Shown: one piece after another, positions 1-64,000 of the stretch | How positions within the stretch are numbered: position 1 is the stretch's first letter | How the letters are laid out: each line of letters starts with the position of its first letter | IMG/VR virus record: IMGVR_UViG_2595698868_000001 | Span: 192,001-256,000 of that record | Length of the DNA: 64,000 nt | Reading direction: 5' to 3' (one strand) | DNA from: a virus | Taxonomy: Duplodnaviria; Caudoviricetes | Made by a program: the position numbers and the translations under genes | The notes under the pieces: model-generated | Told to the model about the DNA's origin: nothing | The model's input: only the letters and a program-made list of their open reading frames with translations | Database searches by the model: none

Positions 1-286
1 GACCTTCCAGCAGGTGCAGAAGTACGAGAAGGGCGGCAATCGCGTCAGCGCGAGCAAGCTGCACGGCATCGGCAAATTCCTGGGCGTTCCGGTCGCCTTT
101 TTCTTCGAAGGCCTGGAAGAAGCCGCCGACGGTCAAGTCACCACGAACGTCCAGACCCTGTTCGAAGTCGAGGGCGGCGCCGATCTGGCGGCCGACTTCC
201 TGGCCCTGACGCCGTTCGAGCGTCAGATGATCACCAACCTGACCCGCGACATGTCGGCGCAGCGTCAGCGCGGCAAGGCGGCCTGA
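1..286 (+). CDS. XRE-family HTH transcriptional regulator (5'-partial)
   Basis: [20 protein letters not shown]...[11 protein letters not shown] is typical of alphaproteobacterial XRE-HTH proteins; ORF runs off the window start. Confidence 0.85.
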
Positions 287-447
287 TGAACGACCGCGTC
301 CTGGTCCCTATGTGCCTGCTCGCCGGCGTGCTCGTGATCAACGGCACGCGAGGCGTCGGCTGGATCGCGCATTACGTCATGCCCGGCCTCGCGCTGGGCG
401 TGGTGTTCTACGTCCTGGTCAAGGTGCTCATGGCGGTGAAGCACTAA
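286..447 (+). CDS. small membrane protein (53 aa)
   Basis: ATG overlaps the upstream TGA (TGATG); two hydrophobic segments; below the ORF-track cutoff. Confidence 0.6.
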   Translation: MNDRVLVPMCLLAGVLVINGTRGVGWIAHYVMPGLALGVVFYVLVKVLMAVKH

Positions 448-666
448 TTGAGCACCCCCGTCTCCATCTTCGATTCTGACGACTTGCCCGGCGCTGTCGA
501 AGGCTACGAGGTTCAGATCGCGCGCCTGCCCAATGGTGAGATTGAGGCCGTCGCCTTTATCGACCACGAACAGGCCGACATGGTCGAAGTTCCGCCGCAG
601 ATCGCAATCGAGTTCGCGCGAGCGATCTTGGCGGCGGTTCGCGATCCGTCCGCAACCTTGAACTGA
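448..666 (+). CDS. hypothetical protein
   Basis: Fills the gap in a coupled gene string; GC3-rich codons. Confidence 0.6.
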   Translation: MSTPVSIFDSDDLPGAVEGYEVQIARLPNGEIEAVAFIDHEQADMVEVPPQIAIEFARAILAAVRDPSATLN

Positions 667-678
667 GGAGTCTAGCTC

Positions 679-1155
679 TTGACCCGCGACGAAGTGCAAC
701 AAGCCAACAAGCAAGCGGCAACCAACCGCATCATTCGCCTGTCCATCACGGGCGTCGTGCTCGCCCTCCTGGCCGGCGGCGGCATCCTGGTTGGGTGCCC
801 TGCCGCTAACGTCTATTACAAGCAGATGGACGGTAAGGCCGCCTACGAGAAGGCCGTCCAGGATCGCCGCATCAAGGTGCTGGAAGCCCAGGCTGCGCGC
901 GATTCCGCCAAGCTCTACGCCGAAGCTGAGATCGAGCGCGCCAAGGGCACCGAGAAGGCCAACGAGATCATGCAGAACGGCCTGGGCGGTCCGGAGAACT
1001 ATCTGCGCTGGTCCTACATCCACATGCTGGAAGAAACCGCCGGCAAGGGCGATCGCCAGATCATCTATATCCCGACCGAGGGCGCCATGCCCGTGATCGA
1101 AGCCGGCCGCGCCGTCACGCCCACGGTCCGCGTCGCCGTTCCTCCGAAGGACTAA
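679..1155 (+). CDS. membrane-anchored coiled-coil protein, SPFH/band-7 C-terminal-like
   Basis: N-terminal TM helix, EA-rich coiled coil, ending YLRWSYI...IIYIPTE as in SPFH C-termini; GAGGAG RBS. Confidence 0.55.
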   Translation: MTRDEVQQANKQAATNRIIRLSITGVVLALLAGGGILVGCPAANVYYKQMDGKAAYEKAVQDRRIKVLEAQAARDSAKLYAEAEIERAKGTEKANEIMQNGLGGPENYLRWSYIHMLEETAGKGDRQIIYIPTEGAMPVIEAGRAVTPTVRVAVPPKD

Positions 1156-1158
1156 GCC

Positions 1159-1701
1159 ATGTCGCCCGAAGACCGCAGTTTTACGATCGCGTGGTGGGAA
1201 CGGCTCCTCGCCGATGACGAGAAGATGGTCCGGTGGCTCCAAAAGCTGCAAGCCACCGAGTTTTCGGGCTACCAGGACAATCGTGACGCCGCCGCTCGTT
1301 GGGGCGGCGGCAATATCGCCGTCGAGAACGTCTTCATCCAGACCGGGGACGACGAGATGCGGCACAGCGATCTTCTCATCACCCTTTTGAGGGGACGAGG
1401 CGCATGGCCGGTCGAGACGCCGCCTCCAGAGTCCGCCTATTGGTTGGAGATGGAAGCGGTCACCGACAGCCTCGAAGCCTGCGCCGCTGTCTTTCACCTG
1501 GGCGAACGTTTGGCGACCGACCGCTTTTCGGTGATGTACAACCACGTCGACACGCCAGACGACATTCTGCTGTTCCTCGGTCACGCCTTGCCTGACGAGC
1601 GCCATCACGCTCGCGTCTTCCGTAAGCTGACCAGCGACGCCACTCTCGCCCGCATCACGCTGGCGCATAACGAGGCTGTCGAGCGCTTGAAGGGCTCTTG
1701 A
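1159..1701 (+). CDS. ferritin-like di-iron protein
   Basis: Two ExxH motifs (DEMRH, DERHH) with upstream Glu ligands. Confidence 0.7.
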   Translation: MSPEDRSFTIAWWERLLADDEKMVRWLQKLQATEFSGYQDNRDAAARWGGGNIAVENVFIQTGDDEMRHSDLLITLLRGRGAWPVETPPPESAYWLEMEAVTDSLEACAAVFHLGERLATDRFSVMYNHVDTPDDILLFLGHALPDERHHARVFRKLTSDATLARITLAHNEAVERLKGS

Positions 1702-1724
1702 CGTCAGGAGGTTGTTTCTTTACA
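1698..1724 (+). promoter_or_regulatory. class A phage promoter TTGAC-N10/11-GTTTCTTTACA
   Basis: First of 16 copies; followed by GACGATC and an AAGGAG RBS. Confidence 0.75.
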
Positions 1725-1753
1725 ACCGACCATGACGATCTTAAGGAGACCCT

Positions 1754-1954
1754 ATGGCTGAACTGCGCCCGACTAGCTGGACCTTCTCGACTTCGAATGA
1801 CGAGATGGTGTTGATCCTCAAGGCTTTGGGCGGTCGTCTGACCCCCAAGGAAGCTGAGAAGGCGAAAGCTCTCGGCGATCAATTGACGCGTCAGCGTGCG
1901 CGGCAATTGGAAATCACGATCTCTCAGTTGCGGGAGGCCGTGGGCGATGCCTGA
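1754..1954 (+). CDS. hypothetical protein
   Basis: Strong RBS downstream of class A promoter. Confidence 0.75.
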   Translation: MAELRPTSWTFSTSNDEMVLILKALGGRLTPKEAEKAKALGDQLTRQRARQLEITISQLREAVGDA

Positions 1955-2753
1955 GATCACCTTTGTCGATAAGGAAAACGCTGACGGTTTGATCGCCGGC
2001 TCGCAGTATAACTCCAGCGTGCGCATCATGGCACGCTCTCCTTCGGGCGTCGTCTTCAACGCCCTGGGGGTTCGCTATTGGAACCGCAAAGACGGCTCCA
2101 GCTTCCAGGACGTCAAGATCGTAGTGAGAGATCGCCCCACCAAGGCGGGCTTCGTCGCGGCCCGCGACGCGATCGACCGCTTCATGGGCGCCGGTGTCGG
2201 CGATGCCGTGATCCAGGCCTGGAAGGAAGGTAAGACCGTATTGGTCGACGGCGGCGGCGAGAAGCTGCGTCTCCCGCGCACCGAGCAGCGCATCATCGAC
2301 GCCCAAGCTTTGGCGGCAGTTTCGATCAACAAGTCGATCTCGATCGAGGATCGGGTACCGACGTGCAAGCAGTGTGCAAAGCCTCTGCAACCGAAATTTA
2401 CGGTCCATCGGATGGGTAGAGACATCCTGCCGGATCATCCTCGCTCGTGGGAAGACTGCCAACGCATGTCGAACTTCGAGGTGGTCGCGATCCGAGGTTA
2501 TAAAGTAACCGAAGGGCCTAAGGTCGGTTTCGTGGAGTCGTTCGACACCTGGGACGGCCAGAGCACTTTCGACCCACACTTCTGCGGCGATACCTGCGCG
2601 GCGAGCTACGGGCGGCGCGCGGCGGAAGCGCATCCACCTCTCGGCCCGAGCGATCCTGTCCCGAAACCCGGCTGGCGTCATGACTCTGTTGATCACTTCG
2701 AGCCCGCGCCTGCGCGAGAGATGATCCTGGACGGAAAGGTGTTCAAATTTTGA
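1947..2753 (+). CDS. hypothetical protein with Cys motifs (possible Zn binding)
   Basis: GGAGG RBS; CKQC and FCGDTCA motifs. Confidence 0.7.
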   Translation: MPEITFVDKENADGLIAGSQYNSSVRIMARSPSGVVFNALGVRYWNRKDGSSFQDVKIVVRDRPTKAGFVAARDAIDRFMGAGVGDAVIQAWKEGKTVLVDGGGEKLRLPRTEQRIIDAQALAAVSINKSISIEDRVPTCKQCAKPLQPKFTVHRMGRDILPDHPRSWEDCQRMSNFEVVAIRGYKVTEGPKVGFVESFDTWDGQSTFDPHFCGDTCAASYGRRAAEAHPPLGPSDPVPKPGWRHDSVDHFEPAPAREMILDGKVFKF

Positions 2754-3031
2754 TCCAGATCAAGCCTTCGGACACCGTGATCCATGTCAATCGCGGCCAA
2801 ATCGACAGCAATCGCATCGCCCTGAAGGCCGATCCAGCCGCCGAGGCCAAGCCGGTTCTGAAGGCACAGAAGGGTAAGACGGGCAAGAGCGACTACGGGA
2901 ATGCGATCGACGTCCTCGATGCCAATGGCGAGGTCGTGGGGACGTTCGTTTATGATCCAGCCGGCATTCTGGCATGCGGCGCCAAAGCCGTTTTCATCGC
3001 CAAGTACGGAGCGCGCGTACGTCATGACTGA
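2750..3031 (+). CDS. hypothetical phage protein
   Basis: 4-nt overlap with the upstream stop. Confidence 0.7.
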   Translation: MIQIKPSDTVIHVNRGQIDSNRIALKADPAAEAKPVLKAQKGKTGKSDYGNAIDVLDANGEVVGTFVYDPAGILACGAKAVFIAKYGARVRHD

Positions 3032-3290
3032 TGCACCATCGGCGCGCATGTTGATCGCTCAGGCCTATGCACGCCAGTTCGGTACCCAGGTCGAGCGGGT
3101 GCCGCATGATCGGCGACATCCCGCCGGCAAGCGATTTTACCGCATCAACACCCGAGGCTTTGTGATCGAGGTCCACGCGCCAACCTATATCGTCGTCGCC
3201 CAGGTCGTTTGCCGCTCGAAGGCAGAAGCCGATGAGTCTATCAACATTCTCTTGGGCCAAAGAGTTGACAGACGGCAACGCACGGGCTAG
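3024..3290 (+). CDS. hypothetical protein
   Basis: ATG overlapping the previous gene end. Confidence 0.55.
   Translation: MTDAPSARMLIAQAYARQFGTQVERVPHDRRHPAGKRFYRINTRGFVIEVHAPTYIVVAQVVCRSKAEADESINILLGQRVDRRQRTG
3262..3276 (+). promoter_or_regulatory. class B phage promoter -35 element GAGTTGACAG(A/C)CGGC
   Basis: Near-identical motif at 7681, 8645, 19098, 20924, 26785, 31467, 43807, 45989 and 49386, each upstream of a gene or RNA start. Confidence 0.7.
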
Positions 3291-3321
3291 TAGCATCTCC
3301 GACGATCACACGGAGGCAATC

Positions 3322-4032
3322 ATGTCCAAAACCATCTACACCTACATCGTGGAAGGCCCCAAGTACGGCGAATTTCCGCTGGACATGCTCCGCCGCGATC
3401 AATCCCAGGCGGCTACCGCCGCTGATCAAGCCCTGATCGATCGCCTCGCGGCCTTCGGCGTCGACAAGAAAGACCTGCCCAAGCGCGTCCGCGTCAAGCT
3501 GACCATGTCCAGCGACCGCTATCCGCCCAATGTCGAACGCTGGGAATCGTTCGGCTGGCAGGTCATCGCCAGCAATCACCCACGCAACTACGGCCTGCCG
3601 TTCACCATGGACGAGATCGCCGAGCAGGAACGCTCCGGCGAGGTCCCGGCGGCGCCCGTGAAGAAGTCGCGGCGCGAGACGCTGCGCGACCTCAAGGATG
3701 CCGTCGTCCGCCTGGAACCCTACGTCTACATGGCGAAGCCGACCTTCCAGGCCATTCGTGAGGCTTATGAAGCCTGTGAGTACGATCCCGAAGAGCGCCA
3801 GCATGCCTTGGGGATGCTCGACGGCGTCCGCACCGTGCTGAAGACGGGCAAGACCGCCGGCTTCATCGACGGCGCCGATGTTCGTGTGCTGATCACCGCG
3901 CTCGATCTGGCCTACGACCTGCTCACCTACCAGGACACCGACTACATCCGCAGTTTCCTCGGCGATCGCCCCGACACGGTCCTGGCCGACCTGAAGAAGC
4001 TGCTCACGATGTTCAAGGGGATCGCCGCATGA
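3322..4032 (+). CDS. hypothetical protein
   Basis: GGAGG RBS after class B promoter; strong codon bias. Confidence 0.8.
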   Translation: MSKTIYTYIVEGPKYGEFPLDMLRRDQSQAATAADQALIDRLAAFGVDKKDLPKRVRVKLTMSSDRYPPNVERWESFGWQVIASNHPRNYGLPFTMDEIAEQERSGEVPAAPVKKSRRETLRDLKDAVVRLEPYVYMAKPTFQAIREAYEACEYDPEERQHALGMLDGVRTVLKTGKTAGFIDGADVRVLITALDLAYDLLTYQDTDYIRSFLGDRPDTVLADLKKLLTMFKGIAA

Positions 4033-4292
4033 GCCGGTACGACTACCTCACCATCAACAAGCGCGACGCCGACTGCTACGACGTCACCGACGGCGATCGC
4101 CGCGTCGCGGCCCTGCGCTCGGCCTTCACGGAGGACGAGAAGGGTAAGCGCACCATGATCCCTGGTACGTGGCGCATTCGCTGGGAAGGTCCGGACTTCA
4201 GGCACGACGCCGGGCTGATCGTGCTTGAAGCTCTGCGCTTCAATACCGCCCATGAGGCGTTCGCGTTCTTCTGCGGGCAGTGCCTGAAATGA
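4029..4292 (+). CDS. hypothetical protein
   Basis: ATGA overlap. Confidence 0.7.
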   Translation: MSRYDYLTINKRDADCYDVTDGDRRVAALRSAFTEDEKGKRTMIPGTWRIRWEGPDFRHDAGLIVLEALRFNTAHEAFAFFCGQCLK

Positions 4293-4558
4293 AGTACGTC
4301 TGGACCGCCCCTGAGGGCCTGCACCAAGTCGCCTATTCGGTGGCCGAACGCCCTGACCTACACCGGGACATCAGTGCGCCGTTCGAGAGCACCATGGCTC
4401 AACACGTCAGCGATTTCCTGACGCCCGAGGGTAGTGGAATCCTGAAGGCGCTCCACTCCCTGGATTCCCGCGTCACCACCCTGACATTCGCCGACGCCCG
4501 CAGCGCCATTCGTTTCGTCGAACACTTCGCGCCGGCGAAGTTCGTGCTGGAGGGCTGA
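4289..4558 (+). CDS. hypothetical protein
   Basis: ATGA overlap. Confidence 0.65.
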   Translation: MKYVWTAPEGLHQVAYSVAERPDLHRDISAPFESTMAQHVSDFLTPEGSGILKALHSLDSRVTTLTFADARSAIRFVEHFAPAKFVLEG

Positions 4559-4560
4559 GC

Positions 4561-4953
4561 ATGGAAAGCAAGCCATACGTTCCACTCGCCGACGTCCTGC
4601 ACCGCCTGAAGATCGCGCATCTCTACGGCAACGAGACGGTGCAGGTCTCGACCGCCGATCTCGGCCGCGCTGTCGAGGCCCTGGAGACCGCGTACGGTCA
4701 GGGGTCCTATGAAGTTGGTAACTGCTTGCGTGGTTACCACCACGGCACGTTCACGAGCGCGGACGAGGCCTGGGAGGCGCTCTCCGAACGGTTTAACCGG
4801 TCCTATCCTTCGCGTGAAGGACGGCAGGTAGAGATGCGCCGCTCGATCCATCTCGGCTTCACGGCTGGCGGCAACGAGACCGAAAGGGATCGTCTTCTGC
4901 GTGAAAAGTTGGCTGAGGTGCTCAAAAAAGAGAAAGCCGAAACTAGCGCTTGA
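4561..4953 (+). CDS. hypothetical protein
   Basis: GGAGG RBS; adjacent to the upstream gene. Confidence 0.7.
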   Translation: MESKPYVPLADVLHRLKIAHLYGNETVQVSTADLGRAVEALETAYGQGSYEVGNCLRGYHHGTFTSADEAWEALSERFNRSYPSREGRQVEMRRSIHLGFTAGGNETERDRLLREKLAEVLKKEKAETSA

Positions 4954-4976
4954 CGAGGTCCGGGAGTTTCTTTACA
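4950..4976 (+). promoter_or_regulatory. class A phage promoter
   Basis: TTGAC-N11-GTTTCTTTACA, then GACGATCA and GAGGAGG. Confidence 0.75.
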
Positions 4977-5007
4977 TCCTCGTTCGACGATCACTGAGGA
5001 GGTCCCG

Positions 5008-5532
5008 ATGACCGATTTCAATTCGCGCGTTCCGGAAGGCCAACTGATGCCACGCCCGTGGTTCCGCGCCAACAACACCGCTGGACCGCTCTTCGGCATC
5101 TACAAGGCCGGCAATGGCTGGGCACGCTCCGCGCCGCTGACTGAAGGCGAGCGCATGCTGGGTGATTTCGTGCTGCCCTGGTTCCAACGTCCGCCCGTCT
5201 GGACCCTGGACCAGAAGGTCCGCCTGATCGAATCGATCTGGAACGGCCTGCCCATCGGGGCCTACGTGGTCAATCGCGTCCTGAACAGTCCGTACGACAA
5301 CTGGCTGCTAGACGGTCAACAGCGGATCACCGCGATCCTGGAATACGTCGCTGACGCGTTCCCGGTCATGGGCTATCGCTTCAGCGAACTCACCGTAACC
5401 GATCAACGCCAGTTCGCGATGATCCCGATGTCTTGCCTGGAAACCCAGATCACCGATCTGGCGGAACTGGAGGAGGTCTACAACCGGCTGGCCTATGGCG
5501 GTACGGCCCACGAGCCGAAGGTGGTCGCGTGA
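5008..5532 (+). CDS. DUF262 (ParB/Srx-like, GmrS-type) domain protein
   Basis: PWFQRPPVW, LIESIWNGLPIG and LLDGQQRITAI are the DUF262 hallmarks. Confidence 0.85.
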   Translation: MTDFNSRVPEGQLMPRPWFRANNTAGPLFGIYKAGNGWARSAPLTEGERMLGDFVLPWFQRPPVWTLDQKVRLIESIWNGLPIGAYVVNRVLNSPYDNWLLDGQQRITAILEYVADAFPVMGYRFSELTVTDQRQFAMIPMSCLETQITDLAELEEVYNRLAYGGTAHEPKVVA

Positions 5533-5819
5533 TGGAAGCTCGGATCGAACGCGTCCCCGCCCGCTACGACACCTATACCTCCCGTCTCGTGACGCGTGAT
5601 GGTGAGCACGTCACCGACGGCGGCCTCGTCGTCATCAACGGTGTGGACCGCCAAGGCAATCCGCTGGAGGACAACGGCTGCATCGGGGTGCTGGACATCC
5701 AACCCGGCTACCAGACCCTGAACATCAAGCTGGGCTGCGTCCATGTCCGGGTCAATCCGGATCAAGTGCGCGCGCTGAAGCTCGGCGAACGCGTCGCCAG
5801 CCCGGAAGGAGGTCGCTGA
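5532..5819 (+). CDS. hypothetical protein
   Basis: TGATG coupling. Confidence 0.65.
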   Translation: MEARIERVPARYDTYTSRLVTRDGEHVTDGGLVVINGVDRQGNPLEDNGCIGVLDIQPGYQTLNIKLGCVHVRVNPDQVRALKLGERVASPEGGR

Positions 5820-6142
5820 TGGACATCGAACTGCGCAAGATCGACAACAGCGGTGAGCGCGAGGAAGTCTTCGGCCGCCGCAAACGACAACGCCGGCGCC
5901 TGAACGCCTACGACATCATCCACGATGGTGTCGTCATCGGACGCGTCAGCGAGCGTCTCGTCACCTTCGAGAATCGCTCGCCGGGCAGGATGTACGTCAA
6001 CTATCGCTGGCAGAACGTGCGCTGGTTCGCCGAACGCCTGGGTCAGAATCCGCGCTATCGGGGCGGCTCCGAAACCCGCAAGTTGGAAGTCGAAGGCTTC
6101 CTGCGCGACTGGACCCGTGAACAGAAGGAGGCTTCCGCATGA
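5819..6142 (+). CDS. hypothetical protein
   Basis: GGAGG RBS, TGATG coupling. Confidence 0.7.
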   Translation: MDIELRKIDNSGEREEVFGRRKRQRRRLNAYDIIHDGVVIGRVSERLVTFENRSPGRMYVNYRWQNVRWFAERLGQNPRYRGGSETRKLEVEGFLRDWTREQKEASA

Positions 6143-6813
6143 ACGACATCAAGCACGTCTCTTTCGACGTCTGGAAAACGCTGATCGACCCGAGCCCGGA
6201 TTTCGGCGCCGCTCGCCGGCAACTGCTGATCGACACGTTCGATCTGCCCCCGAAGCAGGTCGAGACCGCGTACCGCTGGGTCAAGGACTCCTCGGATGGG
6301 GATGCTGAAGCCGCTGGAATTGGCTACACCAGCGCTCAGGTCTACGAGAAGCTGATGGAGGCGCTCGGCTTGCCCGCTGACGATTGGTGGGCGCTGCGCT
6401 CCAAGATCGAGGCCCTGTTCGCCAAGCATCCGCCGATCGTGCGGCCGGGCGTGACCGAGACGTTGCAGGCGCTGCAAACCGCCGGCTACGGCCTGTCGAT
6501 CTCCAGCAACACCAACTTCATCGCCGGAGCCTGTCTGCGAGAGGTTGTCTTGGATCATCTCGGTATCGAGTGGTCCTTCGCCCTGTTCTCGGACCAGATG
6601 GCGGTCGCCAAGCCGAACCCCCTCATGTGGCATGCCGTGAAGTCGCTCGCGGCGCTCCACTCGAACGCCGAGCCGCATCAAGTCCTGCACGTGGGCGACA
6701 ACCTCATCTGCGACGGCAGGTGCGTCGACCACGGGCTCCAGTTCCATCCCATCAACCAACCGGCGGACTTCCCCGCCCTGACCGGAGTCCTTCTGAATGC
6801 CCAAGCAGCGTAG
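6139..6813 (+). CDS. HAD-superfamily hydrolase
   Basis: Motifs FDVWKTL, SSN, KPNP and HVGDN...D. Confidence 0.9.
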   Translation: MNDIKHVSFDVWKTLIDPSPDFGAARRQLLIDTFDLPPKQVETAYRWVKDSSDGDAEAAGIGYTSAQVYEKLMEALGLPADDWWALRSKIEALFAKHPPIVRPGVTETLQALQTAGYGLSISSNTNFIAGACLREVVLDHLGIEWSFALFSDQMAVAKPNPLMWHAVKSLAALHSNAEPHQVLHVGDNLICDGRCVDHGLQFHPINQPADFPALTGVLLNAQAA

Positions 6814-7672
6814 TCCGTTCGCGCAGTTCGTCGTCCACAGCTTCGACGACCTGGAAAACCCGTCCTTCTGTCCGCGCGACTACTCGCGGCTGAAGTTCGG
6901 CTCCGACATCGTCGCCCGTCGGTTCGGCGACGAGATGGCCGAGGCCTTCTATGCGCAGCACCATGATCTGTTGATCACCGATCGCTGCGTCGTCGTGCCG
7001 TCCGCCTTCAACGTCGTCGAGATCGCCGCGACCATCCTGGCGCGCCACTTCATGAACCGCCTGAACGACCTGCTGACGCGGGAAGGCCATCGCGGCGTCG
7101 AGTGGACCATCATGCACCGCACGATGAGCTACGTCGCCGACTACTCCTTCATGCCGAAGGAGGAGCGCGCCGCGATGCTGAAGGCCGACAAGTTGTTCAT
7201 CAACCGCGACTTCATCGAAGGCAAGGTGCTGCTGTTCGTCGACGACGTCACCATCACCGGCGCCCACGAGCACAAAATCGTCGACTTCCTGGACGGCCTG
7301 GGGCTGAAGAATCCGCGCATCTTCTGCTACTACGCGCGGTACAACGGCGAACGCGCTGATATCGAAGCCGCGCTCAACCAGTCGAGCATCAAGGGCGCCG
7401 ACGAGTACGTCGAACTGATCCGCGAACCGGGGCATCAACTCGTAGTTCGGGCCGTCCGCTTCCTGCTGGACCTACCGACGTCGGAACTCGCCACGGTCCT
7501 GCGATTCGTCGATGGGCTGTTCATCGACAAGCTGTACCATGCCTGCCTCGCCAAGGAGTACGACAAGCAGGAGAAGTACCGCCAGGGCTTCGAGATGATC
7601 CGGGCGCGCCACGACAAGGGCTCGGCCTGGGGCACGCCGCCGGCGCAGGTCGTCAACATCGCGGCGGCGTGA
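6797..7672 (+). CDS. phosphoribosyltransferase (PRTase_3/ComF-like)
   Basis: PRPP-binding loop VLLFVDDVTITGA; YSRLKFGS N-terminal motif; paired with a HAD gene. Confidence 0.8.
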   Translation: MPKQRSPFAQFVVHSFDDLENPSFCPRDYSRLKFGSDIVARRFGDEMAEAFYAQHHDLLITDRCVVVPSAFNVVEIAATILARHFMNRLNDLLTREGHRGVEWTIMHRTMSYVADYSFMPKEERAAMLKADKLFINRDFIEGKVLLFVDDVTITGAHEHKIVDFLDGLGLKNPRIFCYYARYNGERADIEAALNQSSIKGADEYVELIREPGHQLVVRAVRFLLDLPTSELATVLRFVDGLFIDKLYHACLAKEYDKQEKYRQGFEMIRARHDKGSAWGTPPAQVVNIAAA

Positions 7673-7680
7673 TCCAATAG

Positions 7681-7715
7681 TTGACAGCCGGCAGCCTTCT
7701 CCGTAAGGCTGCCGG
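7681..7715 (+). promoter_or_regulatory. class B promoter overlapping an 11-bp inverted repeat
   Basis: TTGACAG at 7681; CCGGCAGCCTT (7688-7698) / AAGGCTGCCGG (7705-7715). Confidence 0.6.
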
Positions 7716-7735
7716 TCTAACTGACAGGTAAAACC

Positions 7736-7981
7736 ATGGGTTTCGCGGACAACATGAACGATTTTCAGCGCACCGAGATGCAGTCGATCAAGTCGCGCAA
7801 CATGGGCGGCGGCGGCTGGACGCTGAAGGAATTCGGGCATCGGGTCGAGGCTGGCAGGGTCATCGTCCATTGCAAGCGGGTGAACATCGAGAAGAAGTCC
7901 GAGCACGTCCTGGAATACGAGATCGACACCAGGGGCTTCTCCAAGGTCACGCTCGACGCCCAGGGCTCGATTACGCTGTGA
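7736..7981 (+). CDS. hypothetical protein
   Basis: Follows promoter; typical codon bias. Confidence 0.7.
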   Translation: MGFADNMNDFQRTEMQSIKSRNMGGGGWTLKEFGHRVEAGRVIVHCKRVNIEKKSEHVLEYEIDTRGFSKVTLDAQGSITL

Positions 7982-8643
7982 CGAAGCAGGTCACCCGCAT
8001 GGAAGTCGACGGCTCGGTCGTTCTTATCGAGCCGATGGAGCGCGAGGTCTCCTATCGCTACAGCGATGGCAGCGTAGGCGCCTATCGCCAGCGATCGCTC
8101 TACAAGGTGCTGGTCGATGACGTATTGCGAGGCTACCTGTCGTTTCCGATGGGCTACGGTGGTAGATGGTCCGTCGTAACGCTGCGCCCAAAACACCGCT
8201 ACAGCAACGTCTGGCGGCATCTGTATAGCGATCGCACCGAGCACGGCTTGTTCGAATACTACCGTTCTGTCTCGCCCGGCGTGCTGAATGAAACGGAGAA
8301 TTGGGGCGAGCACGCGAAGTTCTGGGAGGACCGTAACGCCATCCTGGCCGCCTTCCCCAAGATGATCGCGCTCGGTCGCGCTCCTTCGCCGGAAGAGGAA
8401 GAAGCAAACCTCATCCAGATGAAGGCGGACTATGAGGAGTCCGTGCGTCAAGACGCCGCCAACAAGGAGCGTTGGGCGCGAGAACGTGCCGAACGTGAGG
8501 CTCAGCAGGCCGAGGCCGCGCGCATCGCCGAGGAAAAGCGTCTGGAGACCCTCGAAGGCCTGAACTCCATCTTGGCCCGCGAGACCCTGACCAACTTCGA
8601 GCGCGACTGCCTGATGACGGCGATCGCACGGTTCTCGAACTAG
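7978..8643 (+). CDS. hypothetical protein with C-terminal coiled coil
   Basis: GTGA overlap start; ERAEREAQQAE-type helix. Confidence 0.7.
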   Translation: MTKQVTRMEVDGSVVLIEPMEREVSYRYSDGSVGAYRQRSLYKVLVDDVLRGYLSFPMGYGGRWSVVTLRPKHRYSNVWRHLYSDRTEHGLFEYYRSVSPGVLNETENWGEHAKFWEDRNAILAAFPKMIALGRAPSPEEEEANLIQMKADYEESVRQDAANKERWARERAEREAQQAEAARIAEEKRLETLEGLNSILARETLTNFERDCLMTAIARFSN

Positions 8644-8704
8644 AGAGTTGACAGCCGACTGAGGGCGCCACTAAAACTGTCACGACCCTTTCAGGATAAC
8701 CGGC

Positions 8705-9298
8705 ATGAACATCACCCTCCGCAAAGCCTCTCAGTTTTCCAAAGCGCTGATCGAGGCAGGCCGCAAGACCACGATCAATCGCCTCATCTCGGTGTCGGTC
8801 TACGAAGACTCCGTGGAAAAGCCCGCGCAAGCCCTGGTCGAACTGGCCCAAGAGGCTGCGCGGGAGAAGCTGACCCAAGCGCTCCACATGATCACGGGTG
8901 GCTACGAACTGCGCGGTCAGATCGCCAAGGCCAACGCCGACGTCGGCATCAACCTCCTGCTCACCGAGCAAGCCAACCTCTCGGCGCACGAGGCCCTCAT
9001 TTCGACGGTATGCGGCATCGAGTACACCTACGATGACTCGGTGGAGCCGCAGTACGCCGACGCAAAGCTGACGACGCTGAAGAAGAAGCGCGAGACCGAG
9101 ACCGTCATGCACCATGACGATCACCTGAACGTGCGCGTCATCACTGACGAGATCAAGGTGCCGCTGAAGGACTCGATCGCGGTGATCCGCCGGCGCAAGG
9201 CGGAGATCGCCGATGAACTAACCTATCTGAACGCCAGCACTCGTATCGAGGTGTCGGAGAACGTCCAGAGCCTGCTGAAGGCCCTGAAGCTGATCTAA
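8705..9298 (+). CDS. mostly helical coiled-coil protein, DIP1984/DUF6847-like (tentative)
   Basis: MNITLRKA N-terminus, LRGQIAKANA and IADELTYLNASTRIEV motifs; own class B promoter at 8645. Confidence 0.6.
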   Translation: MNITLRKASQFSKALIEAGRKTTINRLISVSVYEDSVEKPAQALVELAQEAAREKLTQALHMITGGYELRGQIAKANADVGINLLLTEQANLSAHEALISTVCGIEYTYDDSVEPQYADAKLTTLKKKRETETVMHHDDHLNVRVITDEIKVPLKDSIAVIRRRKAEIADELTYLNASTRIEVSENVQSLLKALKLI

Positions 9299-9302
9299 CG
9301 AG

Positions 9303-9562
9303 CTTGGACGTGCTGCCTTTCCTGCGGGACTGGCAACGTCCGAGGGGTGGAAGCGGAGAAGAGGAACGCAACAGCAAAGATGAGGCTCCGGCCTTCATCA
9401 TGGAACCCACCGCTTACGCGGACATCTCTTTGCTAACCGGAATTACTCTACGGAGTGCCCTTATGGGCTTGTTGTTTGTTCCGGACTGTAGAGATTTGTG
9501 GGTTGCGCGTTGTCCGTTGTAGCTTGCCCTTTGTCCAGCGCCCTTTATCACCGCTTCCACTC
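9303..9562 (+). ncRNA. putative structured ncRNA with a 7-nt periodic UUG array
   Basis: Hairpin 9303-9344; 12-bp closing stem 9345-9356/9551-9562; inner stems 9373-9380/9427-9434 and 9437-9442/9479-9484; TTG at 9496, 9503, 9510, 9517, 9524, 9531. Confidence 0.7.
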
Positions 9563-9582
9563 TACCAATTCACGGAGTCCTC

Positions 9583-9828
9583 ATGCGTAAGACCTTCTTC
9601 GGTGAACTGATCTTCCAACCCGGCGACGATTTCTTCGCTGAATGGAACATGAACTTCCAGGAAGACCCGGACGGAGAAATCGCCCGGTTCATCGAGCATG
9701 ATCCTGAAACCGGTTGGGGCTGCGAGATCACCGATAACAACGACCGCACCGCCCACGCCGCCGACTTCGAGAGCCGCGAGGCCCTGGTCGAGTGGTTGAC
9801 CCAGAACAAGATCGAGGTCGAGGTCTAG
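9583..9828 (+). CDS. acidic hypothetical protein
   Basis: GGAG RBS. Confidence 0.75.
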   Translation: MRKTFFGELIFQPGDDFFAEWNMNFQEDPDGEIARFIEHDPETGWGCEITDNNDRTAHAADFESREALVEWLTQNKIEVEV

Positions 9829-9831
9829 GCC

Positions 9832-10431
9832 ATGAACCGTCGTGAAATCCTCCTGGGCGCCGCCGCCATGGCAGGTGCTTCGGCCGTCGGTCTTCCCGCG
9901 CTCGCCACCGTTCGCGTTCGTGGTGCATGGGAAGACCTCGACAGCGATAAGGCCCATGCCTTCGTCTTCTGGTCGGCGGAAGCGAACGCGAGTCCGCACC
10001 GCAAGGTGGTCCGCGACTGGATCAAGGAAGTGGTCGATACGGGCATCCTGTACTGCGCCGGCGACGGCTTCATCGGTGATCGCACAGTGCGCGTCGAGAA
10101 CCTCCGGTTCGACGTTGCCTGGGGCAAGCCAGTGTTCAACTACATGTCCGGCTACACCGATGAGATTGGTCCGTCGATCACGATCACCGAGCACATGCCG
10201 GACGGCAGGGATGCCGTTTTCGCGCCGGTTGGCCTCGCCTCGACCCACGGATCGACGCACGTTCGCGCCGAGTATCGGGACGTCTACTTGGTTCGCAAGC
10301 CGCTGCTTCGTTACGAGGAGGAGCGAGAACTGCGGTACGTCCTCGGCGACACTAACGGCTACAGCCCCAATTCGCGCATCGGCTATGACATGCGCTGGCT
10401 GGACGACTTCAAGCTGAAGGGTTCGGTCTGA
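9832..10431 (+). CDS. hypothetical protein with twin-arginine-like N-terminus
   Basis: MNRREILLGAAAMAGASAVGLPALA resembles a Tat signal peptide. Confidence 0.65.
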   Translation: MNRREILLGAAAMAGASAVGLPALATVRVRGAWEDLDSDKAHAFVFWSAEANASPHRKVVRDWIKEVVDTGILYCAGDGFIGDRTVRVENLRFDVAWGKPVFNYMSGYTDEIGPSITITEHMPDGRDAVFAPVGLASTHGSTHVRAEYRDVYLVRKPLLRYEEERELRYVLGDTNGYSPNSRIGYDMRWLDDFKLKGSV

Positions 10432-10838
10432 TGGTCCAGCCGCGCCGGTCCTTCGAATCGATCCGTGAAGTGGTCGCGGCCTGTTCGTACCCAGGCTTGG
10501 ACTTCAAGCTCGCGACGCATCCAGGCACGGATAAGCCATATCTCCAGATCGTCTGCGAGGATGGCGTTGACACGAAGACCGGTGAGGCTGCCTCCTGGAA
10601 AGGGCGTAAGTGGGACCTGTCCTACTACGCGACCGACACCGAGATCGTTCAGACCGCTTGGGCCGCCGTCCAGCGAGCCTTGATCCACGAGGCGAGCGAG
10701 ATGTTCAAGTTCAAGGACGCGGCCATCTATGATCGCCACATCAGCGTCCATCGACTGGTCGACCTGATCGCGGGCGCCGATCCCTACGACAGCCGCGAAG
10801 ACGCGATGAACGGCCTTGGAGAAGACAGTGCTGCGTAG
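10431..10838 (+). CDS. hypothetical phage protein
   Basis: TGATG coupling; GRKW...EIVQTAW...HEASEMF motif. Confidence 0.75.
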   Translation: MVQPRRSFESIREVVAACSYPGLDFKLATHPGTDKPYLQIVCEDGVDTKTGEAASWKGRKWDLSYYATDTEIVQTAWAAVQRALIHEASEMFKFKDAAIYDRHISVHRLVDLIAGADPYDSREDAMNGLGEDSAA

Positions 10839-11562
10839 TCAGGCCATCGTAATCGACCTAGGCGACACCCAGACCTATCACGATCTCGACGGCGTCCACG
10901 CCGACTACGCTGCCGGCATGCGCAAGCTGGGCTACGACGTCAGCCAGGAACTGCGCAAGAAGTTCTTGTCGCCCGGTACCGGACATCCGCTGAAGCGTGA
11001 GATGTACGAAAAGATTAAGGGCACCGATTTCTTCCGATATCTACCGATCATGCCCGGCTCGGTCGAGATGTATCGTGCCCTGAAGAGCACGAACGAGCCG
11101 GTCATCCTGACCGCTTCACCGCTGTTCGGTGCGACCGAGGACAACTACTATCTCAATCCGTACTGGCAAGGCGCCAAGTATCACAAGCGTGGATGGGTTG
11201 AGCATGTCTTTCTGCCGCAGACCCAGCCTTACGAAGATTTCGCCTTCGGTATGCGTCGCGTTCACTACTCCGATCACATCGCGATCGCGGATGAGAACTT
11301 CATCTGCACGACCAGTAAGCGCAAGCACGAGTTCCTTCACCACAAGCACTCCCAGCGCCAACTGCTGATCGACGACAAGATTGAGAACGTCACCGCTTGG
11401 GCCGAGGCCGGCGGTCTGGGCATCCTTCATCTCGATCCCCATACCACGATGCGGGCGGCAGCCCTCCTGTCGGGTCAGGATTTCGGTTTCGAAGGTCCCG
11501 GCGAATGGAAGCGCTGCGGCTCCAACGGGGGCTACCTGTTTGATGCGCGGGTGCCTGAATGA
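10816..11562 (+). CDS. 5'(3')-deoxyribonucleotidase-like HAD phosphatase
   Basis: DLDGVHADY, FFRYLPIMPG, ILTA, LLIDD...N...W...GG.GI; start uncertain. Confidence 0.75.
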   Translation: MEKTVLRSQAIVIDLGDTQTYHDLDGVHADYAAGMRKLGYDVSQELRKKFLSPGTGHPLKREMYEKIKGTDFFRYLPIMPGSVEMYRALKSTNEPVILTASPLFGATEDNYYLNPYWQGAKYHKRGWVEHVFLPQTQPYEDFAFGMRRVHYSDHIAIADENFICTTSKRKHEFLHHKHSQRQLLIDDKIENVTAWAEAGGLGILHLDPHTTMRAAALLSGQDFGFEGPGEWKRCGSNGGYLFDARVPE

Positions 11563-12251
11563 TCGAGGTTCCAGGCATCCGCGCCTTCGGATTCGTCCCC
11601 GGCTACGAGCGCAAGGGCCTCTATTCGATCGAGGAGGTTCACGCCCACATCGGTCCCGAGCCACGAGAGTTCGACGGCGACATGGTTCCAATGGCGTCGC
11701 AGCGTTACGTGCTGTTCGCACGCGCACATGCCTGCGTGCGTTGTGGCCTCGTAGGCGCCTTCTACGCCAAAGAGCGTAGCGCTCGGTACGTGAAGTCGAC
11801 GGGCGAATACCGACCAACGACGAACTCCTGGCACTTCAATCTCTACGCCCTAACCGATGGTCCGAGCCCCCGCGCGGTTCTGATGACCAAGGACCACATT
11901 GTGCCCAGGGCGCGCGGCGGGGCCGACGTCGATGAGAACTATCAACCGATGTGCTCGCCGTGCAATACGCGCAAAGGCCACCGCATCGAAGGCGAGTCTG
12001 ACGAGGAATTCCAAGCTTCGCCGGCGGAGGTGGCCCGACGCCGCACGATCGAAGAGGCCCGCGCGCGCAAGCGGGATCGCCACACCGAGGCGCGTCACCT
12101 CCTGATCCAACAGGTCAAGCGCCTGTGTAAAGAGGTGGGTTTGGAGCCGCCAACCGACAACGAGTTCTGTCGGATCGCTAATCGCAAACTGTCAGCGCGG
12201 ATCAGTGATCTGCTTCTGATCAAGAACCAGACGGTGGTGGCCTATGCCTGA
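11559..12251 (+). CDS. HNH endonuclease family protein
   Basis: CVRCG...TKDHIVPRARGGAD..NYQPMCSPCNTRKG. Confidence 0.9.
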   Translation: MIEVPGIRAFGFVPGYERKGLYSIEEVHAHIGPEPREFDGDMVPMASQRYVLFARAHACVRCGLVGAFYAKERSARYVKSTGEYRPTTNSWHFNLYALTDGPSPRAVLMTKDHIVPRARGGADVDENYQPMCSPCNTRKGHRIEGESDEEFQASPAEVARRRTIEEARARKRDRHTEARHLLIQQVKRLCKEVGLEPPTDNEFCRIANRKLSARISDLLLIKNQTVVAYA

Positions 12252-12618
12252 TACTCCGAGCATCGAACTCCTGGAGCATCGGATTGATCTCCTCAGTCAA
12301 GCACTCCTGAAGGTGCTCCAGACTGAAGGAATGATCCGGCAGGATATCGAGGAACTGACCGGGCCGGAACTCCTCCACATGGCGGACAGCTACTGCATCG
12401 CCATGAAGGAAAGCCGCACCGGCGGCATCACCCTTGAGCCGGGCGCGGCCATTCAACGTGATGATGGCCGCTTCTATGTGCCGTTGAGCCGCATACCTCC
12501 CCGCGCCGGCGTCTCCAACATCGTCGCGCGCGTGGCTTCAGATGCTTTCGAGGAGCCGGAGGTGGAAGCGCAACTGTTTGCGCTCGAACTAGCGGCCCGC
12601 TGGAATAAGGGAGCCTAA
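12244..12618 (+). CDS. hypothetical protein
   Basis: Overlaps the end of the HNH gene. Confidence 0.65.
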   Translation: MPDTPSIELLEHRIDLLSQALLKVLQTEGMIRQDIEELTGPELLHMADSYCIAMKESRTGGITLEPGAAIQRDDGRFYVPLSRIPPRAGVSNIVARVASDAFEEPEVEAQLFALELAARWNKGA

Positions 12619-12620
12619 CC

Positions 12621-13121
12621 TTGGGTACTCACCGGCGTCTCTTCTCGACAGGCTCGTCGTCTTATCGCTCCCATTCGCCAGGGTCTGGCCCCAAACCTAT
12701 TCGAGCGCACTCGCCCGGCTCATCGGAGCGTTTTGAGCCTGTCCGTCGCTCGCATTCTCCCGGCTCGCCGGCCCGTTCTTTGCCGCGCTCTTCCAGCTAT
12801 TCGTCGCCGGCGGTCACCCAAGGCCTGTCGCCGATGACGCTGGAGCCCGGCAACCCGGACCCGATGCGCTGGACTCTGCTGCGTGGCCAGAAGGTCGGGC
12901 GCGGCTTCGTCGCCGAAATCCATTACCCGGACTGCACCAACTACGAGGGCAAGAAGATTCTCGTCTTCCGGGCCGCGAGCCTGGACGCCATCGTCAAGCA
13001 GAACAAGGGAATGCTCGACCCTCACTTCACCGACGATAGCAAGATGGTTGCGCCGGTGGCTCGCTTCGAACCCACCGAGCGCGGTTGGGAACTGGCCCTG
13101 TTGATCGCGGCGAACCTCTGA
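12621..13121 (+). CDS. hypothetical protein with Ser/Arg/Pro-rich N-terminus
   Basis: GGAG RBS, TTG start; three R(S/A)HSPGS repeats, then a globular YPDCTNYEGKKIL domain. Confidence 0.7.
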   Translation: MGTHRRLFSTGSSSYRSHSPGSGPKPIRAHSPGSSERFEPVRRSHSPGSPARSLPRSSSYSSPAVTQGLSPMTLEPGNPDPMRWTLLRGQKVGRGFVAEIHYPDCTNYEGKKILVFRAASLDAIVKQNKGMLDPHFTDDSKMVAPVARFEPTERGWELALLIAANL

Positions 13122-13318
13122 TGTCGATCGTCGCCTACCATACGACGCCGTCGATCAAATACTACGCCAAACGGCGCAAGTCGGACATCATCTTCTCGAT
13201 CCACATGATGTGCGATCAATTGAAGATTGAACGCCCGCCGACCGCCGAGTTGGAGAAGAAGACCAACTACGAACTGGCTTGGCAGGCCCTGCGTCTCCAC
13301 GCCCAATTTCCCGAATAG
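13121..13318 (+). CDS. hypothetical protein
   Basis: TGATG coupling. Confidence 0.6.
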   Translation: MSIVAYHTTPSIKYYAKRRKSDIIFSIHMMCDQLKIERPPTAELEKKTNYELAWQALRLHAQFPE

Positions 13319-13327
13319 GAGTCTGTT

Positions 13328-13705
13328 GTGACCCGTCGATCCTCGTCTTCCTCAAACGTCGCCTTGTGGCTGGGCGGCGCTGTTATACTGCTCATCGTGG
13401 GCGTCATCGTCTATGCGATCGCCGATCGCGCCGGCACGCCAACGAAGAGTGGCCTCGCCCGGATCGATGAGATTCGCTACCGACCCGCCTACACCTCGAC
13501 GTCCGGATCGGGCTCGGAGAAGAAGACGACGCATCATCAAGCCGAGTGGAAGGTCGATGTCGTCACGCTGGACGGCCGCGACACCGTGACCCGTACGTGG
13601 TCGCCGCCGGCGTGGATGGCTGAAGACGGCTTCGTCAAGGCTTCGTACAGCGTCGGCCGTTTCTCGCACTCTGTCTCGATCAGCAAGCTCGAACCGATCA
13701 AGTAG
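13328..13705 (+). CDS. membrane-anchored hypothetical protein
   Basis: AGGAG RBS; one N-terminal TM helix. Confidence 0.75.
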   Translation: MTRRSSSSSNVALWLGGAVILLIVGVIVYAIADRAGTPTKSGLARIDEIRYRPAYTSTSGSGSEKKTTHHQAEWKVDVVTLDGRDTVTRTWSPPAWMAEDGFVKASYSVGRFSHSVSISKLEPIK

Positions 13706-13709
13706 CGCC

Positions 13710-13928
13710 ATGAGCCTCACCCTCACCTTCATTTCTGTCCTGGTCGCTACCGCGTTTGGCCTTTGGCTCGCGGACGATGTCATTCCGGCATACCTCAATC
13801 GGGTGACCGATACGAAAGCGTATCGGGAAATGGCGACCTATCAGGGCTGGTTGAGGGGCGTCAGCTATTTGGGTGGGGCGTGGCTTCTGGTCATGGGCAT
13901 CATGCTTTGGGTGGACGGCTACCAGTGA
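13710..13928 (+). CDS. small membrane protein
   Basis: Two hydrophobic segments. Confidence 0.65.
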   Translation: MSLTLTFISVLVATAFGLWLADDVIPAYLNRVTDTKAYREMATYQGWLRGVSYLGGAWLLVMGIMLWVDGYQ

Positions 13929-14830
13929 TCCTCGATTTCACCGCACACGCCTCGGTCCTGGATCAAAGCGTCAACTTCGTGGCGCCGGCGGCTGACGGTA
14001 TGTTCGAGGCTCGCTATGTCCGGCGCGTCCGCGATTACTTCATTGCCTACCTGTCCAGCCACACGGGCTGTGACCAGTCCTGCCGCATGTGTCATCTGAC
14101 GCAGACCCGGCAGAGGTCTATGGTCCATGCCTCGCGCCAGGACTATCTCGCGCAGGCCGATCGCGTCCTCGCCCACTACGACGGGCTGGATGAACCCGCG
14201 AACTTAGTCCACTTCAACTTCATGGCGCGCGGCGAACCTCTGTTGAACACGGGTGTCCGGCGTGATTGGCCCCGCCTCCATCGGGACCTCACCGCCAAGG
14301 CCCAGGAACGGGGTCTGGAGGCCCTGTTCAATATCTCGACGATCATGCCTTCCCAGGCGATCCTGAACCGCCTCACGGACGTTTTTCGAGACACCCAGGG
14401 CGTGCGGCTCTACTACTCGCTCTACTCGATGCGGCCTGAATTCCGCCGACGCTGGTTGCCGTACGCGATGAACCCTGAACGCGCACTCGACAAGCTGGCG
14501 GACTGGCAGGTCGCAACCGGCGGCGCCGTGGTCCTTCATTGGTCCTTCATCGAAGGCGAGAACGACGACTTCGGCACGGTCGACGAGATCATCGAAGCCG
14601 TTCGGCGTCGCGGACTGAAGACGCGCTTCAATCTGGTCCGGTACAATCCGTACTCGCCGGCCCAGGGCAAGGAGCCCAACGTGACCCTGTTGGCCGAACT
14701 CTTCAATCACCTCGCCTTCCACCTCGACAACGATCGCAGCGAGTTGCTGCAACGCATCGACCTATCCCGCATCGTTCCCCGCGTCGGGTTCGACGTGAAG
14801 GCGTCGTGCGGCATGTTCATGGAGGCGTGA
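13925..14830 (+). CDS. RlmN/Cfr-like radical SAM RNA methyltransferase
   Basis: SSHTGCDQSCRMC (CxxxCxxC), FMARGEPLLN (cf. MGMGEP), NLVRYNP, C-terminal ASCG; GTG start overlaps the upstream stop. Confidence 0.85.
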   Translation: MILDFTAHASVLDQSVNFVAPAADGMFEARYVRRVRDYFIAYLSSHTGCDQSCRMCHLTQTRQRSMVHASRQDYLAQADRVLAHYDGLDEPANLVHFNFMARGEPLLNTGVRRDWPRLHRDLTAKAQERGLEALFNISTIMPSQAILNRLTDVFRDTQGVRLYYSLYSMRPEFRRRWLPYAMNPERALDKLADWQVATGGAVVLHWSFIEGENDDFGTVDEIIEAVRRRGLKTRFNLVRYNPYSPAQGKEPNVTLLAELFNHLAFHLDNDRSELLQRIDLSRIVPRVGFDVKASCGMFMEA

Positions 14831-15051
14831 TGATCAACATCGCTCATCACTTCGACGACATCGAGCGCCATTCAACGGCGATTGAATGCGAGTGTCACGG
14901 CTATGCTGCGCGGGAGGAGGCTTCACCTTCGCGCGAAGAAGATCTCGCAGCCGGTGGCTGTGGGCGCCCAGGCTGCTGCACCGCAGCTTTCACCTGCCGC
15001 CTCTGCGGTAAACGCTGGATCGCGGCGCTGCCGGCGCCTGAGATGGAATAG
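14830..15051 (+). CDS. small Cys-rich protein
   Basis: GGAGG RBS; CECHG, CGRPGCC, CRLC. Confidence 0.65.
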   Translation: MINIAHHFDDIERHSTAIECECHGYAAREEASPSREEDLAAGGCGRPGCCTAAFTCRLCGKRWIAALPAPEME

Positions 15052-15055
15052 AACC

Positions 15056-15463
15056 ATGGGCATGTACACCGAACTCGTGTTGTCGACGCAGATCGTCGAC
15101 AACCCAGACGTGATCGCCATTCTGAACTACATGCGTGAGGGCGCCGAGGGTGAGCCTCCGGTTCCATTGCCGGACCACCCCCTGTTCCAGACGCCGCGAT
15201 GGTCGTCGCTGTTCTGCTGTTGCAGCTACTATTTTACGCCCACGACCGTCTTCAAGCTGGAGTACGACAAGATCGCCAAGGCGTGGTCTCTGGTCTCGCG
15301 CTCTGATCTGAAGAACTACCACGATGAGATCGAGAAGTTCGTCGACTGGATCAGTCCATACCTCGACGATCACTTCGGTCAGATGATCGGGTACAAGCGC
15401 TACGAGGAATCGCGAGAACCTACGATCCTGTACGCGCCTGGAGGTGAAGATGATCCAAGCTGA
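15056..15463 (+). CDS. hypothetical phage protein
   Basis: MGMYTE start; LKNY..EIEKF..WI.PY motif. Confidence 0.75.
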   Translation: MGMYTELVLSTQIVDNPDVIAILNYMREGAEGEPPVPLPDHPLFQTPRWSSLFCCCSYYFTPTTVFKLEYDKIAKAWSLVSRSDLKNYHDEIEKFVDWISPYLDDHFGQMIGYKRYEESREPTILYAPGGEDDPS

Positions 15464-15833
15464 CCTCCCCTTCACCGATCACGACCCGGCCGACATCATC
15501 GAAGGCCCGCGTATCAGCCTGCGTTACGGATCAGCGCCTACCGAAATCTGCGTCGGCGCGCGTGAGTGGCGACGCACTGATCGGGGTGATCGGTTCACCT
15601 ATCAGGGGCGGTGGCGCTCGATCGATGACTACACGGACGAGGACTGCGTCGCGGGAAAGCGGGTGCGGGTGAAGTGGCGCGACGGGTTCCGTGAGGGGAT
15701 CGCTGAGATGGATGAGGAGGGCTTCATCCTAGTCGGAGGCATCCCCTATCACGCAAAGTCGGTCGAGGTGGTGCCCGACCCGACTTGCCTCAACATGTTC
15801 GAACGCGCGATCGCCGCGCACCGGGGAGAATAG
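15444..15833 (+). CDS. hypothetical protein
   Basis: Coupled ORF; start uncertain. Confidence 0.6.
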   Translation: MKMIQADLPFTDHDPADIIEGPRISLRYGSAPTEICVGAREWRRTDRGDRFTYQGRWRSIDDYTDEDCVAGKRVRVKWRDGFREGIAEMDEEGFILVGGIPYHAKSVEVVPDPTCLNMFERAIAAHRGE

Positions 15834-15835
15834 AA

Positions 15836-16174
15836 ATGGGCATGGATGTTAGCGCCCTCGCGGGCTGGGGTATCATCACGACCTTCGGACCCGATGAGGT
15901 CGAAGGCTGGTGGGATATCGACAAGCCGGACTGGCTGAAGTGGCAGCACGTAGGGGCGTACGAAGGTGGTAGCTATTTCCTGGGCGCTGTCTACGAGCAC
16001 GACTGGCGTCGCAACGTGTCGGGGGTCCCGATCAAGGATGTGCCCGACCTGTCGCTGATCCAGGTCGAGATCGCCTCCAGCTTGGAACGCGTGAAGCGTG
16101 ACGACGGCGAACCGATCGGCGATGTTCTCACGGCTGAGACCTTCGGCTTCCACGTCTACACCCACGTCAGCTAG
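15836..16174 (+). CDS. hypothetical protein
   Basis: GGAG RBS. Confidence 0.7.
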   Translation: MGMDVSALAGWGIITTFGPDEVEGWWDIDKPDWLKWQHVGAYEGGSYFLGAVYEHDWRRNVSGVPIKDVPDLSLIQVEIASSLERVKRDDGEPIGDVLTAETFGFHVYTHVS

Positions 16175-16183
16175 GAGGGCGCC

Positions 16184-16519
16184 ATGCTCTACGAGAACAT
16201 CTCTATCCGAGGTCCGGTCGGTGACGCTCGCGATGAGCGCGTCGGCAAGTCGGCCGATGCTGAGCGTTACGTCTATGAGCCCAGCCCAAATCTGAAGGCC
16301 TTCATCACTGAGATGTACCACACGCGTGGAAGCACTCTGGACAAGATCGGCGATCTGGCGGCCAAGATCGAGCGCGGCGACGCCTCAGGAAGCGAAGAAG
16401 AATCGCTTCAGGTCTACGACGCCCTGCCCGTCCTCTACGCCTGCATCGAAGACCTCGTCGACATGTGCCGCCGGCGCGAACAAGCGCTCTGGGACAATCA
16501 CATCGCCTTTGGTCGCTAG
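16184..16519 (+). CDS. hypothetical protein
   Basis: GGAGG RBS. Confidence 0.7.
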   Translation: MLYENISIRGPVGDARDERVGKSADAERYVYEPSPNLKAFITEMYHTRGSTLDKIGDLAAKIERGDASGSEEESLQVYDALPVLYACIEDLVDMCRRREQALWDNHIAFGR

Positions 16520-16551
16520 ACAACGGCCAGCCAAACTGGCAGGTTGGCGGG

Positions 16552-17706
16552 ATGAGAGAGTTGACGATCAACATCCCGGCGCCGGTCCTGCGCCTTCGCG
16601 AAAGCTTCCGCGCTGCTGGATTCGATATCCGCAGCGTGGGCGGCATCATCCGCAACAAGCTGGCCGGCGTCGATGATCTGTCGGACCATGACTTCGCGAC
16701 CGACGCCACACCAGATGAACAGATCGCCATCTACGAGGCCCTGGGCATCCGCTACATCCTCACGGGCTACGACTACGGCACGATCACAATCGTTCTCGAA
16801 GGCATCAACTACGAGATCACCACGTTGCGCCTGGACGTAGCGACCGACGGACGCCGCGCCGCCGTCGCCTATACACGTGACTGGATCGCCGACCTCCTGC
16901 GTCGCGATCTGACCTACAACGCCATCGAGTTGACCTTCGACGGCGATCTGGTCGACCCCTACGGCGGTCGAGAAGACCTCGCGGCGGGACGCACGCGATT
17001 TGTGGGCTCGGCCCTAGCGCGTATCCAAGAGGACTACCTGCGCCTGCTGCGGTTTGTCCGCTTCCACGCAAGGTTCTCAGGCCTTGCGCCGTTCGATGAT
17101 GAGGTGATGGCTGCACTGCCGCATGTCGTCGGCGGACTGCGAATGCTCTCGAAAGAGCGTATCTGGTCCGAACTGAAGAAGATTGCAGTAGGGCCGCACG
17201 CGCCGGCGATGTTCGCCCGCATGTCGGCGACCGGCATCTTGCAAAACGCCGGCCTGCCTCCCCTGGTCCATCTCTGGGCTTTCGAGGACGCCTACCGCTA
17301 CACCCAGAATCCCATCACCCTGATGACGGTTCTCCTGGGCGACCGTGCGCTCGAAGTCGGCGCTTCGTTGCGCTGGACGAAGGAAGACCTCGCCCTGGCG
17401 GCGTTCCTTCTGAAGCATCGCAACGAACCTGTGCGCGAGAAGGCCTTGAAGCGCCTGCTCGCGGTCAAGAAGGCTCCCCTGGATCATGTCCTCGAACTGG
17501 CGCTCTCGCAAGGGCAGGTCAAGTCGGCCAATGCGGTAGAGTATTGGGACATGCCGATGTTTCCGGTGACGGGCGATGATCTGGTCGAGTTCATCGCACC
17601 CGGTCCAGGCATGGGCGCCGCGTTGAAGCGTATGAAGGAGAATTGGGCCGAGACCAACTTCACCGCGACGAAACAGCAGTTGATCGTGATGGAGGAATGG
17701 ACTTGA
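16552..17706 (+). CDS. cca: tRNA nucleotidyltransferase (class II CCA-adding enzyme)
   Basis: VGGIIRN...DHDFATDA, EITTLR.D, DLLRRDLTYNA, IQEDYLRLLRFVRF, LSKERIWSEL. Confidence 0.92.
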   Translation: MRELTINIPAPVLRLRESFRAAGFDIRSVGGIIRNKLAGVDDLSDHDFATDATPDEQIAIYEALGIRYILTGYDYGTITIVLEGINYEITTLRLDVATDGRRAAVAYTRDWIADLLRRDLTYNAIELTFDGDLVDPYGGREDLAAGRTRFVGSALARIQEDYLRLLRFVRFHARFSGLAPFDDEVMAALPHVVGGLRMLSKERIWSELKKIAVGPHAPAMFARMSATGILQNAGLPPLVHLWAFEDAYRYTQNPITLMTVLLGDRALEVGASLRWTKEDLALAAFLLKHRNEPVREKALKRLLAVKKAPLDHVLELALSQGQVKSANAVEYWDMPMFPVTGDDLVEFIAPGPGMGAALKRMKENWAETNFTATKQQLIVMEEWT

Positions 17707-18005
17707 TCCGTCCTGGCGATCTCGTCCTGATCGGCGACATTACCGATCTGACGATGAAGACAGGCCGTGTGGTGATCGCCACCGATCTGGGCATCAAGAT
17801 CGAGCCATACAAGCACACCAGCGGCCAAGTCCTCGGCGATCATGCGTTGCTTCTGTTCGAGGAGAGCAAGCCCGTGCGGGTCATCCCGACGCTCGACGCC
17901 GCGCGCTATCTCTATCACATGCGCCGCGAATGGCTCGCCGAAGTGGCGCGCTTGAATAAGTCCTTCGACGCTCGCGTCGACGCCTGGATTGGAGCCGCCA
18001 GATGA
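17697..18005 (+). CDS. hypothetical protein
   Basis: Overlaps the cca stop. Confidence 0.6.
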   Translation: MDLIRPGDLVLIGDITDLTMKTGRVVIATDLGIKIEPYKHTSGQVLGDHALLLFEESKPVRVIPTLDAARYLYHMRREWLAEVARLNKSFDARVDAWIGAAR

Positions 18006-18847
18006 GCGATGAAAAGACCGCAGCGTTCTGTGAGCAGTTTGGCGAAGACATGCTTCAGAATATCGTCGAGGCCGTCTGGGCGGGCAAGAAAGAGGGCGAT
18101 CGGTTCTCGATCTTCGAGATCGTCAAACACGACGCCATCAACTGCACCATCTATGGCTTCATCGACGATGAGATCGGCTTTCAGATCGATGATGGTGATT
18201 GGGCCGGAACTGACGTGCGGAAGTTTGGCCCCGAGGTCAGCGCAATCCCACCGGCCGGCTGGTACAGCCGCCATTTCGATGTCGGGATGGGCCTGCGCGG
18301 CAACCGCGATCCCCGCGCGCAGATGCGTCTTCTCGCCCTGTATGTGGGCTGGGTGCGGGGAACCGTAGGCGGCGTCGGAGATCACGTCCGCAAGGCCGAG
18401 CAAGGCTATGCCTACGATGCTCACTTCGCTCCCGGACACAAGACGACGGAGCACTATCGCAAGATCGCCGAGTCGCACGGTCTGATCCTCAGCAGTGGTT
18501 CGGTCGGCGCTGAAGGCGACCCGCCGCGACTGGAGTACGACAAAGAAGTCAAGCCGCTCGAAGGCGCGCTTCACTTCGCGGTCAAGACGGGCGCCGATGC
18601 CTTGAAATGCGCCGCCTATTCGACCAAGCTTTCGGCATGGCTCAACGGTGAGGCCCGCACTGGCGCCGCCGAGGTCGCCCGCATGAACGCTGAGACCTGG
18701 ACCTCTTACGCTCCGCTGCTCGACACGGGCGAGACGATCGATTCGCTCGTGGCGGCCGATGCCGCTCGGCTCCAGGCCATCATCTCCGCCATGGAGACCG
18801 GAGGTGCGCCGGCGGCAGCCGGTCACGAGGCGCGGAGCGGCGAGTGA
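18002..18847 (+). CDS. hypothetical protein; C-terminus encoded by a repeat element
   Basis: ATGA overlap; ends GGAPAAAGHEARSGE. Confidence 0.75.
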   Translation: MSDEKTAAFCEQFGEDMLQNIVEAVWAGKKEGDRFSIFEIVKHDAINCTIYGFIDDEIGFQIDDGDWAGTDVRKFGPEVSAIPPAGWYSRHFDVGMGLRGNRDPRAQMRLLALYVGWVRGTVGGVGDHVRKAEQGYAYDAHFAPGHKTTEHYRKIAESHGLILSSGSVGAEGDPPRLEYDKEVKPLEGALHFAVKTGADALKCAAYSTKLSAWLNGEARTGAAEVARMNAETWTSYAPLLDTGETIDSLVAADAARLQAIISAMETGGAPAAAGHEARSGE

Positions 18848-18852
18848 TGGGA
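18796..18852. repeat. REP-like palindromic repeat, copy 1
   Basis: 46 nt (18807-18852) identical to 63521-63566; GACCGG...CCGGTC stem plus CGC-GGA-GCG mini-hairpin. Confidence 0.85.
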
Positions 18853-19104
18853 ACGGATGAGGACTTCTTCCTCCACGGCTACGCCTACGGCAAGACGACG
18901 GAGATTCCGCGTAAGAAGTGCTGCGAGACCTGTGCCTTCAACCCGACAGGCCCCACGGTCCGGCCGGCGGACGTTACGATCGAACAACTGACGAGGTGGT
19001 CCGCCGATTACGATGGGTTCGTCTGCCATACGACGGATGAGAAGGGCGTCAATCCCCGCTGCGCCGCATGGCACGCGCTGCACGGTCGTGACATCAGGAG
19101 TTGA
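18847..19104 (+). CDS. Cys-rich hypothetical protein
   Basis: CCETCAF...FVCH...C; start codon supplied by the repeat. Confidence 0.7.
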   Translation: MGTDEDFFLHGYAYGKTTEIPRKKCCETCAFNPTGPTVRPADVTIEQLTRWSADYDGFVCHTTDEKGVNPRCAAWHALHGRDIRS

Positions 19105-19159
19105 CAGACGGCTTTGAGGTGTTTTAGGGATGAGGGTGACGATAAACCTGGAGGCCTTC

Positions 19160-19825
19160 ATGTCCCTGTTCAAGATCACCCAAACGACCAAGACCGTGAG
19201 CTATCCGTCGGGGATCGACGGCCAGTGCTTCAGCACGGAAGAGGGCGCGCAGGCGCATCGTGCCGAAGCCGGCGCCGTCAAAGCCCTCGGTCGGGCGATT
19301 TTCGATGATACGCGCACGATGTGGTGCTTCACCACGCTCCGCAATATGACGGAGATGCCTGTCGCCGATCTCGTTATCCTGCGCGACCTGATGGATCAGT
19401 ACCTGATCAACGTCCTCCCGGCGTTCATGGCGCTGGAAGGTCCCTTCGGCTACGGCCTGGGCAAGAAGCAGATCGAAACCTCGGACGGCCGCTCGTTCGA
19501 TAACCGTCACGAAGCGGCCCTCCACACCCTGGAGATGCGCTTTGCCGCGCTGTTCAAGTCTCCGCTCTTCTCGGACGTCGGGCGGCGGGCGATCTGCAAC
19601 ATCAGTAAGTACAGCGACATCACCGCGCCGCACATCGCCAAGGAACTGACGGTGTGGCACTTCACCCGGCGGCTGATGGACTTCTTCAAGCGTCGCACGG
19701 AAGCCGGTAACCCCATGAAGGGCTACGAGCAGCGCTTCCGCGATGCGCTCGACGCCATGGTCGTCGCCCGCACTACGCCGATCGAGCCCATCGTGCGCAC
19801 TGTCAAGCCGAAGAAGGCGGCCTGA
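19160..19825 (+). CDS. hypothetical protein
   Basis: Class B promoter at 19098, GGAGG RBS; internal duplication (DGQCFSTEEGAQAH / DGRSFDNRHEAALH). Confidence 0.8.
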   Translation: MSLFKITQTTKTVSYPSGIDGQCFSTEEGAQAHRAEAGAVKALGRAIFDDTRTMWCFTTLRNMTEMPVADLVILRDLMDQYLINVLPAFMALEGPFGYGLGKKQIETSDGRSFDNRHEAALHTLEMRFAALFKSPLFSDVGRRAICNISKYSDITAPHIAKELTVWHFTRRLMDFFKRRTEAGNPMKGYEQRFRDALDAMVVARTTPIEPIVRTVKPKKAA

Positions 19826-20451
19826 TGACCATACCGACGATCGGTGAATCCCACTTCTCCGATGAGAAGGCGATGGACTACCCGGACCTGATCTTCAAGG
19901 TGCAGAAGGGGGCCGTGCGGACGTACTGGCATGACCTGAGCGTCCTCAAGTTCGATCAGTTCACGTCGCGCGTCCAGCCGATCCTGGTCAAACGCCTGAT
20001 CGCGCAGTTCGACGAGGCGCTGACGGCTACTGAAAAGGCTTCGGGCCTGCGCCGCCCGAGCCGTGATGTCGGTCACTGCATCTTCGATGACGAAATCGTC
20101 CCGGTCGAGATCACGCTGTGCGAAGTGGAGCAGCAGGCGCTTCGGCGGCTGACCCACATCGTGCGCCGGCGCAACGAAGAAGACTGGCAGGCAGTCTACC
20201 ATGTCCTCTCCGACCATATCGTCCTCAACGGCGGTCACGACCACTCTCAGTCGCTGGAGAATTCGACTTGGCTTCATGCCGAATCGAAAAAGGTGCAGGA
20301 CTATCTCGCCAAGCACCGCCATCCGGTCCTCAAGGTGAAACCTTACGAGGATAAGGAGTTCGAGGTACTGCCCTTCGAGCCCTCGGGCTGGCAGAAGTTC
20401 GTCGCGGCTGTGAAGCGCTGGCTCGGTCCTGGGCCGGACTGCACCGCATGA
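19825..20451 (+). CDS. hypothetical protein
   Basis: TGATG coupling. Confidence 0.75.
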   Translation: MTIPTIGESHFSDEKAMDYPDLIFKVQKGAVRTYWHDLSVLKFDQFTSRVQPILVKRLIAQFDEALTATEKASGLRRPSRDVGHCIFDDEIVPVEITLCEVEQQALRRLTHIVRRRNEEDWQAVYHVLSDHIVLNGGHDHSQSLENSTWLHAESKKVQDYLAKHRHPVLKVKPYEDKEFEVLPFEPSGWQKFVAAVKRWLGPGPDCTA

Positions 20452-20930
20452 CCCGCGTCGTCTCGCCCCAAATCATCCATGTCCTCGAACTCGCCGAGAA
20501 GGGTCGAGATATCTGGTGGGTGCCTTTGGTCGACGGGAAGGGTTCGCAATCGCGCACCGTAGGTCGCCAGAACACCATCTACACGGCGCAGCGTCATGGC
20601 TGGCTCGACAAGGATGACAAGCTGACGCCGGCCGGCAAGACCGTGCTGGAGGAGCAGCAAGCCCGTTCCCTCCAGCAGGATCGGTTCTTTGAGCGCCAAG
20701 CCCGTCTCAAAGGGACCCATTGGGAGCGAGGATATCGTGTCCACGGGTTCTGGCGTGGTGCTGAACGCCTGGGCTATGTCAGTCTCGGGCCGCCTTCGTT
20801 GTGGGACGGCGTATATTCCTGGGCCGTCGACAATCACGGTCCCTCGGGGACGGCAACGAAGTTGGCTGATGCGAAGCGCTTGGTGGAGGACGCGATCGCC
20901 TTCCCTGATGAGCGTGCTGCAAAGAGTTGA
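20448..20930 (+). CDS. hypothetical protein
   Basis: ATGA overlap. Confidence 0.7.
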   Translation: MTRVVSPQIIHVLELAEKGRDIWWVPLVDGKGSQSRTVGRQNTIYTAQRHGWLDKDDKLTPAGKTVLEEQQARSLQQDRFFERQARLKGTHWERGYRVHGFWRGAERLGYVSLGPPSLWDGVYSWAVDNHGPSGTATKLADAKRLVEDAIAFPDERAAKS

Positions 20931-20982
20931 CAGACGGCTTTCTCCCCTCGTACATCTAATGACGATCTCAAAGGAAGGCCCT

Positions 20983-21594
20983 GTGCTCCAGACCCTCATC
21001 GACCATCACAAGAAACAGCTTGCCGCCGCGCAATCCGTGCTGGACACCGATGGCAACCTGTTTTCGCACGAGATGCGTGAGCGCGCGCGAGTTGACGCGG
21101 CTCGTGAGCGCGACTTCATCCGTACCCTGGAGACGGCCAGCGCTCAACTCGACCGGGGCGACAAATATCGCCATCTGAAACGAGGCTCAACCTACAATGT
21201 GTTGGGTCAGGGTATCGCGCAATGCGAAACGCCTATCCAGGACAACGACGCGCTCGTCTTCTACCGCGACGGTCAAGGCCGCTTCTTCGCCCGTCACGTG
21301 GACGAGTTTCACGATGGGCGATTTGAGAAGGTGTCCGCCGAGCCGCCACGCGAATACGTGTTCGTGGTCGGCGGCCAGGAGGCTCCGTGCGAGCAGCTTT
21401 CGTTCGATGCGTTTCACGCGCTCTGCATGCTTGGTGAAATCATCTTCACCGATGAGCAGGACTATGGCTCTGGACTGCGCGGCCGGTACCTGATGCTGGG
21501 CGCCGAGTGGAGCGACCAACAGCGCACGCGTTTGATCCTGCGCCGACTGAATGACACCGCGTCGGCCTGGAGCAGCGGAGCGGAGGAAGCATGA
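20983..21594 (+). CDS. DUF1653-like domain protein
   Basis: YRHLKRGSTYNVLG...LVFYRD...FFAR...EF.DGRF; class B promoter at 20924. Confidence 0.65.
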   Translation: MLQTLIDHHKKQLAAAQSVLDTDGNLFSHEMRERARVDAARERDFIRTLETASAQLDRGDKYRHLKRGSTYNVLGQGIAQCETPIQDNDALVFYRDGQGRFFARHVDEFHDGRFEKVSAEPPREYVFVVGGQEAPCEQLSFDAFHALCMLGEIIFTDEQDYGSGLRGRYLMLGAEWSDQQRTRLILRRLNDTASAWSSGAEEA

Positions 21595-22955
21595 CGCAAG
21601 CTTTCGAGATCGAGAGCCGGCAATACGGCGATACGGGCGCAAAGCGGCCCTTCATCATCGCGCACTGCTCTGGCTGTGACGCTGAGGAAGCGATCGCCGA
21701 TCCAAAAGGTTCCGGCGCCGTTCCTCTGCAATACGCGCAGAAGCTCTTCACCCGCAAAGGGTGGGAACTAGGCAGCGTGCGGGCGAAAGACCTATGTCCC
21801 TCGTGTGTGCGCAGTAAGCGCGGACGCAAGGCCGAGGCGCCGAAGCAAGTCCTAAAGGGCGTGGATGGTCCGATCCCTGCCGATCCTTCGAAGGCCGACA
21901 CCATGCTCGGCGCAAAGCTGATCGAGGCGGCGCGTCTACTGACCGAGGCCCCTAAAGTTTCCCCAGCACCTGTCGCTCAAATTCGTGAGCCTCATATGCC
22001 TGCTCCTATAGCCCAAATTCGAGAACCTCATGCGCCTCCGGCCGTCAACCCTACGGTCGAAGCACCTAAGGGAATAGACCTTCGATCCGAAGAGCGCCTT
22101 GCGGCTTCGCGTAAGGGCGGACACAACCGCATCGCACAACTCACTCCGGAAGAGCGCAGCGCGCTCGCCCGCAAAGGCGCTGCGGCCTTGAATAGCAGAT
22201 CGCCCGAGGAACGCGCCGCCTCTGCCCAGAAGGCTGCCCAGACCCGTCGTGAACGGGCTGCCGAACGTGCGGAAATCAAGCGTCTGGCTGATGAGCAGGC
22301 AGCCGAAGCCCGCCGCGAGAAGATGGGACGCGGCATCAAGGGGTTCTGGGCAGGGCTCACCAAGGAGCAGCGCAGCGAACGCGGACGGGTCGCGGCAGCC
22401 ACTCGCGCCGCAAAACTCGCCGCCGAGAAGGCCGGAGTGCCTTTCATTCACCCCAAGCGGGTTACCCCGCAAGAACTCGCCCAAGCCAAGGTCAAGATCG
22501 CCCGCGCCACGAGCGCCGCCAAAAAGCCCCAGGAGTCCGCCATGCCCGCCGCCGCCACCATCAATCCCGCTCCGACCTCGATGGCTGATCAACCGCGTCA
22601 GGCCACGCGCGAGCAGAACCAGAAGATTCTGGAAAAGCTGCACGAGGTCTACGACACCTCCGATCCCACGAATCCTCACTACGTCAAGACCTACACCGAC
22701 AAACAGGTCGCCGAGGAGCTTCACTATCCGGCCGCATGGATCGCCGCCGTGCGCGATCAGTTCTTCGGCCCGGAGAAGAACGAGGCCGCCGAGGTCTTCA
22801 TCAAGGACGTCAAGGAACTCAAGACCAAGCAAGCCGACCTCAAGGCCCGCTTCACGAAGCACTTTGATGACCTGACGAAAATGGAAGACGAGATGCGTCG
22901 CCTGGAAGACGCCATCGCCCAGGCCTGTCGCCGAGCCGGCGTACCCGTCAACTAG
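21591..22955 (+). CDS. large basic protein with Zn-finger-like N-terminus and helical repeats
   Basis: CSGC...CPSC; AQIREPH x2; LTPEERSALARKG-type repeats; C-terminal coiled coil. Confidence 0.8.
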   Translation: MTQAFEIESRQYGDTGAKRPFIIAHCSGCDAEEAIADPKGSGAVPLQYAQKLFTRKGWELGSVRAKDLCPSCVRSKRGRKAEAPKQVLKGVDGPIPADPSKADTMLGAKLIEAARLLTEAPKVSPAPVAQIREPHMPAPIAQIREPHAPPAVNPTVEAPKGIDLRSEERLAASRKGGHNRIAQLTPEERSALARKGAAALNSRSPEERAASAQKAAQTRRERAAERAEIKRLADEQAAEARREKMGRGIKGFWAGLTKEQRSERGRVAAATRAAKLAAEKAGVPFIHPKRVTPQELAQAKVKIARATSAAKKPQESAMPAAATINPAPTSMADQPRQATREQNQKILEKLHEVYDTSDPTNPHYVKTYTDKQVAEELHYPAAWIAAVRDQFFGPEKNEAAEVFIKDVKELKTKQADLKARFTKHFDDLTKMEDEMRRLEDAIAQACRRAGVPVN

Positions 22956-22959
22956 GCTG

Positions 22960-22985
22960 TTGACATCGTCGTTGGTTTCTTTACA
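22960..22985 (+). promoter_or_regulatory. class A phage promoter
   Basis: TTGAC-N10-GTTTCTTTACA. Confidence 0.7.
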
Positions 22986-23017
22986 AGGCCCTTGACGATC
23001 AATCAGAAGGAGGTCCC

Positions 23018-23713
23018 ATGGAAGTCACCATCAACACCCTGGCTCTGGCGACGGTTACGACCGGACACGGCTTGGTGAGCGACATCGAAGACATCTTCGT
23101 GGCGCTGGAGGCTCTGTGGGGCAGCCGCCCGTCCGTGCTGCACGTCACCATGGCTGCTCAGATCGCGGCCCGGCATGTGCAAGGCGCGCTGCCTGACTTC
23201 CCCAATGAAGACGACGCTGAAGCGTTCGGCACGTGGCCCGATTGTGTGGACGCCTACGCGTCGTATCTGATCGCCAAGTACGGCGACACCGTGACGCTCT
23301 CGCCGATTCATCAAGAACCCACCTACGAAGATCGGCCGCTCGAAGACCTATTCGAGGCCACTTACGTCGAGAACGACGTCGTGGTCCGCGCCGGCAACGA
23401 CCTGACGTTCTCGATCCGGCCTCTTCAGGCTGGCGTCATGGTCGACGGCGTCGCCCGCAACGCCGAATATCCGGACACCTTCCAAATCCCCTCGGAATAC
23501 GAGCGCGAGAACCTTAAGCTCGGCGCGGCTGTGAAGGTCTGCATTGAGGTGGACGCCGGCGGTGGTGAGCGTTTCTGGACGGATGTTGTCGCTCGCCTGG
23601 ACGACGGGGACTACCTCGTCAAGGTCGACAACTATCTGGTCAACTCGATCTATCACGGTGTGCGCGTGAACGACATTCTGCGCGTCGCGCCCAAGCACAT
23701 CCTGACCACCTGA
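23018..23713 (+). CDS. two-domain hypothetical protein, C-terminal DUF2314-like
   Basis: AGGAGG RBS; LKLGAAVKV...GERFWTDV...VDN. Confidence 0.65.
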   Translation: MEVTINTLALATVTTGHGLVSDIEDIFVALEALWGSRPSVLHVTMAAQIAARHVQGALPDFPNEDDAEAFGTWPDCVDAYASYLIAKYGDTVTLSPIHQEPTYEDRPLEDLFEATYVENDVVVRAGNDLTFSIRPLQAGVMVDGVARNAEYPDTFQIPSEYERENLKLGAAVKVCIEVDAGGGERFWTDVVARLDDGDYLVKVDNYLVNSIYHGVRVNDILRVAPKHILTT

Positions 23714-23737
23714 TCCGGCGCCGACGAAAGGACACCA

Positions 23738-23950
23738 ATGACGCTGCCGCCTACCTGCGAGGCCCTGGTTACCGGGCTCACCGATCGCTCCCAGGAGCGG
23801 GACATCACGGCCGCCATCCGCGCCGTCGTCAAGGACGTGCCGCCTGAGCAGCACGACAAGGCGTTCGACCGCGTGCGTCGTGCCTGCCACATGAACCGTG
23901 GCACGTTCAAGCGTCTGATGAAGCACGCCACCTCGCGGGTGGACGCCTGA
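23738..23950 (+). CDS. hypothetical protein
   Basis: AGGA RBS; coupled to the Thg1-like gene. Confidence 0.65.
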   Translation: MTLPPTCEALVTGLTDRSQERDITAAIRAVVKDVPPEQHDKAFDRVRRACHMNRGTFKRLMKHATSRVDA

Positions 23951-24789
23951 TGGCGAGCAAGGACGACCTCGGCGATCGTATGAAGGAATACGAGTTCCAC
24001 GAAACGGGACGTCGTTTCCTTTCCATGCTGCCGGTCTACGCCCGCATCGACGGGCGTGGCTTCTCGAAGTTCACGCGCGGTATGGCCAAGCCGTTCGATC
24101 CGCGCATGTCGGCCGCAATGATCGAGACGACCAAGTACCTCGTTCAGCACACCGGCGCCCTGATCGGCTATACGCAATCCGATGAGATCAGCCTTGTCTG
24201 GAAGGCGCCGGACTACAAGTCGTCGATCTTCTTCAATGGCAAGATCACCAAGATGACCAGCGTCCTCGCCGGTCTCGCCACGGCCGCCTTCGGTAAGGAA
24301 ATTCGTGGCTGGACGCCTTACGAGGATCGCCTGCCGTGCTTCGATGCCCGCGTACTGCAACTGCCGCAGGACTACGAAGCCGCCAACATGCTGCTCTGGC
24401 GCACGCTGGACGCCGAGCGGAACGCAGTCAGCATGCTGGCCCAGGCCCACTTCTCGCACAAGGAACTGCAACACAAGACGCAGCGACAAATGCACGAGAT
24501 GCTCGACGCCAAGGGCATCAAGCTGACGGACTTCCCCGAAGGCGTTCAGCGCGGCACATTCGTGCGTCGCGTGACCTACGACCATCCGACCATGATGATC
24601 GACATCGAGACCATTCCCGGCCCGACGTTCGTGCCCAGCACGGTCAAGCGTTCCAAGGTCGACGTCATTCCGATGCCCTCGTTCCGTTACGTCCGGAACC
24701 GCACCGAGGTGGTGTTCGACGCCGCCGCGCCCGACCATCTGGAAACCCTGGAGCGCTGGGAACGCATGACAGGTGAAGCCGATGATTGA
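23950..24789 (+). CDS. thg1: tRNA(His) guanylyltransferase / Thg1-like protein (3'-5' polymerase)
   Basis: LGDRMKEYE, ARIDGRGFSKFT, YTQSDEISL, FDAR, WRTLDAERN, FSHKELQ. Confidence 0.92.
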   Translation: MASKDDLGDRMKEYEFHETGRRFLSMLPVYARIDGRGFSKFTRGMAKPFDPRMSAAMIETTKYLVQHTGALIGYTQSDEISLVWKAPDYKSSIFFNGKITKMTSVLAGLATAAFGKEIRGWTPYEDRLPCFDARVLQLPQDYEAANMLLWRTLDAERNAVSMLAQAHFSHKELQHKTQRQMHEMLDAKGIKLTDFPEGVQRGTFVRRVTYDHPTMMIDIETIPGPTFVPSTVKRSKVDVIPMPSFRYVRNRTEVVFDAAAPDHLETLERWERMTGEADD

Positions 24790-25174
24790 ACTCACGCCCA
24801 CGAGCCGCAACTTCCTGCGCGGAGATTTCCTGGACGCGAACAACATTAGCTGCTCGATCCAAGAGTCTTCGGTCGCCACGGATAATCTGCTTTGGCTCGG
24901 TTGCGACGGGTCGCGCATGCACCTGACCCAGGGCATGGCCGCCGACCTGCTGCCGCATCTTCAGCGTTTCGTAGCGACGGGTGAACTCACCGACAGCCCT
25001 GTCCCCGCCGGCGAGGAACCGCCGCTGGACCTGCTGGAGGCGCGTGTCGCCGAGATGGTGCAGCGTATGTGTCCGCCCGGCTGCCTGCCAACGCGAGGCC
25101 AGGAGCGAGATGCTTCGACGCTGGCTGCTCTCATCCGCATGGCGCGTCGCGGCGCCTCAGCCCCAAACTTGTAG
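24773..25174 (+). CDS. hypothetical phage protein
   Basis: CSIQESS.A....LWLG...RMHLT motif. Confidence 0.7.
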   Translation: MKPMIELTPTSRNFLRGDFLDANNISCSIQESSVATDNLLWLGCDGSRMHLTQGMAADLLPHLQRFVATGELTDSPVPAGEEPPLDLLEARVAEMVQRMCPPGCLPTRGQERDASTLAALIRMARRGASAPNL

Positions 25175-25183
25175 GAGGTCCAG

Positions 25184-25537
25184 ATGAACCAGTCCGACCC
25201 GCAGACGACGATCCACGAGGCCTGCGCCCGCGCGATCGCCTGGATGGCCCGAGGGCATGTCGCTCATGAACACCTCTTCCTGGATTCGGTGGTCGAGCGC
25301 ATCCGGGCCGTTCCGCGCCAGGAGAAGGCGTACGAAGTCTACACGGCCGTGCTGACCGAACTGACCCGCATGAACGCCGTGCTGGAGGCCGAAGGCCCCA
25401 GCAGCGCGAACAAGGCGCGTCTGGTCGCCGTCTCGATGGAACGCATCATGGAAGAAGTCGGGCCGCGCCTGGATGACCCCATGATCATCTATTCGGACCA
25501 CCACAAGTGGTGGCCGATGGTCGAGGCCGCCGCATGA
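25184..25537 (+). CDS. hypothetical protein
   Basis: GGAGG RBS. Confidence 0.75.
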   Translation: MNQSDPQTTIHEACARAIAWMARGHVAHEHLFLDSVVERIRAVPRQEKAYEVYTAVLTELTRMNAVLEAEGPSSANKARLVAVSMERIMEEVGPRLDDPMIIYSDHHKWWPMVEAAA

Positions 25538-26085
25538 GGTTCCACAACCTCCACCTAGGTATCGACTATGACGATGCCTACCGCGCCGTGACCGTCACGC
25601 TACGCGACGGCACCGAGGTGCGATTCGAATCGGGAGACCCGCCGGCTGACTTCGCCAAAGCGGTCGAGTATGCCCGAGGGGAATGCGTCCGCATCGGCTG
25701 CAACGTGATGACGTCCTCGTCGCTCGATAGTTTCGTGTTCGATGTTCCGGGGTGGAAGTACAACAACGAAGATATGCTGATCCGCGATCCGCGCGACCAC
25801 ATCGCCTCCGTCGCCGAAGTCATGTCGGGCTGTCCCATGGAGTGGGAGGGCTTGCTTGAAGACGGCACTCACTTCTATGCCCGATATCGCGATGGTCGGT
25901 TCCGGGTGGGCTTTGGTGAAACGAACATCCAGGCCGTGGATCATGCGGTCAGCAACGACAAGGGCTACACCGCACAGATCGGTGAGCATCTGGAAGGTCA
26001 CCTGACCTGGGCCGAGGCCCTGCCACACTTCAACCAAGCCCTCCTGAAGCGTGCGGGCTATGCCGTGGATCAAGACGACGAATGA
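25534..26085 (+). CDS. hypothetical protein
   Basis: ATGA overlap; CPMEWEG...YARYR.G motif. Confidence 0.7.
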   Translation: MRFHNLHLGIDYDDAYRAVTVTLRDGTEVRFESGDPPADFAKAVEYARGECVRIGCNVMTSSSLDSFVFDVPGWKYNNEDMLIRDPRDHIASVAEVMSGCPMEWEGLLEDGTHFYARYRDGRFRVGFGETNIQAVDHAVSNDKGYTAQIGEHLEGHLTWAEALPHFNQALLKRAGYAVDQDDE

Positions 26086-26492
26086 CCCCGATCCCTACCG
26101 ACCTGACCTGCTTCCAACTGGTCCGTATCGACCTCGCCAGCCTGAACCCCGGCAAGGGCATGGCGCAGACCAACCACGTCGGCTCCAAGCTGGTCTACGA
26201 CTCTCGCAAGTGGGACCCAATGCAGACCGCCTGGGTCGAGATGTGGCTGGAGGAGGCCGACGGGTTCGGTACCGTCTTCACGTACGGCGCTACCCTGGAG
26301 CAAATGCGTGCGGCGGTGATGCTGGGTAAGGCTGTCGGCACTCCGGCCGCGATCATCAACGACCCTACCTATCCGTTGCGCGACGGAGCTACCCTGCATT
26401 CGCTATCGCTGGAGACCGCTGCCTACGTGTTTGGTTCGCGTGCGGTCATCATGCCTCTCATGAAGCTGCTGGGCCTGGAGTGGCATCCGTAG
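26082..26492 (+). CDS. peptidyl-tRNA hydrolase type 2 (Pth2-like)
   Basis: LVRIDLASLNPGKGMAQTNH (cf. VRxDLxMxxGKxxAQxxH), W..W, I.D, terminal T...VFG. Confidence 0.75.
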   Translation: MTPIPTDLTCFQLVRIDLASLNPGKGMAQTNHVGSKLVYDSRKWDPMQTAWVEMWLEEADGFGTVFTYGATLEQMRAAVMLGKAVGTPAAIINDPTYPLRDGATLHSLSLETAAYVFGSRAVIMPLMKLLGLEWHP

Positions 26493-26791
26493 TGATCCGC
26501 TTCAAACACGCTGATTTCACTGACTGCGAACTCGTCTCGTTCGGCGAGGGGCGCGGTCGGCTGCAAGGTTTGGCAGGCTTTGCGAACTGCCGTACGACGG
26601 CCGGCGTCGAATTTCAGGCGATGATCCGAGCGCCGGAGAAGCTTCGCAAGCGTCTATTAGGCCCCGATGGCGCCCTCGTGAAACGTGTTCAGGTCCAACA
26701 CATGGGCCTGAATATCTGGGGGAAACCTCGTCTGGGCATGGTGATCAAGTTCATGGACGCCGACGGCGTCGATCTAGAGTTCGAGAGTTGA
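26492..26791 (+). CDS. hypothetical protein
   Basis: Coupled GTG start. Confidence 0.55.
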   Translation: MIRFKHADFTDCELVSFGEGRGRLQGLAGFANCRTTAGVEFQAMIRAPEKLRKRLLGPDGALVKRVQVQHMGLNIWGKPRLGMVIKFMDADGVDLEFES

Positions 26792-26844
26792 CAGACGGCG
26801 CAAGGCTAGGATACCTGTGTCGCTACTGACGACAAGGAGGCCCC

Positions 26845-27033
26845 ATGAAACTGTCCAAAGCTCAGGAAGCGTTCCTGCGTGAACTCCCTACGACCGCCGC
26901 CGAAGGCTATCAGCCGGCGAGCAAGCTAGTCGAACTCGGTCTGGCGACCAAGGAAGCGCAGAAGTACGGCTCCGACCGCTATACGCGCACGCCCGCCGGC
27001 GACGCCTGGATCGCCAAGAAGGACGCCGCCTGA
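26845..27033 (+). CDS. hypothetical protein
   Basis: Class B promoter at 26785; AGGAGG RBS. Confidence 0.75.
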   Translation: MKLSKAQEAFLRELPTTAAEGYQPASKLVELGLATKEAQKYGSDRYTRTPAGDAWIAKKDAA

Positions 27034-28010
27034 TGGGCCGCGAACTCCGCCGTGTGCCGCTCGACTTCGACTGGCCGATCAACGAGACCTGGGAAGGGTT
27101 CCTGAATCCGCACTACACGGCGACGCCGTGTCCCATCTGCGTCGACAATTCGGGACATTCAACGGGCTACTCGCCCTACGCCCAGAAGGTGATGGATCAG
27201 TGGTACGGTCATCGCGGCGGCATCAAGGAAGTGCCTGCCTACAGCCAGCCGCACCTGCCCACGGACGATCACGTCGTCGCGTACGCCCAGCGCCAACTCA
27301 ACCATAGCCCCGGCTACTACGGCCGAGGTCCGGAAGCCCTAGCGCGCGAAGCGCTGCGCCTGAGCAACCTCTGGAACGGTTCGCTGTGCCACCACATCGA
27401 CCAGGATGACGTGCAGGCCCTGATCAACGCCGGGCGCCTGAACGACTTCACCCATGTCTGGCGCGATGGCCCGGAGGGGCGTCGCTGGTATCCCAAGGAA
27501 CCAGCGGTGGTTCCGACGGCGCGCGAAGTCAACATCTGGTCCTGTAGCAGCATGGGTCACGACAGCATCAATATGTCGATCGTGATCCGCAGTCGCTGCG
27601 AACGCGCTGGGCAGCCGACGACCTGCACGCACTGCGGAGGGCACGGAGATATCTGGGCCTCCAAGGAGGACGAGGCGCGCTACAACGCCTGGAAGCCGAC
27701 ACCTCCGCCCGAAGGTGAAGGCTGGCAAATCTGGGAGACCGTCTCCGAGGGCTCGCCGATCACGCCCGTCTTCCGTACGCCGGAAGAACTGGCCCGCTAC
27801 AAGGCCCGCCATCCCTACGGCACGGACAAGGCCAGCTACGAATCGTGGATGAAGTTCCTCCTCGGCGACGGCTGGGCGCCTTCAGCTATCGGTTTCGCCG
27901 GCGGCGGCATCATGAACGGCGTCGAAGGGCTCGCGCGGCTTAAGGCCCAAACGTCCGACGACTACGATCCGGATGAGTACGCCGACATCGGCGTGGAGGA
28001 ACGCTTTTAA
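27033..28010 (+). CDS. conserved phage protein with CxxC motifs
   Basis: MGRELRRVPLDFDWP; CPIC, CTHCGG; GWQIWETVSEGSPITPVF. Confidence 0.8.
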   Translation: MGRELRRVPLDFDWPINETWEGFLNPHYTATPCPICVDNSGHSTGYSPYAQKVMDQWYGHRGGIKEVPAYSQPHLPTDDHVVAYAQRQLNHSPGYYGRGPEALAREALRLSNLWNGSLCHHIDQDDVQALINAGRLNDFTHVWRDGPEGRRWYPKEPAVVPTAREVNIWSCSSMGHDSINMSIVIRSRCERAGQPTTCTHCGGHGDIWASKEDEARYNAWKPTPPPEGEGWQIWETVSEGSPITPVFRTPEELARYKARHPYGTDKASYESWMKFLLGDGWAPSAIGFAGGGIMNGVEGLARLKAQTSDDYDPDEYADIGVEERF

Positions 28011-28726
28011 TGTCGGTCTTCGACGAGGGCCTCAACCAACTCGCGTTGGACCCCGGCGACACGCCGCCGGGAGTCTTCTCGATCATCGCCGACCGCCTAG
28101 AAGAAGCGATCTGCGGCGACGAGCAAGAACTGCGTTTGCTCGCCGAGAAGCTGGATACGATCTTGCGGGCGGGGCTTCGGAACAATGGCGCGATCGCTCC
28201 GGCGATCTTGGGCCAGGAGCCAGACTCGAAGATCGAGACTGCGTACGCCCTCGGTCGCCTGTCCTTCGCTCTGGAACTCGCGCAGCGTACTCTGAGCCGT
28301 CGACCGCCCGAAGGCTTCTACACGATGCTCGACGACTACGGCTGGAGCGGCTTCTACAAGGCGCTGCTCAAGCAAGGTCGGGTCTCGCTGTCGTCGCGCC
28401 TTGGCGAGAAGGCGACGAAAAAGCGACGCAAGGAGGAACTCGAACGCTTCCAGGTGCTCGTGAATTCGGGCGTCGTCGACTTCGTCGAGGAGAACGGCGA
28501 CACCCTGTTCATGCTGACGCCGGCGGCTCGTTCCTATCTGGAGAACAAGCCGCCTCTGACCCTGGGCCTGCCCGAAGAACTGCTGGCCGGATGGGGCGAC
28601 CTCGACAGCGCGATCAACCGCGTCATCACCTCGCTGCCGGCGCAGATTTCGGCCAACATGGAAGACCTGGAGGGCCGCAAGCGGACTTTCCGTGAACTGA
28701 TCCACAAGCTGGCGATGGGGCGCTGA
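28010..28726 (+). CDS. hypothetical protein
   Basis: TAATG coupling. Confidence 0.75.
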   Translation: MSVFDEGLNQLALDPGDTPPGVFSIIADRLEEAICGDEQELRLLAEKLDTILRAGLRNNGAIAPAILGQEPDSKIETAYALGRLSFALELAQRTLSRRPPEGFYTMLDDYGWSGFYKALLKQGRVSLSSRLGEKATKKRRKEELERFQVLVNSGVVDFVEENGDTLFMLTPAARSYLENKPPLTLGLPEELLAGWGDLDSAINRVITSLPAQISANMEDLEGRKRTFRELIHKLAMGR

Positions 28727-29097
28727 TGACCGACCTCGAAGAGCGTCTCGATCCACAGACGCTCGCCGACCTCATCTACCGTCACTTCTACAACGGGCCG
28801 GTCGGCGGCGCCCGTCATCGACTCGCGCGTATCATCCGCAACCACGTGATGGGCCTGCCGATCATGTACTTCCAGGAAGTTCTGGACGAGTACCTGACGT
28901 CGGCCCTGGCGCTGAACGACAGCACGGACCCAGCAATCCGCGCCGAGAACCAGAAGGCCCTCGCGGAAGCGCGCGCCTTGTTCTGGAAGGGGCTGAACGG
29001 CGTGGCCGATCCGGTCCACGTCGACGGATTGATCGCCTATGCCGCCGCCAAGGAACTGACGCCCTGCATCGCCGATACGATCGCACGGAGACGCTGA
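28726..29097 (+). CDS. hypothetical protein
   Basis: TGATG coupling. Confidence 0.7.
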   Translation: MTDLEERLDPQTLADLIYRHFYNGPVGGARHRLARIIRNHVMGLPIMYFQEVLDEYLTSALALNDSTDPAIRAENQKALAEARALFWKGLNGVADPVHVDGLIAYAAAKELTPCIADTIARRR

Positions 29098-29555
29098 TGT
29101 ATCCCATTTCGGTGCCGCATCTCCAGCAAATCGCCGACCCTTTCGAGAACGTGGTCTGGCACCTCGATATCGACTCCCCGATCACTCGGCAGGAGGTCCA
29201 TGATGCGATCGCTCAAGGACGCTACAGCGGCCACATCTCCACTGCGCTTTATTCGCGCAATTGGAACGATCCGACGGAACGCCGTCGGACCCATGCCGAA
29301 CGCATCGCCCATCTCGTAACTTTCGGATGGCATGACGCCATCATGATCGACGTCGGTATCCCGAGCTACTTCTTCGGCGCCCGCCCGCCATATTGGCCCG
29401 TCACGGACGGCAACCATCGGCTGGCGGCGGCGATCTACCGCTGTGATCCCTATATCGCGGGCGACGTCGTCGGCTGCGTCGAAGAAGCCTGCCGCCTGGG
29501 CCTGGGTCCGCCCGGTCAAGTGCGTCCTCCGCTCCCCATGGTGATCAATGGCTAA
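29097..29555 (+). CDS. ParB/Srx-like domain protein
   Basis: VTDGNHRLAAAI motif. Confidence 0.7.
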   Translation: MYPISVPHLQQIADPFENVVWHLDIDSPITRQEVHDAIAQGRYSGHISTALYSRNWNDPTERRRTHAERIAHLVTFGWHDAIMIDVGIPSYFFGARPPYWPVTDGNHRLAAAIYRCDPYIAGDVVGCVEEACRLGLGPPGQVRPPLPMVING

Positions 29556-29781
29556 GCACCCTCCCATCCCGCAGGACTGCCGCACCTGTCCGTCACTTTG
29601 GACCCAAGGTCGCAAGGATGGGCAGCACGACCGCTGGTGCTGCCACTTCGGAGCGCCGGCGCCCCGAATGATCGGTCACTGTAAGACGACCGGCTACTTC
29701 GGCAGCGCTGCCCACGAGAAACATAAGGGCGACTTCCCCCGACCTGCCCACGTCAAACCGAAGGACCGCGTCAGCCTGTGA
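29548..29781 (+). CDS. small Cys-rich protein
   Basis: CRTC...WCC...C. Confidence 0.55.
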   Translation: MAKHPPIPQDCRTCPSLWTQGRKDGQHDRWCCHFGAPAPRMIGHCKTTGYFGSAAHEKHKGDFPRPAHVKPKDRVSL

Positions 29782-30281
29782 ACCGTCCGATCCTGTTCCT
29801 GGACTGCGACGGCGTCGTCAATACGACGTCGACCGAGCCGCTGCCTTACGACAAGCGACGGCCGGCGTGGCGCAAATATGCCCACCTCTCCGAGCCGGCG
29901 ATCGTCGCGCGGCTCAAGACCTTCGTGCAGGCCCACAACATGATTGTGGTGGTGTCGAGCACGTGGCGTAAGCTGAACACGCGCGCGTAGTTCATCTCCT
30001 ACCTCGGCGATTGGCTCCAGAATCACATACCGCGCTCGAAGCATTGGCGGACGGTCTCGACCAACAAGGGCTTTCGAGGCGAAGAAGTGCGTATCTGGTT
30101 CCGCGCTAACCCTCGCCACGGCGCCGCACCCTACGTGATCTTCGATGACGATAGCGACTTCTATCCTGACCAACCCCACGTCAAGACGCACTATGATCAC
30201 GGCCTGACCGACGCCGATATCGAGCGCGCTTCGCAATTACTGGCAGACCAGCAGTGTTCGACTCTTTCGTCTACCACCTGA
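29778..30281 (+). pseudogene. HAD phosphatase (Swiss-army-knife RNA-repair type) interrupted by an in-frame TAG at 29988-29990
   Basis: ILFLDCDGVVN, IVVVSSTWR | *FISYL...RGEEVRIW...YVIFDDDSD...GLT form one 168-codon frame. Confidence 0.75.
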
Positions 30282-30712
30282 ACGCTTATCGTCAGCGCAA
30301 GGGCAAGTACCGGGTCTTCCGCTACATGGGACGCGAGGACGGTAACCCGCTGCGTATCGTCTACACTCGCAACTTCGGCCCGTCGCTCAACGGAGAGACA
30401 CGGTTCACGCTGGTGCTGGGCATCGATACCAAGCTGTTCAGCTACTCGCTGATGATCAACCGCTACAGCGAGCGTTATGTCCTCAATCCCCACACTGACG
30501 GCATCGACCACAACGAAATCCTGCTCCTGGAACTGATCCGGGCCAGGGCCGGCGGCGTCTTCTCGGCCGGCGCGGGAGCCCGCTCCTGGCTGAACGGTCG
30601 CATCTGGCGGCTCGACGGCGGTCAGGTTGAGCATGGCTTCACGAAGATCGAGAAGGGATCGCGCCTGACCTTGATCTTCCAACGTGGACAGCATGGCGGC
30701 CGATGTCCATGA
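30254..30712 (+). CDS. 2OG-Fe(II) oxygenase-like protein
   Basis: PHTD ... GG.F ... HGFTKIEKGSRLTL (HxD...H...R). Confidence 0.65.
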   Translation: MFDSFVYHLNAYRQRKGKYRVFRYMGREDGNPLRIVYTRNFGPSLNGETRFTLVLGIDTKLFSYSLMINRYSERYVLNPHTDGIDHNEILLLELIRARAGGVFSAGAGARSWLNGRIWRLDGGQVEHGFTKIEKGSRLTLIFQRGQHGGRCP

Positions 30713-30957
30713 TCTTGCTTCGGCCGCCAGTATGCTTTGCCAAGGACGTGCATATCTCACTTCGCGCGTCTGCTCCTCTGCATCCTGCCGCCGCTGAATG
30801 GATCGCCGGAGTAAGCTGTCCGCCTCATGTCGTGCCCAGGGTGATCGCTTGCCTGGAAAACAGTGGACGTTACGACTGCTGCGTGTCGGAGGCCGCTTAT
30901 GCGGCTTCTTGCGTCGACTTGCCCGAGGTGGGTATCGAAGTGCTAGTGCTCACTTGA
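30703..30957 (+). CDS. hypothetical protein
   Basis: Fills the gap; weaker codon bias. Confidence 0.4.
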   Translation: MSMILLRPPVCFAKDVHISLRASAPLHPAAAEWIAGVSCPPHVVPRVIACLENSGRYDCCVSEAAYAASCVDLPEVGIEVLVLT

Positions 30958-31007
30958 CCATGGGTATATCGTTCTTGTAAAGAAACATAAACATGAAGGG
31001 AGCCCAC

Positions 31008-31148
31008 ATGATCGAGATGCTAAAGGAGCTTCAGCGCCGGTTCGAGCACGAGATCAAAACGAACAATGCGTTCTTCTGGTACATCGTGGCGACGGGCGCC
31101 GTGAACGTCGTGATCTTCGTCTGGCTGATGGGCGTGATCTTTGGCTAA
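31008..31148 (+). CDS. small membrane protein (46 aa)
   Basis: GGGAG RBS; MIEMLKELQRRFEHEIKTNNAFFWYIVATGAVNVVIFVWLMGVIFG. Confidence 0.65.
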   Translation: MIEMLKELQRRFEHEIKTNNAFFWYIVATGAVNVVIFVWLMGVIFG

Positions 31149-31279
31149 CTGTCCAGATATGGCCGACAACCGCCGTTTATCGGTCGGATTTGGCCACCCG
31201 TGGACAATTGCGTAACCGCCCGTATGTGAGCCATTAAGGGCCTATTTCTCGGCTAACAGCCCACACATGACACTTTATC

Positions 31280-31333
31280 GACCGGAGGTCCCGCCGGCGG
31301 CAGCCGGTCACGAGGGCCGAAGGCGCGAGTGAT
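31280..31333. repeat. REP-like palindromic repeat, copy 2 (intergenic)
   Basis: GACCGGAGGTCCCGCCGGCGGCAGCCGGTCACGAGG identical to copy 3, then the covariant hairpin GCC-GAA-GGC and GCGAGTGAT. Confidence 0.8.
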
Positions 31334-31422
31334 TCCTTGACGCAGGGATCGAGATCAGCGAGAGTGAGATTCTTAGTAGGGGTGGTAGCCTGCTGGGTCT
31401 CCTTAGGGATGATGTTTGATGG

Positions 31423-31459
31423 AAACGGGAGGGCGGTCTTCGGGCCGCCCTCTTCGTTT
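31423..31459 (+). terminator. intrinsic terminator-like hairpin
   Basis: AAACGGGAGGGCGGTC-TTCG-GGCCGCCCTCTTCGTTT. Confidence 0.75.
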
Positions 31460-31505
31460 GAGCCAAGAGTTGACAGCCGGCGCCGGTCTCGCTTATCCAA
31501 GAGCC

Positions 31506-31895
31506 ATGCCGCACTCGCTCGACGCCATCGCCAATCGTGTCCGTATGGCGGACCCGAATCTCCTGCATCTGAGCCTGGAGGCGGACCTGCTCCACACGCT
31601 CTTGCTTCAGTCGGAGTGGCCACCCGAGTGGCATCATGTCACGCGCTTCAATCCGCTCGATCGCCTGGAATCGGCGATCAGCCTGATCGAGCGTTTCTTC
31701 CCCGGCTGGGACTTCGGAGTCCAGTACCGATTCGACGACAAGACGGATGAGAAGTACGCCAGCGCGGTGCTCTCCACCCCAAACGGCTCAACGGTCTATT
31801 CGGAAGAGGTGCGTGGAGGTTGCATCGCTATGCCAAAGGCGACTTGCCTTGTGCTCCTGCGGGGGTTGAAGGATCAGCTTTCGCACGCAGCTTGA
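31506..31895 (+). CDS. hypothetical protein
   Basis: Follows class B promoter at 31467. Confidence 0.7.
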   Translation: MPHSLDAIANRVRMADPNLLHLSLEADLLHTLLLQSEWPPEWHHVTRFNPLDRLESAISLIERFFPGWDFGVQYRFDDKTDEKYASAVLSTPNGSTVYSEEVRGGCIAMPKATCLVLLRGLKDQLSHAA

Positions 31896-31918
31896 CGATC
31901 GACTTCCATTTCTTTACA
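31892..31918 (+). promoter_or_regulatory. class A phage promoter
   Basis: TTGAC-N11-ATTTCTTTACA. Confidence 0.7.
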
Positions 31919-31950
31919 TGGGTCCTGACGATCAATCAGAGGAGACCCAC

Positions 31951-32142
31951 ATGCAGATCGGCACCATGGATGACGTCAGCAGGGACAATGACCTGCTCGA
32001 TCTCATTCTTCAGCTTCTCAAGGCCTCGGGCGACATCGACCAAGTGCCGCGCGATGCGGAGTACGTGGAAGCCTACGGCGCCGCCGTCAACATCAGGCTA
32101 GTCGACGGCCGCACCGCGACCATCCTGGTCTCGGTCGACTGA
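31951..32142 (+). CDS. hypothetical protein
   Basis: GAGGAG RBS. Confidence 0.7.
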   Translation: MQIGTMDDVSRDNDLLDLILQLLKASGDIDQVPRDAEYVEAYGAAVNIRLVDGRTATILVSVD

Positions 32143-32143
32143 C

Positions 32144-32761
32144 GTGACCCAGATCACCTACCGCGAAGCTAAAGCGCGCCTGAGCGCGCCGGACGCTGAC
32201 CTGAACAACCTGCGCGCCGAACTCGCCGTCCTAATGGACGCGATCGACAACAATCATTTCCCCTATGATCCCGAGCGGCCGTTCTGCCGGGGATTCGTTC
32301 TGTGGACCCATCCGGACGACCCCACAAAGCAGGTCACCGTCCGTAACGGACAGATCACCTGCGTCGACGGCGCGCATTACGGCATCTCGGCCAAGACCCT
32401 GTGGATCAGGGAGACATCCGAGAACGAAACCTATGCGCGATTGGAGATCGGCAGGGTTGATTCAGATGAAAAGGCTATCGAATTCAACTTCAGCGAGGTG
32501 CTCGCCGGCCTCGAAGACATCATTGGCTGCAAGGTGACGACCAAGGTCTGCTATGGCTTCGACGGCTTCTACCAACTCGGGTTCGAGCGTCAGTTCAAGC
32601 GTTGGGATCGCCAGCGTCTGCGCGCCGAGCAGGTCGTCACGTTCATGCAGAAGTACGACTGCGCTTTCGGGCGCACATTCGTGGAGGTGAAGACAGGCCG
32701 GATCGACCTGACGATCCAACTCCACAAGGGCGAGCACGGGAACTACACCAAGAAGGGTTGA
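32144..32761 (+). CDS. hypothetical protein
   Basis: Adjacent to the upstream stop. Confidence 0.7.
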   Translation: MTQITYREAKARLSAPDADLNNLRAELAVLMDAIDNNHFPYDPERPFCRGFVLWTHPDDPTKQVTVRNGQITCVDGAHYGISAKTLWIRETSENETYARLEIGRVDSDEKAIEFNFSEVLAGLEDIIGCKVTTKVCYGFDGFYQLGFERQFKRWDRQRLRAEQVVTFMQKYDCAFGRTFVEVKTGRIDLTIQLHKGEHGNYTKKG

Positions 32762-32784
32762 CGCTCACGTTGTGTTTCTTTACA
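32758..32784 (+). promoter_or_regulatory. class A phage promoter
   Basis: TTGAC-N11-GTTTCTTTACA. Confidence 0.75.
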
Positions 32785-32830
32785 AGCACATCTGACGATC
32801 ACAGATTACTGTGCAATCCAGGAGGACCCG

Positions 32831-33412
32831 ATGACCAAAGACCCCTTCCGCGACGCGCAGGGTAACCGCCAAATCCAGATGAAGGATGGCAAGCCTACCT
32901 ATCGTGGGTACACGATCGAGCCGAAGAAGGATTTCGGCCAGTACGGCTATCACGTCGGCCCGTTCGTCTACGATCGGGGCTACGTTGTGACCGATGGCGG
33001 AATCACCAACGTCATGCCGGGCGCGACGTGGTTCACGACCCACGACGACGCGATGCGTGCGATCGACGATTTGATCGCGAGCAAGGAATTCGTCATGGAC
33101 GGCGAGCATCCGTTCTGGGCCTACGTGCGGCTGCGCCGCGCCGCCGAAGAGCGCGCCCTGGAACTGGCTCTGGCGCTGAACGCCCTGGTCGAGACGTCGG
33201 AAGCCTCGATCGAGAAGCCGCTGACGACGATGCCGGCGCTGGTCAAAGCGCGGATGTGGGCGCGTAAGCTGCTCAACGAGATCGATGACAACTGCGATCG
33301 CCGCGACACAATCATCGAGACCGACGGCACGCGCCGGCGTGTGGGCGTCAAGAAGGGCGGCCACTTCAGCCTGCCGATGAAGAAGAAGGAAGAGCCGCAA
33401 AAGAGCGCTTGA
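32831..33412 (+). CDS. hypothetical protein
   Basis: GGAGG RBS; YRGYTIEPK.DF...NVMPGATWF. Confidence 0.8.
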   Translation: MTKDPFRDAQGNRQIQMKDGKPTYRGYTIEPKKDFGQYGYHVGPFVYDRGYVVTDGGITNVMPGATWFTTHDDAMRAIDDLIASKEFVMDGEHPFWAYVRLRRAAEERALELALALNALVETSEASIEKPLTTMPALVKARMWARKLLNEIDDNCDRRDTIIETDGTRRRVGVKKGGHFSLPMKKKEEPQKSA

Positions 33413-33466
33413 CCGCGCAGTTTAGTTTCTTTACAAGCCTCCATGACGATCAACGCCATGGAGGCT
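33409..33466 (+). promoter_or_regulatory. class A promoter with RBS-containing hairpin
   Basis: TTGAC-N11-GTTTCTTTACA; AGCCTCCATG (33436-33445) / CATGGAGGCT (33457-33466). Confidence 0.8.
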
Positions 33467-33471
33467 TTCTC

Positions 33472-33852
33472 ATGACCAGCACCTTCCGCCAGGAATTCGA
33501 GGCCCGCTACGCCGACAAGGCTGCCGCCGCCCGTAAGAAGGCCAAACCGCATGCCCGCAAGGCTGGTGACGAACTGCTGAAGCTGGGCGCTCCGGTCTAC
33601 TTCCACCTCGCCGGCGAACACGGCACCCACTTCATCATCGGCGCCGAACTGCGCGACAACGACGACAGCCTCTTCTGCGACTACTACCAGGAAGATGTGC
33701 GCGAGCGCTGGGATCGCGAGGACGTGCCGGTCGCCGAGCGTAAGATTCTTAACGCCCAGGGCATCAAGACCGAGGTCCATGATGTCCTGAAGAAGCACGG
33801 CCTCTACGCCGAGTGGATCAACCCCGGTCAGGTCGGCGTCTACGATGCGTAA
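33472..33852 (+). CDS. hypothetical protein
   Basis: GGAGG RBS; LKKHGLYAEWINPG. Confidence 0.8.
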   Translation: MTSTFRQEFEARYADKAAAARKKAKPHARKAGDELLKLGAPVYFHLAGEHGTHFIIGAELRDNDDSLFCDYYQEDVRERWDREDVPVAERKILNAQGIKTEVHDVLKKHGLYAEWINPGQVGVYDA

Positions 33853-34105
33853 GCTGATCTCGAAGTTCTCCGACGCCTACAATGCCTATCGTGACGCGCG
33901 CACGCCGCGCTACGTCGGGCATGTCAGGTTGCCGTACACGGCCTACAATCCTTTCATCGGGCTCTATCAGGGCGGCGAAGACTTCATCCACTTCTACCGC
34001 ACGCCCAAGGGCAAGCGGTCGGTGAAGGTCACGGATCGTCGCCTGATGCAGCGTCCCCTGGTTCAAGCCTATCTTCGAAACGGCACCCTGCCGCTCGCCG
34101 CGTGA
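33845..34105 (+). CDS. hypothetical protein
   Basis: Overlapping start. Confidence 0.65.
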   Translation: MRKLISKFSDAYNAYRDARTPRYVGHVRLPYTAYNPFIGLYQGGEDFIHFYRTPKGKRSVKVTDRRLMQRPLVQAYLRNGTLPLAA

Positions 34106-34500
34106 CTGAGCCCTACTTCACTTCTGATCCAGAGGCCCTGGCCGCGCGAGCGGTCAGGTTCCCTCTGCGCGGGCCGATCTCAATCTATGACGCCTGGGAC
34201 GGCGTCGCACTGATCGACTTCGCCTATCGAATGCGGCTGCCGCTGGGCAAGCTACGCGAACGACGCTGCCAGCAAGCCGTCGATGTCATTAAGGACCACG
34301 ACAGCCCCGCCGCCTTCCGCCTGATGGCCGTATCGCGCTTGGCGCAATATCAGGTGATGATGGTGCGCTTCTATCTCGGCCCAGAAACAATCCTCCCCAC
34401 GGACGAGGAAATCATCCGTGCATGCGAGATGCTCGATCGCGCCTACAAGAAGCGTCGCGCAGAACAACGTCGGCGCAAGAAGTTGCTTGACGCTGTCTAG
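34102..34500 (+). CDS. hypothetical protein
   Basis: GTGA overlap. Confidence 0.65.
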   Translation: MTEPYFTSDPEALAARAVRFPLRGPISIYDAWDGVALIDFAYRMRLPLGKLRERRCQQAVDVIKDHDSPAAFRLMAVSRLAQYQVMMVRFYLGPETILPTDEEIIRACEMLDRAYKKRRAEQRRRKKLLDAV

Positions 34501-34538
34501 TTGTTTCTTTACAAGCCTCCTCGACGAAACGAGGAGGC
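34487..34538 (+). promoter_or_regulatory. class A promoter with RBS-containing hairpin
   Basis: TTGAC-N11-GTTTCTTTACA; GCCTCCTCG (34515-34523) / CGAGGAGGC (34530-34538). Confidence 0.8.
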
Positions 34539-34542
34539 ACCC

Positions 34543-35061
34543 ATGAGCGACCACTGGCCCGAGACCCGCGACGAACTGATCGAGCGCTTCTGCGCGCCGG
34601 ATCATAACGGCCGGATCGCGATCGAGGACCGCGAACTGTTCACGCGGTTCGTCGACAAGGCGCTCTCCATGCCTGACCAGCGCTACACCTATGCCTTCTC
34701 GGACGACCCGTCCAAGCAGCCGCCGGTCACGCCGTCGGCGCTCTGCAACGCCATATACGATGGCGGCTACTTCCTGAACGACAGCACCGGCTGGATCGAT
34801 CGTGACGGCAAGTTCTACGGATGCGCTTATGCCCGTCATGAGCGTCTGCTGGAATGGATGGACATGAACTCGATCGAGCAAGAGCAAGAAGGCTGGATCA
34901 AGCTGTCCCGCTACACCGCACACGCCACGTTTGCGCCCAATGACGCGCAGTGCGCCACCCTCATGCGGATCAACGATGAGGTGCAGGAAAAGCACGCATT
35001 TTCGTTGAACTTCGCGCACCTGCACAATCTTCCCCAACTGCCGCGCAAGCGTCGCGCCTAA
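34543..35061 (+). CDS. hypothetical protein
   Basis: GAGGAGG RBS; GWIDRDGKFYGC...H...GWIKL. Confidence 0.8.
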   Translation: MSDHWPETRDELIERFCAPDHNGRIAIEDRELFTRFVDKALSMPDQRYTYAFSDDPSKQPPVTPSALCNAIYDGGYFLNDSTGWIDRDGKFYGCAYARHERLLEWMDMNSIEQEQEGWIKLSRYTAHATFAPNDAQCATLMRINDEVQEKHAFSLNFAHLHNLPQLPRKRRA

Positions 35062-35070
35062 GGACCCTCC

Positions 35071-35925
35071 ATGACCAAGCCAATCTGGATTCTGGAAACC
35101 AACGTCTTCGCCGAAGTGTGCTTCGATGCGATGGTCGCACACCTGATCGCGTCCGGCATCGAACATCACCTCGTACGCGTCCTGCCGATGACCAGCGATG
35201 GTGGTCGCAAGGCGCCGGAGATCGAGGGCAAAACCCCGGTTTTGCCGGCCGGCGTACCGGTCGTGGTCTATGGGTCGGTCGGTGTCCAGGCCTTAGCGCG
35301 CCAGCATGGTTGGACTCCGGGCGTATGGACGGACCACGAGAACTTCAACTATGAAACCTTCCGCGACAAGCTGGGCGACCTGCTTCTGAACGACGACATG
35401 GAGCGCATGCCGCTCAGTGCCGCCGGCGCCTACTTCGCCGCGCTCACTCCCGGCGAAAAGCGGTTCATTAAGCCGAACCTCGATACCAAGGAGTTCGCTG
35501 GTCAGGTCATCACCGCTGACGACTTCGACGTCTGGCTCGCCGGAATGATCGACACGGGGTATCTGACCAAGGACAGCGACTTCGATGTGGTGATCGCCGC
35601 GCCGAAAGACCTGGGCGTCGAATGGCGCGCGGTGGTCGTGGATGGCAAGGTCTCGTCCTGCTGTATCTATCGGCAGTGGCAGCGCGTGATGCCTGAACTG
35701 CACATCCTGCCCGAGGTCGAAGACCTGATCCTCAAGGCGCACGCCAAGTTCGCGCCCGGCGACGTCTATGTCATCGACGTCGCGCAGCAATACCAAATGA
35801 TCAACGGCGAGCGCGACTACGTGTTCAAGATCATCGAGTACAACACGTTCAACTCGGCCGGGCTGTATGCCTGCGACGTGGTCAAGATCATCGACGACAT
35901 CAACGCCTTTCTGGAAAGGAGCTAA
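35071..35925 (+). CDS. ATP-grasp family protein (R2K-like)
   Basis: FIKPNLDTKEFAGQV, EWRAVVVDGKV, YVIDVA, KIIEYNTFNSAGLYACD. Confidence 0.85.
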   Translation: MTKPIWILETNVFAEVCFDAMVAHLIASGIEHHLVRVLPMTSDGGRKAPEIEGKTPVLPAGVPVVVYGSVGVQALARQHGWTPGVWTDHENFNYETFRDKLGDLLLNDDMERMPLSAAGAYFAALTPGEKRFIKPNLDTKEFAGQVITADDFDVWLAGMIDTGYLTKDSDFDVVIAAPKDLGVEWRAVVVDGKVSSCCIYRQWQRVMPELHILPEVEDLILKAHAKFAPGDVYVIDVAQQYQMINGERDYVFKIIEYNTFNSAGLYACDVVKIIDDINAFLERS

Positions 35926-35926
35926 T

Positions 35927-36151
35927 ATGCCGTTCAAGCGTGCTTCCGAACTGAAGATCGTGGAGATCACCCCGCAAGGCGCTGAACTGCGCTACGAGGC
36001 GATCGCCCAGGCCGCTGGTCACTTCAACATCATCGCCTGGGGGCAAAACAGCGCCGGCGAGCCCACTCAACAGGAGCACGCCCGCTGCGGGTCCCGCGAG
36101 AAGGCCGTGTCGGAGATGGACGACCTGTTTCGCACGCTGGAGCGTGCCTGA
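35927..36151 (+). CDS. hypothetical protein
   Basis: AAGGAG RBS. Confidence 0.7.
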   Translation: MPFKRASELKIVEITPQGAELRYEAIAQAAGHFNIIAWGQNSAGEPTQQEHARCGSREKAVSEMDDLFRTLERA

Positions 36152-36417
36152 TGCGCGACCTGACCGTTTACGAATTTCACATCTACGGCGTCGACGAAAA
36201 CGGCGTGGTCACGGATGACGCCCAGATCGAGCGCATCCCGTGCTTCGACGAGAAGTCGGCGAAAAGCGCTGCCCGCCAGTTCGCCGCCCGCGACGGCATC
36301 GGTCCGGTCGATCTGGCGCGGGCGGGTCCCTCGCCCTGGGCCGATCGCTACGTCGGTACGGCTACGCGGAAGTGGCCTGAATCCAAGTACCGGGCGACGC
36401 AGTTCGAGGTGCTGTAA
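36151..36417 (+). CDS. hypothetical protein
   Basis: TGATG coupling. Confidence 0.7.
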   Translation: MRDLTVYEFHIYGVDENGVVTDDAQIERIPCFDEKSAKSAARQFAARDGIGPVDLARAGPSPWADRYVGTATRKWPESKYRATQFEVL

Positions 36418-36425
36418 AAAGGCGC

Positions 36426-36494
36426 TTGACGCGTCTGAAGTGTTTCTTTACAAACCTCCTCGACGAACACGAATTGCACCGCAATTTGAGGAGG
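36426..36494 (+). promoter_or_regulatory. class A promoter with RBS-containing hairpin
   Basis: TTGAC-N11-GTTTCTTTACA; CCTCCTCG (36455-36462) / TGAGGAGG (36487-36494) with inner AATTGC/GCAATT stem. Confidence 0.75.
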
Positions 36495-36499
36495 CCTGA

Positions 36500-36979
36500 A
36501 TGACCGAAGCCGCTACCGCCCGGAAAGAGTTCTACACCGCTGAGGAGATGGACCGCGTCTGCGAAGCGATGTGGCGTGTACGCGATCTGGAAGTCCAGCG
36601 CGTGCGTGAAGAAGAGCAGGCGCGCGCCAAGCGAATCCTGGAGGCTGCGCTGGACGACCAGCGTCGCCAGCTTTTCGCCGGCGCCGAGGCCAACTACGGG
36701 GCGGGCCGCTTCGAACTGACGCGGTTGAAAGCCGACGAATACCGCGACACCAGCGCGGTCCTGGCCGAAGTCCGGACCCGGCTGTTCGCGGCCCGCATCC
36801 GATACGACGATTCCGATGGTGTCTACGTGGTCACCGTCCTGATCAGCCGCCAGAGCTACTGGCCGACGCGCAAGCTGGAAAAGGAGTTCACCTCGTCGAG
36901 CGAGGCCTGGAACTTCTACAAGCGCGCCATCGACAAGTTCTACGACCAGGAGAACTTCTCCTGTCAGGTCGACTACTAA
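36500..36979 (+). CDS. hypothetical protein
   Basis: GAGGAGG RBS. Confidence 0.8.
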   Translation: MTEAATARKEFYTAEEMDRVCEAMWRVRDLEVQRVREEEQARAKRILEAALDDQRRQLFAGAEANYGAGRFELTRLKADEYRDTSAVLAEVRTRLFAARIRYDDSDGVYVVTVLISRQSYWPTRKLEKEFTSSSEAWNFYKRAIDKFYDQENFSCQVDY

Positions 36980-37011
36980 GCCCTTCCATTTCAGCAAAGG
37001 AGTCACATCCC

Positions 37012-37431
37012 ATGCCCTGCAACTCCGAATACATGAATCCGAACGCGCGCGAGATCGAGTCGAAGAAGGTCGCCGGCCTGATCGTCTACGCCAATCTGAA
37101 GCTGGGCGAGACGCCGGACCCCGAAGTCGTGGCGATCTCCCAGACCTACTACGGCGCGCCCCAGCAATGCGACTACCTGACGTCGATCCTCTGCTCCATC
37201 TGCCGCAAGATGATGGACGGCGAGCGCGAGCGCGTCATCTACGACGCCCACGACCCGAAGGCTCGTGAACTGGCCGACTGGTGGGAACGTCACCAAGCCC
37301 ACGACAAGGCGCGCGAAGAGCAGGAAGCCCACTCCGCCCAGGTCAAGGCCATGGCCGATGCGGTCGGCGGCGTCCTGTCGGACGACCAAAAGGCGCTGCT
37401 GCGCGAAGCCGTCAAGACCGGCGCGCTCTGA
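37012..37431 (+). CDS. hypothetical phage protein
   Basis: AAGGAG RBS; MPCNSEYM...LCSICR...LADWWERHQ.HD. Confidence 0.8.
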   Translation: MPCNSEYMNPNAREIESKKVAGLIVYANLKLGETPDPEVVAISQTYYGAPQQCDYLTSILCSICRKMMDGERERVIYDAHDPKARELADWWERHQAHDKAREEQEAHSAQVKAMADAVGGVLSDDQKALLREAVKTGAL

Positions 37432-37937
37432 TGACCGTCTACGCAATCGGCATCGTCTCGACTGACGCCGGCCTCGCCCTGGAGGCGGCCTTCGAAGCCA
37501 AGGCCTTCTTCTACAACATCCGCGAAGCCGAAAACGAGCGGCGCCGGCGCACGAAGGCTTCGGACGTCCGCTACCGCACCTTCGAGATGGTCTCGCTGAA
37601 CCGTGTCGTCGTTCTCGACAACATCGCGATCGAGCGCACACCCAGCGTCGGTAGCATCCCGGTCAATCCGCACGGCACGGATCGTCTCTATACGGTCGGC
37701 TTCTCCGGTTCCGTCATAATCGACGGCGGCTGGCGGAATATGCTGATCGGTCAGGAACAGCACCACACCGTGCTGGACGCCGAGGAAGCTCGCGAGCGCA
37801 TCCAGGCTGAGTACAGCTACGATGATGGTATTACGACTATTATCGTCGAGCAGGTCATCGCGGCCGAGATCATCGTCGAAGACGAACGTGTCATCCGCGT
37901 CCCGAATGCGATGCACCTCCTGCCGGCGGCGGCCTAA
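37431..37937 (+). CDS. hypothetical protein
   Basis: TGATG coupling. Confidence 0.7.
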   Translation: MTVYAIGIVSTDAGLALEAAFEAKAFFYNIREAENERRRRTKASDVRYRTFEMVSLNRVVVLDNIAIERTPSVGSIPVNPHGTDRLYTVGFSGSVIIDGGWRNMLIGQEQHHTVLDAEEARERIQAEYSYDDGITTIIVEQVIAAEIIVEDERVIRVPNAMHLLPAAA

Positions 37938-38519
37938 ATGGCGACCTACGAGGCCCACAAACCCCGGCTGGTCGACGTTCCCGAGGGCGTCAGCGGTAAC
38001 TGGCGCGTCGAGAAGTTCTTCGCCAAACGCTCGGCGTCGTCGATCATGGACGAACTGCGTGGACGCGGCCTGCCAGAGGGCGAGTACACGCGACTCGCGA
38101 ACGACACCGAAGACTGCTTCATGAGCGACACGCCGGCCGAGTACCGTGACGCTATGTGGTTCATCGGTGCGGCCAAGGGTGACATCTTGATCTCGGGGCT
38201 GGGCCTCGGCATGGTCGTGAAGGCCCTGCTGAAGAAGCCCGAGATTACGAGCATCACCGTCCTGGAACTCTCCGAGGACGTGATCAAGCTGGTGGCTCCT
38301 TCCTATCCCGATCCGCGCGTCCGCATCATCCATGCGGACTGTCGGACCTGGAAGGCTGATCGCAAGTTCGACTATGCGTGGCACGACATCTGGGCCGAAG
38401 TCTCGCTGGACGATCTGCCGGAGATGCAACTGCTGCGCCGGCGCTACGCCAAGGCCATGAAGGCGTCCCAGCGTCAGCATGTCTGGGGTGAAGACCTGAT
38501 CAAAAGGAGCCGCTGGTGA
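37938..38519 (+). CDS. class I SAM-dependent methyltransferase (spermidine-synthase-like)
   Basis: MSDTPAE, ILISGLGLG, ITVLELSEDVIKLV, IIHAD, FDYAWHDIW. Confidence 0.85.
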   Translation: MATYEAHKPRLVDVPEGVSGNWRVEKFFAKRSASSIMDELRGRGLPEGEYTRLANDTEDCFMSDTPAEYRDAMWFIGAAKGDILISGLGLGMVVKALLKKPEITSITVLELSEDVIKLVAPSYPDPRVRIIHADCRTWKADRKFDYAWHDIWAEVSLDDLPEMQLLRRRYAKAMKASQRQHVWGEDLIKRSRW

Positions 38520-38698
38520 GTGACCATGTTGAAGACATCCTCACCAGCATGCGCCGAGAGCGCGTAGAATGGGAGGCCCGTACAATCGAACGTCATCGCC
38601 TACAAGACCAATGTGAGGACGCGATTGTCTTCGACTTAATCGGTGCGGCGTTGGCGCTCACAATCCTCGGTTCCGTCCTGGCGGCGCTCTGCCTATGA
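38516..38698 (+). CDS. small membrane protein
   Basis: AGGAG RBS; C-terminal TM. Confidence 0.55.
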   Translation: MSDHVEDILTSMRRERVEWEARTIERHRLQDQCEDAIVFDLIGAALALTILGSVLAALCL

Positions 38699-39291
38699 AC
38701 CGCGACGCGATCGAATGGATGCAGACGGCGCCCGCCGATTTGCTCGAACTGGAGCCGCGCGACTGGATGCAGACGCAGATGCGGCAGCATAGGAATCAGG
38801 TTCAGTTCTGGCGCGACGACCTAAATCGCACGGACCCCTCGGTCATTCGAGCGGATGGCCGCGCGTGGGCTGGCGATGTGGATGTCGGTTCGGGTTGGCT
38901 GCGGATCAGCATCATCACGGCCAACGGCGAGATCGCCTATCACCGTGATCCTGGGTTCGAGAAATACGGCTACCTGCTGATCCTGCGTCCCGCTGGCTAC
39001 AGCGTCACCGGCCTCTACAACTGGAGAGGTGAAGAGGTTCAACAGCGCGGTATGATGTTGTGCCTCCATCAGGCGCGGCGGCTCCATGCTCTCGTGCGGC
39101 GCGGTACATCGAAAAGTCACGGCGTGCGTCTGAAGGATACATACGGCCTGCATACGTCAACGCCCGGCCGGGTGTGGATGGCGATCGGGTTCAATTCGGA
39201 GAAACTGCTGACGCTGGAAGAGGCATCGGAAGTTTTCCGAACCGATCTCGGAAAACGCCCTGTCAACGCCGCGAGGCGCTTGACAGCCTGA
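38695..39291 (+). CDS. hypothetical protein (possible cupin/2OG-like HxD...H)
   Basis: ATGA overlap; YHRDPG ... LHAL. Confidence 0.6.
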   Translation: MNRDAIEWMQTAPADLLELEPRDWMQTQMRQHRNQVQFWRDDLNRTDPSVIRADGRAWAGDVDVGSGWLRISIITANGEIAYHRDPGFEKYGYLLILRPAGYSVTGLYNWRGEEVQQRGMMLCLHQARRLHALVRRGTSKSHGVRLKDTYGLHTSTPGRVWMAIGFNSEKLLTLEEASEVFRTDLGKRPVNAARRLTA

Positions 39292-39305
39292 GTAGTTTCT
39301 TTACA
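39280..39305 (+). promoter_or_regulatory. class A phage promoter
   Basis: TTGAC-N10-GTTTCTTTACA. Confidence 0.7.
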
Positions 39306-39344
39306 AGAACCACAACGTTATTCCTCCAACCCAAAGGAGCCCTC

Positions 39345-39647
39345 ATGTCCCAACTCGACGATAACATCGCCGCTCTTCCCGAACTGGCCTACGCGGTCAT
39401 GCCGTCCTCGGGCGACACCGTCATCATCAAGCGTGGCGAGATGGGCTATCATGATCCGGGCTACGGTCCGCAAGGCGAAGCTGTCGTCAAGAACCTGAAC
39501 GACCGCATGGGCGTGACGCCGGCGCAGGCCGCCGCGATGTTCAACGGCTCGCTGTTCGGCTGGCATACGCCGGCCGCCAATCCCGATGCCTACGACGACA
39601 GCGGTCAGTTCAAGGTGTCGCTGAAGACGGCGCGGAAGAAGAGCTAA
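39345..39647 (+). CDS. hypothetical protein
   Basis: AAGGAG RBS; IKRGEMGY...N...GVTPAQ..AM..GSLFGW..P.A.P. Confidence 0.8.
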   Translation: MSQLDDNIAALPELAYAVMPSSGDTVIIKRGEMGYHDPGYGPQGEAVVKNLNDRMGVTPAQAAAMFNGSLFGWHTPAANPDAYDDSGQFKVSLKTARKKS

Positions 39648-39650
39648 ACC

Positions 39651-40274
39651 ATGGGCACCATCCGTCATCACGCCATCGTCGTCACCAGCCGTGACCGCGA
39701 TCACCTGAAAGAGGCTCACGCCAAGGCGGTCGAAATCTTCGGCGACGCGCAAGCCAACGTCATCACCGGCGAGAACCTCGCTCCCGTGAGCGAGATCACC
39801 GTCGATTCCCAAGGCTACGCTTCGTTCATGATCGCTCCCGACGGCTCCAAGGAGTTCTGGGACCACAGCGATCTCGCCGACAAGGGCCGTGAAGCCTTCG
39901 TCGTGTACCTGAACGGCGAACGTCATGCCGACCCGTCGATGTCCTCGACCCTGTCCTGGGCAGAAGCCCAATTCGGCGGCCCGAACGATGACGACATGCT
40001 GCTGTCCTCGGTCGGGGCCGATGCCAAGAAGCTGTACGCAGCCGTGGCGCGCATCGCCCATGAAGGTCATGCTCGACCCGAGTACCCCAGCTATGCGCAC
40101 GTCGGCTTCGACGTCCTGACCTCGCTGGAAACCATCGGCATGGTCTTCGTGGACTCGCGCGGCAACTATCTGCTGACGGAGACCGGCTTCGAGTCCGCCG
40201 GCTACGTGGCGCGCGATCATCCCTTCATCGTGAAGGCGGTCACCCACAACTCGGTGATGGCGACCGTCGGATGA
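39651..40274 (+). CDS. hypothetical protein
   Basis: HHAIVVTS...APDGSKEFW. Confidence 0.75.
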   Translation: MGTIRHHAIVVTSRDRDHLKEAHAKAVEIFGDAQANVITGENLAPVSEITVDSQGYASFMIAPDGSKEFWDHSDLADKGREAFVVYLNGERHADPSMSSTLSWAEAQFGGPNDDDMLLSSVGADAKKLYAAVARIAHEGHARPEYPSYAHVGFDVLTSLETIGMVFVDSRGNYLLTETGFESAGYVARDHPFIVKAVTHNSVMATVG

Positions 40275-40546
40275 TCCAGCCCGAACCCACCGTCGAAGAA
40301 CTGCTGGCCGAGATCAAGCGCATCCTGGAGGCGCCGGACGACATCGATCCGGCGGTCCTGATGTCGCCCAAGATGTCGTCGATCGCCGGCGTCGCGGACG
40401 TCGAGTTCGATGAACGCTGGGCACGTGAGGTCGCCGATCTCGAACGTGTCGCTACGCGCATCGTGCCGGCGCCGGCCGATCACACCGCCGTCGAGGCCCG
40501 CATCGACAACGTCATCTACGTCCGCTTCGGCGGTAGCCCGTACTAG
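40271..40546 (+). CDS. small protein with a PopZ helix-1-like N-terminus
   Basis: EPTVEELLAEIKRILEAPDD vs Caulobacter PopZ EPTMEEILASIRRIISEDD (recalled from memory). Confidence 0.7.
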   Translation: MIQPEPTVEELLAEIKRILEAPDDIDPAVLMSPKMSSIAGVADVEFDERWAREVADLERVATRIVPAPADHTAVEARIDNVIYVRFGGSPY

Positions 40547-40554
40547 GAGGACCG

Positions 40555-41055
40555 ATGGTCAGTTCCAGCCTGATGTGCCCCAGCCGCAGCAACCCGTTCG
40601 ACGGCGATGACGGCGTGACGAAGCTTCAGGATGATGTCCTGGGCCTGCTGGAAGACGCAGGACTGCCGACGGACATCAACGATCAGATCATGCTGCTCGT
40701 CCAAACGGGCGAGGGCATCCTGGCTGGTGAGCGCAAGTCGGCGGAGCCGCGTGCCCTGGAAGAGGCCCGCGACGCCGTCCAGTTCTACGACCGCGTCCAG
40801 CGCGCGTCGGCGGATGAGAAAATTGCGGTTGGACACGACCATTGGGACCGCCTGATCAAGGCGATCCGAGGCGTCGTGAGCCTGCTGCCGGGCGAGCGTT
40901 TCATCGATCCCGTCTCCGGCGCGATTCCCGAGGGCGTCTACTGGTTCGCCGAGCACCAGAACTTCTACGACGCGAATACCCGCGTCGGGATGGGTGACAC
41001 CTTTTATCGGAACTGGCGCGGGCGTTATCACGAATTCCCGACGGAGCCGGGCTGA
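40555..41055 (+). CDS. hypothetical protein
   Basis: GGAGG RBS. Confidence 0.75.
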   Translation: MVSSSLMCPSRSNPFDGDDGVTKLQDDVLGLLEDAGLPTDINDQIMLLVQTGEGILAGERKSAEPRALEEARDAVQFYDRVQRASADEKIAVGHDHWDRLIKAIRGVVSLLPGERFIDPVSGAIPEGVYWFAEHQNFYDANTRVGMGDTFYRNWRGRYHEFPTEPG

Positions 41056-41056
41056 C

Positions 41057-41287
41057 ATGCTGGATATCTGGGTCTATGGCATGATCGCACTAACGGTGTT
41101 CAACATCGGCTGTGCGTTCTCCCAGGGCTGGTGGTCGCCCAACAACTCCAAATTGGTGCTGCTCACTCTCGTGTGGCCGGCATGCTGCGTGGGACTAATC
41201 GTGCTCCTGTTCATCATGACAACCTTCACGGTGATGCCGGCATCGCTCAAGGCAGCGATCGAAAAATATCCGCTTGACCTCGGTTGA
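41057..41287 (+). CDS. small membrane protein
   Basis: Two TM segments. Confidence 0.65.
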   Translation: MLDIWVYGMIALTVFNIGCAFSQGWWSPNNSKLVLLTLVWPACCVGLIVLLFIMTTFTVMPASLKAAIEKYPLDLG

Positions 41288-41331
41288 GTGTTTCTTTACA
41301 AGCCTCCATGACGATCACAGCCATGGAGGCT
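41274..41331 (+). promoter_or_regulatory. class A promoter with RBS-containing hairpin
   Basis: TTGAC-N11-GTTTCTTTACA; AGCCTCCATG (41301-41310) / CATGGAGGCT (41322-41331); nearly identical to 33425-33466. Confidence 0.8.
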
Positions 41332-41334
41332 CCT

Positions 41335-41763
41335 TTGCACGACCTGACCAAGATCACCTTCGTCGACAAGCGCAATGAGGCGCTCGCGAAGGCCCTGCTG
41401 GGTGTCGTGACCGACGCCGAAGAGACCCTGGCGAAGTTCCAGGAAAGGTTCGCGGAGAACCCCTACTACGCCTTCGATTGGGCGGACAACGCCGTCCGGG
41501 CCGCTGCCTACAAGAAGGTCGCCCTGCACTACCTGGACGGCCTCCTGGGTAATCAGGAAGGCCAGGACCCCAAGGACTCGGACTACTGCGTTGAGTTCAT
41601 CAAGGAAAGCCTGCTGCGCGAGACCCTGCGCATGGCCGCCAATCCGCGCATCTCGACGTCGACCTGCGGCAACTATCTCCAGCAGATGGAACTGTCGGCC
41701 TACGCCGAACTCCGCGACCGCCTGGGCAAGGAGTTCTGGGCCTTCAAGGGGAGCTTCTCCTGA
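41335..41763 (+). CDS. hypothetical protein
   Basis: TTG start after GGAGG. Confidence 0.7.
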   Translation: MHDLTKITFVDKRNEALAKALLGVVTDAEETLAKFQERFAENPYYAFDWADNAVRAAAYKKVALHYLDGLLGNQEGQDPKDSDYCVEFIKESLLRETLRMAANPRISTSTCGNYLQQMELSAYAELRDRLGKEFWAFKGSFS

Positions 41764-42011
41764 TGCGCGGCGTCGACGTCAACGAAAGCTATCAGACCGA
41801 GCAGCGCTCGTTCGATGGCCAACTCGCCGGCAGCAAGTACGGTGCCTCGGGCGGGCCGGACCTGACCCGTGAGCAATGGCGCGCCATGCAGCGCGCCGAA
41901 CGTCAGCGGTTCACCGGCAAGGTCATGATGATCTTCCTGGGCCTGTTCCTGTTGACGTGGGTGATCGCCGATCTGACCCACTTCAACGCCAACCTGAACC
42001 TGCCATTCTGA
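41763..42011 (+). CDS. small membrane protein
   Basis: TGATG coupling; C-terminal TM. Confidence 0.7.
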   Translation: MRGVDVNESYQTEQRSFDGQLAGSKYGASGGPDLTREQWRAMQRAERQRFTGKVMMIFLGLFLLTWVIADLTHFNANLNLPF

Positions 42012-42385
42012 TGGACAAGGCGCAGCGCATCCGTCTGGCGATCGACACGGCGCGACCGGCGTGGATCGAGAAGACCGTCAGCGGCGATCACTACATCGTC
42101 GTCACCAAGGGCACGCTGTTCCCGCTCACGAAGTCGGTGTTGCAGCGCTGGTACAAGACGCGGGCCGGAGCCGTCAATCTGGCCCGGCGCGAAGGGCTCA
42201 CGATCCTGGAAGGCGAGTGTCCGTTCGATCCGCCGACCGATGAGCAGGTCAAGGCCTATCACGCCCGCGATCGCGAAAAGCGTAACGCGGCCGAGCAGGT
42301 CATGCAGGAACTCGACGTCCCGTTCACCGAGGCGTGGCGCGCACTAACCAACCTGGAGGCCAAGGGCCTCATCCGCTTCGGATAG
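42011..42385 (+). CDS. hypothetical protein
   Basis: TGATG coupling. Confidence 0.7.
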   Translation: MDKAQRIRLAIDTARPAWIEKTVSGDHYIVVTKGTLFPLTKSVLQRWYKTRAGAVNLARREGLTILEGECPFDPPTDEQVKAYHARDREKRNAAEQVMQELDVPFTEAWRALTNLEAKGLIRFG

Positions 42386-42388
42386 CCG

Positions 42389-42415
42389 TTGACACGTTGG
42401 GCGTATTTCTTTACA
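42389..42415 (+). promoter_or_regulatory. class A phage promoter
   Basis: TTGAC-N11-ATTTCTTTACA. Confidence 0.7.
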
Positions 42416-42447
42416 TGCGTTTCTGACGATCAATGAGGAGGTAGGTC

Positions 42448-42873
42448 ATGAAGTTTCCGAAAGGCATTACGCGTTGCGCCGCCCCAAAGCGTTCCAATCA
42501 CGCCGGCCGAGTCTGGGACTTGGCTGACCTGACCCTGCCGAACGGTGCCATCGCCTTGGCCCACTACGACATGTCGTATGGACAGAACTTCTATTTCGAG
42601 ATCGATGGCGTCTGGCGTAAAGGATCGATCGATCTGTTCGGCCAAGATAGCGGCCGACACATCAAGTTCGACCTGCGGGACGCAGCCGCTCTCGACGCTG
42701 TTGAGAAGCTGACGGTTGCCTACGAAGAAGCTCTGTGCAACGGCGACGAAGGCGAAATCGAGCGGCTTTGCTACGAGGTCGAGGAAGCCGCGACGAAAGC
42801 AGGCTACAACAATCATCGCCGGCTGGCCGCCCTGCACACCTGGGCCGAAGGTTTCGCACTGAAGGGAGCCTAG
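42448..42873 (+). CDS. hypothetical protein
   Basis: GAGGAGG RBS. Confidence 0.75.
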   Translation: MKFPKGITRCAAPKRSNHAGRVWDLADLTLPNGAIALAHYDMSYGQNFYFEIDGVWRKGSIDLFGQDSGRHIKFDLRDAAALDAVEKLTVAYEEALCNGDEGEIERLCYEVEEAATKAGYNNHRRLAALHTWAEGFALKGA

Positions 42874-43220
42874 TGTCTGGTCCCTTGATCATCTCCGGGT
42901 CCGAAATCTCGATCATCTCGGCGCATCCTAAGTGGGGTCGTTGGGTGAGCTATCCAGATATAGCTGAACCCATCCATCTGCATCCCGATCAGAAGTGGAT
43001 GCCGCATGAGGTGCTAGGCCTGAGGGTGGTGTTCAAGCCGGATGACTTGATCGAGATCAAAGATCAGTGGCTCGCTGAGCGGATTGGCGTCTGCGTCGCA
43101 CATGTCTCCAGGTTCCGCTGGTGGGCCTACAATCGCCGGTCTGGCGCGTATCCCATGGTGGAACTCCAGGGCCTGCCTCTGATTTGGTTCGCCGCTGGCT
43201 TCTTCCGAAAGATCAACTGA
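42873..43220 (+). CDS. hypothetical protein
   Basis: GGAG RBS, GTG start overlapping the stop. Confidence 0.55.
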   Translation: MSGPLIISGSEISIISAHPKWGRWVSYPDIAEPIHLHPDQKWMPHEVLGLRVVFKPDDLIEIKDQWLAERIGVCVAHVSRFRWWAYNRRSGAYPMVELQGLPLIWFAAGFFRKIN

Positions 43221-43411
43221 TGCCCAAGCCGCACAAGGATGTCGAAGAGCTTTACGCACAGGTGGGCGATCCGCGCTTCATGGTGCGCCGGCTTCAGGCC
43301 GAACTCGGCGACGACATGCGGATGCCCGACAACTGCCGTTACTGTGGCGAACTGACTCCGCGCCATAACCCCACCTGTTCCACCCTCATTCGCAAAGGAA
43401 AGCGCGCATGA
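43220..43411 (+). CDS. small Zn-finger-like protein
   Basis: CRYCG...H...C. Confidence 0.6.
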   Translation: MPKPHKDVEELYAQVGDPRFMVRRLQAELGDDMRMPDNCRYCGELTPRHNPTCSTLIRKGKRA

Positions 43412-43800
43412 CCGAGATCACCATCTACACCAAGGCCTTCCCGACGTTGGACGTTCTAGGCGCCACATCGGGTTACCTGCTGGCCGATATGGGCGGTATC
43501 TACGAAGTCCTGAACTTCATGACGGATTCGGACCTGTTCACCCATCAATTGCCCCGAGCCATGGAGCCGGCGCGCGAGGCCTTCATCCGCTACAATCCGG
43601 CGATGGTTCCGTTCTTCGCCGAGATCAAGGAGATGACCCAGGAGCAAATCCTGGCGGCCCGCGACGTCTGGGTGATGAAGTACGGTCCGACCCTCGACGT
43701 GCCGCGTATCCCGTCCCACAAGTACGAGGCGATGGACCCGATCTCGGAACTCGTGGCGATGCGCGGCGGCGCCGATACGGTAGAGGTCATCGTCGTCTGA
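43408..43800 (+). CDS. hypothetical phage protein
   Basis: IYEVLNFMTDSDLFTHQLPRA motif. Confidence 0.75.
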   Translation: MTEITIYTKAFPTLDVLGATSGYLLADMGGIYEVLNFMTDSDLFTHQLPRAMEPAREAFIRYNPAMVPFFAEIKEMTQEQILAARDVWVMKYGPTLDVPRIPSHKYEAMDPISELVAMRGGADTVEVIVV

Positions 43801-43867
43801 CTTCGAGAGTTGACAGACAGCGTGCGGGTCTCTAAAGGTGACGGTGACGATCACAAAGGAGACCCTC

Positions 43868-44395
43868 ATGCCCAAGATCAGCGACGTGACCTCGATCGAG
43901 GTTCAACTGCAAGGGAATCGGACTTGCATCCGTTTCCTCACCAGCAGCGCTCGCTATCACGTCTGGGCGGATGCTGAGACCCTGGAAGTGGGCGCCGGCG
44001 GCGCTTCGTACTTCGGTACGATGAAGAACGCTCCCGTCCTCTACAAGAACAGCCTCGTCGAAGATCATCGGGCCGAAGGCTATTCAGCCTGCCAGTACCT
44101 TAAACTCAGCGTACCGGCGAACCGCAAGCTCGTCGACGCCGTGATCCAGCGCGTTCGTGACGAAGGTCTAATCGAGGCCGCCCTGCAAGCGCAGACGCGC
44201 GCCGAGCAAGAACGCATCGCCAACATTTTCCGCGAGGACGCCGAGAAGGGACGAACGGTCTTCGGCCGCGTGATCGAAGAGGGCGAAGCCGAAGGTCTCC
44301 TGACCAAAGCGACCGCCGACTCGATCCGCGAACTGATGGAAGGCGTCAAGCCGGAAAGCTGGGCGGCGCTGACGCGCGCGTTCATGCGGACGTAG
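43868..44395 (+). CDS. hypothetical protein
   Basis: Class B promoter at 43807; AAGGAG RBS. Confidence 0.75.
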   Translation: MPKISDVTSIEVQLQGNRTCIRFLTSSARYHVWADAETLEVGAGGASYFGTMKNAPVLYKNSLVEDHRAEGYSACQYLKLSVPANRKLVDAVIQRVRDEGLIEAALQAQTRAEQERIANIFREDAEKGRTVFGRVIEEGEAEGLLTKATADSIRELMEGVKPESWAALTRAFMRT

Positions 44396-44400
44396 CTCCG

Positions 44401-44775
44401 ATGTCCAACGAAACTCTAGACGTCAAACAACTGAACTCGGGGCTGTTGAACAAAGCGGCCGATCTGATCGAGTCCCACGGCTGGTGGCATAAAGGTGATG
44501 CGGTGAGGCCTATAGGCTCTCTCTGCATCGTCGACGCCCTGCGCCGCGCCGTCATGTTGGATGCGAACGAACGTGCATTCATCGATACGGCGGCGAAGTT
44601 CGGCTATATCGAACGCAAGCCCCGCGCACTCGCGCTGTTCATGATCATTCAGTTGGGCCTGCATCCCTATCCCAGCCCGCCGACATCGTTGGTGGAGTGG
44701 AACGACGCGCCTGACCGCACTGTCCGGGATGTCCTCGACGCGCTGCGGACCGCCGCGAAGGAGTTGGCGCAATGA
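44401..44775 (+). CDS. DUF6197-like protein
   Basis: AADLIESHGW...CIVDAL...WNDAPDRTVRDVLDALR. Confidence 0.65.
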   Translation: MSNETLDVKQLNSGLLNKAADLIESHGWWHKGDAVRPIGSLCIVDALRRAVMLDANERAFIDTAAKFGYIERKPRALALFMIIQLGLHPYPSPPTSLVEWNDAPDRTVRDVLDALRTAAKELAQ

Positions 44776-45149
44776 CCAATCGCCTTTTCCTCCTCGCGGC
44801 TGCCCAGATCACCCGAGGCGCCAAGCTGACCACGGTCTTCAAGAACATCGCCATGCAGGGGATGCCGTTCGAGACGTCCGGGACCCGCGACGTCTACGTC
44901 TGGATGGTCATGGATTTCCAAATGGATGTGCCCGAGGCCGGTGCCGATATCGACGCCTGGGCCAATGAACAACCCATCGACGTGGTGCGCGCCGCCCTGA
45001 CCAAGGTGGCGGAGATCGACGCCGGCGGCAAGCGTGGTCGCGAGATCGAACGCATGCGTCAGCGCATCGACGCGGACTACGCCCGTCTCACTCAAACCGA
45101 CAAGGCTGTGGCGATCGCCCAGGCCGCTCAGATCATGGGGATCGCATGA
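44772..45149 (+). CDS. hypothetical protein
   Basis: ATGA overlap. Confidence 0.7.
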   Translation: MTNRLFLLAAAQITRGAKLTTVFKNIAMQGMPFETSGTRDVYVWMVMDFQMDVPEAGADIDAWANEQPIDVVRAALTKVAEIDAGGKRGREIERMRQRIDADYARLTQTDKAVAIAQAAQIMGIA

Positions 45150-45706
45150 GTCTCGTCAGCATCTACGAACGCGCGCTGTTCCTGATCCGGGAGGAGCCCG
45201 ACAACACACCGATGAACGCCTTCGTCGTCGGCCTGAACTACGGTTCCCAAGACGTCCCCACGCGCTATGAAGCCGTTCGGCGTCTCGGGAAGAAGATTGG
45301 TCTGGACGTCCCGGAAGACGCCAATCTGCTGAACGACAAGCAGGTCGATGCCCTGTTGATCAAGATCGACATGTGGCGCAAGGCGCGCACCATCTCGCAG
45401 TTCACCGGTCGCTTGGAGAACGCGTTCGGTGAGGCCCGCCGTGAACGCAACGCCGCCATCCTCGCGGAGGTGGTCAAGCGTTTCGAACGATTCCCGCAGG
45501 CCGCCGTCATCCCGCTGCGCGACGTCTTCGACACTATCTGCCATGAGGCGAGTAAGGTCGAGCCGACCGACAGCGTCTGGGCCGCCGCCGACGCCTACAG
45601 CGCCTTCGAAGTGGTGAACGGGAAGTCCTCGCCCAACTGCCTGCCGGCCGCGTCGGCAGTCGTGCGCCTTAAGGCTGCGCTCCAGGCGAACAGGCCGCCG
45701 GCATGA
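45146..45706 (+). CDS. hypothetical protein
   Basis: ATGA overlap. Confidence 0.7.
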   Translation: MSLVSIYERALFLIREEPDNTPMNAFVVGLNYGSQDVPTRYEAVRRLGKKIGLDVPEDANLLNDKQVDALLIKIDMWRKARTISQFTGRLENAFGEARRERNAAILAEVVKRFERFPQAAVIPLRDVFDTICHEASKVEPTDSVWAAADAYSAFEVVNGKSSPNCLPAASAVVRLKAALQANRPPA

Positions 45707-45990
45707 GCGCCTTCCTGGAGAATGGCAAGGCGACGCGCAACTCGATCCTGATCCACGCGGCCAAGGTCGCGCTGGGCTGGTATCCCAATCCGGCCACGCT
45801 CGATCAGGTAATTGAGGCTGCTGTGGAGCAGCAGGAACGTTCGGTAGGCTTCGACGAAGTCTACGCGGCGGAACGCGCCGCTCGGGCCGCTTTCCGCAAA
45901 CACTACAGCTACCTCGATCTGTCCGCGCCGGTCGAACCCGCCAAGATGGCCCATCGTCTGCTCTTCGTCGCGACGCAGGTGCCTGCGTGA
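45703..45990 (+). CDS. hypothetical protein
   Basis: ATGA overlap. Confidence 0.7.
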   Translation: MSAFLENGKATRNSILIHAAKVALGWYPNPATLDQVIEAAVEQQERSVGFDEVYAAERAARAAFRKHYSYLDLSAPVEPAKMAHRLLFVATQVPA

Positions 45991-46038
45991 GTTGACAGAC
46001 GGCGCCCCGTTCTCTACCCGTGTCAGTGTCCTTCCTTA

Positions 46039-46287
46039 GTGAGCAAATCCGATGCACTGCCGCAACCTGTTCAAGACCACTGGCCTCCTGTTCGCCGGGC
46101 TATTTGCGCCGGTTCGAGTCTGATGTCCGGTTCTAACCTCTATGGCGGTAATGTGCCCTTCATGGTCAACTCGGGGACCTTCGGACGCTGCAAGCACGGG
46201 CATACCCGCTACATGCCGTGCTGGCGCTGCGGCGTCTGGCATCCTATCAAATTCCTGCGCCACCTGATCGCCAACCTGAAAGGCTGA
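46039..46287 (+). CDS. small Cys/His-rich protein
   Basis: Follows class B promoter at 45989; CKHGH...CWRC. Confidence 0.5.
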   Translation: MSKSDALPQPVQDHWPPVRRAICAGSSLMSGSNLYGGNVPFMVNSGTFGRCKHGHTRYMPCWRCGVWHPIKFLRHLIANLKG

Positions 46288-46290
46288 ACC

Positions 46291-46650
46291 ATGGCCCTGG
46301 AAACCATCCCCGAATCCGAACTCGTCCACCGCGCCTACTATCGCGGCTGGAACCGCAACACCAAGTTCGCGCGCTGGGATGCGACGCAGAACTGCTTCGT
46401 GTTCTGGCGCGCGAAGTTCGACTCCGTCTACATCTCGACGGCGCCGTTCGGCGAGAACGCCTACCAAGGCGACATCTTCCGCCCGTACGAGCGTGTCGCC
46501 GATGAAGCGATCACCTTCCCCGTACCGTTCTACGCCGAGGGTGACATCGATCCCGAGCCGACCGCCCAAGCGATGCACGAGGAAGACATGCGCCAGTACA
46601 AGCTGGAGAATCCCGACGTCATCGTGGAACCCTATGGGATGTCGAAGTGA
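46291..46650 (+). CDS. hypothetical phage protein
   Basis: YYRGWNRN...ARWD...F.FWR.KF. Confidence 0.75.
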   Translation: MALETIPESELVHRAYYRGWNRNTKFARWDATQNCFVFWRAKFDSVYISTAPFGENAYQGDIFRPYERVADEAITFPVPFYAEGDIDPEPTAQAMHEEDMRQYKLENPDVIVEPYGMSK

Positions 46651-47264
46651 CCGAACCTTGGCCAATCCGCACTCGCCCGTCGGGCTTCGACATCCAGTCG
46701 AACGCACTCGACATCATCACCCGGCGCTCAGGCCTGAATTCCCAAGGCGGTCCTGACGTGATCATCGTGCCGACTGGCAAGGCCCGTAAGGTTGTTGCGA
46801 GCCAAGGCAAGATCACGCGCACGATCTCGGCTCCCGAAATGGACATGCTCTTGGAGGCGGCGGCCGAGTACATCGTCGAGCAAGGCTGGCGCCGTACAAC
46901 GGCCGACGACGACACGCTTACGATGACCAGCGCTGTCCTGCTCGCGGTGACGGTGTTCAAAGCCTACAACCGCGTGGATGAGGAATCGATGCTGGACCGG
47001 GTGGTGCTGAACCGATTGGCCAAGGCGCTACCGAGCTACTACGAGGGCTGCTCCGTCGACGAAGCCATCGGTAAGTGGGAGGCGACCCCCGGCCGCACCC
47101 TGGAGGACGTCCTGCACGTCCTGCGCACGCGCACCCGACTGCGCGACGACTGCTCGATCTGCCAGGGCCGCAGCGGCGGCGTGCCGGGCAATGAAAACGT
47201 GATTGGGGGCAAGCTGGTCTGTGACTACTGCCACGCCGCCGATATGACCTTGAGAGGGATGTGA
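46647..47264 (+). CDS. DUF6197-like domain plus C-terminal Zn finger
   Basis: AAEYIVEQGW...WEATPGRTLEDVLHVLR; CSIC...CDYC. Confidence 0.65.
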   Translation: MTEPWPIRTRPSGFDIQSNALDIITRRSGLNSQGGPDVIIVPTGKARKVVASQGKITRTISAPEMDMLLEAAAEYIVEQGWRRTTADDDTLTMTSAVLLAVTVFKAYNRVDEESMLDRVVLNRLAKALPSYYEGCSVDEAIGKWEATPGRTLEDVLHVLRTRTRLRDDCSICQGRSGGVPGNENVIGGKLVCDYCHAADMTLRGM

Positions 47265-47647
47265 TGGGGCTGAACTGTACGCATGGCGCCTTCGATGGCG
47301 CCTACTCGCGTTTCCAACGCTTCCGCGTGGCGATCTGCCGCGCGATGGGCGGCTCGTACCCCAACGGCTACGACGGGGAGACGAACTGGTACTACGGTCC
47401 CGGAATGGACCGTGACACTCATCCAGGGCTCTACATCCTCCTCTGCCACAGCGACTGCGACGGTCACCTGACGCCGAAGGAGTGCCGGCTGGTCGCGGAC
47501 GATCTGGACAAGATGGTGCCGTTGCTCGCGCAACTACCGGACCACGATCCCACGGTCCGCAGTCATAGCTTCGTCGAGATGGCCGAGACGTTCGCGGCCG
47601 GTTGCCGTGAGGCTGCCTCGAAGCGTCAGAAGCTGAAGTTCATGTGA
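47261..47647 (+). CDS. hypothetical phage protein
   Basis: YSRFQRFR...LLCHSDCDGHLTPKEC. Confidence 0.75.
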   Translation: MMGLNCTHGAFDGAYSRFQRFRVAICRAMGGSYPNGYDGETNWYYGPGMDRDTHPGLYILLCHSDCDGHLTPKECRLVADDLDKMVPLLAQLPDHDPTVRSHSFVEMAETFAAGCREAASKRQKLKFM

Positions 47648-48012
47648 TGCAGGCCCCTCGGAAAGTCCAGGGCGGCTACAAGCCTGAAACCGCCGAGCAT
47701 GGCGATCCGCCGTTCGGAGGCAGTGCGGTCCGCCCGTCTGGCTATCGCGTCGAACGCATGGGCTTCTTCGAGCACCGCGTGCCGACCTACGAAGAGCCTG
47801 CCCCTGAGCCGCCGGCGCCTAAGCGCGACTATCTGACGTGGCTGATCGCTGCCCTGCTCTGGGGCGGCGCCGTCTTCGCCGTCGCCCGTGCAGCGGGGCT
47901 TCCCATCTGGAACGCCGGGTGGACGATCGACGCAGTCGATCTGGCGCTGCTTCCCGTCGGAGTCTGGAGCATCTGGTTCTGGCAAGGCCTCGCGGAGAAG
48001 AAACGTCGATGA
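47644..48012 (+). CDS. membrane protein
   Basis: Two C-terminal TM segments. Confidence 0.65.
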   Translation: MMQAPRKVQGGYKPETAEHGDPPFGGSAVRPSGYRVERMGFFEHRVPTYEEPAPEPPAPKRDYLTWLIAALLWGGAVFAVARAAGLPIWNAGWTIDAVDLALLPVGVWSIWFWQGLAEKKRR

Positions 48013-48338
48013 GTCAGCGGCATCAAATGGTCCAGATGCTCAACGCCGACATCCTCCAACTCAATGAGGATGGGACGGGCAAGCTGGTCGACCAACCCTA
48101 CGACCTGATCATTCAACTCAATCTCAACTACGTCGATCACGGGGACATGGTCGATTTGGTCGAATTGGGTATCCAGGCCATGGCCGCCCGCGAAGATCTT
48201 CTGAAGATCACGCGCGAGAATCCGCCGCATCCGATGACAGCCGAGGACGTCGACGTGGTGATCGCGGCGACGCGTCAGCGCCGGTTCAAGGCCGAGGCGC
48301 TGCTACCGCTTATTCGCCGGCCTGGGCCGGTTCGCTAA
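48009..48338 (+). CDS. hypothetical protein
   Basis: ATGA overlap. Confidence 0.65.
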   Translation: MSQRHQMVQMLNADILQLNEDGTGKLVDQPYDLIIQLNLNYVDHGDMVDLVELGIQAMAAREDLLKITRENPPHPMTAEDVDVVIAATRQRRFKAEALLPLIRRPGPVR

Positions 48339-48353
48339 AGGGGAGGGGCTAAG

Positions 48354-48896
48354 ATGGGTGGATACGCTAAAAAGCCGTCGGAGCCTAAGTGGTGGTGGTC
48401 CAAGGCGCGACGCGCTGAACATGAGGCGCAGGCCGCCCAAGCTCAGGCAGAGAAGCGCGCTCAGGCGGAACAGAAGCGGGAGCAGAAGGCGCGGGACGCT
48501 AAGGCTCAAGCCCTGAAACTGCGCCGACAGCTTCGTCGCGCCGGCGCACATCGCGTCGTGCAGACCAATCAGGACCGATTCCATGTTGAGCAGATCAACG
48601 CACAGGGTAAATGGTTCCCTGTTACCTACTACGGGGAATGGTTGAATGGTCATTGGGAAGACCTTAAGACGCATCACTATGAGTCGTTAGAACAAGCCGC
48701 CAAAAATGGTCAAGGTTTCGAGGAAGATTTCAAGTCTCAAGTGACTTGGGAGATTAAGCGCCTGACCGAGTACAGCAACATCTTGAGCCCGCCTAATTAC
48801 GAGCCCATCCCCGTAAACGGTGGAATTAATCCTGATGAGGCGCTAGTCCGCGCTGTAGCCTCGGTCTGGGGCGGTAAGGAGTACAAGTACACGTGA
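48354..48896 (+). CDS. hypothetical protein
   Basis: GGAGG RBS; coiled-coil N-half, AT-richer C-half. Confidence 0.7.
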   Translation: MGGYAKKPSEPKWWWSKARRAEHEAQAAQAQAEKRAQAEQKREQKARDAKAQALKLRRQLRRAGAHRVVQTNQDRFHVEQINAQGKWFPVTYYGEWLNGHWEDLKTHHYESLEQAAKNGQGFEEDFKSQVTWEIKRLTEYSNILSPPNYEPIPVNGGINPDEALVRAVASVWGGKEYKYT

Positions 48897-49351
48897 CCCA
48901 AGAACGCTCACCCTGCCCCGATCTCGGCGGATACGTCCGTGATCCGGCCTATCACCTGATGCGCCTTCGGATGCTGCTGACCTGCACGAATGCTCCGGAG
49001 GACGCGGTGCTCCGCGACGCCCTGATCCGGCTGAACGCGCATCTGGAGAAGGACACGGACCTACTGTCCTCGCTCCGTGGTGAACGGAAGCTCCACTACG
49101 ACATCATGTCCGATCCTCGTGAAGACGGGGGTGTTCGTATCTGGAGCTACACACTGCGCGGGCTGCACCTTTCCGGCGCAGACAGTGGTGAAACGTTCGC
49201 CATGTTGCCGGATGCGATCAAGACGCTGTTGATCGCCAACGAGGGTGTTGCGGCCGACGAGATCATCTCGATCGCGATCAATCGCACGACGGATATCCCC
49301 TACAAGCGAGACGTCGTCGTCACACTGAAGCCGCTGCCGTCCGTTAACTAA
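48893..49351 (+). CDS. hypothetical protein (possible HicB-like C-terminal fold)
   Basis: GTGA overlap; REDGGVRIWS..L.GL.LSG.D. Confidence 0.6.
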   Translation: MTQERSPCPDLGGYVRDPAYHLMRLRMLLTCTNAPEDAVLRDALIRLNAHLEKDTDLLSSLRGERKLHYDIMSDPREDGGVRIWSYTLRGLHLSGADSGETFAMLPDAIKTLLIANEGVAADEIISIAINRTTDIPYKRDVVVTLKPLPSVN

Positions 49352-49385
49352 GTCGACGAAAAAAGTTCAAGAATCCTGTCATCAA

Positions 49386-49420
49386 GAGTTGACGGACGGC
49401 AGGGAGGCCAATAGATAGAC
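49386..49420 (+). promoter_or_regulatory. class B promoter driving the tRNA-like RNA pair
   Basis: GAGTTGACGGACGGC with an AT-rich -10-like ATAGAT ~40 nt upstream of RNA 1. Confidence 0.65.
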
Positions 49421-49460
49421 ATCAAGCGCGGCGGAGAAATCCTAAGCGTCGATGAGAGAT

Positions 49461-49736
49461 CGGAGGGTAGCTCAGCGGGTAGAGCACCAGGGCCGCACAA
49501 TCATCGGGTGAGACCAAGTTAGGTGACGCGGATGGCACATTCTTCAGTGCCGGAAACCGAGCCAAGCAAGGTTGGAAGTCCCTTTAGCGAGGGATGGACT
49601 TGGACGAAGATGAATACTGGCGAGGCGGTACGGGATAGGCCATTCCGGAAACCAGACTAGGAAAGTCGACGAAAGATCATTCGGTGCGCGGATGAAGACC
49701 TGGGTGTCGGGGGTTCGAATCCTTCCCCTCTGACCA
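49461..49736 (+). ncRNA. tRNA-like RNA 1 with a 200-nt insert in the anticodon loop
   Basis: Acceptor CGGAGGG/CCCTCTG+ACCA; D arm GCTC/GAGC; anticodon stem CCAGG (49487-91)/CCTGG (49699-703); T arm GGGGG-TTCGAAT-CCTTC; 207 nt between the stem strands. Confidence 0.85.
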
Positions 49737-49748
49737 TCTCTCGAATAA

Positions 49749-49997
49749 CGGTGTGTAGCTCAGGTGGTAGAGCGCCAGGGCCGGGATTACTGTGATGCTG
49801 CGGAACGAAGCCGACGCCGGGGTCGCTACTCGGAAGACGCTGGACTGAAGCAACGATGAGCTAGCGGATTACACGGCTCAGCGCGATGGCTAACTTCGGC
49901 CATAAGCGGGTGCTGAAGAAACGCTGGCAAGAGTCGGGGATCACAGCCTGGATGAAGACCTGGAGGTCGGGCGTTCGACTCGCGCCCACACCGACCA
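49749..49997 (+). ncRNA. tRNA-like RNA 2 with a 172-nt insert in the anticodon loop
   Basis: Acceptor CGGTGTG/CACACCG+ACCA; D arm GCTC/GAGC; CCAGG (49775-79)/CCTGG (49959-63); T loop TTCGACT; 179 nt between the stem strands. Confidence 0.85.
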
Positions 49998-50025
49998 TTC
50001 CCTTTCACAGCACAGGAGGCCTCTC

Positions 50026-50571
50026 ATGACGATCACGATTGAGGCCTCGCTGCTGGCCAACGAAACCCCCTCGCAATTGGTCGGGCATATGCTCGATCTC
50101 GCTGACGTACGTCCTGGGCACTCGGTCCTGGAGCCCAGCGCGGGCGACGGCCGTCTCGCGTTCGAGGCCGTGGCCCGAGGCGCCGATGTCACCGCAATCG
50201 AACTGAACCAGCGCTGCTGCGAGAGCATCGCCAAGCAGCGTGACATGTACGGTCTTCCGAAGTCCGTCCTGGCAGTGCGCCGCTCCGACTTCCTGATGAC
50301 GCCGGTGACGACGTTGTACGATCGCGTGGTCATGAACCCTCCGCGCGCCAATGTTCCGCACGTGACGCACGCCTACAGCTTCCTGAAGCCGGGCGGCCGA
50401 CTGGTCGCGTTGATCCACCGTGAGCATGCCCAGGCGATCATCGTTCATCTGGGTGTTGTCGGTGATGCGGAATACTCGCTCACGACCCTGCCGGCCGGCA
50501 TGTTCCATTTCGACGGCAAGCCGATCGAAGCCGCGCTCATCACGCTGTGGAAGCCGCATGAAGCTGCCTAG
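50026..50571 (+). CDS. SAM-dependent (N6-adenine-type) methyltransferase
   Basis: TP..LV..M, VLEPSAGDG, AIELN, YDRVVMNPP, LKPGGRLV. Confidence 0.85.
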   Translation: MTITIEASLLANETPSQLVGHMLDLADVRPGHSVLEPSAGDGRLAFEAVARGADVTAIELNQRCCESIAKQRDMYGLPKSVLAVRRSDFLMTPVTTLYDRVVMNPPRANVPHVTHAYSFLKPGGRLVALIHREHAQAIIVHLGVVGDAEYSLTTLPAGMFHFDGKPIEAALITLWKPHEAA

Positions 50572-51046
50572 CCTGATCTGGCGCCGGCCCGGCGGCCTGG
50601 AGGAGTGTCCGTACTTCCGCTTGACCAAGCTGGACTTCGGCCCCTTCTCGATCCGCGCCCACGAGTGGAACGGCGACGACGATCACCGCGCCTATCACGA
50701 TCACCCGAACTGGTTCATCACCTTAGTGCTGAAAGGTGGCTACACCGACGAGAGTCCGGACATGCGCCCTGAGGTGATCGAACGGCTTGGCGAGCCGGGC
50801 AAGGTCTATGACGTGCTTCGCGCAGGCTCGATCCGGTACCGCCGTGCCGACTTCGCCCACAAGGTCATCAATGTCAAGCCGGGCACGGTCACGCTGCTGA
50901 TCGCCGGCCGACCGTCGCGGCGTTGGGGCTTCTGGATCAAAGGCAAGCTGATCAAGCGCGATCGCTACTTCATTGAGCAGGGCCACCACGGCTGCACGCC
51001 CGACGCGGCTCCGATCCGCAGACGTCCCGACGGTTCCCGGCTATGA
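50558..51046 (+). CDS. cupin-fold protein
   Basis: DDHRAYHDHPNWFITLVLKGGY...H.V...WGF. Confidence 0.75.
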   Translation: MKLPSLIWRRPGGLEECPYFRLTKLDFGPFSIRAHEWNGDDDHRAYHDHPNWFITLVLKGGYTDESPDMRPEVIERLGEPGKVYDVLRAGSIRYRRADFAHKVINVKPGTVTLLIAGRPSRRWGFWIKGKLIKRDRYFIEQGHHGCTPDAAPIRRRPDGSRL

Positions 51047-51321
51047 TCTACTACCTGGAGGACGGCACGGTCATGGACCTGCGCTTCCAGTGTGTGAGGT
51101 GCGGTAAGCTGACTGGTGGGCGTCGACCTCGTGATGGTATCGGGCCGGGTGACGGGAGCTACTACTGGCCTCGCCGGCACAAGAGCGATCTGGGCGACCC
51201 CTGCCCCGGCATCTATGACGAGGCCGAGTGGGTCGAACGGGAAGTCGGCCGCGTCGAACCGCTCGAACGCTCGCAGTCTCGGCTGCGGGGAAAACTAGAC
51301 TTCAAGCGCCACAAGGTGTAA
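51043..51321 (+). CDS. small Zn-finger-like protein
   Basis: CVRCG...RRH...CPG. Confidence 0.65.
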   Translation: MIYYLEDGTVMDLRFQCVRCGKLTGGRRPRDGIGPGDGSYYWPRRHKSDLGDPCPGIYDEAEWVEREVGRVEPLERSQSRLRGKLDFKRHKV

Positions 51322-51387
51322 CTATGCCGTATGTCGATCAAGAACGAGGTGGTCGTCTTCCGTTAGGTTAGCCAACGGAGACTACCC

Positions 51388-51873
51388 ATGACCCAGAACT
51401 GGCGCCGCGTTGACGGCCCTGTGATCGCCCTCGAAACCTGGGGGACGGCGCGCCGCTTTGACTCTCTGGTGGAGGCGGTGCAATACTATGCGCGCGGTTA
51501 CTACGGTGACCCGAAGATGCGTCACATCCTCGACCAGGACGGCCTCTATATCCCGGCCTGGAAGATCGACGAAGTCGCTCGCCTGAATCCGCGCCCTAGC
51601 TATCGGCGATGGAACCGCCGGTACGTCTTCCGGCAAGGGCCGGTGGAGGGCGTCCGCTGCACGCGCGCCAGTCGCCGGCGTTGCTACCGCCGGATCGCCA
51701 CGACCGGCGAGCGCCGTGAGAATGGCTTCCTCTGCTATGACGAGGACGCGGTCGACCTGGGCGTGAAGGTTCGTGGGAAGCGTTCGAAGCTCCCGTCGGC
51801 CTGGGACGACGTCCAGCACGCGCGTCGCGGCAACGGCTGGAAGCGCAACCGGCAGAAGCAATATCGGGAATGA
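51388..51873 (+). CDS. Arg-rich hypothetical phage protein
   Basis: GGAG RBS; FRQGPV...LPSAWDD...WKRNRQKQY. Confidence 0.75.
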   Translation: MTQNWRRVDGPVIALETWGTARRFDSLVEAVQYYARGYYGDPKMRHILDQDGLYIPAWKIDEVARLNPRPSYRRWNRRYVFRQGPVEGVRCTRASRRRCYRRIATTGERRENGFLCYDEDAVDLGVKVRGKRSKLPSAWDDVQHARRGNGWKRNRQKQYRE

Positions 51874-52067
51874 CCCACACTCTCGCCAAGCGCAGCGGCC
51901 GTCTCTGGGTTCTCCAGGACGGCCAGCCGCTATACACCCCTCCCGATTTTGTCAGGCGTGAGATGCGCGGACGAGGGCTCATGGTCGAGTTGGTCGCCCG
52001 GCTAAACGCCGGCGACAGCTACATCAAGTCGATAGTCTGGTTCGAGACGGCGGTCCGTCCCTGCTAA
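51870..52067 (+). CDS. hypothetical protein
   Basis: ATGA overlap; last gene of the long + strand block. Confidence 0.6.
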   Translation: MTHTLAKRSGRLWVLQDGQPLYTPPDFVRREMRGRGLMVELVARLNAGDSYIKSIVWFETAVRPC

Positions 52068-52231
52068 AGCGTGATGATGATCGGGCGCGAGGCTTCCTTG
52101 CGGCGGACCTCCGCGTCCAGTTCCTTCGCCGCGTTGCGATCGCGGGCCGCGTCGGTGATCCAGATCAGGGCCGCTAGGAAGGCGAGTACGCCGCCCAGGC
52201 TGCCAATGAATATGCCGGCCGAGTAATCCAT
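52064..52231 (-). CDS. small membrane protein (55 aa)
   Basis: GGAG RBS; MDYSAGIFIGSLGGVLAFLAALIWI TM; convergent with the previous gene. Confidence 0.6.
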   Translation of the reverse strand: MDYSAGIFIGSLGGVLAFLAALIWITDAARDRNAAKELDAEVRRKEASRPIIITL

Positions 52232-52267
52232 GGTGATCTCCAGGCCTCGGGATGAGGCAGCTAGACC

Positions 52268-52711
52268 TTACACCGCTGGCGGCGGCGGCTCAACGGTGCG
52301 GTACATGACAAGCGGCTGCGGAGACCCCGCCGGCTTGATCTCCGATACCTTCGATTCCGCCAAGCCTGCGTGTTTCAGTGCGTGCAGAGAGGCCCGGACC
52401 TTGTCGGGGTTGTAGCCCAGCACTTCCACGAGTTGGTGGACGAAGACCCACCCGTGCCTTTCCTGGAGACCTTCCAGGGCGCCCAGGGTTGCCTGGGATG
52501 CCGGCGCTTGCGCTCGTCGTTGCACCTTCTCGGACAAGCTCAGTCGATCGCGGCGCACACGGCGCTTCCCCAGGCCTTGAAGTAGCGCATGGACATGGTC
52601 ATGATCCATGCGGACCTCGACGCCATTGAACGCCAGGACCGCACCGTCCTTCACGAGGCGGACGTCGAGGGCATCGCCAGGAGCCAGCGTGATGTTGATC
52701 GCCAGCTTCAC
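52268..52711 (-). CDS. winged-helix domain protein
   Basis: VHQLVEVLGYNPDKVRASLHALKHAGLAE. Confidence 0.65.
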   Translation of the reverse strand: MKLAINITLAPGDALDVRLVKDGAVLAFNGVEVRMDHDHVHALLQGLGKRRVRRDRLSLSEKVQRRAQAPASQATLGALEGLQERHGWVFVHQLVEVLGYNPDKVRASLHALKHAGLAESKVSEIKPAGSPQPLVMYRTVEPPPPAV

Positions 52712-53427
52712 TCCGCGCCCTCCAGCATGTTCAGCGCAGCTTGGGCGATCTCGCGCGGCGACATCTTCCGCTTCGGCGTGTTGAAATAGAGTGTTTTGAG
52801 TAGTTGCCGCGTCATCTCGATCCGGCGCTGTTGGCGCAAGGCCTCGGCCGACGTGAGTTCGTCGACCGTCTTTTGCGCGCGCTTCAGCACGGCGGGCCAG
52901 CCTGCGCGACGCCTTGCTCGCTCCTCCTCGGAAACAGGCTCATCCACCCACTCACCGGTCTCCCGATTGCGGTAACGCTCCGTCTGCGGATACAGCGGAT
53001 CAGCCAGCATCGCGGTGAAGTTCTCGACGGTGTGCTCGGCCTGCTGAAGCTTGTCGCGATGGTCGAGCCAGCCGATATGGCAGAGCGACTTGAGAACCCA
53101 GAGCATTCCTACGGCATCATGGACCTGGACCGCTTCAGCCAGGAGAAGCGCCTGATCGTGGGCAGCCTTCGACCAATCGCGCTCGCCGGCGCCGATCCGA
53201 AGGTTGTAGTTATAGGGCTTACCGAAATCGAGCCCACCAGTCACGGCGATCCTCGGCTTGTAGCCTACATGGCCCATCGCCGGCGCATCGCGCCCTTCAG
53301 CCCAGAACTCGACGAGGACGTGATCCGTCGCCATCGTGGAGCCGTTGACCGACACGAGGAATGAACCCAGGCCCGGAATGACGACCGGTTTGCGGTCGCC
53401 CTGGAGATGAATGAACCCCCGGCTCAC
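52708..53427 (-). CDS. hypothetical protein
   Basis: GTGA-coupled in the - strand operon. Confidence 0.7.
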   Translation of the reverse strand: MSRGFIHLQGDRKPVVIPGLGSFLVSVNGSTMATDHVLVEFWAEGRDAPAMGHVGYKPRIAVTGGLDFGKPYNYNLRIGAGERDWSKAAHDQALLLAEAVQVHDAVGMLWVLKSLCHIGWLDHRDKLQQAEHTVENFTAMLADPLYPQTERYRNRETGEWVDEPVSEEERARRRAGWPAVLKRAQKTVDELTSAEALRQQRRIEMTRQLLKTLYFNTPKRKMSPREIAQAALNMLEGAE

Positions 53428-53639
53428 AGGTACACCTCGGCCAGTTCGGGCGCGGCATCCTCGCCGTGCTCGTTGAACCACATCAGGATGGCGCTGTGGT
53501 ACAGATCGGCCGCTTTCGCTTTGGTGGGTGTCCGCATCAGGTCAAGACGCCGCGCGTCGAGTTCGACCTGATCGGACAGTTCGGCGATGCGCTCCAGCGC
53601 TTCGAAGTCACGGCGGACGGTGTCGTAGTGGAGCGCCAT
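53424..53639 (-). CDS. hypothetical protein
   Basis: TAATG coupling. Confidence 0.7.
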   Translation of the reverse strand: MALHYDTVRRDFEALERIAELSDQVELDARRLDLMRTPTKAKAADLYHSAILMWFNEHGEDAAPELAEVYL

Positions 53640-53881
53640 TAGAAGCGCTCCGCATCTTCACGACGGCGGAACAGGATGCCCTGAGCCGCGTGCGGCATGT
53701 CGGCGTAGGTACCCTTGAACTCTTCGTCCTCGGTCAACGCGATGGCCCAGCGCGAATGCAGCACGCGACGCATGTAGCCGACCGTCTCACCCTGTTCGGT
53801 GACGATCTCGTACATGATGCCGGCGACGCGTTTGGCGTACAGGATGACGCCGCCTGCCGGCGTTATGATCTGACGGGCCAT
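53639..53881 (-). CDS. hypothetical protein
   Basis: TAATG coupling. Confidence 0.65.
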   Translation of the reverse strand: MARQIITPAGGVILYAKRVAGIMYEIVTEQGETVGYMRRVLHSRWAIALTEDEEFKGTYADMPHAAQGILFRRREDAERF

Positions 53882-54069
53882 TAGGCAGCCTTCCCTCGCG
53901 CCGCAGCGCATCCTTCTTCGAAGCCGGTGCGATAGGCCGCCGGCGGATCATCGTAGCCGGCGCCGTAGTGTAAGCCGTGGAAGCCATCGCTGTAGCCGGC
54001 GAGATAGCCCGTCCGTTCGAGGCAGTTGTAGCCTTCGGACGGACGGGGATTCCAAGCGGTCTTGCCCAT
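53881..54069 (-). CDS. hypothetical protein (GY..GY.DG repeats)
   Basis: TGATG coupling. Confidence 0.65.
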   Translation of the reverse strand: MGKTAWNPRPSEGYNCLERTGYLAGYSDGFHGLHYGAGYDDPPAAYRTGFEEGCAAARGKAA

Positions 54070-54284
54070 CAGGCCACCACCGGGCAGTCGCCGGCCACGA
54101 CCTTCACGCGGCCGTACTTGAACCGGGGACGCAGGGCCTTCGCCGCGCGCTGGGCTGCCGCACCCGAGGGATGCGAGCACGAGTCGACGCCGGTATCCTT
54201 GGCGATCGCGAGGCCCGCGACCGAGCCGAGCAGATCGCAGTAGGGCCGACCGCCGATCGTGATGTGATGGGTCTGCTTGCACAT
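54069..54284 (-). CDS. hypothetical protein
   Basis: AGGAGG RBS after class A promoter. Confidence 0.7.
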   Translation of the reverse strand: MCKQTHHITIGGRPYCDLLGSVAGLAIAKDTGVDSCSHPSGAAAQRAAKALRPRFKYGRVKVVAGDCPVVA

Positions 54285-54317
54285 GGCGAGCCTCCTTTCG
54301 TTGTTCGTCAGGAGGGT

Positions 54318-54344
54318 TGTAAAGAAACTATTCGAGCCTGTCAA
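54318..54344 (-). promoter_or_regulatory. class A phage promoter
   Basis: Reverse complement TTGAC-N11-GTTTCTTTACA; CCTCCT/AGGAGG hairpin downstream. Confidence 0.75.
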
Positions 54345-54583
54345 TCGCCCGCGAGAGGCGGGTTGAGCACTTCGTACGTGGCGGCAGCATCAGCGATAAC
54401 CTTCGACCGCTGCTCGCTCGCTTCCGCGATCATCCGATGAGCGATCGTACGCCAGCGATTTCGCTCCTTCGCCGACATTTCCTCGTAGGATTTCGCCCGA
54501 TCCGGACGTTGTCCATAGGCGCGTCGAACCCAACTTTCATAGAGCGTGACCGCCAGCGTTTCGTAGGCGTCGATTCCGATCAT
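54341..54583 (-). CDS. hypothetical protein
   Basis: ATGA overlap, GGAGG RBS. Confidence 0.7.
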   Translation of the reverse strand: MIGIDAYETLAVTLYESWVRRAYGQRPDRAKSYEEMSAKERNRWRTIAHRMIAEASEQRSKVIADAAATYEVLNPPLAGD

Positions 54584-55212
54584 GAGGCCTCCTTCTCATA
54601 GAGCCGCGCCCAGGCGTCGGTCTGGCCCTCGTGATCTGCGGCGGAGATGCTAGGGTCGACCGGACCGTGATGCAGGATCGTGTAGATGTGCGGAGCACCG
54701 TGAGACCCGTCCATGACCAGCCCATCAGGCGTGATCTGCGCGCGCATCTTCCAGCACCCGTTCAGGACCCAGAGGAAGGCTTCACCATCTCGCACCGCCA
54801 GAACTTGGGCGTAGATGCCCGCCACACCGCGATCACCCAGCAGTAGGTAATCTTCGGCCTGGATGATGTGATCATCGGTGAAGGCGGTCGGCTCAGCGAC
54901 CTGGACCTGTTGGCCGTTCGCATCGTAGCCGACGATGGTGACCACCTCATCGATCTGATGCACTATGGTGCGCTCGTAGTAGATGATATCGACGATTTCC
55001 TGCGTCTCGATCATCGACTTCAGATAGCCGGCGGAGATCGCGCGGACTGCTTCCGCATGCGTCTCGTACGTGTCCGCGATCTCCGGGACCCACTCAGTCC
55101 AAGACCATCCGATCTTGGGGTAGACGTATTGGCCGATCTGTTTTGAAAAGCCCCGTACGATCCATTCGGTCTTTTTGCTGCTGTATTGACGCGGATGCGT
55201 TCCGATCTTCAT
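54580..55212 (-). CDS. hypothetical protein
   Basis: ATGA overlap. Confidence 0.7.
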   Translation of the reverse strand: MKIGTHPRQYSSKKTEWIVRGFSKQIGQYVYPKIGWSWTEWVPEIADTYETHAEAVRAISAGYLKSMIETQEIVDIIYYERTIVHQIDEVVTIVGYDANGQQVQVAEPTAFTDDHIIQAEDYLLLGDRGVAGIYAQVLAVRDGEAFLWVLNGCWKMRAQITPDGLVMDGSHGAPHIYTILHHGPVDPSISAADHEGQTDAWARLYEKEAS

Positions 55213-55595
55213 GGCGCCGTCACCACCGGCTCGAAGTGCGCCTTCAGGGCCTCCTTGCGTTCCTGTTCAGCCTCCTCGCAGGCGGCGATCGCGCTCGCCA
55301 ACTTCTTCTCCAGGGCGAGGCGATCGGCGTCGAGCGCTTCGACCGGCGCGCTCTTCTCTTTCCAGAGCGTGAAGGCCGACTTGCGGCGTTCATAGGCCTC
55401 CTCGAACGTGTCGAAGAAGCCGTACACGAAGTTGAACTCCGCGTGCTGGATGCCCGACTTCAGGCCCGGATCGGCGAGCCGCGCGATGCGGGTGCTGCTG
55501 TAGAAGCGGTCCTTCATCTGGACGGTGGTCCAGTCCACGATCTCCAGCGAGGCCGGAGTCGGTCGGGATGAAAAGGATACGACGGCGACGGTCAT
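55209..55595 (-). CDS. hypothetical protein
   Basis: GGAGG RBS. Confidence 0.75.
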   Translation of the reverse strand: MTVAVVSFSSRPTPASLEIVDWTTVQMKDRFYSSTRIARLADPGLKSGIQHAEFNFVYGFFDTFEEAYERRKSAFTLWKEKSAPVEALDADRLALEKKLASAIAACEEAEQERKEALKAHFEPVVTAP

Positions 55596-55603
55596 GAGCC
55601 CTC

Positions 55604-56371
55604 CTAGACGATGTATGGAACGCGCTGACGGAAGTCGAAGGCCCGCTTCGTCTCGCGAACGTAGTCGATCAGCTTCTTCAGCAGGTCAGGATCGTGGGCG
55701 CCGGGGTCGAAGTCGTTGCGCAGTATCGCGTCGATCAGTTCGATGTTCTCGGCGGCGAGTTCATCGCGACCGCAGATGCAATCCGCGAAGCGGGCCGCTT
55801 CCATGACCGGTTGCGGCACGTTCAGGCGCGCGCAGATGTCCATGATCTCGCTCTTCCAGAGCGACCGGATCGGCTGGATCGACACCGAGTCCGAGAGCAG
55901 GCTGAACTTACCCAGGGTGAATTCGGTCAGGTTGGTGCAGCCGACGACCCAGAAGTTGTTGCCCGGCTCATACGGAATCGGCTTCCTGGTTGGCATACCC
56001 TCGTGCGACTCGACGTCGTTCAAGGCACGCAGGTGGATGTCGGCCCAACGCTGCTGATCCTCATTGCCGCCCAGCGGCACGAGGACTTCGAGGCTGACTT
56101 CGTCGCCGGCGACTTCCTTGATCCAGGCCGCCGCAGCGGTCTCGAACCAGCTTGGCGTCTTGCGGCCGGCGGCGACGTAGTGCAGCGCGCGAATCGGAAC
56201 GCGTCGGAAGCCCTCGGCCTCCAGTTCGCGCACGGCCGTCAGCAGGGCGTAGAACGCCGTCAGCGAGTCGGTGCCCGACAGGCCGATGATGAAGCCCGGC
56301 ACAGGCGTCTGGGACTGCTTGATCTTGATCTTCAGCCGGGTGACGAGGTTCTGGAACTTAGGCGTCGGCAT
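55604..56371 (-). CDS. nadE: NH3-dependent NAD+ synthetase-like (NadE, PP-loop ATPase)
   Basis: FIIGLSGTDS (PP-loop variant), VVGCTNLTE..LG.F...D, PIRSLWKSEI...L.VP. Confidence 0.65.
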   Translation of the reverse strand: MPTPKFQNLVTRLKIKIKQSQTPVPGFIIGLSGTDSLTAFYALLTAVRELEAEGFRRVPIRALHYVAAGRKTPSWFETAAAAWIKEVAGDEVSLEVLVPLGGNEDQQRWADIHLRALNDVESHEGMPTRKPIPYEPGNNFWVVGCTNLTEFTLGKFSLLSDSVSIQPIRSLWKSEIMDICARLNVPQPVMEAARFADCICGRDELAAENIELIDAILRNDFDPGAHDPDLLKKLIDYVRETKRAFDFRQRVPYIV

Positions 56372-56567
56372 TGGCTTCTTTCTTGGCGTTGATATCGTCC
56401 AGCGCGGCTTTGATTTCCGCCGTCAGTGCCTTGGTGCGCTCCAGCAGGTCATCATGGATCGCTTGCTGCTCCGGCGTGATCGGCTTGGGTGCGTAGTCCT
56501 GCGGCTCGCTGACCGGCTCCAGCCACGTCATGCCGGTCTCGGGACAGGTGAACTTCTGAAACTTCAT
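56358..56567 (-). CDS. hypothetical protein
   Basis: TGATG coupling. Confidence 0.65.
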   Translation of the reverse strand: MKFQKFTCPETGMTWLEPVSEPQDYAPKPITPEQQAIHDDLLERTKALTAEIKAALDDINAKKEANADA

Positions 56568-56950
56568 CAGATCGCTTCCCCGTTTTGGTTCACCCACAGC
56601 GTCTTGCTCGGATGTAGCCGGCTCGCGATCTCGAATCCGAAAGCTTCGTTGATCTTGTCGGCGTGTTTGGCGATCGAGGCCTGCGTGATGCGGCCCTTCT
56701 CCAGCCAGCAGGTGTCGAACCCGCCCAGCATCTTGAACCGGGACGGCGCGCGCAGGATCAGTTGGGCTTGCACGTAGTCGCGGCCGAAGCCTCGTGCGCC
56801 GTGCGCCATCGTATGGCCGGGGACGATGAACAGCATCACCGTCGAAGTCGGATCATCGCGATAGATGCCGGGGCGATGGAGGGCGGCGATCAGCCGACGC
56901 TTCACGCCCCAATCACCATTACCGTGGCGCGGGATAATCTGCTGGGTCAT
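56567..56950 (-). CDS. hypothetical protein
   Basis: GAGGAGG RBS after class A promoter. Confidence 0.75.
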   Translation of the reverse strand: MTQQIIPRHGNGDWGVKRRLIAALHRPGIYRDDPTSTVMLFIVPGHTMAHGARGFGRDYVQAQLILRAPSRFKMLGGFDTCWLEKGRITQASIAKHADKINEAFGFEIASRLHPSKTLWVNQNGEAI

Positions 56951-56978
56951 AGGGCCTCCTCGTGATCGTCAAGCTTCG

Positions 56979-57005
56979 TGTAAAGAAACAGGACGACCAC
57001 GTCAA
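56979..57005 (-). promoter_or_regulatory. class A phage promoter
   Basis: Reverse complement TTGAC-N11-GTTTCTTTACA, then TGACGATCA. Confidence 0.75.
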
Positions 57006-57028
57006 GCGAGAAGTAGTGAGTGATAGCG

Positions 57029-57104
57029 TGGCGATCCCTACTGGACTCGAACCAGTACCCGCCCTTTAGAAGAGGGCTGCCCTCTCCAGTTGGACCAAGG
57101 GACC
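57029..57104 (-). tRNA. tRNA-Arg (anticodon TCT)
   Basis: Reverse complement: GGTCCCT/AGGGATC acceptor, GCCCT-CTTCTAA-AGGGC anticodon arm, ACTGG-TTCGAGT-CCAGT T arm, encoded CCA; 76 nt. Confidence 0.92.
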
Positions 57105-57358
57105 TATCGATAGCCGTGTTTGTGAAGGAACTGGTTCACGTTCTTCACAGCGAAATGTACGGAGGACTGATCGCCGCCTCGGGACGTGCTACGAATCGAG
57201 GTGACATGAATCCAGCCCTGGCCTGGAAGCTGAGATTGGACCCGGACGTGTTTGCCCTGCCGAACAGCACGGGCTTCCAGGCCCTTCTGCTTCAACATTT
57301 CTATTGCAGCGGCGGTCGCGAGTTCCATGTGCCGCTGCCCGTGCGTGCTGCGAGTCAT
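57104..57358 (-). CDS. hypothetical protein (HicA-like size and composition)
   Basis: ATGA overlap; RQGKHVRV motif. Confidence 0.55.
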   Translation of the reverse strand: MTRSTHGQRHMELATAAAIEMLKQKGLEARAVRQGKHVRVQSQLPGQGWIHVTSIRSTSRGGDQSSVHFAVKNVNQFLHKHGYR

Positions 57359-57714
57359 CCGGCGGCCATATGCAGGGCGTACTCGGCGCGTTCGCGGAAA
57401 GCCTTCCTGGCGGCGTAGGCGCGATCTACGATCTCGCTGGAGTAGAGTTGGCTTTTGTTCCCGAGGTTGGCGCGGGCGTGCGCCTCCTCGATCCAGAAGG
57501 CCGCCTCGTGTTCCGACCAGTCGCCGGCCTCGACCAGCGCGAGTCGTGCGACCATGGCGCGGCGCGACCACTCGGCCTGCGCATACAGGATGAAGGTCAT
57601 CGAGTAGGCTTCGGTCGCCAGCGCGCGATTGACCATGAAGCTGAAGCCGCCGATGACGGGCGTCGTCTGGGACACCAGCGACTCGGCCTTCTTGAGAGCG
57701 AGTTCGCGTTCCAT
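57355..57714 (-). CDS. hypothetical protein
   Basis: GGAGG RBS, TGATG coupling. Confidence 0.7.
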   Translation of the reverse strand: MERELALKKAESLVSQTTPVIGGFSFMVNRALATEAYSMTFILYAQAEWSRRAMVARLALVEAGDWSEHEAAFWIEEAHARANLGNKSQLYSSEIVDRAYAARKAFRERAEYALHMAAG

Positions 57715-58145
57715 CACGCGGCCTCCGCGCCGGCCAGCACATGATACCACGAGTCTGGGTGCTTCGAGTTGCCCTCGTCCTTGATCCAGCCGCCGCCGAA
57801 GTGGGCAGTCACCAGCCGCAGAATGCGCTCGGCGTCGCCGTAGGAGCCCAGGGTGAGCAGCACGCCCGGATCGCGCGAGAAGACCTCGCGGTAATCGCAG
57901 GCGCAGTAGCCGTTGAGGAAGACGTGCATCATGCGCGGCTCGCCACGATCGCGTTGATGGTACTTCTTGCGGACGTTGCCGGCCTTCTGCGCCGGCGTCA
58001 GTTCTTCGTTGAAATGCACGACGACGTGGTCGTCTTGATCCGTCAGGCGGATCGTATAGTCCGAGCCGCCGTACAGGGTGCGCATGGCCTTCACGATCGA
58101 CATGACGTCGGTGTGCTGGAACACGGCGTTGCAGGAAATGGACAT
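57714..58145 (-). CDS. hypothetical protein
   Basis: AGGAGG RBS after class A promoter. Confidence 0.8.
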   Translation of the reverse strand: MSISCNAVFQHTDVMSIVKAMRTLYGGSDYTIRLTDQDDHVVVHFNEELTPAQKAGNVRKKYHQRDRGEPRMMHVFLNGYCACDYREVFSRDPGVLLTLGSYGDAERILRLVTAHFGGGWIKDEGNSKHPDSWYHVLAGAEAA

Positions 58146-58177
58146 CAGGGCCTCCTGGGTTGTTCGTCAGTGGCGTG

Positions 58178-58204
58178 TGTAAAGAAACACTCTCCGCCTG
58201 TCAA
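58178..58204 (-). promoter_or_regulatory. class A phage promoter
   Basis: Reverse complement TTGAC-N11-GTTTCTTTACA. Confidence 0.75.
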
Positions 58205-58506
58205 CGCCCTCCAGCGTTGGAGGCTTCGAATTCCGCGTACAGTTTCACGACATGGCCGACAGCCTGCTCCACGAAGAGGAAGTACGTCTCCGGGCGCTGC
58301 CCGTACACGGGCTCCTCGTTCAGCTTGTAGAAGCCGAACCCGTACTTCGCCGTCCATTGGACCTGGATGTTGAAGTCGTTGCAGTCGATCTCGATCCAGA
58401 ACTCACCATTGGGCGATTCAGGACGATCGAGATGCGTCGTGGCCGAGGACGAAAGTAGCTCGGGGATCAGCGCCATGAAGTCGCTGGGCTGTTTGTAGAG
58501 GCTCAT
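58201..58506 (-). CDS. hypothetical protein
   Basis: ATGA overlap; LDRP...GEFWIEI...VQW....GFG. Confidence 0.7.
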   Translation of the reverse strand: MSLYKQPSDFMALIPELLSSSATTHLDRPESPNGEFWIEIDCNDFNIQVQWTAKYGFGFYKLNEEPVYGQRPETYFLFVEQAVGHVVKLYAEFEASNAGGR

Positions 58507-58808
58507 CGCGACACCGTGTCCTTCTTGCGCCGGTTCTTGTGGGCTTCCCAGCCGGCCTTGAACGCGATGTCCAGGACGAGACGATCCACGCCCGGCGGAT
58601 AGGTGCCGCCCAGAGCCTTCCAGGCTTCGAAAGCCTCGTGGCGCTCCTGCATGTCATTCTTCTTCATGTGGGGCTCCTCTTTTGCTGCGGGCACGTAAAT
58701 CGCTGACGACGGATCGCCTCGCTTGACGTATAGGTAGCCATCCGGAACGGGCGGCAAACCCTGCTTCGTCGGGTCGAGTTTGAAGACGGCCGTCTCGACT
58801 TTTGGCAT
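58503..58808 (-). CDS. hypothetical protein
   Basis: AGGAG RBS after class A promoter. Confidence 0.65.
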   Translation of the reverse strand: MPKVETAVFKLDPTKQGLPPVPDGYLYVKRGDPSSAIYVPAAKEEPHMKKNDMQERHEAFEAWKALGGTYPPGVDRLVLDIAFKAGWEAHKNRRKKDTVSR

Positions 58809-58839
58809 GGCGTGGCTCCTGGCGATCGCGGTCACATCT

Positions 58840-58865
58840 TGTAAAGAAACCACATACAGGGTCAA
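58840..58865 (-). promoter_or_regulatory. class A phage promoter
   Basis: Reverse complement TTGAC-N10-GTTTCTTTACA; divergent from TTGACAG at 58882. Confidence 0.7.
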
Positions 58866-58938
58866 GCCTCAAAATGCCGGCTTGACAGTCTGGCTGACCG
58901 TGCGAGAACCAGCGTTGCCATTAACCAATGAGGCCGAC

Positions 58939-59388
58939 ATGGGCACGCGTGCGCAGTTCTTCATCAACCACCCGAGCGATCTCGAAAAGCGTATCTGGCT
59001 CGGCTCGGTCGCTTGGGACGGCTACCCGGAAGGCGACATCGGCGAGGCCTTCCAGGGCGTCAAGACCGTTCACGACTTCCGCGAGGCCGTCGATAAGATT
59101 GCGCTCCAACGGGACGACTACTGCGACCCGGACAAGCGCAGCTTCCCGTTCCCCTGGACGAACGACCTCTATCTGACCGACTGCACCTATGCGTTCTTCG
59201 ACGACAAGGTCCAGTTCACCTATTTCCACGCAGGTTTCATGCCGCTGGAAGCGTATCTGACCCTGACCGATGAAGAGCAGGAAAAGCTGGACGCGCGTGG
59301 CGACACTCTGCCCGACAACGTGCCGGCGCCGGTCTCAGCCCTGCCACCCGGCCCCGACAGCATCATCATCGTGAGCGCAGCCGGCTAG
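58939..59388 (+). CDS. hypothetical phage protein
   Basis: GAGG RBS; MGTRAQF...WLGSVAWDGYP; lone + gene in the - block with its own TTGACAG promoter. Confidence 0.8.
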   Translation: MGTRAQFFINHPSDLEKRIWLGSVAWDGYPEGDIGEAFQGVKTVHDFREAVDKIALQRDDYCDPDKRSFPFPWTNDLYLTDCTYAFFDDKVQFTYFHAGFMPLEAYLTLTDEEQEKLDARGDTLPDNVPAPVSALPPGPDSIIIVSAAG

Positions 59389-59654
59389 GCTGCGTTCTTA
59401 CCGATGTGGTAGCCGTCGCAGAAGACGCACTTGTAAGGGCGAAAGACCCCGCCGTGCTTACGCTGCATGGCGCCGGCGGCCTTCTCCGCGCTTTCAAGGG
59501 AGCCGTATTCGACCTTCGGCTTCTTGCTGCCCCGGCTGATGTGGGAGTTGCGACTGAACATCCCCCAGGCATTGCCGGTGATGAAGAAGTTGCGGTAAAG
59601 CCGCGTCAGCGGCAGTTGACCCTTCAGGGCGAGGTAGACGTTACGCAGTCTCAT
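59385..59654 (-). CDS. small basic protein with a C-x2-C/H motif
   Basis: YKCVFCDGYHIGKN. Confidence 0.7.
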   Translation of the reverse strand: MRLRNVYLALKGQLPLTRLYRNFFITGNAWGMFSRNSHISRGSKKPKVEYGSLESAEKAAGAMQRKHGGVFRPYKCVFCDGYHIGKNAA

Positions 59655-59944
59655 TAGGCGTTTCCCTCCTGCGGGAACAGCGAGGCGATGTAGTCGAATG
59701 CCTCCTGGCGGCTGCGGAAGATGCGCACGTTGTGCTTCTCGCACCACTCGATGCCGACGCCGAGCGTTCGGAACGCGCCCTTGTTGCGGTAGATGCTCCA
59801 GCCCCAGAGCGCGCGACCCGTGCCGGGCGACCCAGGGTAGTCCTTCACGATGCACGCGAAGACGGTCGGGAAACAGTCGGACCCGTAGACGGCCCACAGA
59901 GGCACATCGAGCGGCGCCGTATCGAGCGTGAGCGGGATGAACAT
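59654..59944 (-). CDS. hypothetical protein
   Basis: TGATG coupling. Confidence 0.65.
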   Translation of the reverse strand: MFIPLTLDTAPLDVPLWAVYGSDCFPTVFACIVKDYPGSPGTGRALWGWSIYRNKGAFRTLGVGIEWCEKHNVRIFRSRQEAFDYIASLFPQEGNA

Positions 59945-60147
59945 CAGTCGTCCAGGCGCGTCGCGTTCTTCATCCAAACGCCGGCGCGGAAGAAGCAGAA
60001 GGCACACGCAATGCCGAGGCAGCCGAACGGCACCGTACCGATCGTGGGAATGAAGATGCCGGCGAAGAACGTGGCGACCGCGAAAACGGATGCGGCATTC
60101 TGCCAATCATGCGCTCGGGATAGTGCCAGATACCGCTTCATGCTCAT
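59944..60147 (-). CDS. small membrane protein
   Basis: AGGAGG RBS; two TM segments. Confidence 0.65.
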   Translation of the reverse strand: MSMKRYLALSRAHDWQNAASVFAVATFFAGIFIPTIGTVPFGCLGIACAFCFFRAGVWMKNATRLDD

Positions 60148-60198
60148 ATAAGCCTCCTGTCACGCCACTCGTAAACTCTCAAGCTCCGCCGCGCAAGA

Positions 60199-60477
60199 TC
60201 ACATCGTGCAGGTCTCGCACACCTCGCCGGCGTACTCGATCTCATGTACGACGGGCGAGGTTTTCATGCCGGGCGGCGGCTCACGGCCGCCAAAGCCCAT
60301 CTGATGGATGACGCCGCTGCGCGACTCTTGGCGAACGCGCGGCGTAGGTTGAGGCGCCCGCACCGGCCGCCCAGGTTCCAGCCCGCGCTCCACATAATGG
60401 ATCGTCCGCAGCCTCACGATGTAGGCGGCGAAGCTCAGGCCCCATAGGAACACCAGGAGCATACTCAGCATGCCCAT
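60199..60477 (-). CDS. membrane-anchored hypothetical protein
   Basis: N-terminal TM. Confidence 0.6.
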   Translation of the reverse strand: MGMLSMLLVFLWGLSFAAYIVRLRTIHYVERGLEPGRPVRAPQPTPRVRQESRSGVIHQMGFGGREPPPGMKTSPVVHEIEYAGEVCETCTM

Positions 60478-60480
60478 GCG

Positions 60481-60909
60481 TCAGAACTCCGTCGGCAGGT
60501 AATCCCAGGGCTGCTTGCCCTCGGGCACGGCGTCTTCGGCAGGCTGCACGTACAGGCTGTCGGTGCTGATGAAGGCTCCCCGCGCACGCTTGTGGGCCAT
60601 CTGCGTCGGATGCTCGTAGCTCAAGAAGTTCGGCTTCTGCCGACCGCGACGCTCCTTGTACTCGAAGCCCATCTCGACCAGCTTCTCGTGGGCGCGCCAC
60701 AGCTTGGACTCGCGGGCCAGCTTCCAGCCGGCCTCGTTGAGCTTGTCCTTATGCAGGGTCAGTATGTGGTCGCCGATCTGCACTTCGGTCGGCACGAGCG
60801 AGTAGTAGCCGTACATCGCGATGCGGGTGTTGGTGTGGAGGCCACGCTGGGCGCCGGTGATCGCCAGATAGGCCAGGGCGCGCGAGAGGGTCTTCGGGGT
60901 GGTCGTCAT
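60481..60909 (-). CDS. hypothetical protein
   Basis: AGGAG RBS. Confidence 0.75.
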   Translation of the reverse strand: MTTTPKTLSRALAYLAITGAQRGLHTNTRIAMYGYYSLVPTEVQIGDHILTLHKDKLNEAGWKLARESKLWRAHEKLVEMGFEYKERRGRQKPNFLSYEHPTQMAHKRARGAFISTDSLYVQPAEDAVPEGKQPWDYLPTEF

Positions 60910-60935
60910 CCTGATCTCCTATTTCGCTGTCTGGC

Positions 60936-61112
60936 TCATTCGGTGATTTCTTCGACCTCGGAACGGCTGTAGACCCGTTCCCCGGTCGCGGTCTCACGGC
61001 GGCTGATGATGACGTGGCCGTGGACGAAATGATCGTCGACGTACGACGCCAGCAACACCTTACCCGGATACGGGCGCACGCCGGTCTTGATCTTGAAACG
61101 CCGCTTGGTCAT
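60936..61112 (-). CDS. hypothetical protein (58 aa)
   Basis: AGGAGG RBS after class A promoter; MTKRRFKIKTGVRPYPG. Confidence 0.7.
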   Translation of the reverse strand: MTKRRFKIKTGVRPYPGKVLLASYVDDHFVHGHVIISRRETATGERVYSRSEVEEITE

Positions 61113-61140
61113 AGGGCCTCCTGTGTTCGTCCAGGCCGCT

Positions 61141-61167
61141 TGTAAAGAAACATATCACCCCATGCAA
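61141..61167 (-). promoter_or_regulatory. class A phage promoter (TTGCA variant)
   Basis: Reverse complement TTGCA-N11-GTTTCTTTACA. Confidence 0.7.
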
Positions 61168-61294
61168 GCGAAATCGTAAGGCGAGCCGCCTCGGGGGACT
61201 CATACCCACTTTGGGAATTGTGTCGGGAATTCGACACAACCTTGGCCATTCGAAATCGTTTGCTGCATGGCCGAAAAACGGCTATTCCACCTAC

Positions 61295-61513
61295 ATGACC
61301 AAGCTTCATCATGATCCGCAGGTCTACGCGCGCGAACAGGCCGCCATCGCCCACGTGGCGGGAGGGGTTCAGGCGTTGCTGGACCAGTCTGTTGAAGCGA
61401 CCGATATGACCGCCCTGCTCTCTCGATCCCTGCGCACCGAACTGGCGCGGGAGATGGCCCGGCGCCTCGTACAGATGCCGATGGCGTACCCTGGAGTCAG
61501 GGCGGCAGTCTAG
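61295..61513 (+). CDS. hypothetical protein
   Basis: Plausible codon usage but weak RBS. Confidence 0.45.
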   Translation: MTKLHHDPQVYAREQAAIAHVAGGVQALLDQSVEATDMTALLSRSLRTELAREMARRLVQMPMAYPGVRAAV

Positions 61514-61619
61514 CCGAGCCGGCTGTCAACACTTTTGGCGTTGACCTCACAGGTAGCGTTGGTTTACGGATAAGCCGAAAGGTTCACTCAGGGTGGACCA
61601 AATGGCTTGAAGGTAAACC

Positions 61620-61853
61620 ATGGGCTGGGGCACGCATCCCGACACCATCTCGTGCGCAATGGCCTCGGGCGCCGGAAACCGCAGCGGCCACCCCTGGGGT
61701 ACGCTGGCCTGGATGAAGGCCTATCGCGAACACTACGCTCAGAACAATGAATCCTTCGGCGGCACCCTGGAGAGCTATTTGGCGTCGATCGACGCCGAGA
61801 TAGCCTTGTTGGAGGCTGCGCCCAAAGGCACCATATCTAAAGGGTTCTGGTAG
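61620..61853 (+). CDS. hypothetical protein
   Basis: Downstream of TTGAC at ~61541. Confidence 0.6.
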   Translation: MGWGTHPDTISCAMASGAGNRSGHPWGTLAWMKAYREHYAQNNESFGGTLESYLASIDAEIALLEAAPKGTISKGFW

Positions 61854-62084
61854 ATGACTATTCAAGCGCAATACACCGACACAGAGTTCAATGAGGCTCT
61901 CAAGACTCTGGACCTATCCCGGAATCCCGACATGCCCCGTCCTAGTGCTATCTTGGACGCTCTGCTGCGAGGACTTAACGCTCGCCACCCTAGTGCGATG
62001 CGGCCCCTCCCAGCCCCTTCGCCAGAGCAAGTCAAGAGTATGACAGCGGCGGCGCTTTGCCTTAAGTCGTGGTGGGACCTCTGA
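61854..62084 (+). CDS. hypothetical protein
   Basis: Abuts the upstream stop. Confidence 0.55.
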   Translation: MTIQAQYTDTEFNEALKTLDLSRNPDMPRPSAILDALLRGLNARHPSAMRPLPAPSPEQVKSMTAAALCLKSWWDL

Positions 62085-63181
62085 TGATCATCTACCCCAT
62101 CCTCAACCGCATCAAGACCGGCGAAGTAACCGCTGAAGAAGCGCGCGCTGGACTGCGCCAGTTGCTGGATGAACAAGGCCTAAAGGTCTACACGCACGTC
62201 TTTTCCGCCCTGCGCGTTTGGACGGTCAAGGTGCTGACCAGCGGTCGAACCGACGCCACCGAACTCAACAGGTGGTTCAGACTCCTGCGCGGCGTTTCGG
62301 TCACGATGGCGCGGCGCGAACCTGACTGCCACGACAGCGTCGCCGTCGACGTGCTCGCCGAAGTCCTCTTCGACTACCTGTCCAAGCTGATGCGGGACGC
62401 CTTCGACGCGGCCGATTCCTTCCATTACCAATATCTCGTCCATCGACGCCTCGGGCGCTTCATGGTGAAGCCGGGTAATCCGATCGATTTCACGCGCATG
62501 CAGGTTCCGGGCGAGATGTCCTGGTCCGTCAAGGGCGATCAGAGCATTGAGTTCATCCATGTCCGCCGTCCGGAGACCGAGGACAAGGGTCGCTTCGCGA
62601 TCTCCAGGGAATGGTTCGAGCGTAAGGTCGCCCTGGAAGGCGACACCGAGATCGGCGCCGGGTTCGACATGATCCACATGCTGCAAGAGGACGACGTGAC
62701 TCAAGTCTCCCTGATCCAGACGCTGCGCGACCTGCATGACGCCTTCGCGCCCTGGGCAGCCCAGACCGTGAAGCAAGAACAGGCGATCGCTGCGGCCAAG
62801 GCGTTGCTGGATCGGTACGACCTCGACGCCTATGCGACCGAAAAGGATATCTCGTCCGAGAGCCGCGAGATCATCACCGACATCTTCGGGTCGGCCGTGC
62901 TGGTTTCGGATCGGCCGATCGTCTTCACCCTGGAAGAAGTCGACACCATCCTGAAGGTCCAGCGCGCCCTTTTGGGTAAGCCGTCCTTCGAGGACGCGTT
63001 GATTGAGTCGATCCGCGAGTTCGCCGATCAGGTCTTGAGCGCCGGGCAGGACTGCTGCATCGATCCGGATGCCGGCCCGGACGCGACAACCACGGTGCGG
63101 TTCACCGGCGAGGAAGGGTGTCGGATGGGGGACGCGCTGCATCGGATGGTTAACGCGGTGGCGCCGGTGGACTCCCAATGA
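62084..63181 (+). CDS. hypothetical protein
   Basis: TGATG coupling; 365 aa with strong codon bias. Confidence 0.8.
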   Translation: MIIYPILNRIKTGEVTAEEARAGLRQLLDEQGLKVYTHVFSALRVWTVKVLTSGRTDATELNRWFRLLRGVSVTMARREPDCHDSVAVDVLAEVLFDYLSKLMRDAFDAADSFHYQYLVHRRLGRFMVKPGNPIDFTRMQVPGEMSWSVKGDQSIEFIHVRRPETEDKGRFAISREWFERKVALEGDTEIGAGFDMIHMLQEDDVTQVSLIQTLRDLHDAFAPWAAQTVKQEQAIAAAKALLDRYDLDAYATEKDISSESREIITDIFGSAVLVSDRPIVFTLEEVDTILKVQRALLGKPSFEDALIESIREFADQVLSAGQDCCIDPDAGPDATTTVRFTGEEGCRMGDALHRMVNAVAPVDSQ

Positions 63182-63561
63182 AGCGGCCCGGCCTCCCGCG
63201 CATCCGCTCCGGCAATGCCACGCCTGAAGAGGCCGGGCTGGAGATCATCGAACATCTCCAGTTGGGCCGTCCTGGGCATCTCTTCCTCTACGGAGCGCTG
63301 CGCGAGCAGACCATCCGCATTATCCGGGGACAAGTCGCCTACGGTGAATCCTGGGGCTGGCGTCAGATCATGCGCGCGGTCCGTGATCAGTTTCAGCGCC
63401 GTGGTTCTGATTATGCCGGCCATATGGACGCCCTGCACGATTTGGTCGATTGGTCGATCCGGGAGCGTGAGCAATTGGATCGTTCCGGCCGTCTCGATCC
63501 CCTCGGCCGACCGGAGGTCCCGCCGGCGGCAGCCGGTCACGAGGCGCGGAGCGGCGAGTGA
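63178..63561 (+). CDS. hypothetical protein; C-terminus encoded by a repeat element
   Basis: ATGA overlap; ends PEVPPAAAGHEARSGE. Confidence 0.7.
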   Translation: MKRPGLPRIRSGNATPEEAGLEIIEHLQLGRPGHLFLYGALREQTIRIIRGQVAYGESWGWRQIMRAVRDQFQRRGSDYAGHMDALHDLVDWSIREREQLDRSGRLDPLGRPEVPPAAAGHEARSGE

Positions 63562-63566
63562 TGGGA
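63509..63566. repeat. REP-like palindromic repeat, copy 3
   Basis: Matches 18796-18852 and 31280-31333. Confidence 0.85.
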
Positions 63567-63788
63567 CAGTTCAAAGGCATCTGGAATGGATTGGTCATCA
63601 CGGTCGGACTGACCGCGATCGGCTGCATCCTGGCCCGCGTCATCGTGGACCCTTACGTCCGCTGGCTCGAACCGATCATCGCTGAATACGGCCCGGAAGT
63701 GGCCCTGCTAATTACCCTGGTGATCTCGGGCGCAGCACTGATCTTCCTCCTGATCGTCACCCACCTATTTGGACGGAAACGCACATGA
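63561..63788 (+). CDS. small membrane protein
   Basis: Two TM segments; start supplied by the repeat (GTGATG). Confidence 0.65.
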   Translation: MGQFKGIWNGLVITVGLTAIGCILARVIVDPYVRWLEPIIAEYGPEVALLITLVISGAALIFLLIVTHLFGRKRT

Positions 63789-64000
63789 CCAAAGAGACCC
63801 GCGTCGGCTTCATGTGCATGACCGACTTCGATGACGAGCTAGAGAACGCCGCCGGCGGCAACAAGGTCTATCCAAGCATGGAAGACCTGAAGAGCAATGC
63901 GTCGTGCTGGGACACCTGCGGCGTGGTCCGGGTGACGGTCACGAAGGAAGAGGTCGTCGTGCCTCAGAACCTGTTCCCGCGTCGAGCTTTTGAAGAAGGC
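63785..64000 (+). CDS. hypothetical protein (3'-partial)
   Basis: ATGA overlap; GFMCMTDFDDEL..A.GGNKVYPS.EDL...C...CG. Confidence 0.7.
   Translation, partial: MTKETRVGFMCMTDFDDELENAAGGNKVYPSMEDLKSNASCWDTCGVVRVTVTKEEVVVPQNLFPRRAFEEG

What the first reader, a model, noticed from the sequence alone, without database searches (positions are those of the whole stretch)
8645..9562. Helical protein gene plus downstream structured RNA with six UUG triplets at exact 7-nt spacing: candidate novel ribonucleoprotein system
Seen: a 197-aa helical protein gene (8705-9298) has its own promoter and is directly followed by ~260 nt of apparently non-coding sequence, unusual in this gene-dense region. That sequence forms a 5' hairpin (9303-9344), then a domain closed by a 12-bp stem (GGGTGGAAGCGG 9345-9356 / CCGCTTCCACTC 9551-9562). 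Nested helices include AGCAAAGA/TCTTTGCT and CCGGAA/TTCCGG, the latter enclosing ACTC-TACG-GAGT and GCCC-TTAT-GGGC. An apparently unpaired tract has TTG at 9496, 9503, 9510, 9517, 9524 and 9531, with variable 4-nt spacers. Established: periodic triplets with variable spacers are how ring-shaped oligomers such as TRAP bind RNA. Inference: the upstream protein (tentatively DIP1984/DUF6847-like) oligomerises on this RNA, one subunit per heptad, forming an uncharacterised RNP (toxin-antitoxin-like, anti-defence or regulatory).
Basis: partly seen in the sequence, partly recalled or inferred. Interest (0 to 1): 0.88.

Follow-up and report, generated by a model that had tools for sequence, protein, structure and literature searches.

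The report
New phage RNA with partner protein
Between two genes of a giant Caulobacter phage lies a folded, non-coding RNA with an unusual "UG every seven bases" tract, and this RNA turns out to belong to a widespread, undescribed family that always sits next to the same small helical protein gene in giant phages.

Summary
Window 9303-9562 (+) is a structured non-coding RNA. It has a 5' hairpin, a covarying closing helix, nested hairpins and six UUG at exact 7-nt spacing (0 of 100 shuffles).

The RNA matches no Rfam 15 family. Relatives of the 197-aa protein in Brevundimonas phages, IMG/VR and metagenomes carry an RNA of the same architecture on the same strand beside the gene. It usually lies just upstream behind a TTGACA-N17-TATAAT promoter, sometimes downstream as here, often inside tRNA arrays.

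Covariation in 40 sequences is strong: 96% of cells paired, 31 of 39 pairs compensatory, 0 of 500 shuffles. The periodic unit is YUGY-N3, eight units per RNA, with free spacers. The model used (R1, 3' half) finds one match per genome in 5 of 5 giant-phage genomes.

The protein is helical, matches no Pfam family, and its best fold match is 3KDQ.

Best reading (about 0.45): an uncharacterised phage ribonucleoprotein in which the protein reads the periodic UG units. Binding is inferred, not shown. Rivals are an autoregulatory leader, or an RNA that acts on a host factor.

The parts
8648..8677 (+). Promoter-like pair, TTGACA (8648-8653) and CTAAAAC (8671-8677), upstream of the protein gene
   Evidence: Read. 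Conserved in CcrPW and Domovoi. Not scored by the generic sigma-70 scan. The match to the Caulobacter promoter consensus is recalled, not tested.
8705..9298 (+). Gene for the 197-aa helical partner protein. It has a conserved N-terminus MNITLRKA, a fold that best matches DIP1984 (3KDQ), and no Pfam family.
9303..9344 (+). P0: the 5' hairpin. Its base CUUGG/CCGAG is conserved, while the upper stem differs entirely in CcrPW but still pairs.
9345..9359 (+). P1 5' strand (purine-rich GGGUGGAAGCGGAGA) of the closing helix
   Evidence: Pair probabilities 0.94-1.0. The 15-pair helix has compensatory changes in Brevundimonas phages.
9382..9395 (+). P2 hairpin (GAGGC-UCCG-GCCUU)
   Evidence: The core AGGC/GCCU (9383-9386/9391-9394) is predicted by RNAalifold on A2, with 1 compensatory change. 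The G9382-U9395 extension is my own reading. The single-sequence MFE does not contain this hairpin.
9410..9421 (+). P3 hairpin (CCGC-UUAC-GCGG)
   Evidence: MFE. The loop differs in CcrPW.
9427..9494 (+). P4 composite hairpin. The outer stem is 9427-9433/9488-9494 and the inner stem 9437-9443/9478-9484. It encloses mini-hairpins 9445-9456 and 9457-9468 and a U/G-rich strand with two UG units (about 9472, 9478).
   Evidence: The equivalent P4 in the low-GC clade covaries (helices 6 and 7).
9496..9537 (+). Six UUG-N4 heptads (family consensus YUGY-N3). UG is invariant across 52 aligned RNAs while the spacers vary.
   Evidence: 5 of the substitutions between the window and CcrPW in the RNA core fall in the spacers.
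9548..9562 (+). P1 3' strand (UCACCGCUUCCACUC)
9583..9828 (+). Downstream 81-aa gene. It is syntenic only in the Caulobacter/Brevundimonas clade, so it is probably not part of the module.

Best explanation
Window 9303-9562 encodes a member of an undescribed family of phage structured non-coding RNAs, about 220-300 nt long.

The RNA has a 5' hairpin (P0), then a long closing helix (P1) with a purine-rich 5' strand. P1 encloses a multi-helix core (P2-P4). Eight YUGY-N3 heptads sit in segments that the family consensus leaves single-stranded. They are arranged 2+6 here and 2+4+2 where an extra hairpin P5 is inserted.

The RNA is made from the same transcription unit as a roughly 190-aa helical protein with a DIP1984/3KDQ-like fold.

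Shown:
- the RNA structure and its covariation;
- the invariance of the periodic UG with free spacers;
- near-obligate, single-copy linkage of RNA and protein gene on one strand, in either order;
- the RNA's own consensus promoter, or a start directly after a tRNA 3' end, in most phages;
- restriction to viruses, mostly giant phages with tRNA arrays.

Inferred:
- the two products form a ribonucleoprotein in which copies of the protein read the UG units at 7-nt register, in the manner of HutP (UAG-N4) or TRAP;
- the folded core holds the tracts in place.

What the particle does is unknown. The setting among tRNA genes, IF-1 and RNA polymerase omega genes points to RNA or translation biology.
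For: Structure
- Fold z -4.97.
- In the window clade P0, P1 and the mini-hairpins keep pairing through compensatory changes (21 of 54 predicted pairs).
- In 40 low-GC RNAs, 39 pairs are 96.3% paired and 31 have changes on both sides. 0 of 500 shuffles reach this, and slid controls give 32-43%.

Non-coding
- Indels break the ORF in CcrPW. A 7-nt period is out of codon register.
- The core is 96% identical to CcrPW against 89.7% for the surrounding 2.5 kb.

Periodicity
- The exact pattern occurs in 0 of 100 shuffles.
- UG columns are invariant in 52 aligned RNAs.
- In 554 heptads the unit is Y(94%)-U-G-Y(94%)-N3. 66 of 87 RNAs show runs of 2, 4 and 2, and the window shows 2 and 6.
- Variants with six contiguous units and the RNA downstream of the gene also exist in low-GC contigs such as L204.

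Linkage
- All 5 syntenic cultured-phage loci examined have the gap RNA.
- 69 of 79 protein-seeded IMG/VR loci have the RNA at E <= 1e-10 on the same strand. 46 are adjacent upstream, 16 upstream with a spacer, 7 downstream.
- 52 of 64 metagenome loci have it at E <= 0.01.
- An RNA-seeded scan returned 115 new loci, 113 with the RNA. The protein gene lies beside it in all but 5, and each of those 5 has under 240 nt of sequence on that side. Many of these contigs are the same as in the protein-seeded set.
- Exactly one RNA hit per genome in 5 of 5 giant-phage genomes. By my own conversion of the locus coordinates, each lies beside the protein gene.

Own expression signals
- About 60 of 67 distinct upstream regions have TTGACA-N17-TATAAT ending 3-5 nt before P0. 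Five others start right after a tRNA 3' end.
- Some downstream copies end in a U-run.

Protein
- 1877 representative clusters at E <= 1e-3.
- Only 1 locus in 185,579 species genomes.
Against:
- The protein is near-neutral (median pI 6.2) and has no known RNA-binding domain.
- In the window's single-sequence fold much of the heptad tract pairs with 9374-9408, and most of those pairs survive in CcrPW.
- Linkage could reflect shared transcription alone. In most phages the RNA is simply the 5' leader of the protein's mRNA.
- Homology of the high-GC window clade to the low-GC clade rests on synteny and architecture. nhmmer found no link in either direction.
- The half-length covariance model hit the right spot only weakly: window 9392-9539 at E 1.8, CcrPW at E 0.22, and no Brevundimonas hit.
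- No expression data exist.
Confidence: 0.45

Rival explanations
1. The RNA is a cis-acting autoregulatory leader or UTR. The protein, or another factor, binds the heptads on its own mRNA to control read-through, translation or stability, as TRAP, HutP or ribosomal-protein leaders do. In this reading there is no free-standing particle.
For: - In 62 of 69 loci the RNA lies between a consensus promoter and the protein gene, or an rpoZ-like gene followed by the protein gene. There is no room for a second promoter, so it must be the leader.
- The heptads lie immediately 5' of the P1 3' strand, and in some phages P1 is followed by a U-run.
Against: - In the window clade and in L012, L013, L052, L204 and L269 the RNA follows the gene. 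In L013 a tRNA comes next, and in L012 a U-run.
- In some contigs other RNAs separate the two (L021, L043).
- Five copies start directly at a tRNA 3' end.
- About 290 nt with five covarying helices is far more than known repeat-binding attenuators use (that comparison is recalled).
Confidence: 0.2
2. The RNA works on its own or on a host factor, as a sponge, decoy or scaffold for a host RNA-binding protein or enzyme that reads YUGY. One speculative version notes that Y-U-G-U-N resembles positions 32-36 of the anticodon loops of Asp, Tyr, His and Asn tRNAs. The neighbouring protein would be co-expressed but not bound.
For: - The setting is tRNA arrays with GOLLD RNA, tmRNA, IF-1 and RNA polymerase omega genes.
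- 72% of low-GC heptads read UGUC, UGUA, UGUG or UGUU.
- The protein is not basic.
- RNA-only assemblies are known for GOLLD and ROOL (abstract seen in the listing).
Against: - This does not explain why the same protein gene stays beside the RNA in every complete locus, through at least four different arrangements and a GC range of about 28-58%.
- Heptad positions 5-7 do not follow anticodon-loop rules.
Confidence: 0.25
3. It is a divergent member of a known RNA class: a Y RNA partner of the phage's Ro60 homologue, 6S RNA, tmRNA, a riboswitch, or a GOLLD/ROOL fragment.
For: - The 5' and 3' ends pair in a long stem, as in Y RNAs and 6S RNA.
- The genome encodes a TROVE/Ro60 protein.
- A paper states that Y-like RNAs and Ro60 homologues were reported in CcrColossus (passages of PMC12135203 read).
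Against: - No Rfam 15 family matches at E <= 10 in the window RNA or in L013. In L050 the only row is a chance-level SNORD74 match (14.2 bits against a gathering score of 41, E 2.3, minus strand).
- The Ro60 gene lies about 93 kb away.
- In the loci examined, none of the 25 largest neighbour gene families I looked at is a TROVE protein; the constant neighbour is the 190-aa protein.
- ARAGORN finds no tmRNA or tRNA here.
Confidence: 0.04
4. The gap encodes a small protein (the 72-aa ORF 9304-9522), or the periodicity is a chance or DNA-level feature.
For: An ORF of 72 aa with a TTG start exists.
Against: - The frame is broken in CcrPW, and there is no Pfam hit.
- Compensatory base-pair changes show selection on RNA structure.
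- The pattern is absent from 100 shuffles.
Confidence: 0.01

Closest known systems
HutP with hut mRNA (Bacillus)
   Same: A short triplet is repeated with 4-nt spacers, giving a 7-nt period, in two blocks on single-stranded RNA read by an oligomeric protein. These properties of HutP are recalled, not tested here.
   Different: The motif here is YUGY, not UAG. There are eight units, not six. They sit inside a folded RNA of about 290 nt with its own promoter, not a simple terminator region. The protein here is an all-helical bundle, unlike the HutP fold as I recall it. Binding is unproven.
TRAP with the trp leader
   Same: Periodic triplets with variable spacers wrap an oligomer. The spacers are free to vary, as seen here.
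   Different: As I recall, TRAP reads 9-11 (G/U)AG units with 2-3-nt spacers on a ring of beta-sheet subunits. Neither the fold nor the period matches.
DIP1984 protein of Corynebacterium diphtheriae (PDB 3KDQ) / Pfam DUF6847
   Same: It is the best whole-length fold match (Z 10.2, 140 residues) and has Foldseek probability 0.89. There is also an ESM-Atlas lead.
   Different: There is no sequence match. Z is below the level the tool itself calls safe for helical bundles. That family has no known function either.
GOLLD and ROOL large phage RNAs
   Same: They are large, ornate RNAs of phages found next to tRNA genes. GOLLD occurs on the same contigs (L012, L021, L041).
   Different: There is no model match. 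This RNA is smaller, carries a periodic tract and has a dedicated protein gene.
Ro60 with Y RNA
   Same: A phage-encoded RNA whose ends form a long stem, paired with a dedicated protein. The same phage has a Ro60 gene.
   Different: The partner here is a 190-aa helical protein. No Y RNA model matches, and the Ro60 gene is 93 kb away.
Catalogue of about 8,500 candidate structured RNAs from IMG/VR (PMC10690425)
   Same: It used the same data source and may list this RNA as an unnamed candidate.
   Different: The main text never uses 'jumbo', 'omega' or 'GOLLD' (find mode). The supplements could not be read, so prior listing cannot be excluded.

Membership tests
Any Rfam 15 family | A score against a curated covariance model | tested here: not met
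   The window RNA and L013 have no match at E <= 10. L050 has only a chance-level SNORD74 row (14.2 bits against a gathering score of 41, E 2.3, minus strand). A gathering-threshold scan of 20 loci listed only tRNA, GOLLD and tmRNA among the 150 rows shown; 27 lower-scoring rows were not shown.
HutP/TRAP-type repeat-binding attenuation system | Periodic short motif with variable spacers on single-stranded RNA | tested here: met
   UG is invariant at a 7-nt period while the spacers vary. The tract is unpaired in the family consensus, but partly paired in the window's own MFE.
HutP/TRAP-type repeat-binding attenuation system | The protein belongs to the HutP or TRAP fold or family | tested here: not met
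   No Pfam or NCBIfam match. The model is a helical bundle.
HutP/TRAP-type repeat-binding attenuation system | An oligomeric protein binds the repeats | not testable with these tools
DUF6847 (PF20935) / DIP1984 family | Sequence match to the family profile | tested here: not met
   Nothing at E <= 1. PF20935 has no hit at E <= 10 in the phage's own genome or in 5 giant-phage genomes.
DUF6847 (PF20935) / DIP1984 family | Shared fold with 3KDQ | tested here: inconclusive
   It is the top VIA hit (Z 10.2, rmsd 6.0, 140 residues), with Foldseek E 0.25 and probability 0.89. It covers the whole chain, but the score is within the range common for helical bundles.
Y RNA (Ro60 partner) | Adjacent to an rsr/TROVE gene and matching a Y RNA or YrlA model | tested here: not met
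   The TROVE gene is at G000 107.6-108.4 kb and the RNA at 201.3 kb. No model matches.
tRNA / tmRNA | Detected by ARAGORN or Rfam | tested here: not met
Type III toxin-antitoxin (ToxIN-like) | Tandem repeats of a roughly 36-nt antitoxin RNA beside an endoribonuclease toxin | tested here: not met
   The repeat unit is 7 nt inside a single folded RNA. The protein was not scanned against PADLOC and has no ToxN-like Pfam hit.
Protein-coding small ORF | The frame is conserved in relatives | tested here: not met

The most novel reading that the evidence does not exclude
This is a new class of viral ribonucleoprotein. A folded RNA of about 290 nt displays eight YUGY heptads that are read, one unit per subunit, by a helical protein of a fold with no known function. 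Giant phages keep it as a single-copy module inside their tRNA and translation gene islands. Fold relatives of the protein even occur in giant eukaryotic viruses that, as I recall, carry large translation gene sets (Catovirus, Yasminevirus). The particle would act on host or phage RNA metabolism, for example on tRNA anticodon-loop biology.
Probability: 0.3. Interest if true: 0.9.

Novelty: categorically new. Interest (0 to 1): 0.8.

Why it matters
Large structured RNAs with unknown function are rare finds and have repeatedly led to new biochemistry. This one has three useful properties.

- It comes with a strict protein partner.
- It has a simple, mutable periodic motif (UG every 7 nt).
- It occurs in cultured phages of a genetically tractable host: CcrColossus and CcrPW on Caulobacter, and the Brevundimonas vB_BpoS phages.

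The RNP hypothesis can therefore be tested directly.

It also gives a first functional handle on a large protein family without annotation (1877 representative clusters) and possibly on the DIP1984/DUF6847 fold. It adds a component to the poorly understood tRNA islands of giant phages, alongside GOLLD RNA and a second unknown RNA noted below.

Tried and rejected
Sequence links between the clades
- An nhmmer profile of the window clade (A2) found no low-GC RNA. The low-GC profile found no window-clade RNA. Six bridging sequences, tried singly and as a profile, gave nothing better than E 4. The link between the clades is therefore by synteny, architecture and unit count, plus the weak model hit.

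Searches that returned little or nothing
- A search for covarying partners of the heptad columns gave only signals confounded by the two main subclades. A possible CAA/UUG long-range contact was not resolved.
- The search for homologous proteins returned only 5 close relatives.
- tblastn of a low-GC family protein against cultured phages found no match.
- A profile search of PDB sequences gave no meaningful hit (best: HP1242, E 0.004 over 46 residues).
- The look-up of sequencing runs listed no run, so there was no RNA holder and read laying was not used.

Links considered and dropped
- RNA polymerase omega: an rpoZ-like ORF (PF01192, 39-50 bits) often lies between RNA and protein. The window's genome has none, so omega is not an obligate partner.
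- Ro60/Y RNA: rejected on distance and on model scores.

Literature
- Searches for DIP1984, DUF6847/septicolysin, CcrColossus with noncoding RNA, CMfinder with jumbo phage, and huge phages with structured RNA found no description of this RNA.
- For PMC12135203 and PMC10690425 I read only the passages returned by find mode. Other papers were seen as listings only.
- Supplements are closed, so the candidate lists of PMC10690425 were not checked.
Full report
**Where the window lies.** The window is positions 192001-256000 of a 279,967-bp virus record. The protein of 8705-9298 is 100% identical to K4K6G4 of Caulobacter phage CcrColossus. The nearest public genome shown, CcrPW, is 89.7% identical over 8000-10500.

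**The observation.** The ORF 8705-9298 (197 aa) is followed by a 284-nt gap before an 81-aa ORF at 9583.
- As RNA, the gap folds to -120.3 kcal/mol. Shuffles average -94.3, giving z -4.97, and 0 of 200 shuffles fold as well.
- Six TTG at exact 7-nt spacing occur once in the window and in none of 100 shuffles.
- In the single-sequence fold the tract is partly paired with 9374-9408, so 'unpaired' cannot be read from this sequence alone.

**It is not a gene.**
- In CcrPW the core 9345-9562 is 96% identical, more than the flanks.
- Two 1-nt indels destroy the 72-aa frame there, leaving only 48- and 63-aa ORFs in other frames.
- The 5' hairpin has a completely different sequence in CcrPW but still pairs.
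- Most of the few substitutions in the core fall in the 4-nt spacers between the UUGs.
- No Rfam family matches at E <= 10, and ARAGORN finds nothing here.

**Relatives in cultured phages.** tblastn finds the protein at 28-33% identity in seven Brevundimonas vB_BpoS giant phages.
- In the four I fetched, the synteny is the same: HAD hydrolase, phosphoribosyltransferase-like gene, then this gene, an unannotated gap of 285-315 nt, and an 82-aa ORF.
- In the aligned gaps (A2) the closing helix covaries over 15 pairs, for example GGGGUGGAAGCGG/CCGCUUCCACUC against GGGGCGGGGACGG/CCGUCCCCGCUC. The mini-hairpins covary too.
- UG stays at a 7-nt period although the units read CUGCACU or AUGCUUU instead of UUGNNNN.

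**Relatives in uncultured phages.** A protein-profile scan of IMG/VR confirmed 124 relatives, of which 80 were kept. Many lie on contigs of 230-360 kb.
- Reading the flanks showed an RNA of the same build: a hairpin, a purine-rich strand GGAAG..., internal hairpins, UUG heptads, a pyrimidine-rich closing strand and sometimes a U-run.
- A profile from six of these RNAs found it on the same strand in 69 of the 79 non-CcrPW loci at E <= 1e-10, and in 4 more at E <= 1e-4.
- Of the 6 misses, two have almost no upstream sequence, three have weak hits, and one (L039) was later found with the covariance model.
- The arrangement varies. 46 are directly upstream of the gene (gap up to 90 nt), 16 are upstream with a 200-300-nt spacer, 4 are directly downstream as in the window, and 3 are downstream behind other RNAs.
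- The spacer encodes an RNA polymerase omega homologue (PF01192, 39.5 and 50.5 bits).
- The converse scan was seeded only with a conserved 22-mer of the RNA and gave 117 stretches. Of 115 new loci, 113 have the RNA. The protein gene lies beside it on the same strand in every one except 5 that have under 240 nt of sequence on that side. Many of these contigs overlap the first set.
- A metagenome scan added 64 loci, 52 of them with the RNA at E <= 0.01. These include forms with six contiguous heptads and the RNA downstream of the gene, such as L204, which bridge to the window type.
- In five whole giant-phage genomes a covariance model of the 3' half hits exactly once each. By my own conversion of the locus coordinates, each hit lies next to the protein gene.
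- The window's genome has a single copy.
- Only one of 185,579 species genomes holds the protein, and an RNA with a closing helix and U-run follows it there too.

**Structure of the family.** On 40 low-GC sequences the RNAalifold consensus has 39 pairs in 7 helices.
- 96.3% of cells are paired, against 85.2% in shuffles.
- 31 pairs have changes on both sides.
- 0 of 500 shuffles reach any of the five measures, and slid controls pair 32-43%.
- The heptad segments carry no consensus pairs.

**The periodic unit.** Over 554 heptads the unit is Y-U-G-Y-N-N-N, with UG at 100% by construction of the count and Y at 94% on either side.
- UG columns are invariant in the 52-sequence alignment.
- The usual layout is two units in the P4 loop, four after P4, a variable hairpin P5, then two more (66 of 87 RNAs).
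- The window lacks P5 and has 2 + 6. The total of eight is therefore shared.

**Expression signals.** About 60 of 67 distinct upstream regions carry TTGACA-N17-TATAAT ending a few bases before the 5' hairpin. Five others begin directly after a tRNA 3' end. In the window clade a conserved TTGACAG...CTAAAAC pair precedes the protein gene instead.

**Is the window RNA the same family?** Sequence methods fail across the GC gap. The half-length model hits the window only at 9392-9539 (E 1.8) and CcrPW at the homologous place (E 0.22). These were the only two hits in 92 kb on both strands. Together with orthologous protein linkage, identical helix order, the shared CCGAG/GGAAG junction, eight units and the bridging forms, I judge homology likely but not proven.

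**The protein.**
- AlphaFold2 with 35 sequences gives pLDDT 78, five long helices and short N- and C-terminal strands.
- Pfam and NCBIfam give nothing. PHROG 25230 (unknown function) matches weakly over the full length.
- A profile search finds 1877 representative clusters at E <= 1e-3, nearly all 184-193 aa.
- The only solved structure covering the whole chain is 3KDQ, the Corynebacterium diphtheriae protein of unknown function (VIA Z 10.2, 140 residues; Foldseek probability 0.89, E 0.25).
- An ESM-Atlas neighbour cluster carries DUF6847 in 19% of its members, but the DUF6847 profile hits nothing in six phage genomes.
- BFVD shows fold relatives in Erwinia phage pEa_SNUABM_47, Vibrio phage Vp_R1, Catovirus and Yasminevirus.
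- The median pI is 6.2.

**Interpretation.** The RNA and the linkage are established. That the protein binds the heptads is inference. It rests on invariant periodic UG with free spacers, conserved unit number, and a linkage that survives changes of order and insertion of other genes. The leader rival explains the commonest arrangement but not the downstream and tRNA-flanked copies. The host-factor rival does not explain the constant partner. No known family fits (see the membership table).

Noticed in passing
L010:3574-3790 and 114 other loci (e.g. L016, L025, L060, L068, L021): A second conserved RNA-like element of about 215 nt starts right after the stop codon of the partner protein (CAGACCCCGG ... 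GGACAGAGUAAC ... CUAGACACUUU). nhmmer finds it in 115 loci. It has no Rfam match at E <= 10. The window does not have it.
   Followed up: partly
L021:3780-3905, L043:2745-2870, L025 about 3790-3930: A third hairpin-closed element of about 130 nt ('RNA B') lies between the protein gene and the heptad RNA or tRNAs in some contigs.
   Followed up: no
L010:2792-3000, L045:805-1032 and about 118 loci: Uncultured giant phages encode an RNA polymerase omega (RpoZ, PF01192) homologue, often between the heptad RNA and the partner protein. The window's genome has none.
   Followed up: partly
Loci L007-L201 (IMG/VR): Recurrent neighbours of the module are tRNA arrays, IF-1 (PF01176), a dual-specificity phosphatase-like protein, a metallophosphatase and a weak 2OG-Fe(II) oxygenase-like protein.
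   Followed up: partly
L012:4446-4909, L021:1117-1581, L041:2151-2613; L041:4494-4973: GOLLD RNAs (187-205 bits) and a permuted alpha-type tmRNA lie within a few kb of the module.
   Followed up: no
L133 (IMGVR_UViG_3300026566_000199), also L007: One 6.9-kb contig carries two copies of the RNA-plus-protein module in tandem orientation.
   Followed up: no
G000:C1:107635-108432 (outside the window): The phage encodes a Ro60/TROVE homologue about 93 kb from this RNA. A paper states that Y-like RNAs and Ro60 homologues were reported in CcrColossus (PMC12135203, passages read).
   Followed up: partly
window 6139-7672 and 10816-12251: The neighbourhood is conserved with CcrPW and the Brevundimonas phages and looks nucleotide-related: a HAD-like hydrolase, a phosphoribosyltransferase-like protein, a 5'(3')-deoxyribonucleotidase-like ORF and an HNH-like ORF. 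The names are those given in the other phages' records.
   Followed up: no
BFVD hits A0A1V0SA40 (Catovirus CTV1), A0A5K0UAD2 (Yasminevirus): Fold relatives of the partner protein occur in giant eukaryotic viruses (Foldseek E 1.5e-6 and 2.3e-5). As I recall, these viruses have expanded translation gene sets.
   Followed up: no
window 57029-57104 (-): A single tRNA-Arg (TCT) is the only tRNA in the window. Unlike in the low-GC phages, the module here is not inside a tRNA array.
   Followed up: no

Follow-up and report, generated by a model that had tools for sequence, protein, structure and literature searches.

The window, a 64,000-nucleotide stretch of DNA, belongs to the 280-kb genome of a CcrPW-like (Colossusvirus-type) Caulobacter phage, whose nearest named relative has Caulobacter vibrioides CB15 as its host. 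Within the window lies a gene for a 91-aa protein (Table 1), found exactly where the initial annotation had placed its open reading frame; the protein starts with MIQPEPTVEELLAEIKRILEAPDD and ends with IDNVIYVRFGGSPY. The ATG of this gene overlaps the stop codon of the preceding gene in a shared ATGA, and the order of the three neighboring genes is conserved in CcrPW (gp244-gp243-gp242). Searches of Pfam, PHROG and the PDB with the product of the downstream gene gave zero matches. A promoter scan returned 0 sites, terminator-like sites numbered three, below the count in shuffled sequences, and the sole Rfam match was a tRNA. No homologue of GcrA (PF07750) is encoded in this phage.

Table 1. 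Genes and protein segments at the locus, with positions in the window.
Feature	Position	Strand	Basis or remark
Upstream gene, 207 aa	39651..40274	+	Matches phrog_11375, of unknown function; stop overlaps start of the 91-aa gene
Gene for the 91-aa protein	40271..40546	+	Orthologue of CcrPW gp243; from the ORF list
PopZ-H1-like amphipathic helix, E5-D23 (PopZ E7-D25)	40283..40339	+	BLASTP, PopZ N-terminal HMM, hhalign, AF2
Second element conserved in the N-terminal module, S32-P33-K34-M35-x-x-I38-A39	40364..40387	+	Invariant in 6/6 family members, including P0006
Variable middle, residues 44-73	40400..40489	+	8 non-synonymous and 11 synonymous differences from CcrPW; indels among homologues
Conserved C-terminal motif VEARIDNVIYVRFGGSPY, residues 74-91	40490..40543	+	16/18 positions invariant in 5 orthologues
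Downstream gene, 166 aa	40555..41055	+	Unknown function; begins 8 nt past the stop of the 91-aa gene

The 91-aa protein belongs to a new phage family without a name, here called gp243-like, which comprises five orthologues (75-100% identical) and one divergent relative, P0006 (42%). All members are ~90-106 aa long and share a helix resembling helix H1, the N-terminal molecular recognition feature of the Caulobacter pole-organising protein PopZ, the SPKMxxIA element and a C-terminal N-V-(I/V)-x-(V/L)-x-F. In CcrPW, the orthologue gp243 (YP_009809512.1, HOU00_gp243), annotated as "hypothetical protein", is 89% identical, falls in the same length class and sits between the same neighbors, gp244 and gp242; it has nine substituted positions and one additional residue, each within residues 44-78. 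Codon differences between the two genes amount to 17 synonymous and nine non-synonymous, with none of the latter in codons 1-43 and eight in codons 44-73. Because it carries no amino acid change over those first 43 codons, is invariant in the orthologues and is kept in P0006 despite a different body, the N-terminal module is under constraint. At the other end, residues N80, V81 and F86 of the C-terminal motif are retained in P0006.

The protein is small, acidic and largely non-globular. In the AF2 model, which is poor overall (mean pLDDT 62, pTM 0.26) and in that respect counts against the competitor reading set out below, a helix at residues 8-20 is the sole confident part, with a block pLDDT of 79-84. 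A low-confidence helix at residues 33-60 runs into the middle region (block pLDDT 50-58), and a low-confidence hairpin is placed at residues 76-78 and 81-83. Neither Pfam nor PHROGs yielded a family for the 91-aa protein, and a sequence search of the PDB gave only an esterase at E 0.12, which we regard as irrelevant. In the ESM Atlas, nothing scored above 0.81, within the noise range, either for the whole protein or for residues 44-91, and the C-terminal half had zero matches in family and structure libraries or in Caulobacter genomes. The family was likewise sought in larger collections: a scan of viral_contigs returned CcrPW only, P0006 as a query found no match in viral_contigs or the phage collection, two metagenome scans (queries A4 and P0006) confirmed no relative, and a search among longer proteins gave 0 of 767 candidates at E<=10.

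The initial annotation had proposed that the N-terminus resembles the client-binding helix of PopZ, quoting the start of PopZ; the quoted sequence agrees with that of a fetched Caulobacter PopZ (L087, 178 aa), MSDQSQEPTMEEILASIRRIISEDD, and the resemblance itself is borne out. By BLASTP, phage residues E5-D23 align without gaps to PopZ E7-D25, with 11 of 19 positions identical and 15 of 19 positive (pairwise E 1e-4). An HMM search with the PopZ N-terminus, also suggested at that stage, was run with a model built from 29 distinct PopZ N-termini; among 5,344 six-frame segments covering the whole phage genome, it matched the 91-aa ORF alone (E 4.1e-4, 18.1 bits), with the runner-up at E 2. None of 20,000 composition-preserving shuffles reached the real score (19.2 bits, against 10.8 for the best shuffle). 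Among 18,950 family models, the sole match was to NCBIfam PopZ_fam (NF052660), a weak one (E 0.06) that places residues 5-34 on profile positions 1-29. Searched against the whole phage genome, this model matches only the 91-aa gene (E 0.011, 14.7 bits) and against the CcrPW genome only gp243; at E<=10, it matches four of the six members of the gp243-like family. A motif pattern present in 80 of 80 popZ loci occurs a single time in the 280-kb phage genome, at the same gene.

The relationship also holds in the opposite direction. A profile of the phage N-terminus retrieves the start of popZ as its top match in five of five Caulobacter genomes (E 0.001-0.01, the next match at E 0.26 or weaker), and a profile of the phage family at whole length again ranks the popZ start first in all five. 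Aligned by hhalign, the phage N-terminus and PopZ match with a probability of 88.6% (E 2.7e-6) over 22 columns. Taken at the level of sequence, the likeness to PopZ H1 is thus real, specific and reciprocal, and beyond chance. Several searches count against mimicry: as a single query, the full 91-aa sequence did not recover PopZ in the five Caulobacter genomes, PopZ as a tblastn query gave zero matches in 50,697 phage records, and a profile search of 1.84 billion proteins returned no PopZ at E<=1e-3.

The match spans only ~19 residues, and its statistics are modest at E 1e-2 to 4e-4 per genome, a feature that also weighs against the reading. At the DNA level, popZ and the phage gene are identical at 32-35 of 57 nt over the motif, with synonymous sites scrambled; because identity is only this high, there is no sign of a recent capture of popZ, and the DNA comparison would fit ancient capture and convergence alike. 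In Caulobacter genomes, the N-terminal profile also has a recurrent second match, where a J-domain begins in a ~260-aa protein; we read it as chance. Short PopZ-like matches lacking PF10691 were considered as bacterial proteins made of H1 alone and rejected, as we read them as truncated or frameshifted PopZ fragments.

The phage helix retains the residues tied to client binding in PopZ. All six hydrophobic positions of H1 are kept (6/6), and the hydrophobic moment, 0.58 at 75 degrees, closely follows that of PopZ, 0.60 at 74 degrees. PopZ residues E12 and R19 are reported to be required for ParB binding, which their mutation abolishes (PMC5182065), and CpdR is reported to perturb the stretch E7-E23, which is also used by RcdA and ChpT (PMC11519897); both the two residues and the stretch have retained counterparts in the phage protein. 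The equivalents of E12 and R19 are E10 and R17, each invariant in five of five orthologues, so that the mutations first suggested for the phage protein, I16 and R18, were misnumbered. On the opposing side, the R19 equivalent is an alanine in the divergent P0006, and the polar face has changed from PopZ to phage at S16 (to E), S22 (to E), E23 (to A) and D24 (to P). A PopZ triple mutant, E12K/R19E/S22P, is reported to inactivate the sites for ParAB and other clients; the phage residue at S22 is E.

The remainder of PopZ is absent from the phage protein. The oligomerisation domain formed by H2-H4 (PF10691, DUF2497) has no match at E<=10 on the protein, nor anywhere in the phage genome, and hhalign aligns columns 1-22 only, in line with the initial annotation, which had noted that the C-terminal helices of PopZ are missing. 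The long acidic, proline-rich disordered linker of PopZ, reported as ~78 residues in C. crescentus (PMC9512792), is absent as well: the helix is followed by only ~10 acidic/proline residues (A21-L30) before SPKM, with no profile alignment past column 22, and hhalign finds no counterpart of the S32-A39 element in PopZ. The PopZ_fam score, 14.6 bits, lies below the curated cut-off of 125 bits. Lacking both linker and oligomerisation domain, the phage protein is a mimic of H1 only and not a PopZ homologue.

H1 is reported to be PopZ's single docking site for at least 11 clients, which act in the cell cycle, ClpXP proteolysis and chromosome anchoring (PMC11519897), and to bind the oligomerisation domain of PopZ itself (PMC12999525). 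The same report describes H1 of unlabelled PopZ as competing in trans for the oligomerisation-domain site and an H1-linker segment as inhibiting condensation; there, ChpT did not bind dispersed PopZ (PMC12999525). The affinity of RcdA is reported as low (PMC11519897), and single H1-client contacts are described in the literature as weak and dependent on avidity inside the condensate. A diffusing pool is said to make up ~40% of PopZ (PMC3678156). Absence of PopZ from the host, which the initial annotation had named as grounds for abandoning its idea, is not what we find: Caulobacter genomes carry popZ and encode RcdA and ChpT.

From this combination of features, we favor, with middling confidence, a role for the phage protein as a soluble competitor for the partners of H1, be these PopZ clients, the PopZ oligomerisation domain or both. 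Residues 5-21 reproduce the helix through which PopZ docks ParA/ParB, ChpT, CpdR, RcdA and others, and which, in the dilute phase, also folds back onto PopZ's oligomerisation domain. Made during infection, the phage protein would occupy the H1-binding surfaces of the clients and/or of the oligomerisation domain, and factors of the cell cycle, proteolysis and chromosome anchoring would thereby be uncoupled from the pole. A further contact would come from the C-terminal motif, which is conserved separately, through self-association or with another partner. With no linker and no oligomerisation domain, the protein cannot join the scaffold in the way that PopZ does. We infer that it binds these surfaces, competes for them and benefits the phage in doing so. 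Since single H1-client contacts are weak and avidity-dependent, a monovalent decoy might compete poorly unless abundant or oligomeric.

Binding of H1 to the oligomerisation domain, which the initial annotation had missed, provides a rival target for the phage helix and with it another, rather unlikely, reading. The helix might be a polar address that binds the oligomerisation domain in trans and carries the protein, together with any cargo of its C-terminal motif, into or onto the PopZ matrix at the pole, the site at which these phages inject their DNA; displacement of clients would then be unnecessary, and in a stronger version PopZ would be held in the dilute phase with its condensation blocked. 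The reported competition in trans and inhibition of condensation by H1-linker (PMC12999525) and the diffusing fraction of PopZ (PMC3678156) favor such a role, as do the two separately conserved ends, expected of a tag joined to a cargo or effector module. Further support comes from bacterial proteins with a TIR_2 domain (P0007 and P0129-P0131) that carry three to four copies of H1 and suggest that the helix can be used as a tag; these copies show H1 to be portable, a point that also speaks for the competitor reading. Against this reading, the C-terminal half lacks any match, and an AlphaFold 3 model that places H1 against the oligomerisation domain is reported to be of low confidence (PMC12999525), which leaves the interface undefined. 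The TIR proteins also raise the idea of an anti-defence decoy, in which they would reach PopZ or its clients by their H1 repeats and the phage copy of H1 would compete with them. Beyond the existence of such proteins with three to four copies, the survey speaks against it, and we consider it highly improbable: a close relative of the TIR protein occurred in 0 of 401 genomes, a sample of the order to which a Caulobacter genome belongs, where the best match reached 47% identity in the TIR part, and the H1 motif was present in 0 of 5 TIR loci inspected.

The function could also be unrelated to PopZ, the likeness of the helix to H1 then being accidental or a product of convergence on a generic amphipathic helix of acidic character. 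The shortness of the match, its weak E-values, the failure of single-sequence searches in both directions and the lack of a DNA-level trace of capture would all suit this reading, and an unrelated repeat protein, P0008, matches the N-terminal profile too (E 2.4e-5). We nonetheless think it doubtful, as the match is reciprocal-best in all five host genomes and without a second instance in that of the phage, N-terminus aligns to N-terminus with similar spacing from the start codon, the match takes in the non-helical E-P-T cap besides the amphipathic pattern, and the closest named relative of the phage infects a host in which the motif is native. We consider very unlikely the further proposal of the initial annotation, an adaptor between PopZ clients and ClpXP that docks its C-terminal ...NVIYVRFGGSPY on the ClpX N-domain like the tail of SspB. 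In its favor, the C-terminal motif shows strong conservation and a tendency to form strands, and several H1 clients are reported to be ClpXP adaptors (PMC11519897). The SspB tail had been given correctly, as the fetched Caulobacter SspB ends ...KIVSLDQFRKK; the claim of a ClpX-docking tail is not supported, however, since the two tails share at most a loose pattern of alternating hydrophobic residues, seen by eye and too short for statistics, the phage tail lacks the basic residues with which SspB ends, the libraries hold no match to the C-terminal half, and the whole-length profile matched this half recurrently in no host protein.

Competition for H1 partners, the preferred reading, would make this the first known viral factor to target the hub built by PopZ, the best-studied bacterial condensate scaffold; our literature search found no phage-encoded PopZ-like protein in print. 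Short-motif mimicry is familiar among viruses of eukaryotes, and if the reading is true, a phage acting on a bacterial condensate would join them. A natural protein with H1 only would also be a tool for separating client docking from the self-inhibition of condensation. The finding agrees with the suggestion that the CtrA cell-cycle circuit is read or manipulated by Caulobacter phages (PMC9437464), and the sequence suggests that this phage may tamper with the cell-pole hub of its host. We speculate, as a long shot, that the protein is a viral effector directed against a bacterial condensate: its helix would cap the oligomerisation domain in trans, strip clients and, as a phage entering at the pole infects the cell, dissolve or rewire the polar organiser, and the H1 repeats borne by TIR proteins would mark the PopZ hub as a site contested between phage and immunity.

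Compared with known systems, the phage protein is closest to PopZ at its N-terminus. Residues 5-23 correspond to an N-terminal H1 as described by the reference motif E-P-T-M-E-E-I-L-A-S-I-R-R-I-I: an E-P-T cap precedes an amphipathic helix in which the six hydrophobics, E11/E12, R18 (as K) and R19 are kept, the distance to the start codon is comparable, and acidic/proline residues come next. Unlike PopZ, the phage protein has a more acidic polar face (S16E, S22E), bears an unrelated conserved C-terminal motif and is encoded by a phage. With Caulobacter SspB (PF04386), it shares small size and a conserved, hydrophobic, strand-prone C-terminus after a flexible stretch; it differs in having no SspB domain, and the tails are not alignable, the phage protein ending in GGSPY and SspB in basic residues. 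The TIR proteins, which are metagenomic/NCBI sequences, likewise show H1 as a portable module separate from PopZ, its sequence being nearly identical to that of PopZ H1, but they are bacterial, place their three to four copies C-terminal of the TIR_2 domain and have only the helix in common with the phage protein.

The N-terminus of the 91-aa protein resembles H1, the N-terminal recognition helix of the Caulobacter pole-organising protein PopZ, as the initial annotation had proposed. Both termini quoted there were confirmed on the ORF, as was the PopZ start given there, MSDQSQEPTMEEILASIRRIISEDD, in a Caulobacter PopZ; PopZ sequences for comparison were retrieved from databases. The PopZ N-terminal HMM search suggested as a check, built from 29 distinct N-termini and run against the whole phage genome in six-frame translation (5,344 segments of at least 30 aa), matched this ORF alone (E = 4.1e-4; next best E = 2), and 0 of 20,000 shuffled versions reached the real score. 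In reverse, a phage N-terminal profile (6 rows, 43 positions) had the first popZ codons as its top match in each of five Caulobacter genomes (E = 0.001-0.010; next E = 0.26-1.7); the whole-length profile again ranked popZ top in all five, more weakly (E = 0.05-1). By hhalign, the phage family aligned with 25 PopZ proteins over columns 1-22 only (probability 88.6%, E = 2.7e-6), and BLASTP gave 11/19 identities and 15/19 positives without gaps. A genome scan provided 80 popZ loci; the motif pattern carried by all 80 has a single match in the 280-kb phage genome, and it lies in this gene.

Among 18,950 families, NCBIfam PopZ_fam alone matched the protein (E = 0.06, N-terminus to N-terminus), at a single place in the phage genome and likewise in Caulobacter phage CcrPW; three phiCbK-like Poindextervirus genomes gave no match, leaving CcrPW the only one of four records matched. 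Four of six family members matched PopZ_fam at E ≤ 10, and one matched an unrelated lipoprotein family (E = 0.071). As a single query, the whole protein found no PopZ in five Caulobacter genomes (matches in two, none at popZ, all E ≥ 0.22), and tblastn of PopZ against 50,697 phage records found no match. PopZ proper is also absent from the E ≤ 1e-3 list of a profile search of 1.84 billion proteins, as is to be anticipated when the match spans 19 residues and the database is so large. Judged by these comparisons, the PopZ likeness is real and specific, yet restricted to H1.

The aligned stretch corresponds to E7-D25 in PopZ numbering. At each of the six hydrophobic helix positions of PopZ (M10, I13, L14, I17, I20 and I21) the phage protein also has a hydrophobic residue (V8, L11, L12, I15, I18 and L19), and the two helices agree in hydrophobic moment, in magnitude as well as orientation (0.58 at 75 degrees in phage versus 0.60 at 74 degrees in PopZ). 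The counterparts of PopZ E12 and R19 are E10 and R17, which are invariant among five orthologues; the mutation sites proposed initially, I16/R18, were mis-numbered. Glutamate occupies the position of PopZ S22. The reported PopZ domain map comprises H1 (1-23), a disordered linker (24-101) and a C-terminal oligomerisation domain (PMC9512792). According to PMC11519897, at least eleven clients bind the N-terminal hub, and CpdR perturbs E7-E23, a site common to RcdA and ChpT. Recruitment of ParA and ParB reportedly needs the N-terminal domain (PMC3678156); E12K/R19E abolishes ParB binding, and once S22P is added the sites for ParAB and other clients are inactive (PMC5182065).

A PopZ homologue was ruled out: PF10691 did not match the 91-aa protein, the score was 14.6 bits against a 125-bit cut-off, and the profile alignment ends with the helix, in agreement with the earlier remark that the C-terminal helices of PopZ are not evident. 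Across the motif, DNA identity to popZ is 32-35 of 57 nt, with the third base common in only 5-7 of the 11 identical-residue codons; this DNA comparison does not discriminate between ancient capture and convergence as the origin of the helix.

The virus record, of which the window forms positions 192001-256000, is 279,967 bp long and estimated 96% complete. Its closest named relative is CcrPW (Colossusvirus; host C. vibrioides CB15), to which a 5-kb query aligned over 87% of its length at 86% nucleotide identity. The orthologue there, gp243 ("hypothetical protein"), is 89% identical, with conserved neighbours. In frame, 17 synonymous versus 9 non-synonymous differences to CcrPW favour the plus frame over antisense ORFs. 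The ATG overlaps the stop codon of an upstream 207-aa ORF (ATGA), and a 166-aa ORF begins 8 nt past the stop, all three sitting in a long single-strand array of small genes. Most neighbours have no assigned function. The GcrA family (PF07750) had no match at E ≤ 0.01 in the whole phage genome; the positive control matched in Caulobacter vibrioides.

Features of the window
Feature	Position	Strand	Remark
Gene for 91-aa protein	40271..40546	+	ORF
Methyltransferase	37938-38519		neighbour with assignment
Transcriptional-regulator PHROG	42008-42385		neighbour with assignment
tRNA-Arg (anticodon TCT)	57029-57104	-	ARAGORN and Rfam; sole RNA family match in window
PolyA_pol head-domain protein (CCA-adding/poly(A) polymerase type)	16465-17706	+	tRNA-related; E 4e-20
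Thg1-like tRNA-His guanylyltransferase domain	23950-24789	+	tRNA-related; E 1e-26
284-aa protein, R2K-clade ATP-grasp domain	35071-35925	+	PF18299 E 6e-11; PF14243 E 5e-10; PHROG family without known function
GmrSD_N-domain ORF	5008-5532	+	otherwise unassignable genes around
HAD hydrolase	6139-6813	+	otherwise unassignable genes around
ComF-like PRTase	6797-7672	+	E 4e-46; otherwise unassignable genes around
HNH endonuclease	11559-12251	+	otherwise unassignable genes around

Five family proteins emerged from a word-indexed search across 5.8 billion proteins: the window's own, gp243 and three from metagenomes at 75-77% identity. The profile search of all 1.84 billion representatives returned four at E ≤ 1e-3, namely the window's own, a divergent relative (P0006), a TIR protein (P0007) and a repeat protein (P0008). 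P0006 (106 aa, E = 2.4e-8; on 15 contigs, the longest 93.8 kb) has residues 1-43 in common with the 91-aa protein and a different body; it retains the H1-like helix and the SPKMxxIA element and has NVVHLSF as its C-terminal motif, but differs in the middle and carries alanine for R17. Three elements are conserved in the six-member alignment: the N-terminal helix, SPKMxxIA (residues 32-39) and a C-terminal N-V-(I/V)-x-(V/L)-x-F motif. Non-synonymous and synonymous changes relative to CcrPW number 0 and 4 in codons 1-43, 8 and 11 in codons 44-73, and 1 and 2 in codons 74-91, a distribution between two phage genomes that indicates constraint at both ends and freedom in the middle; the C-terminal motif is clearly constrained. 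The protein is acidic (net charge -9). In an AF2 model from the 6-row alignment (mean pLDDT 62, pTM 0.26), confidence is confined to the first 20 residues (block means 79 and 84), of which 8-20 form a helix; a helix at 33-60 is of low confidence and a hairpin at 76-83 of very low confidence. As modelled, the protein looks flexible, with a pre-formed recognition helix and no globular domain.

P0007 (E = 7e-6 with the phage-family profile) has a TIR_2 domain followed by four tandem copies of the helix motif. With its repeat region as query, 3,943 of 8,000 scored candidate proteins reached E ≤ 10, and many of the 120 listed are named PopZ or carry PF10691. P0007, P0129, P0130 and P0131 are bacterial TIR_2 proteins (E = 6.5e-16) ending in three or four tandem H1-like helices, nearly identical to PopZ H1 and separated by proline-rich linkers; the copy number differs among near-identical TIR_2 proteins. 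This suggests that H1 is a portable module, here joined to an immune-type domain. A sample of 401 genomes from the order to which a Caulobacter genome belongs held no close relative of the TIR-H1 protein (at best 47% identity, in the TIR part), and the H1 motif was absent from five TIR loci read. One sampled genome, flagged as unpublished, contributes to tallies alone (41 of 41; 83 of 401), and none of the claims depends on it. P0008 (523 aa), which matched the phage N-terminal profile (E = 2.4e-5), contains about six repeats, each starting (A/V)(T/A)IE(E/D)ILKEI(R/K)KYLEEH; it has no E-P-T cap, and its Pfam matches are at noise level. We take P0008 as a probably unrelated repeat protein; it illustrates that such helices recur.

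In the dilute phase, H1 is reported also to bind PopZ's own oligomerisation domain, for which H1 of other PopZ molecules competes in trans; the H1-linker segment restrains condensation, and condensation releases H1 for clients such as ChpT (PMC12999525, 2026). Since H1 both docks clients and binds the oligomerisation domain, an H1-only phage protein could act on either. It could occupy clients, keeping them off the pole, or occupy the oligomerisation domain and so ride to the pole or hinder condensation. A competitor role, by client occupation and/or disruptive oligomerisation-domain binding, ranks first and seems to us a roughly even bet; a non-disruptive polar tag is rather unlikely. The chief caveat is that single H1-client contacts are reportedly weak and avidity-dependent (PMC12999525; PMC11519897). 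To compete, a monovalent decoy would have to be abundant or to self-associate, and self-association might be provided by the conserved C-terminal motif.

We similarly doubt that the PopZ likeness, short as the match is, is a matter of chance: the resemblance was borne out by the forward and reverse profile tests and the shuffles. The initial annotation had also seen a possible ClpX-docking tail. The Caulobacter SspB tail is as given there; it has the hydrophobic pattern alone in common with the phage tail. For the C-terminal half, families and structures gave no match, the Atlas gave none above noise and the host genomes none that recurs, so the docking tail found no support. A ClpXP adaptor is most improbable. 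There is just as slight a chance of an anti-defence decoy that competes with the H1-bearing TIR_2 proteins.

Our literature search found no phage-encoded PopZ-like protein in print. The sequence evidence for H1 mimicry is good, and the competitor function we favour is putative. Viral mimicry of a host motif is a known strategy, of which a phage copy of the docking helix of a bacterial condensate scaffold is, on this evidence, a new variant.
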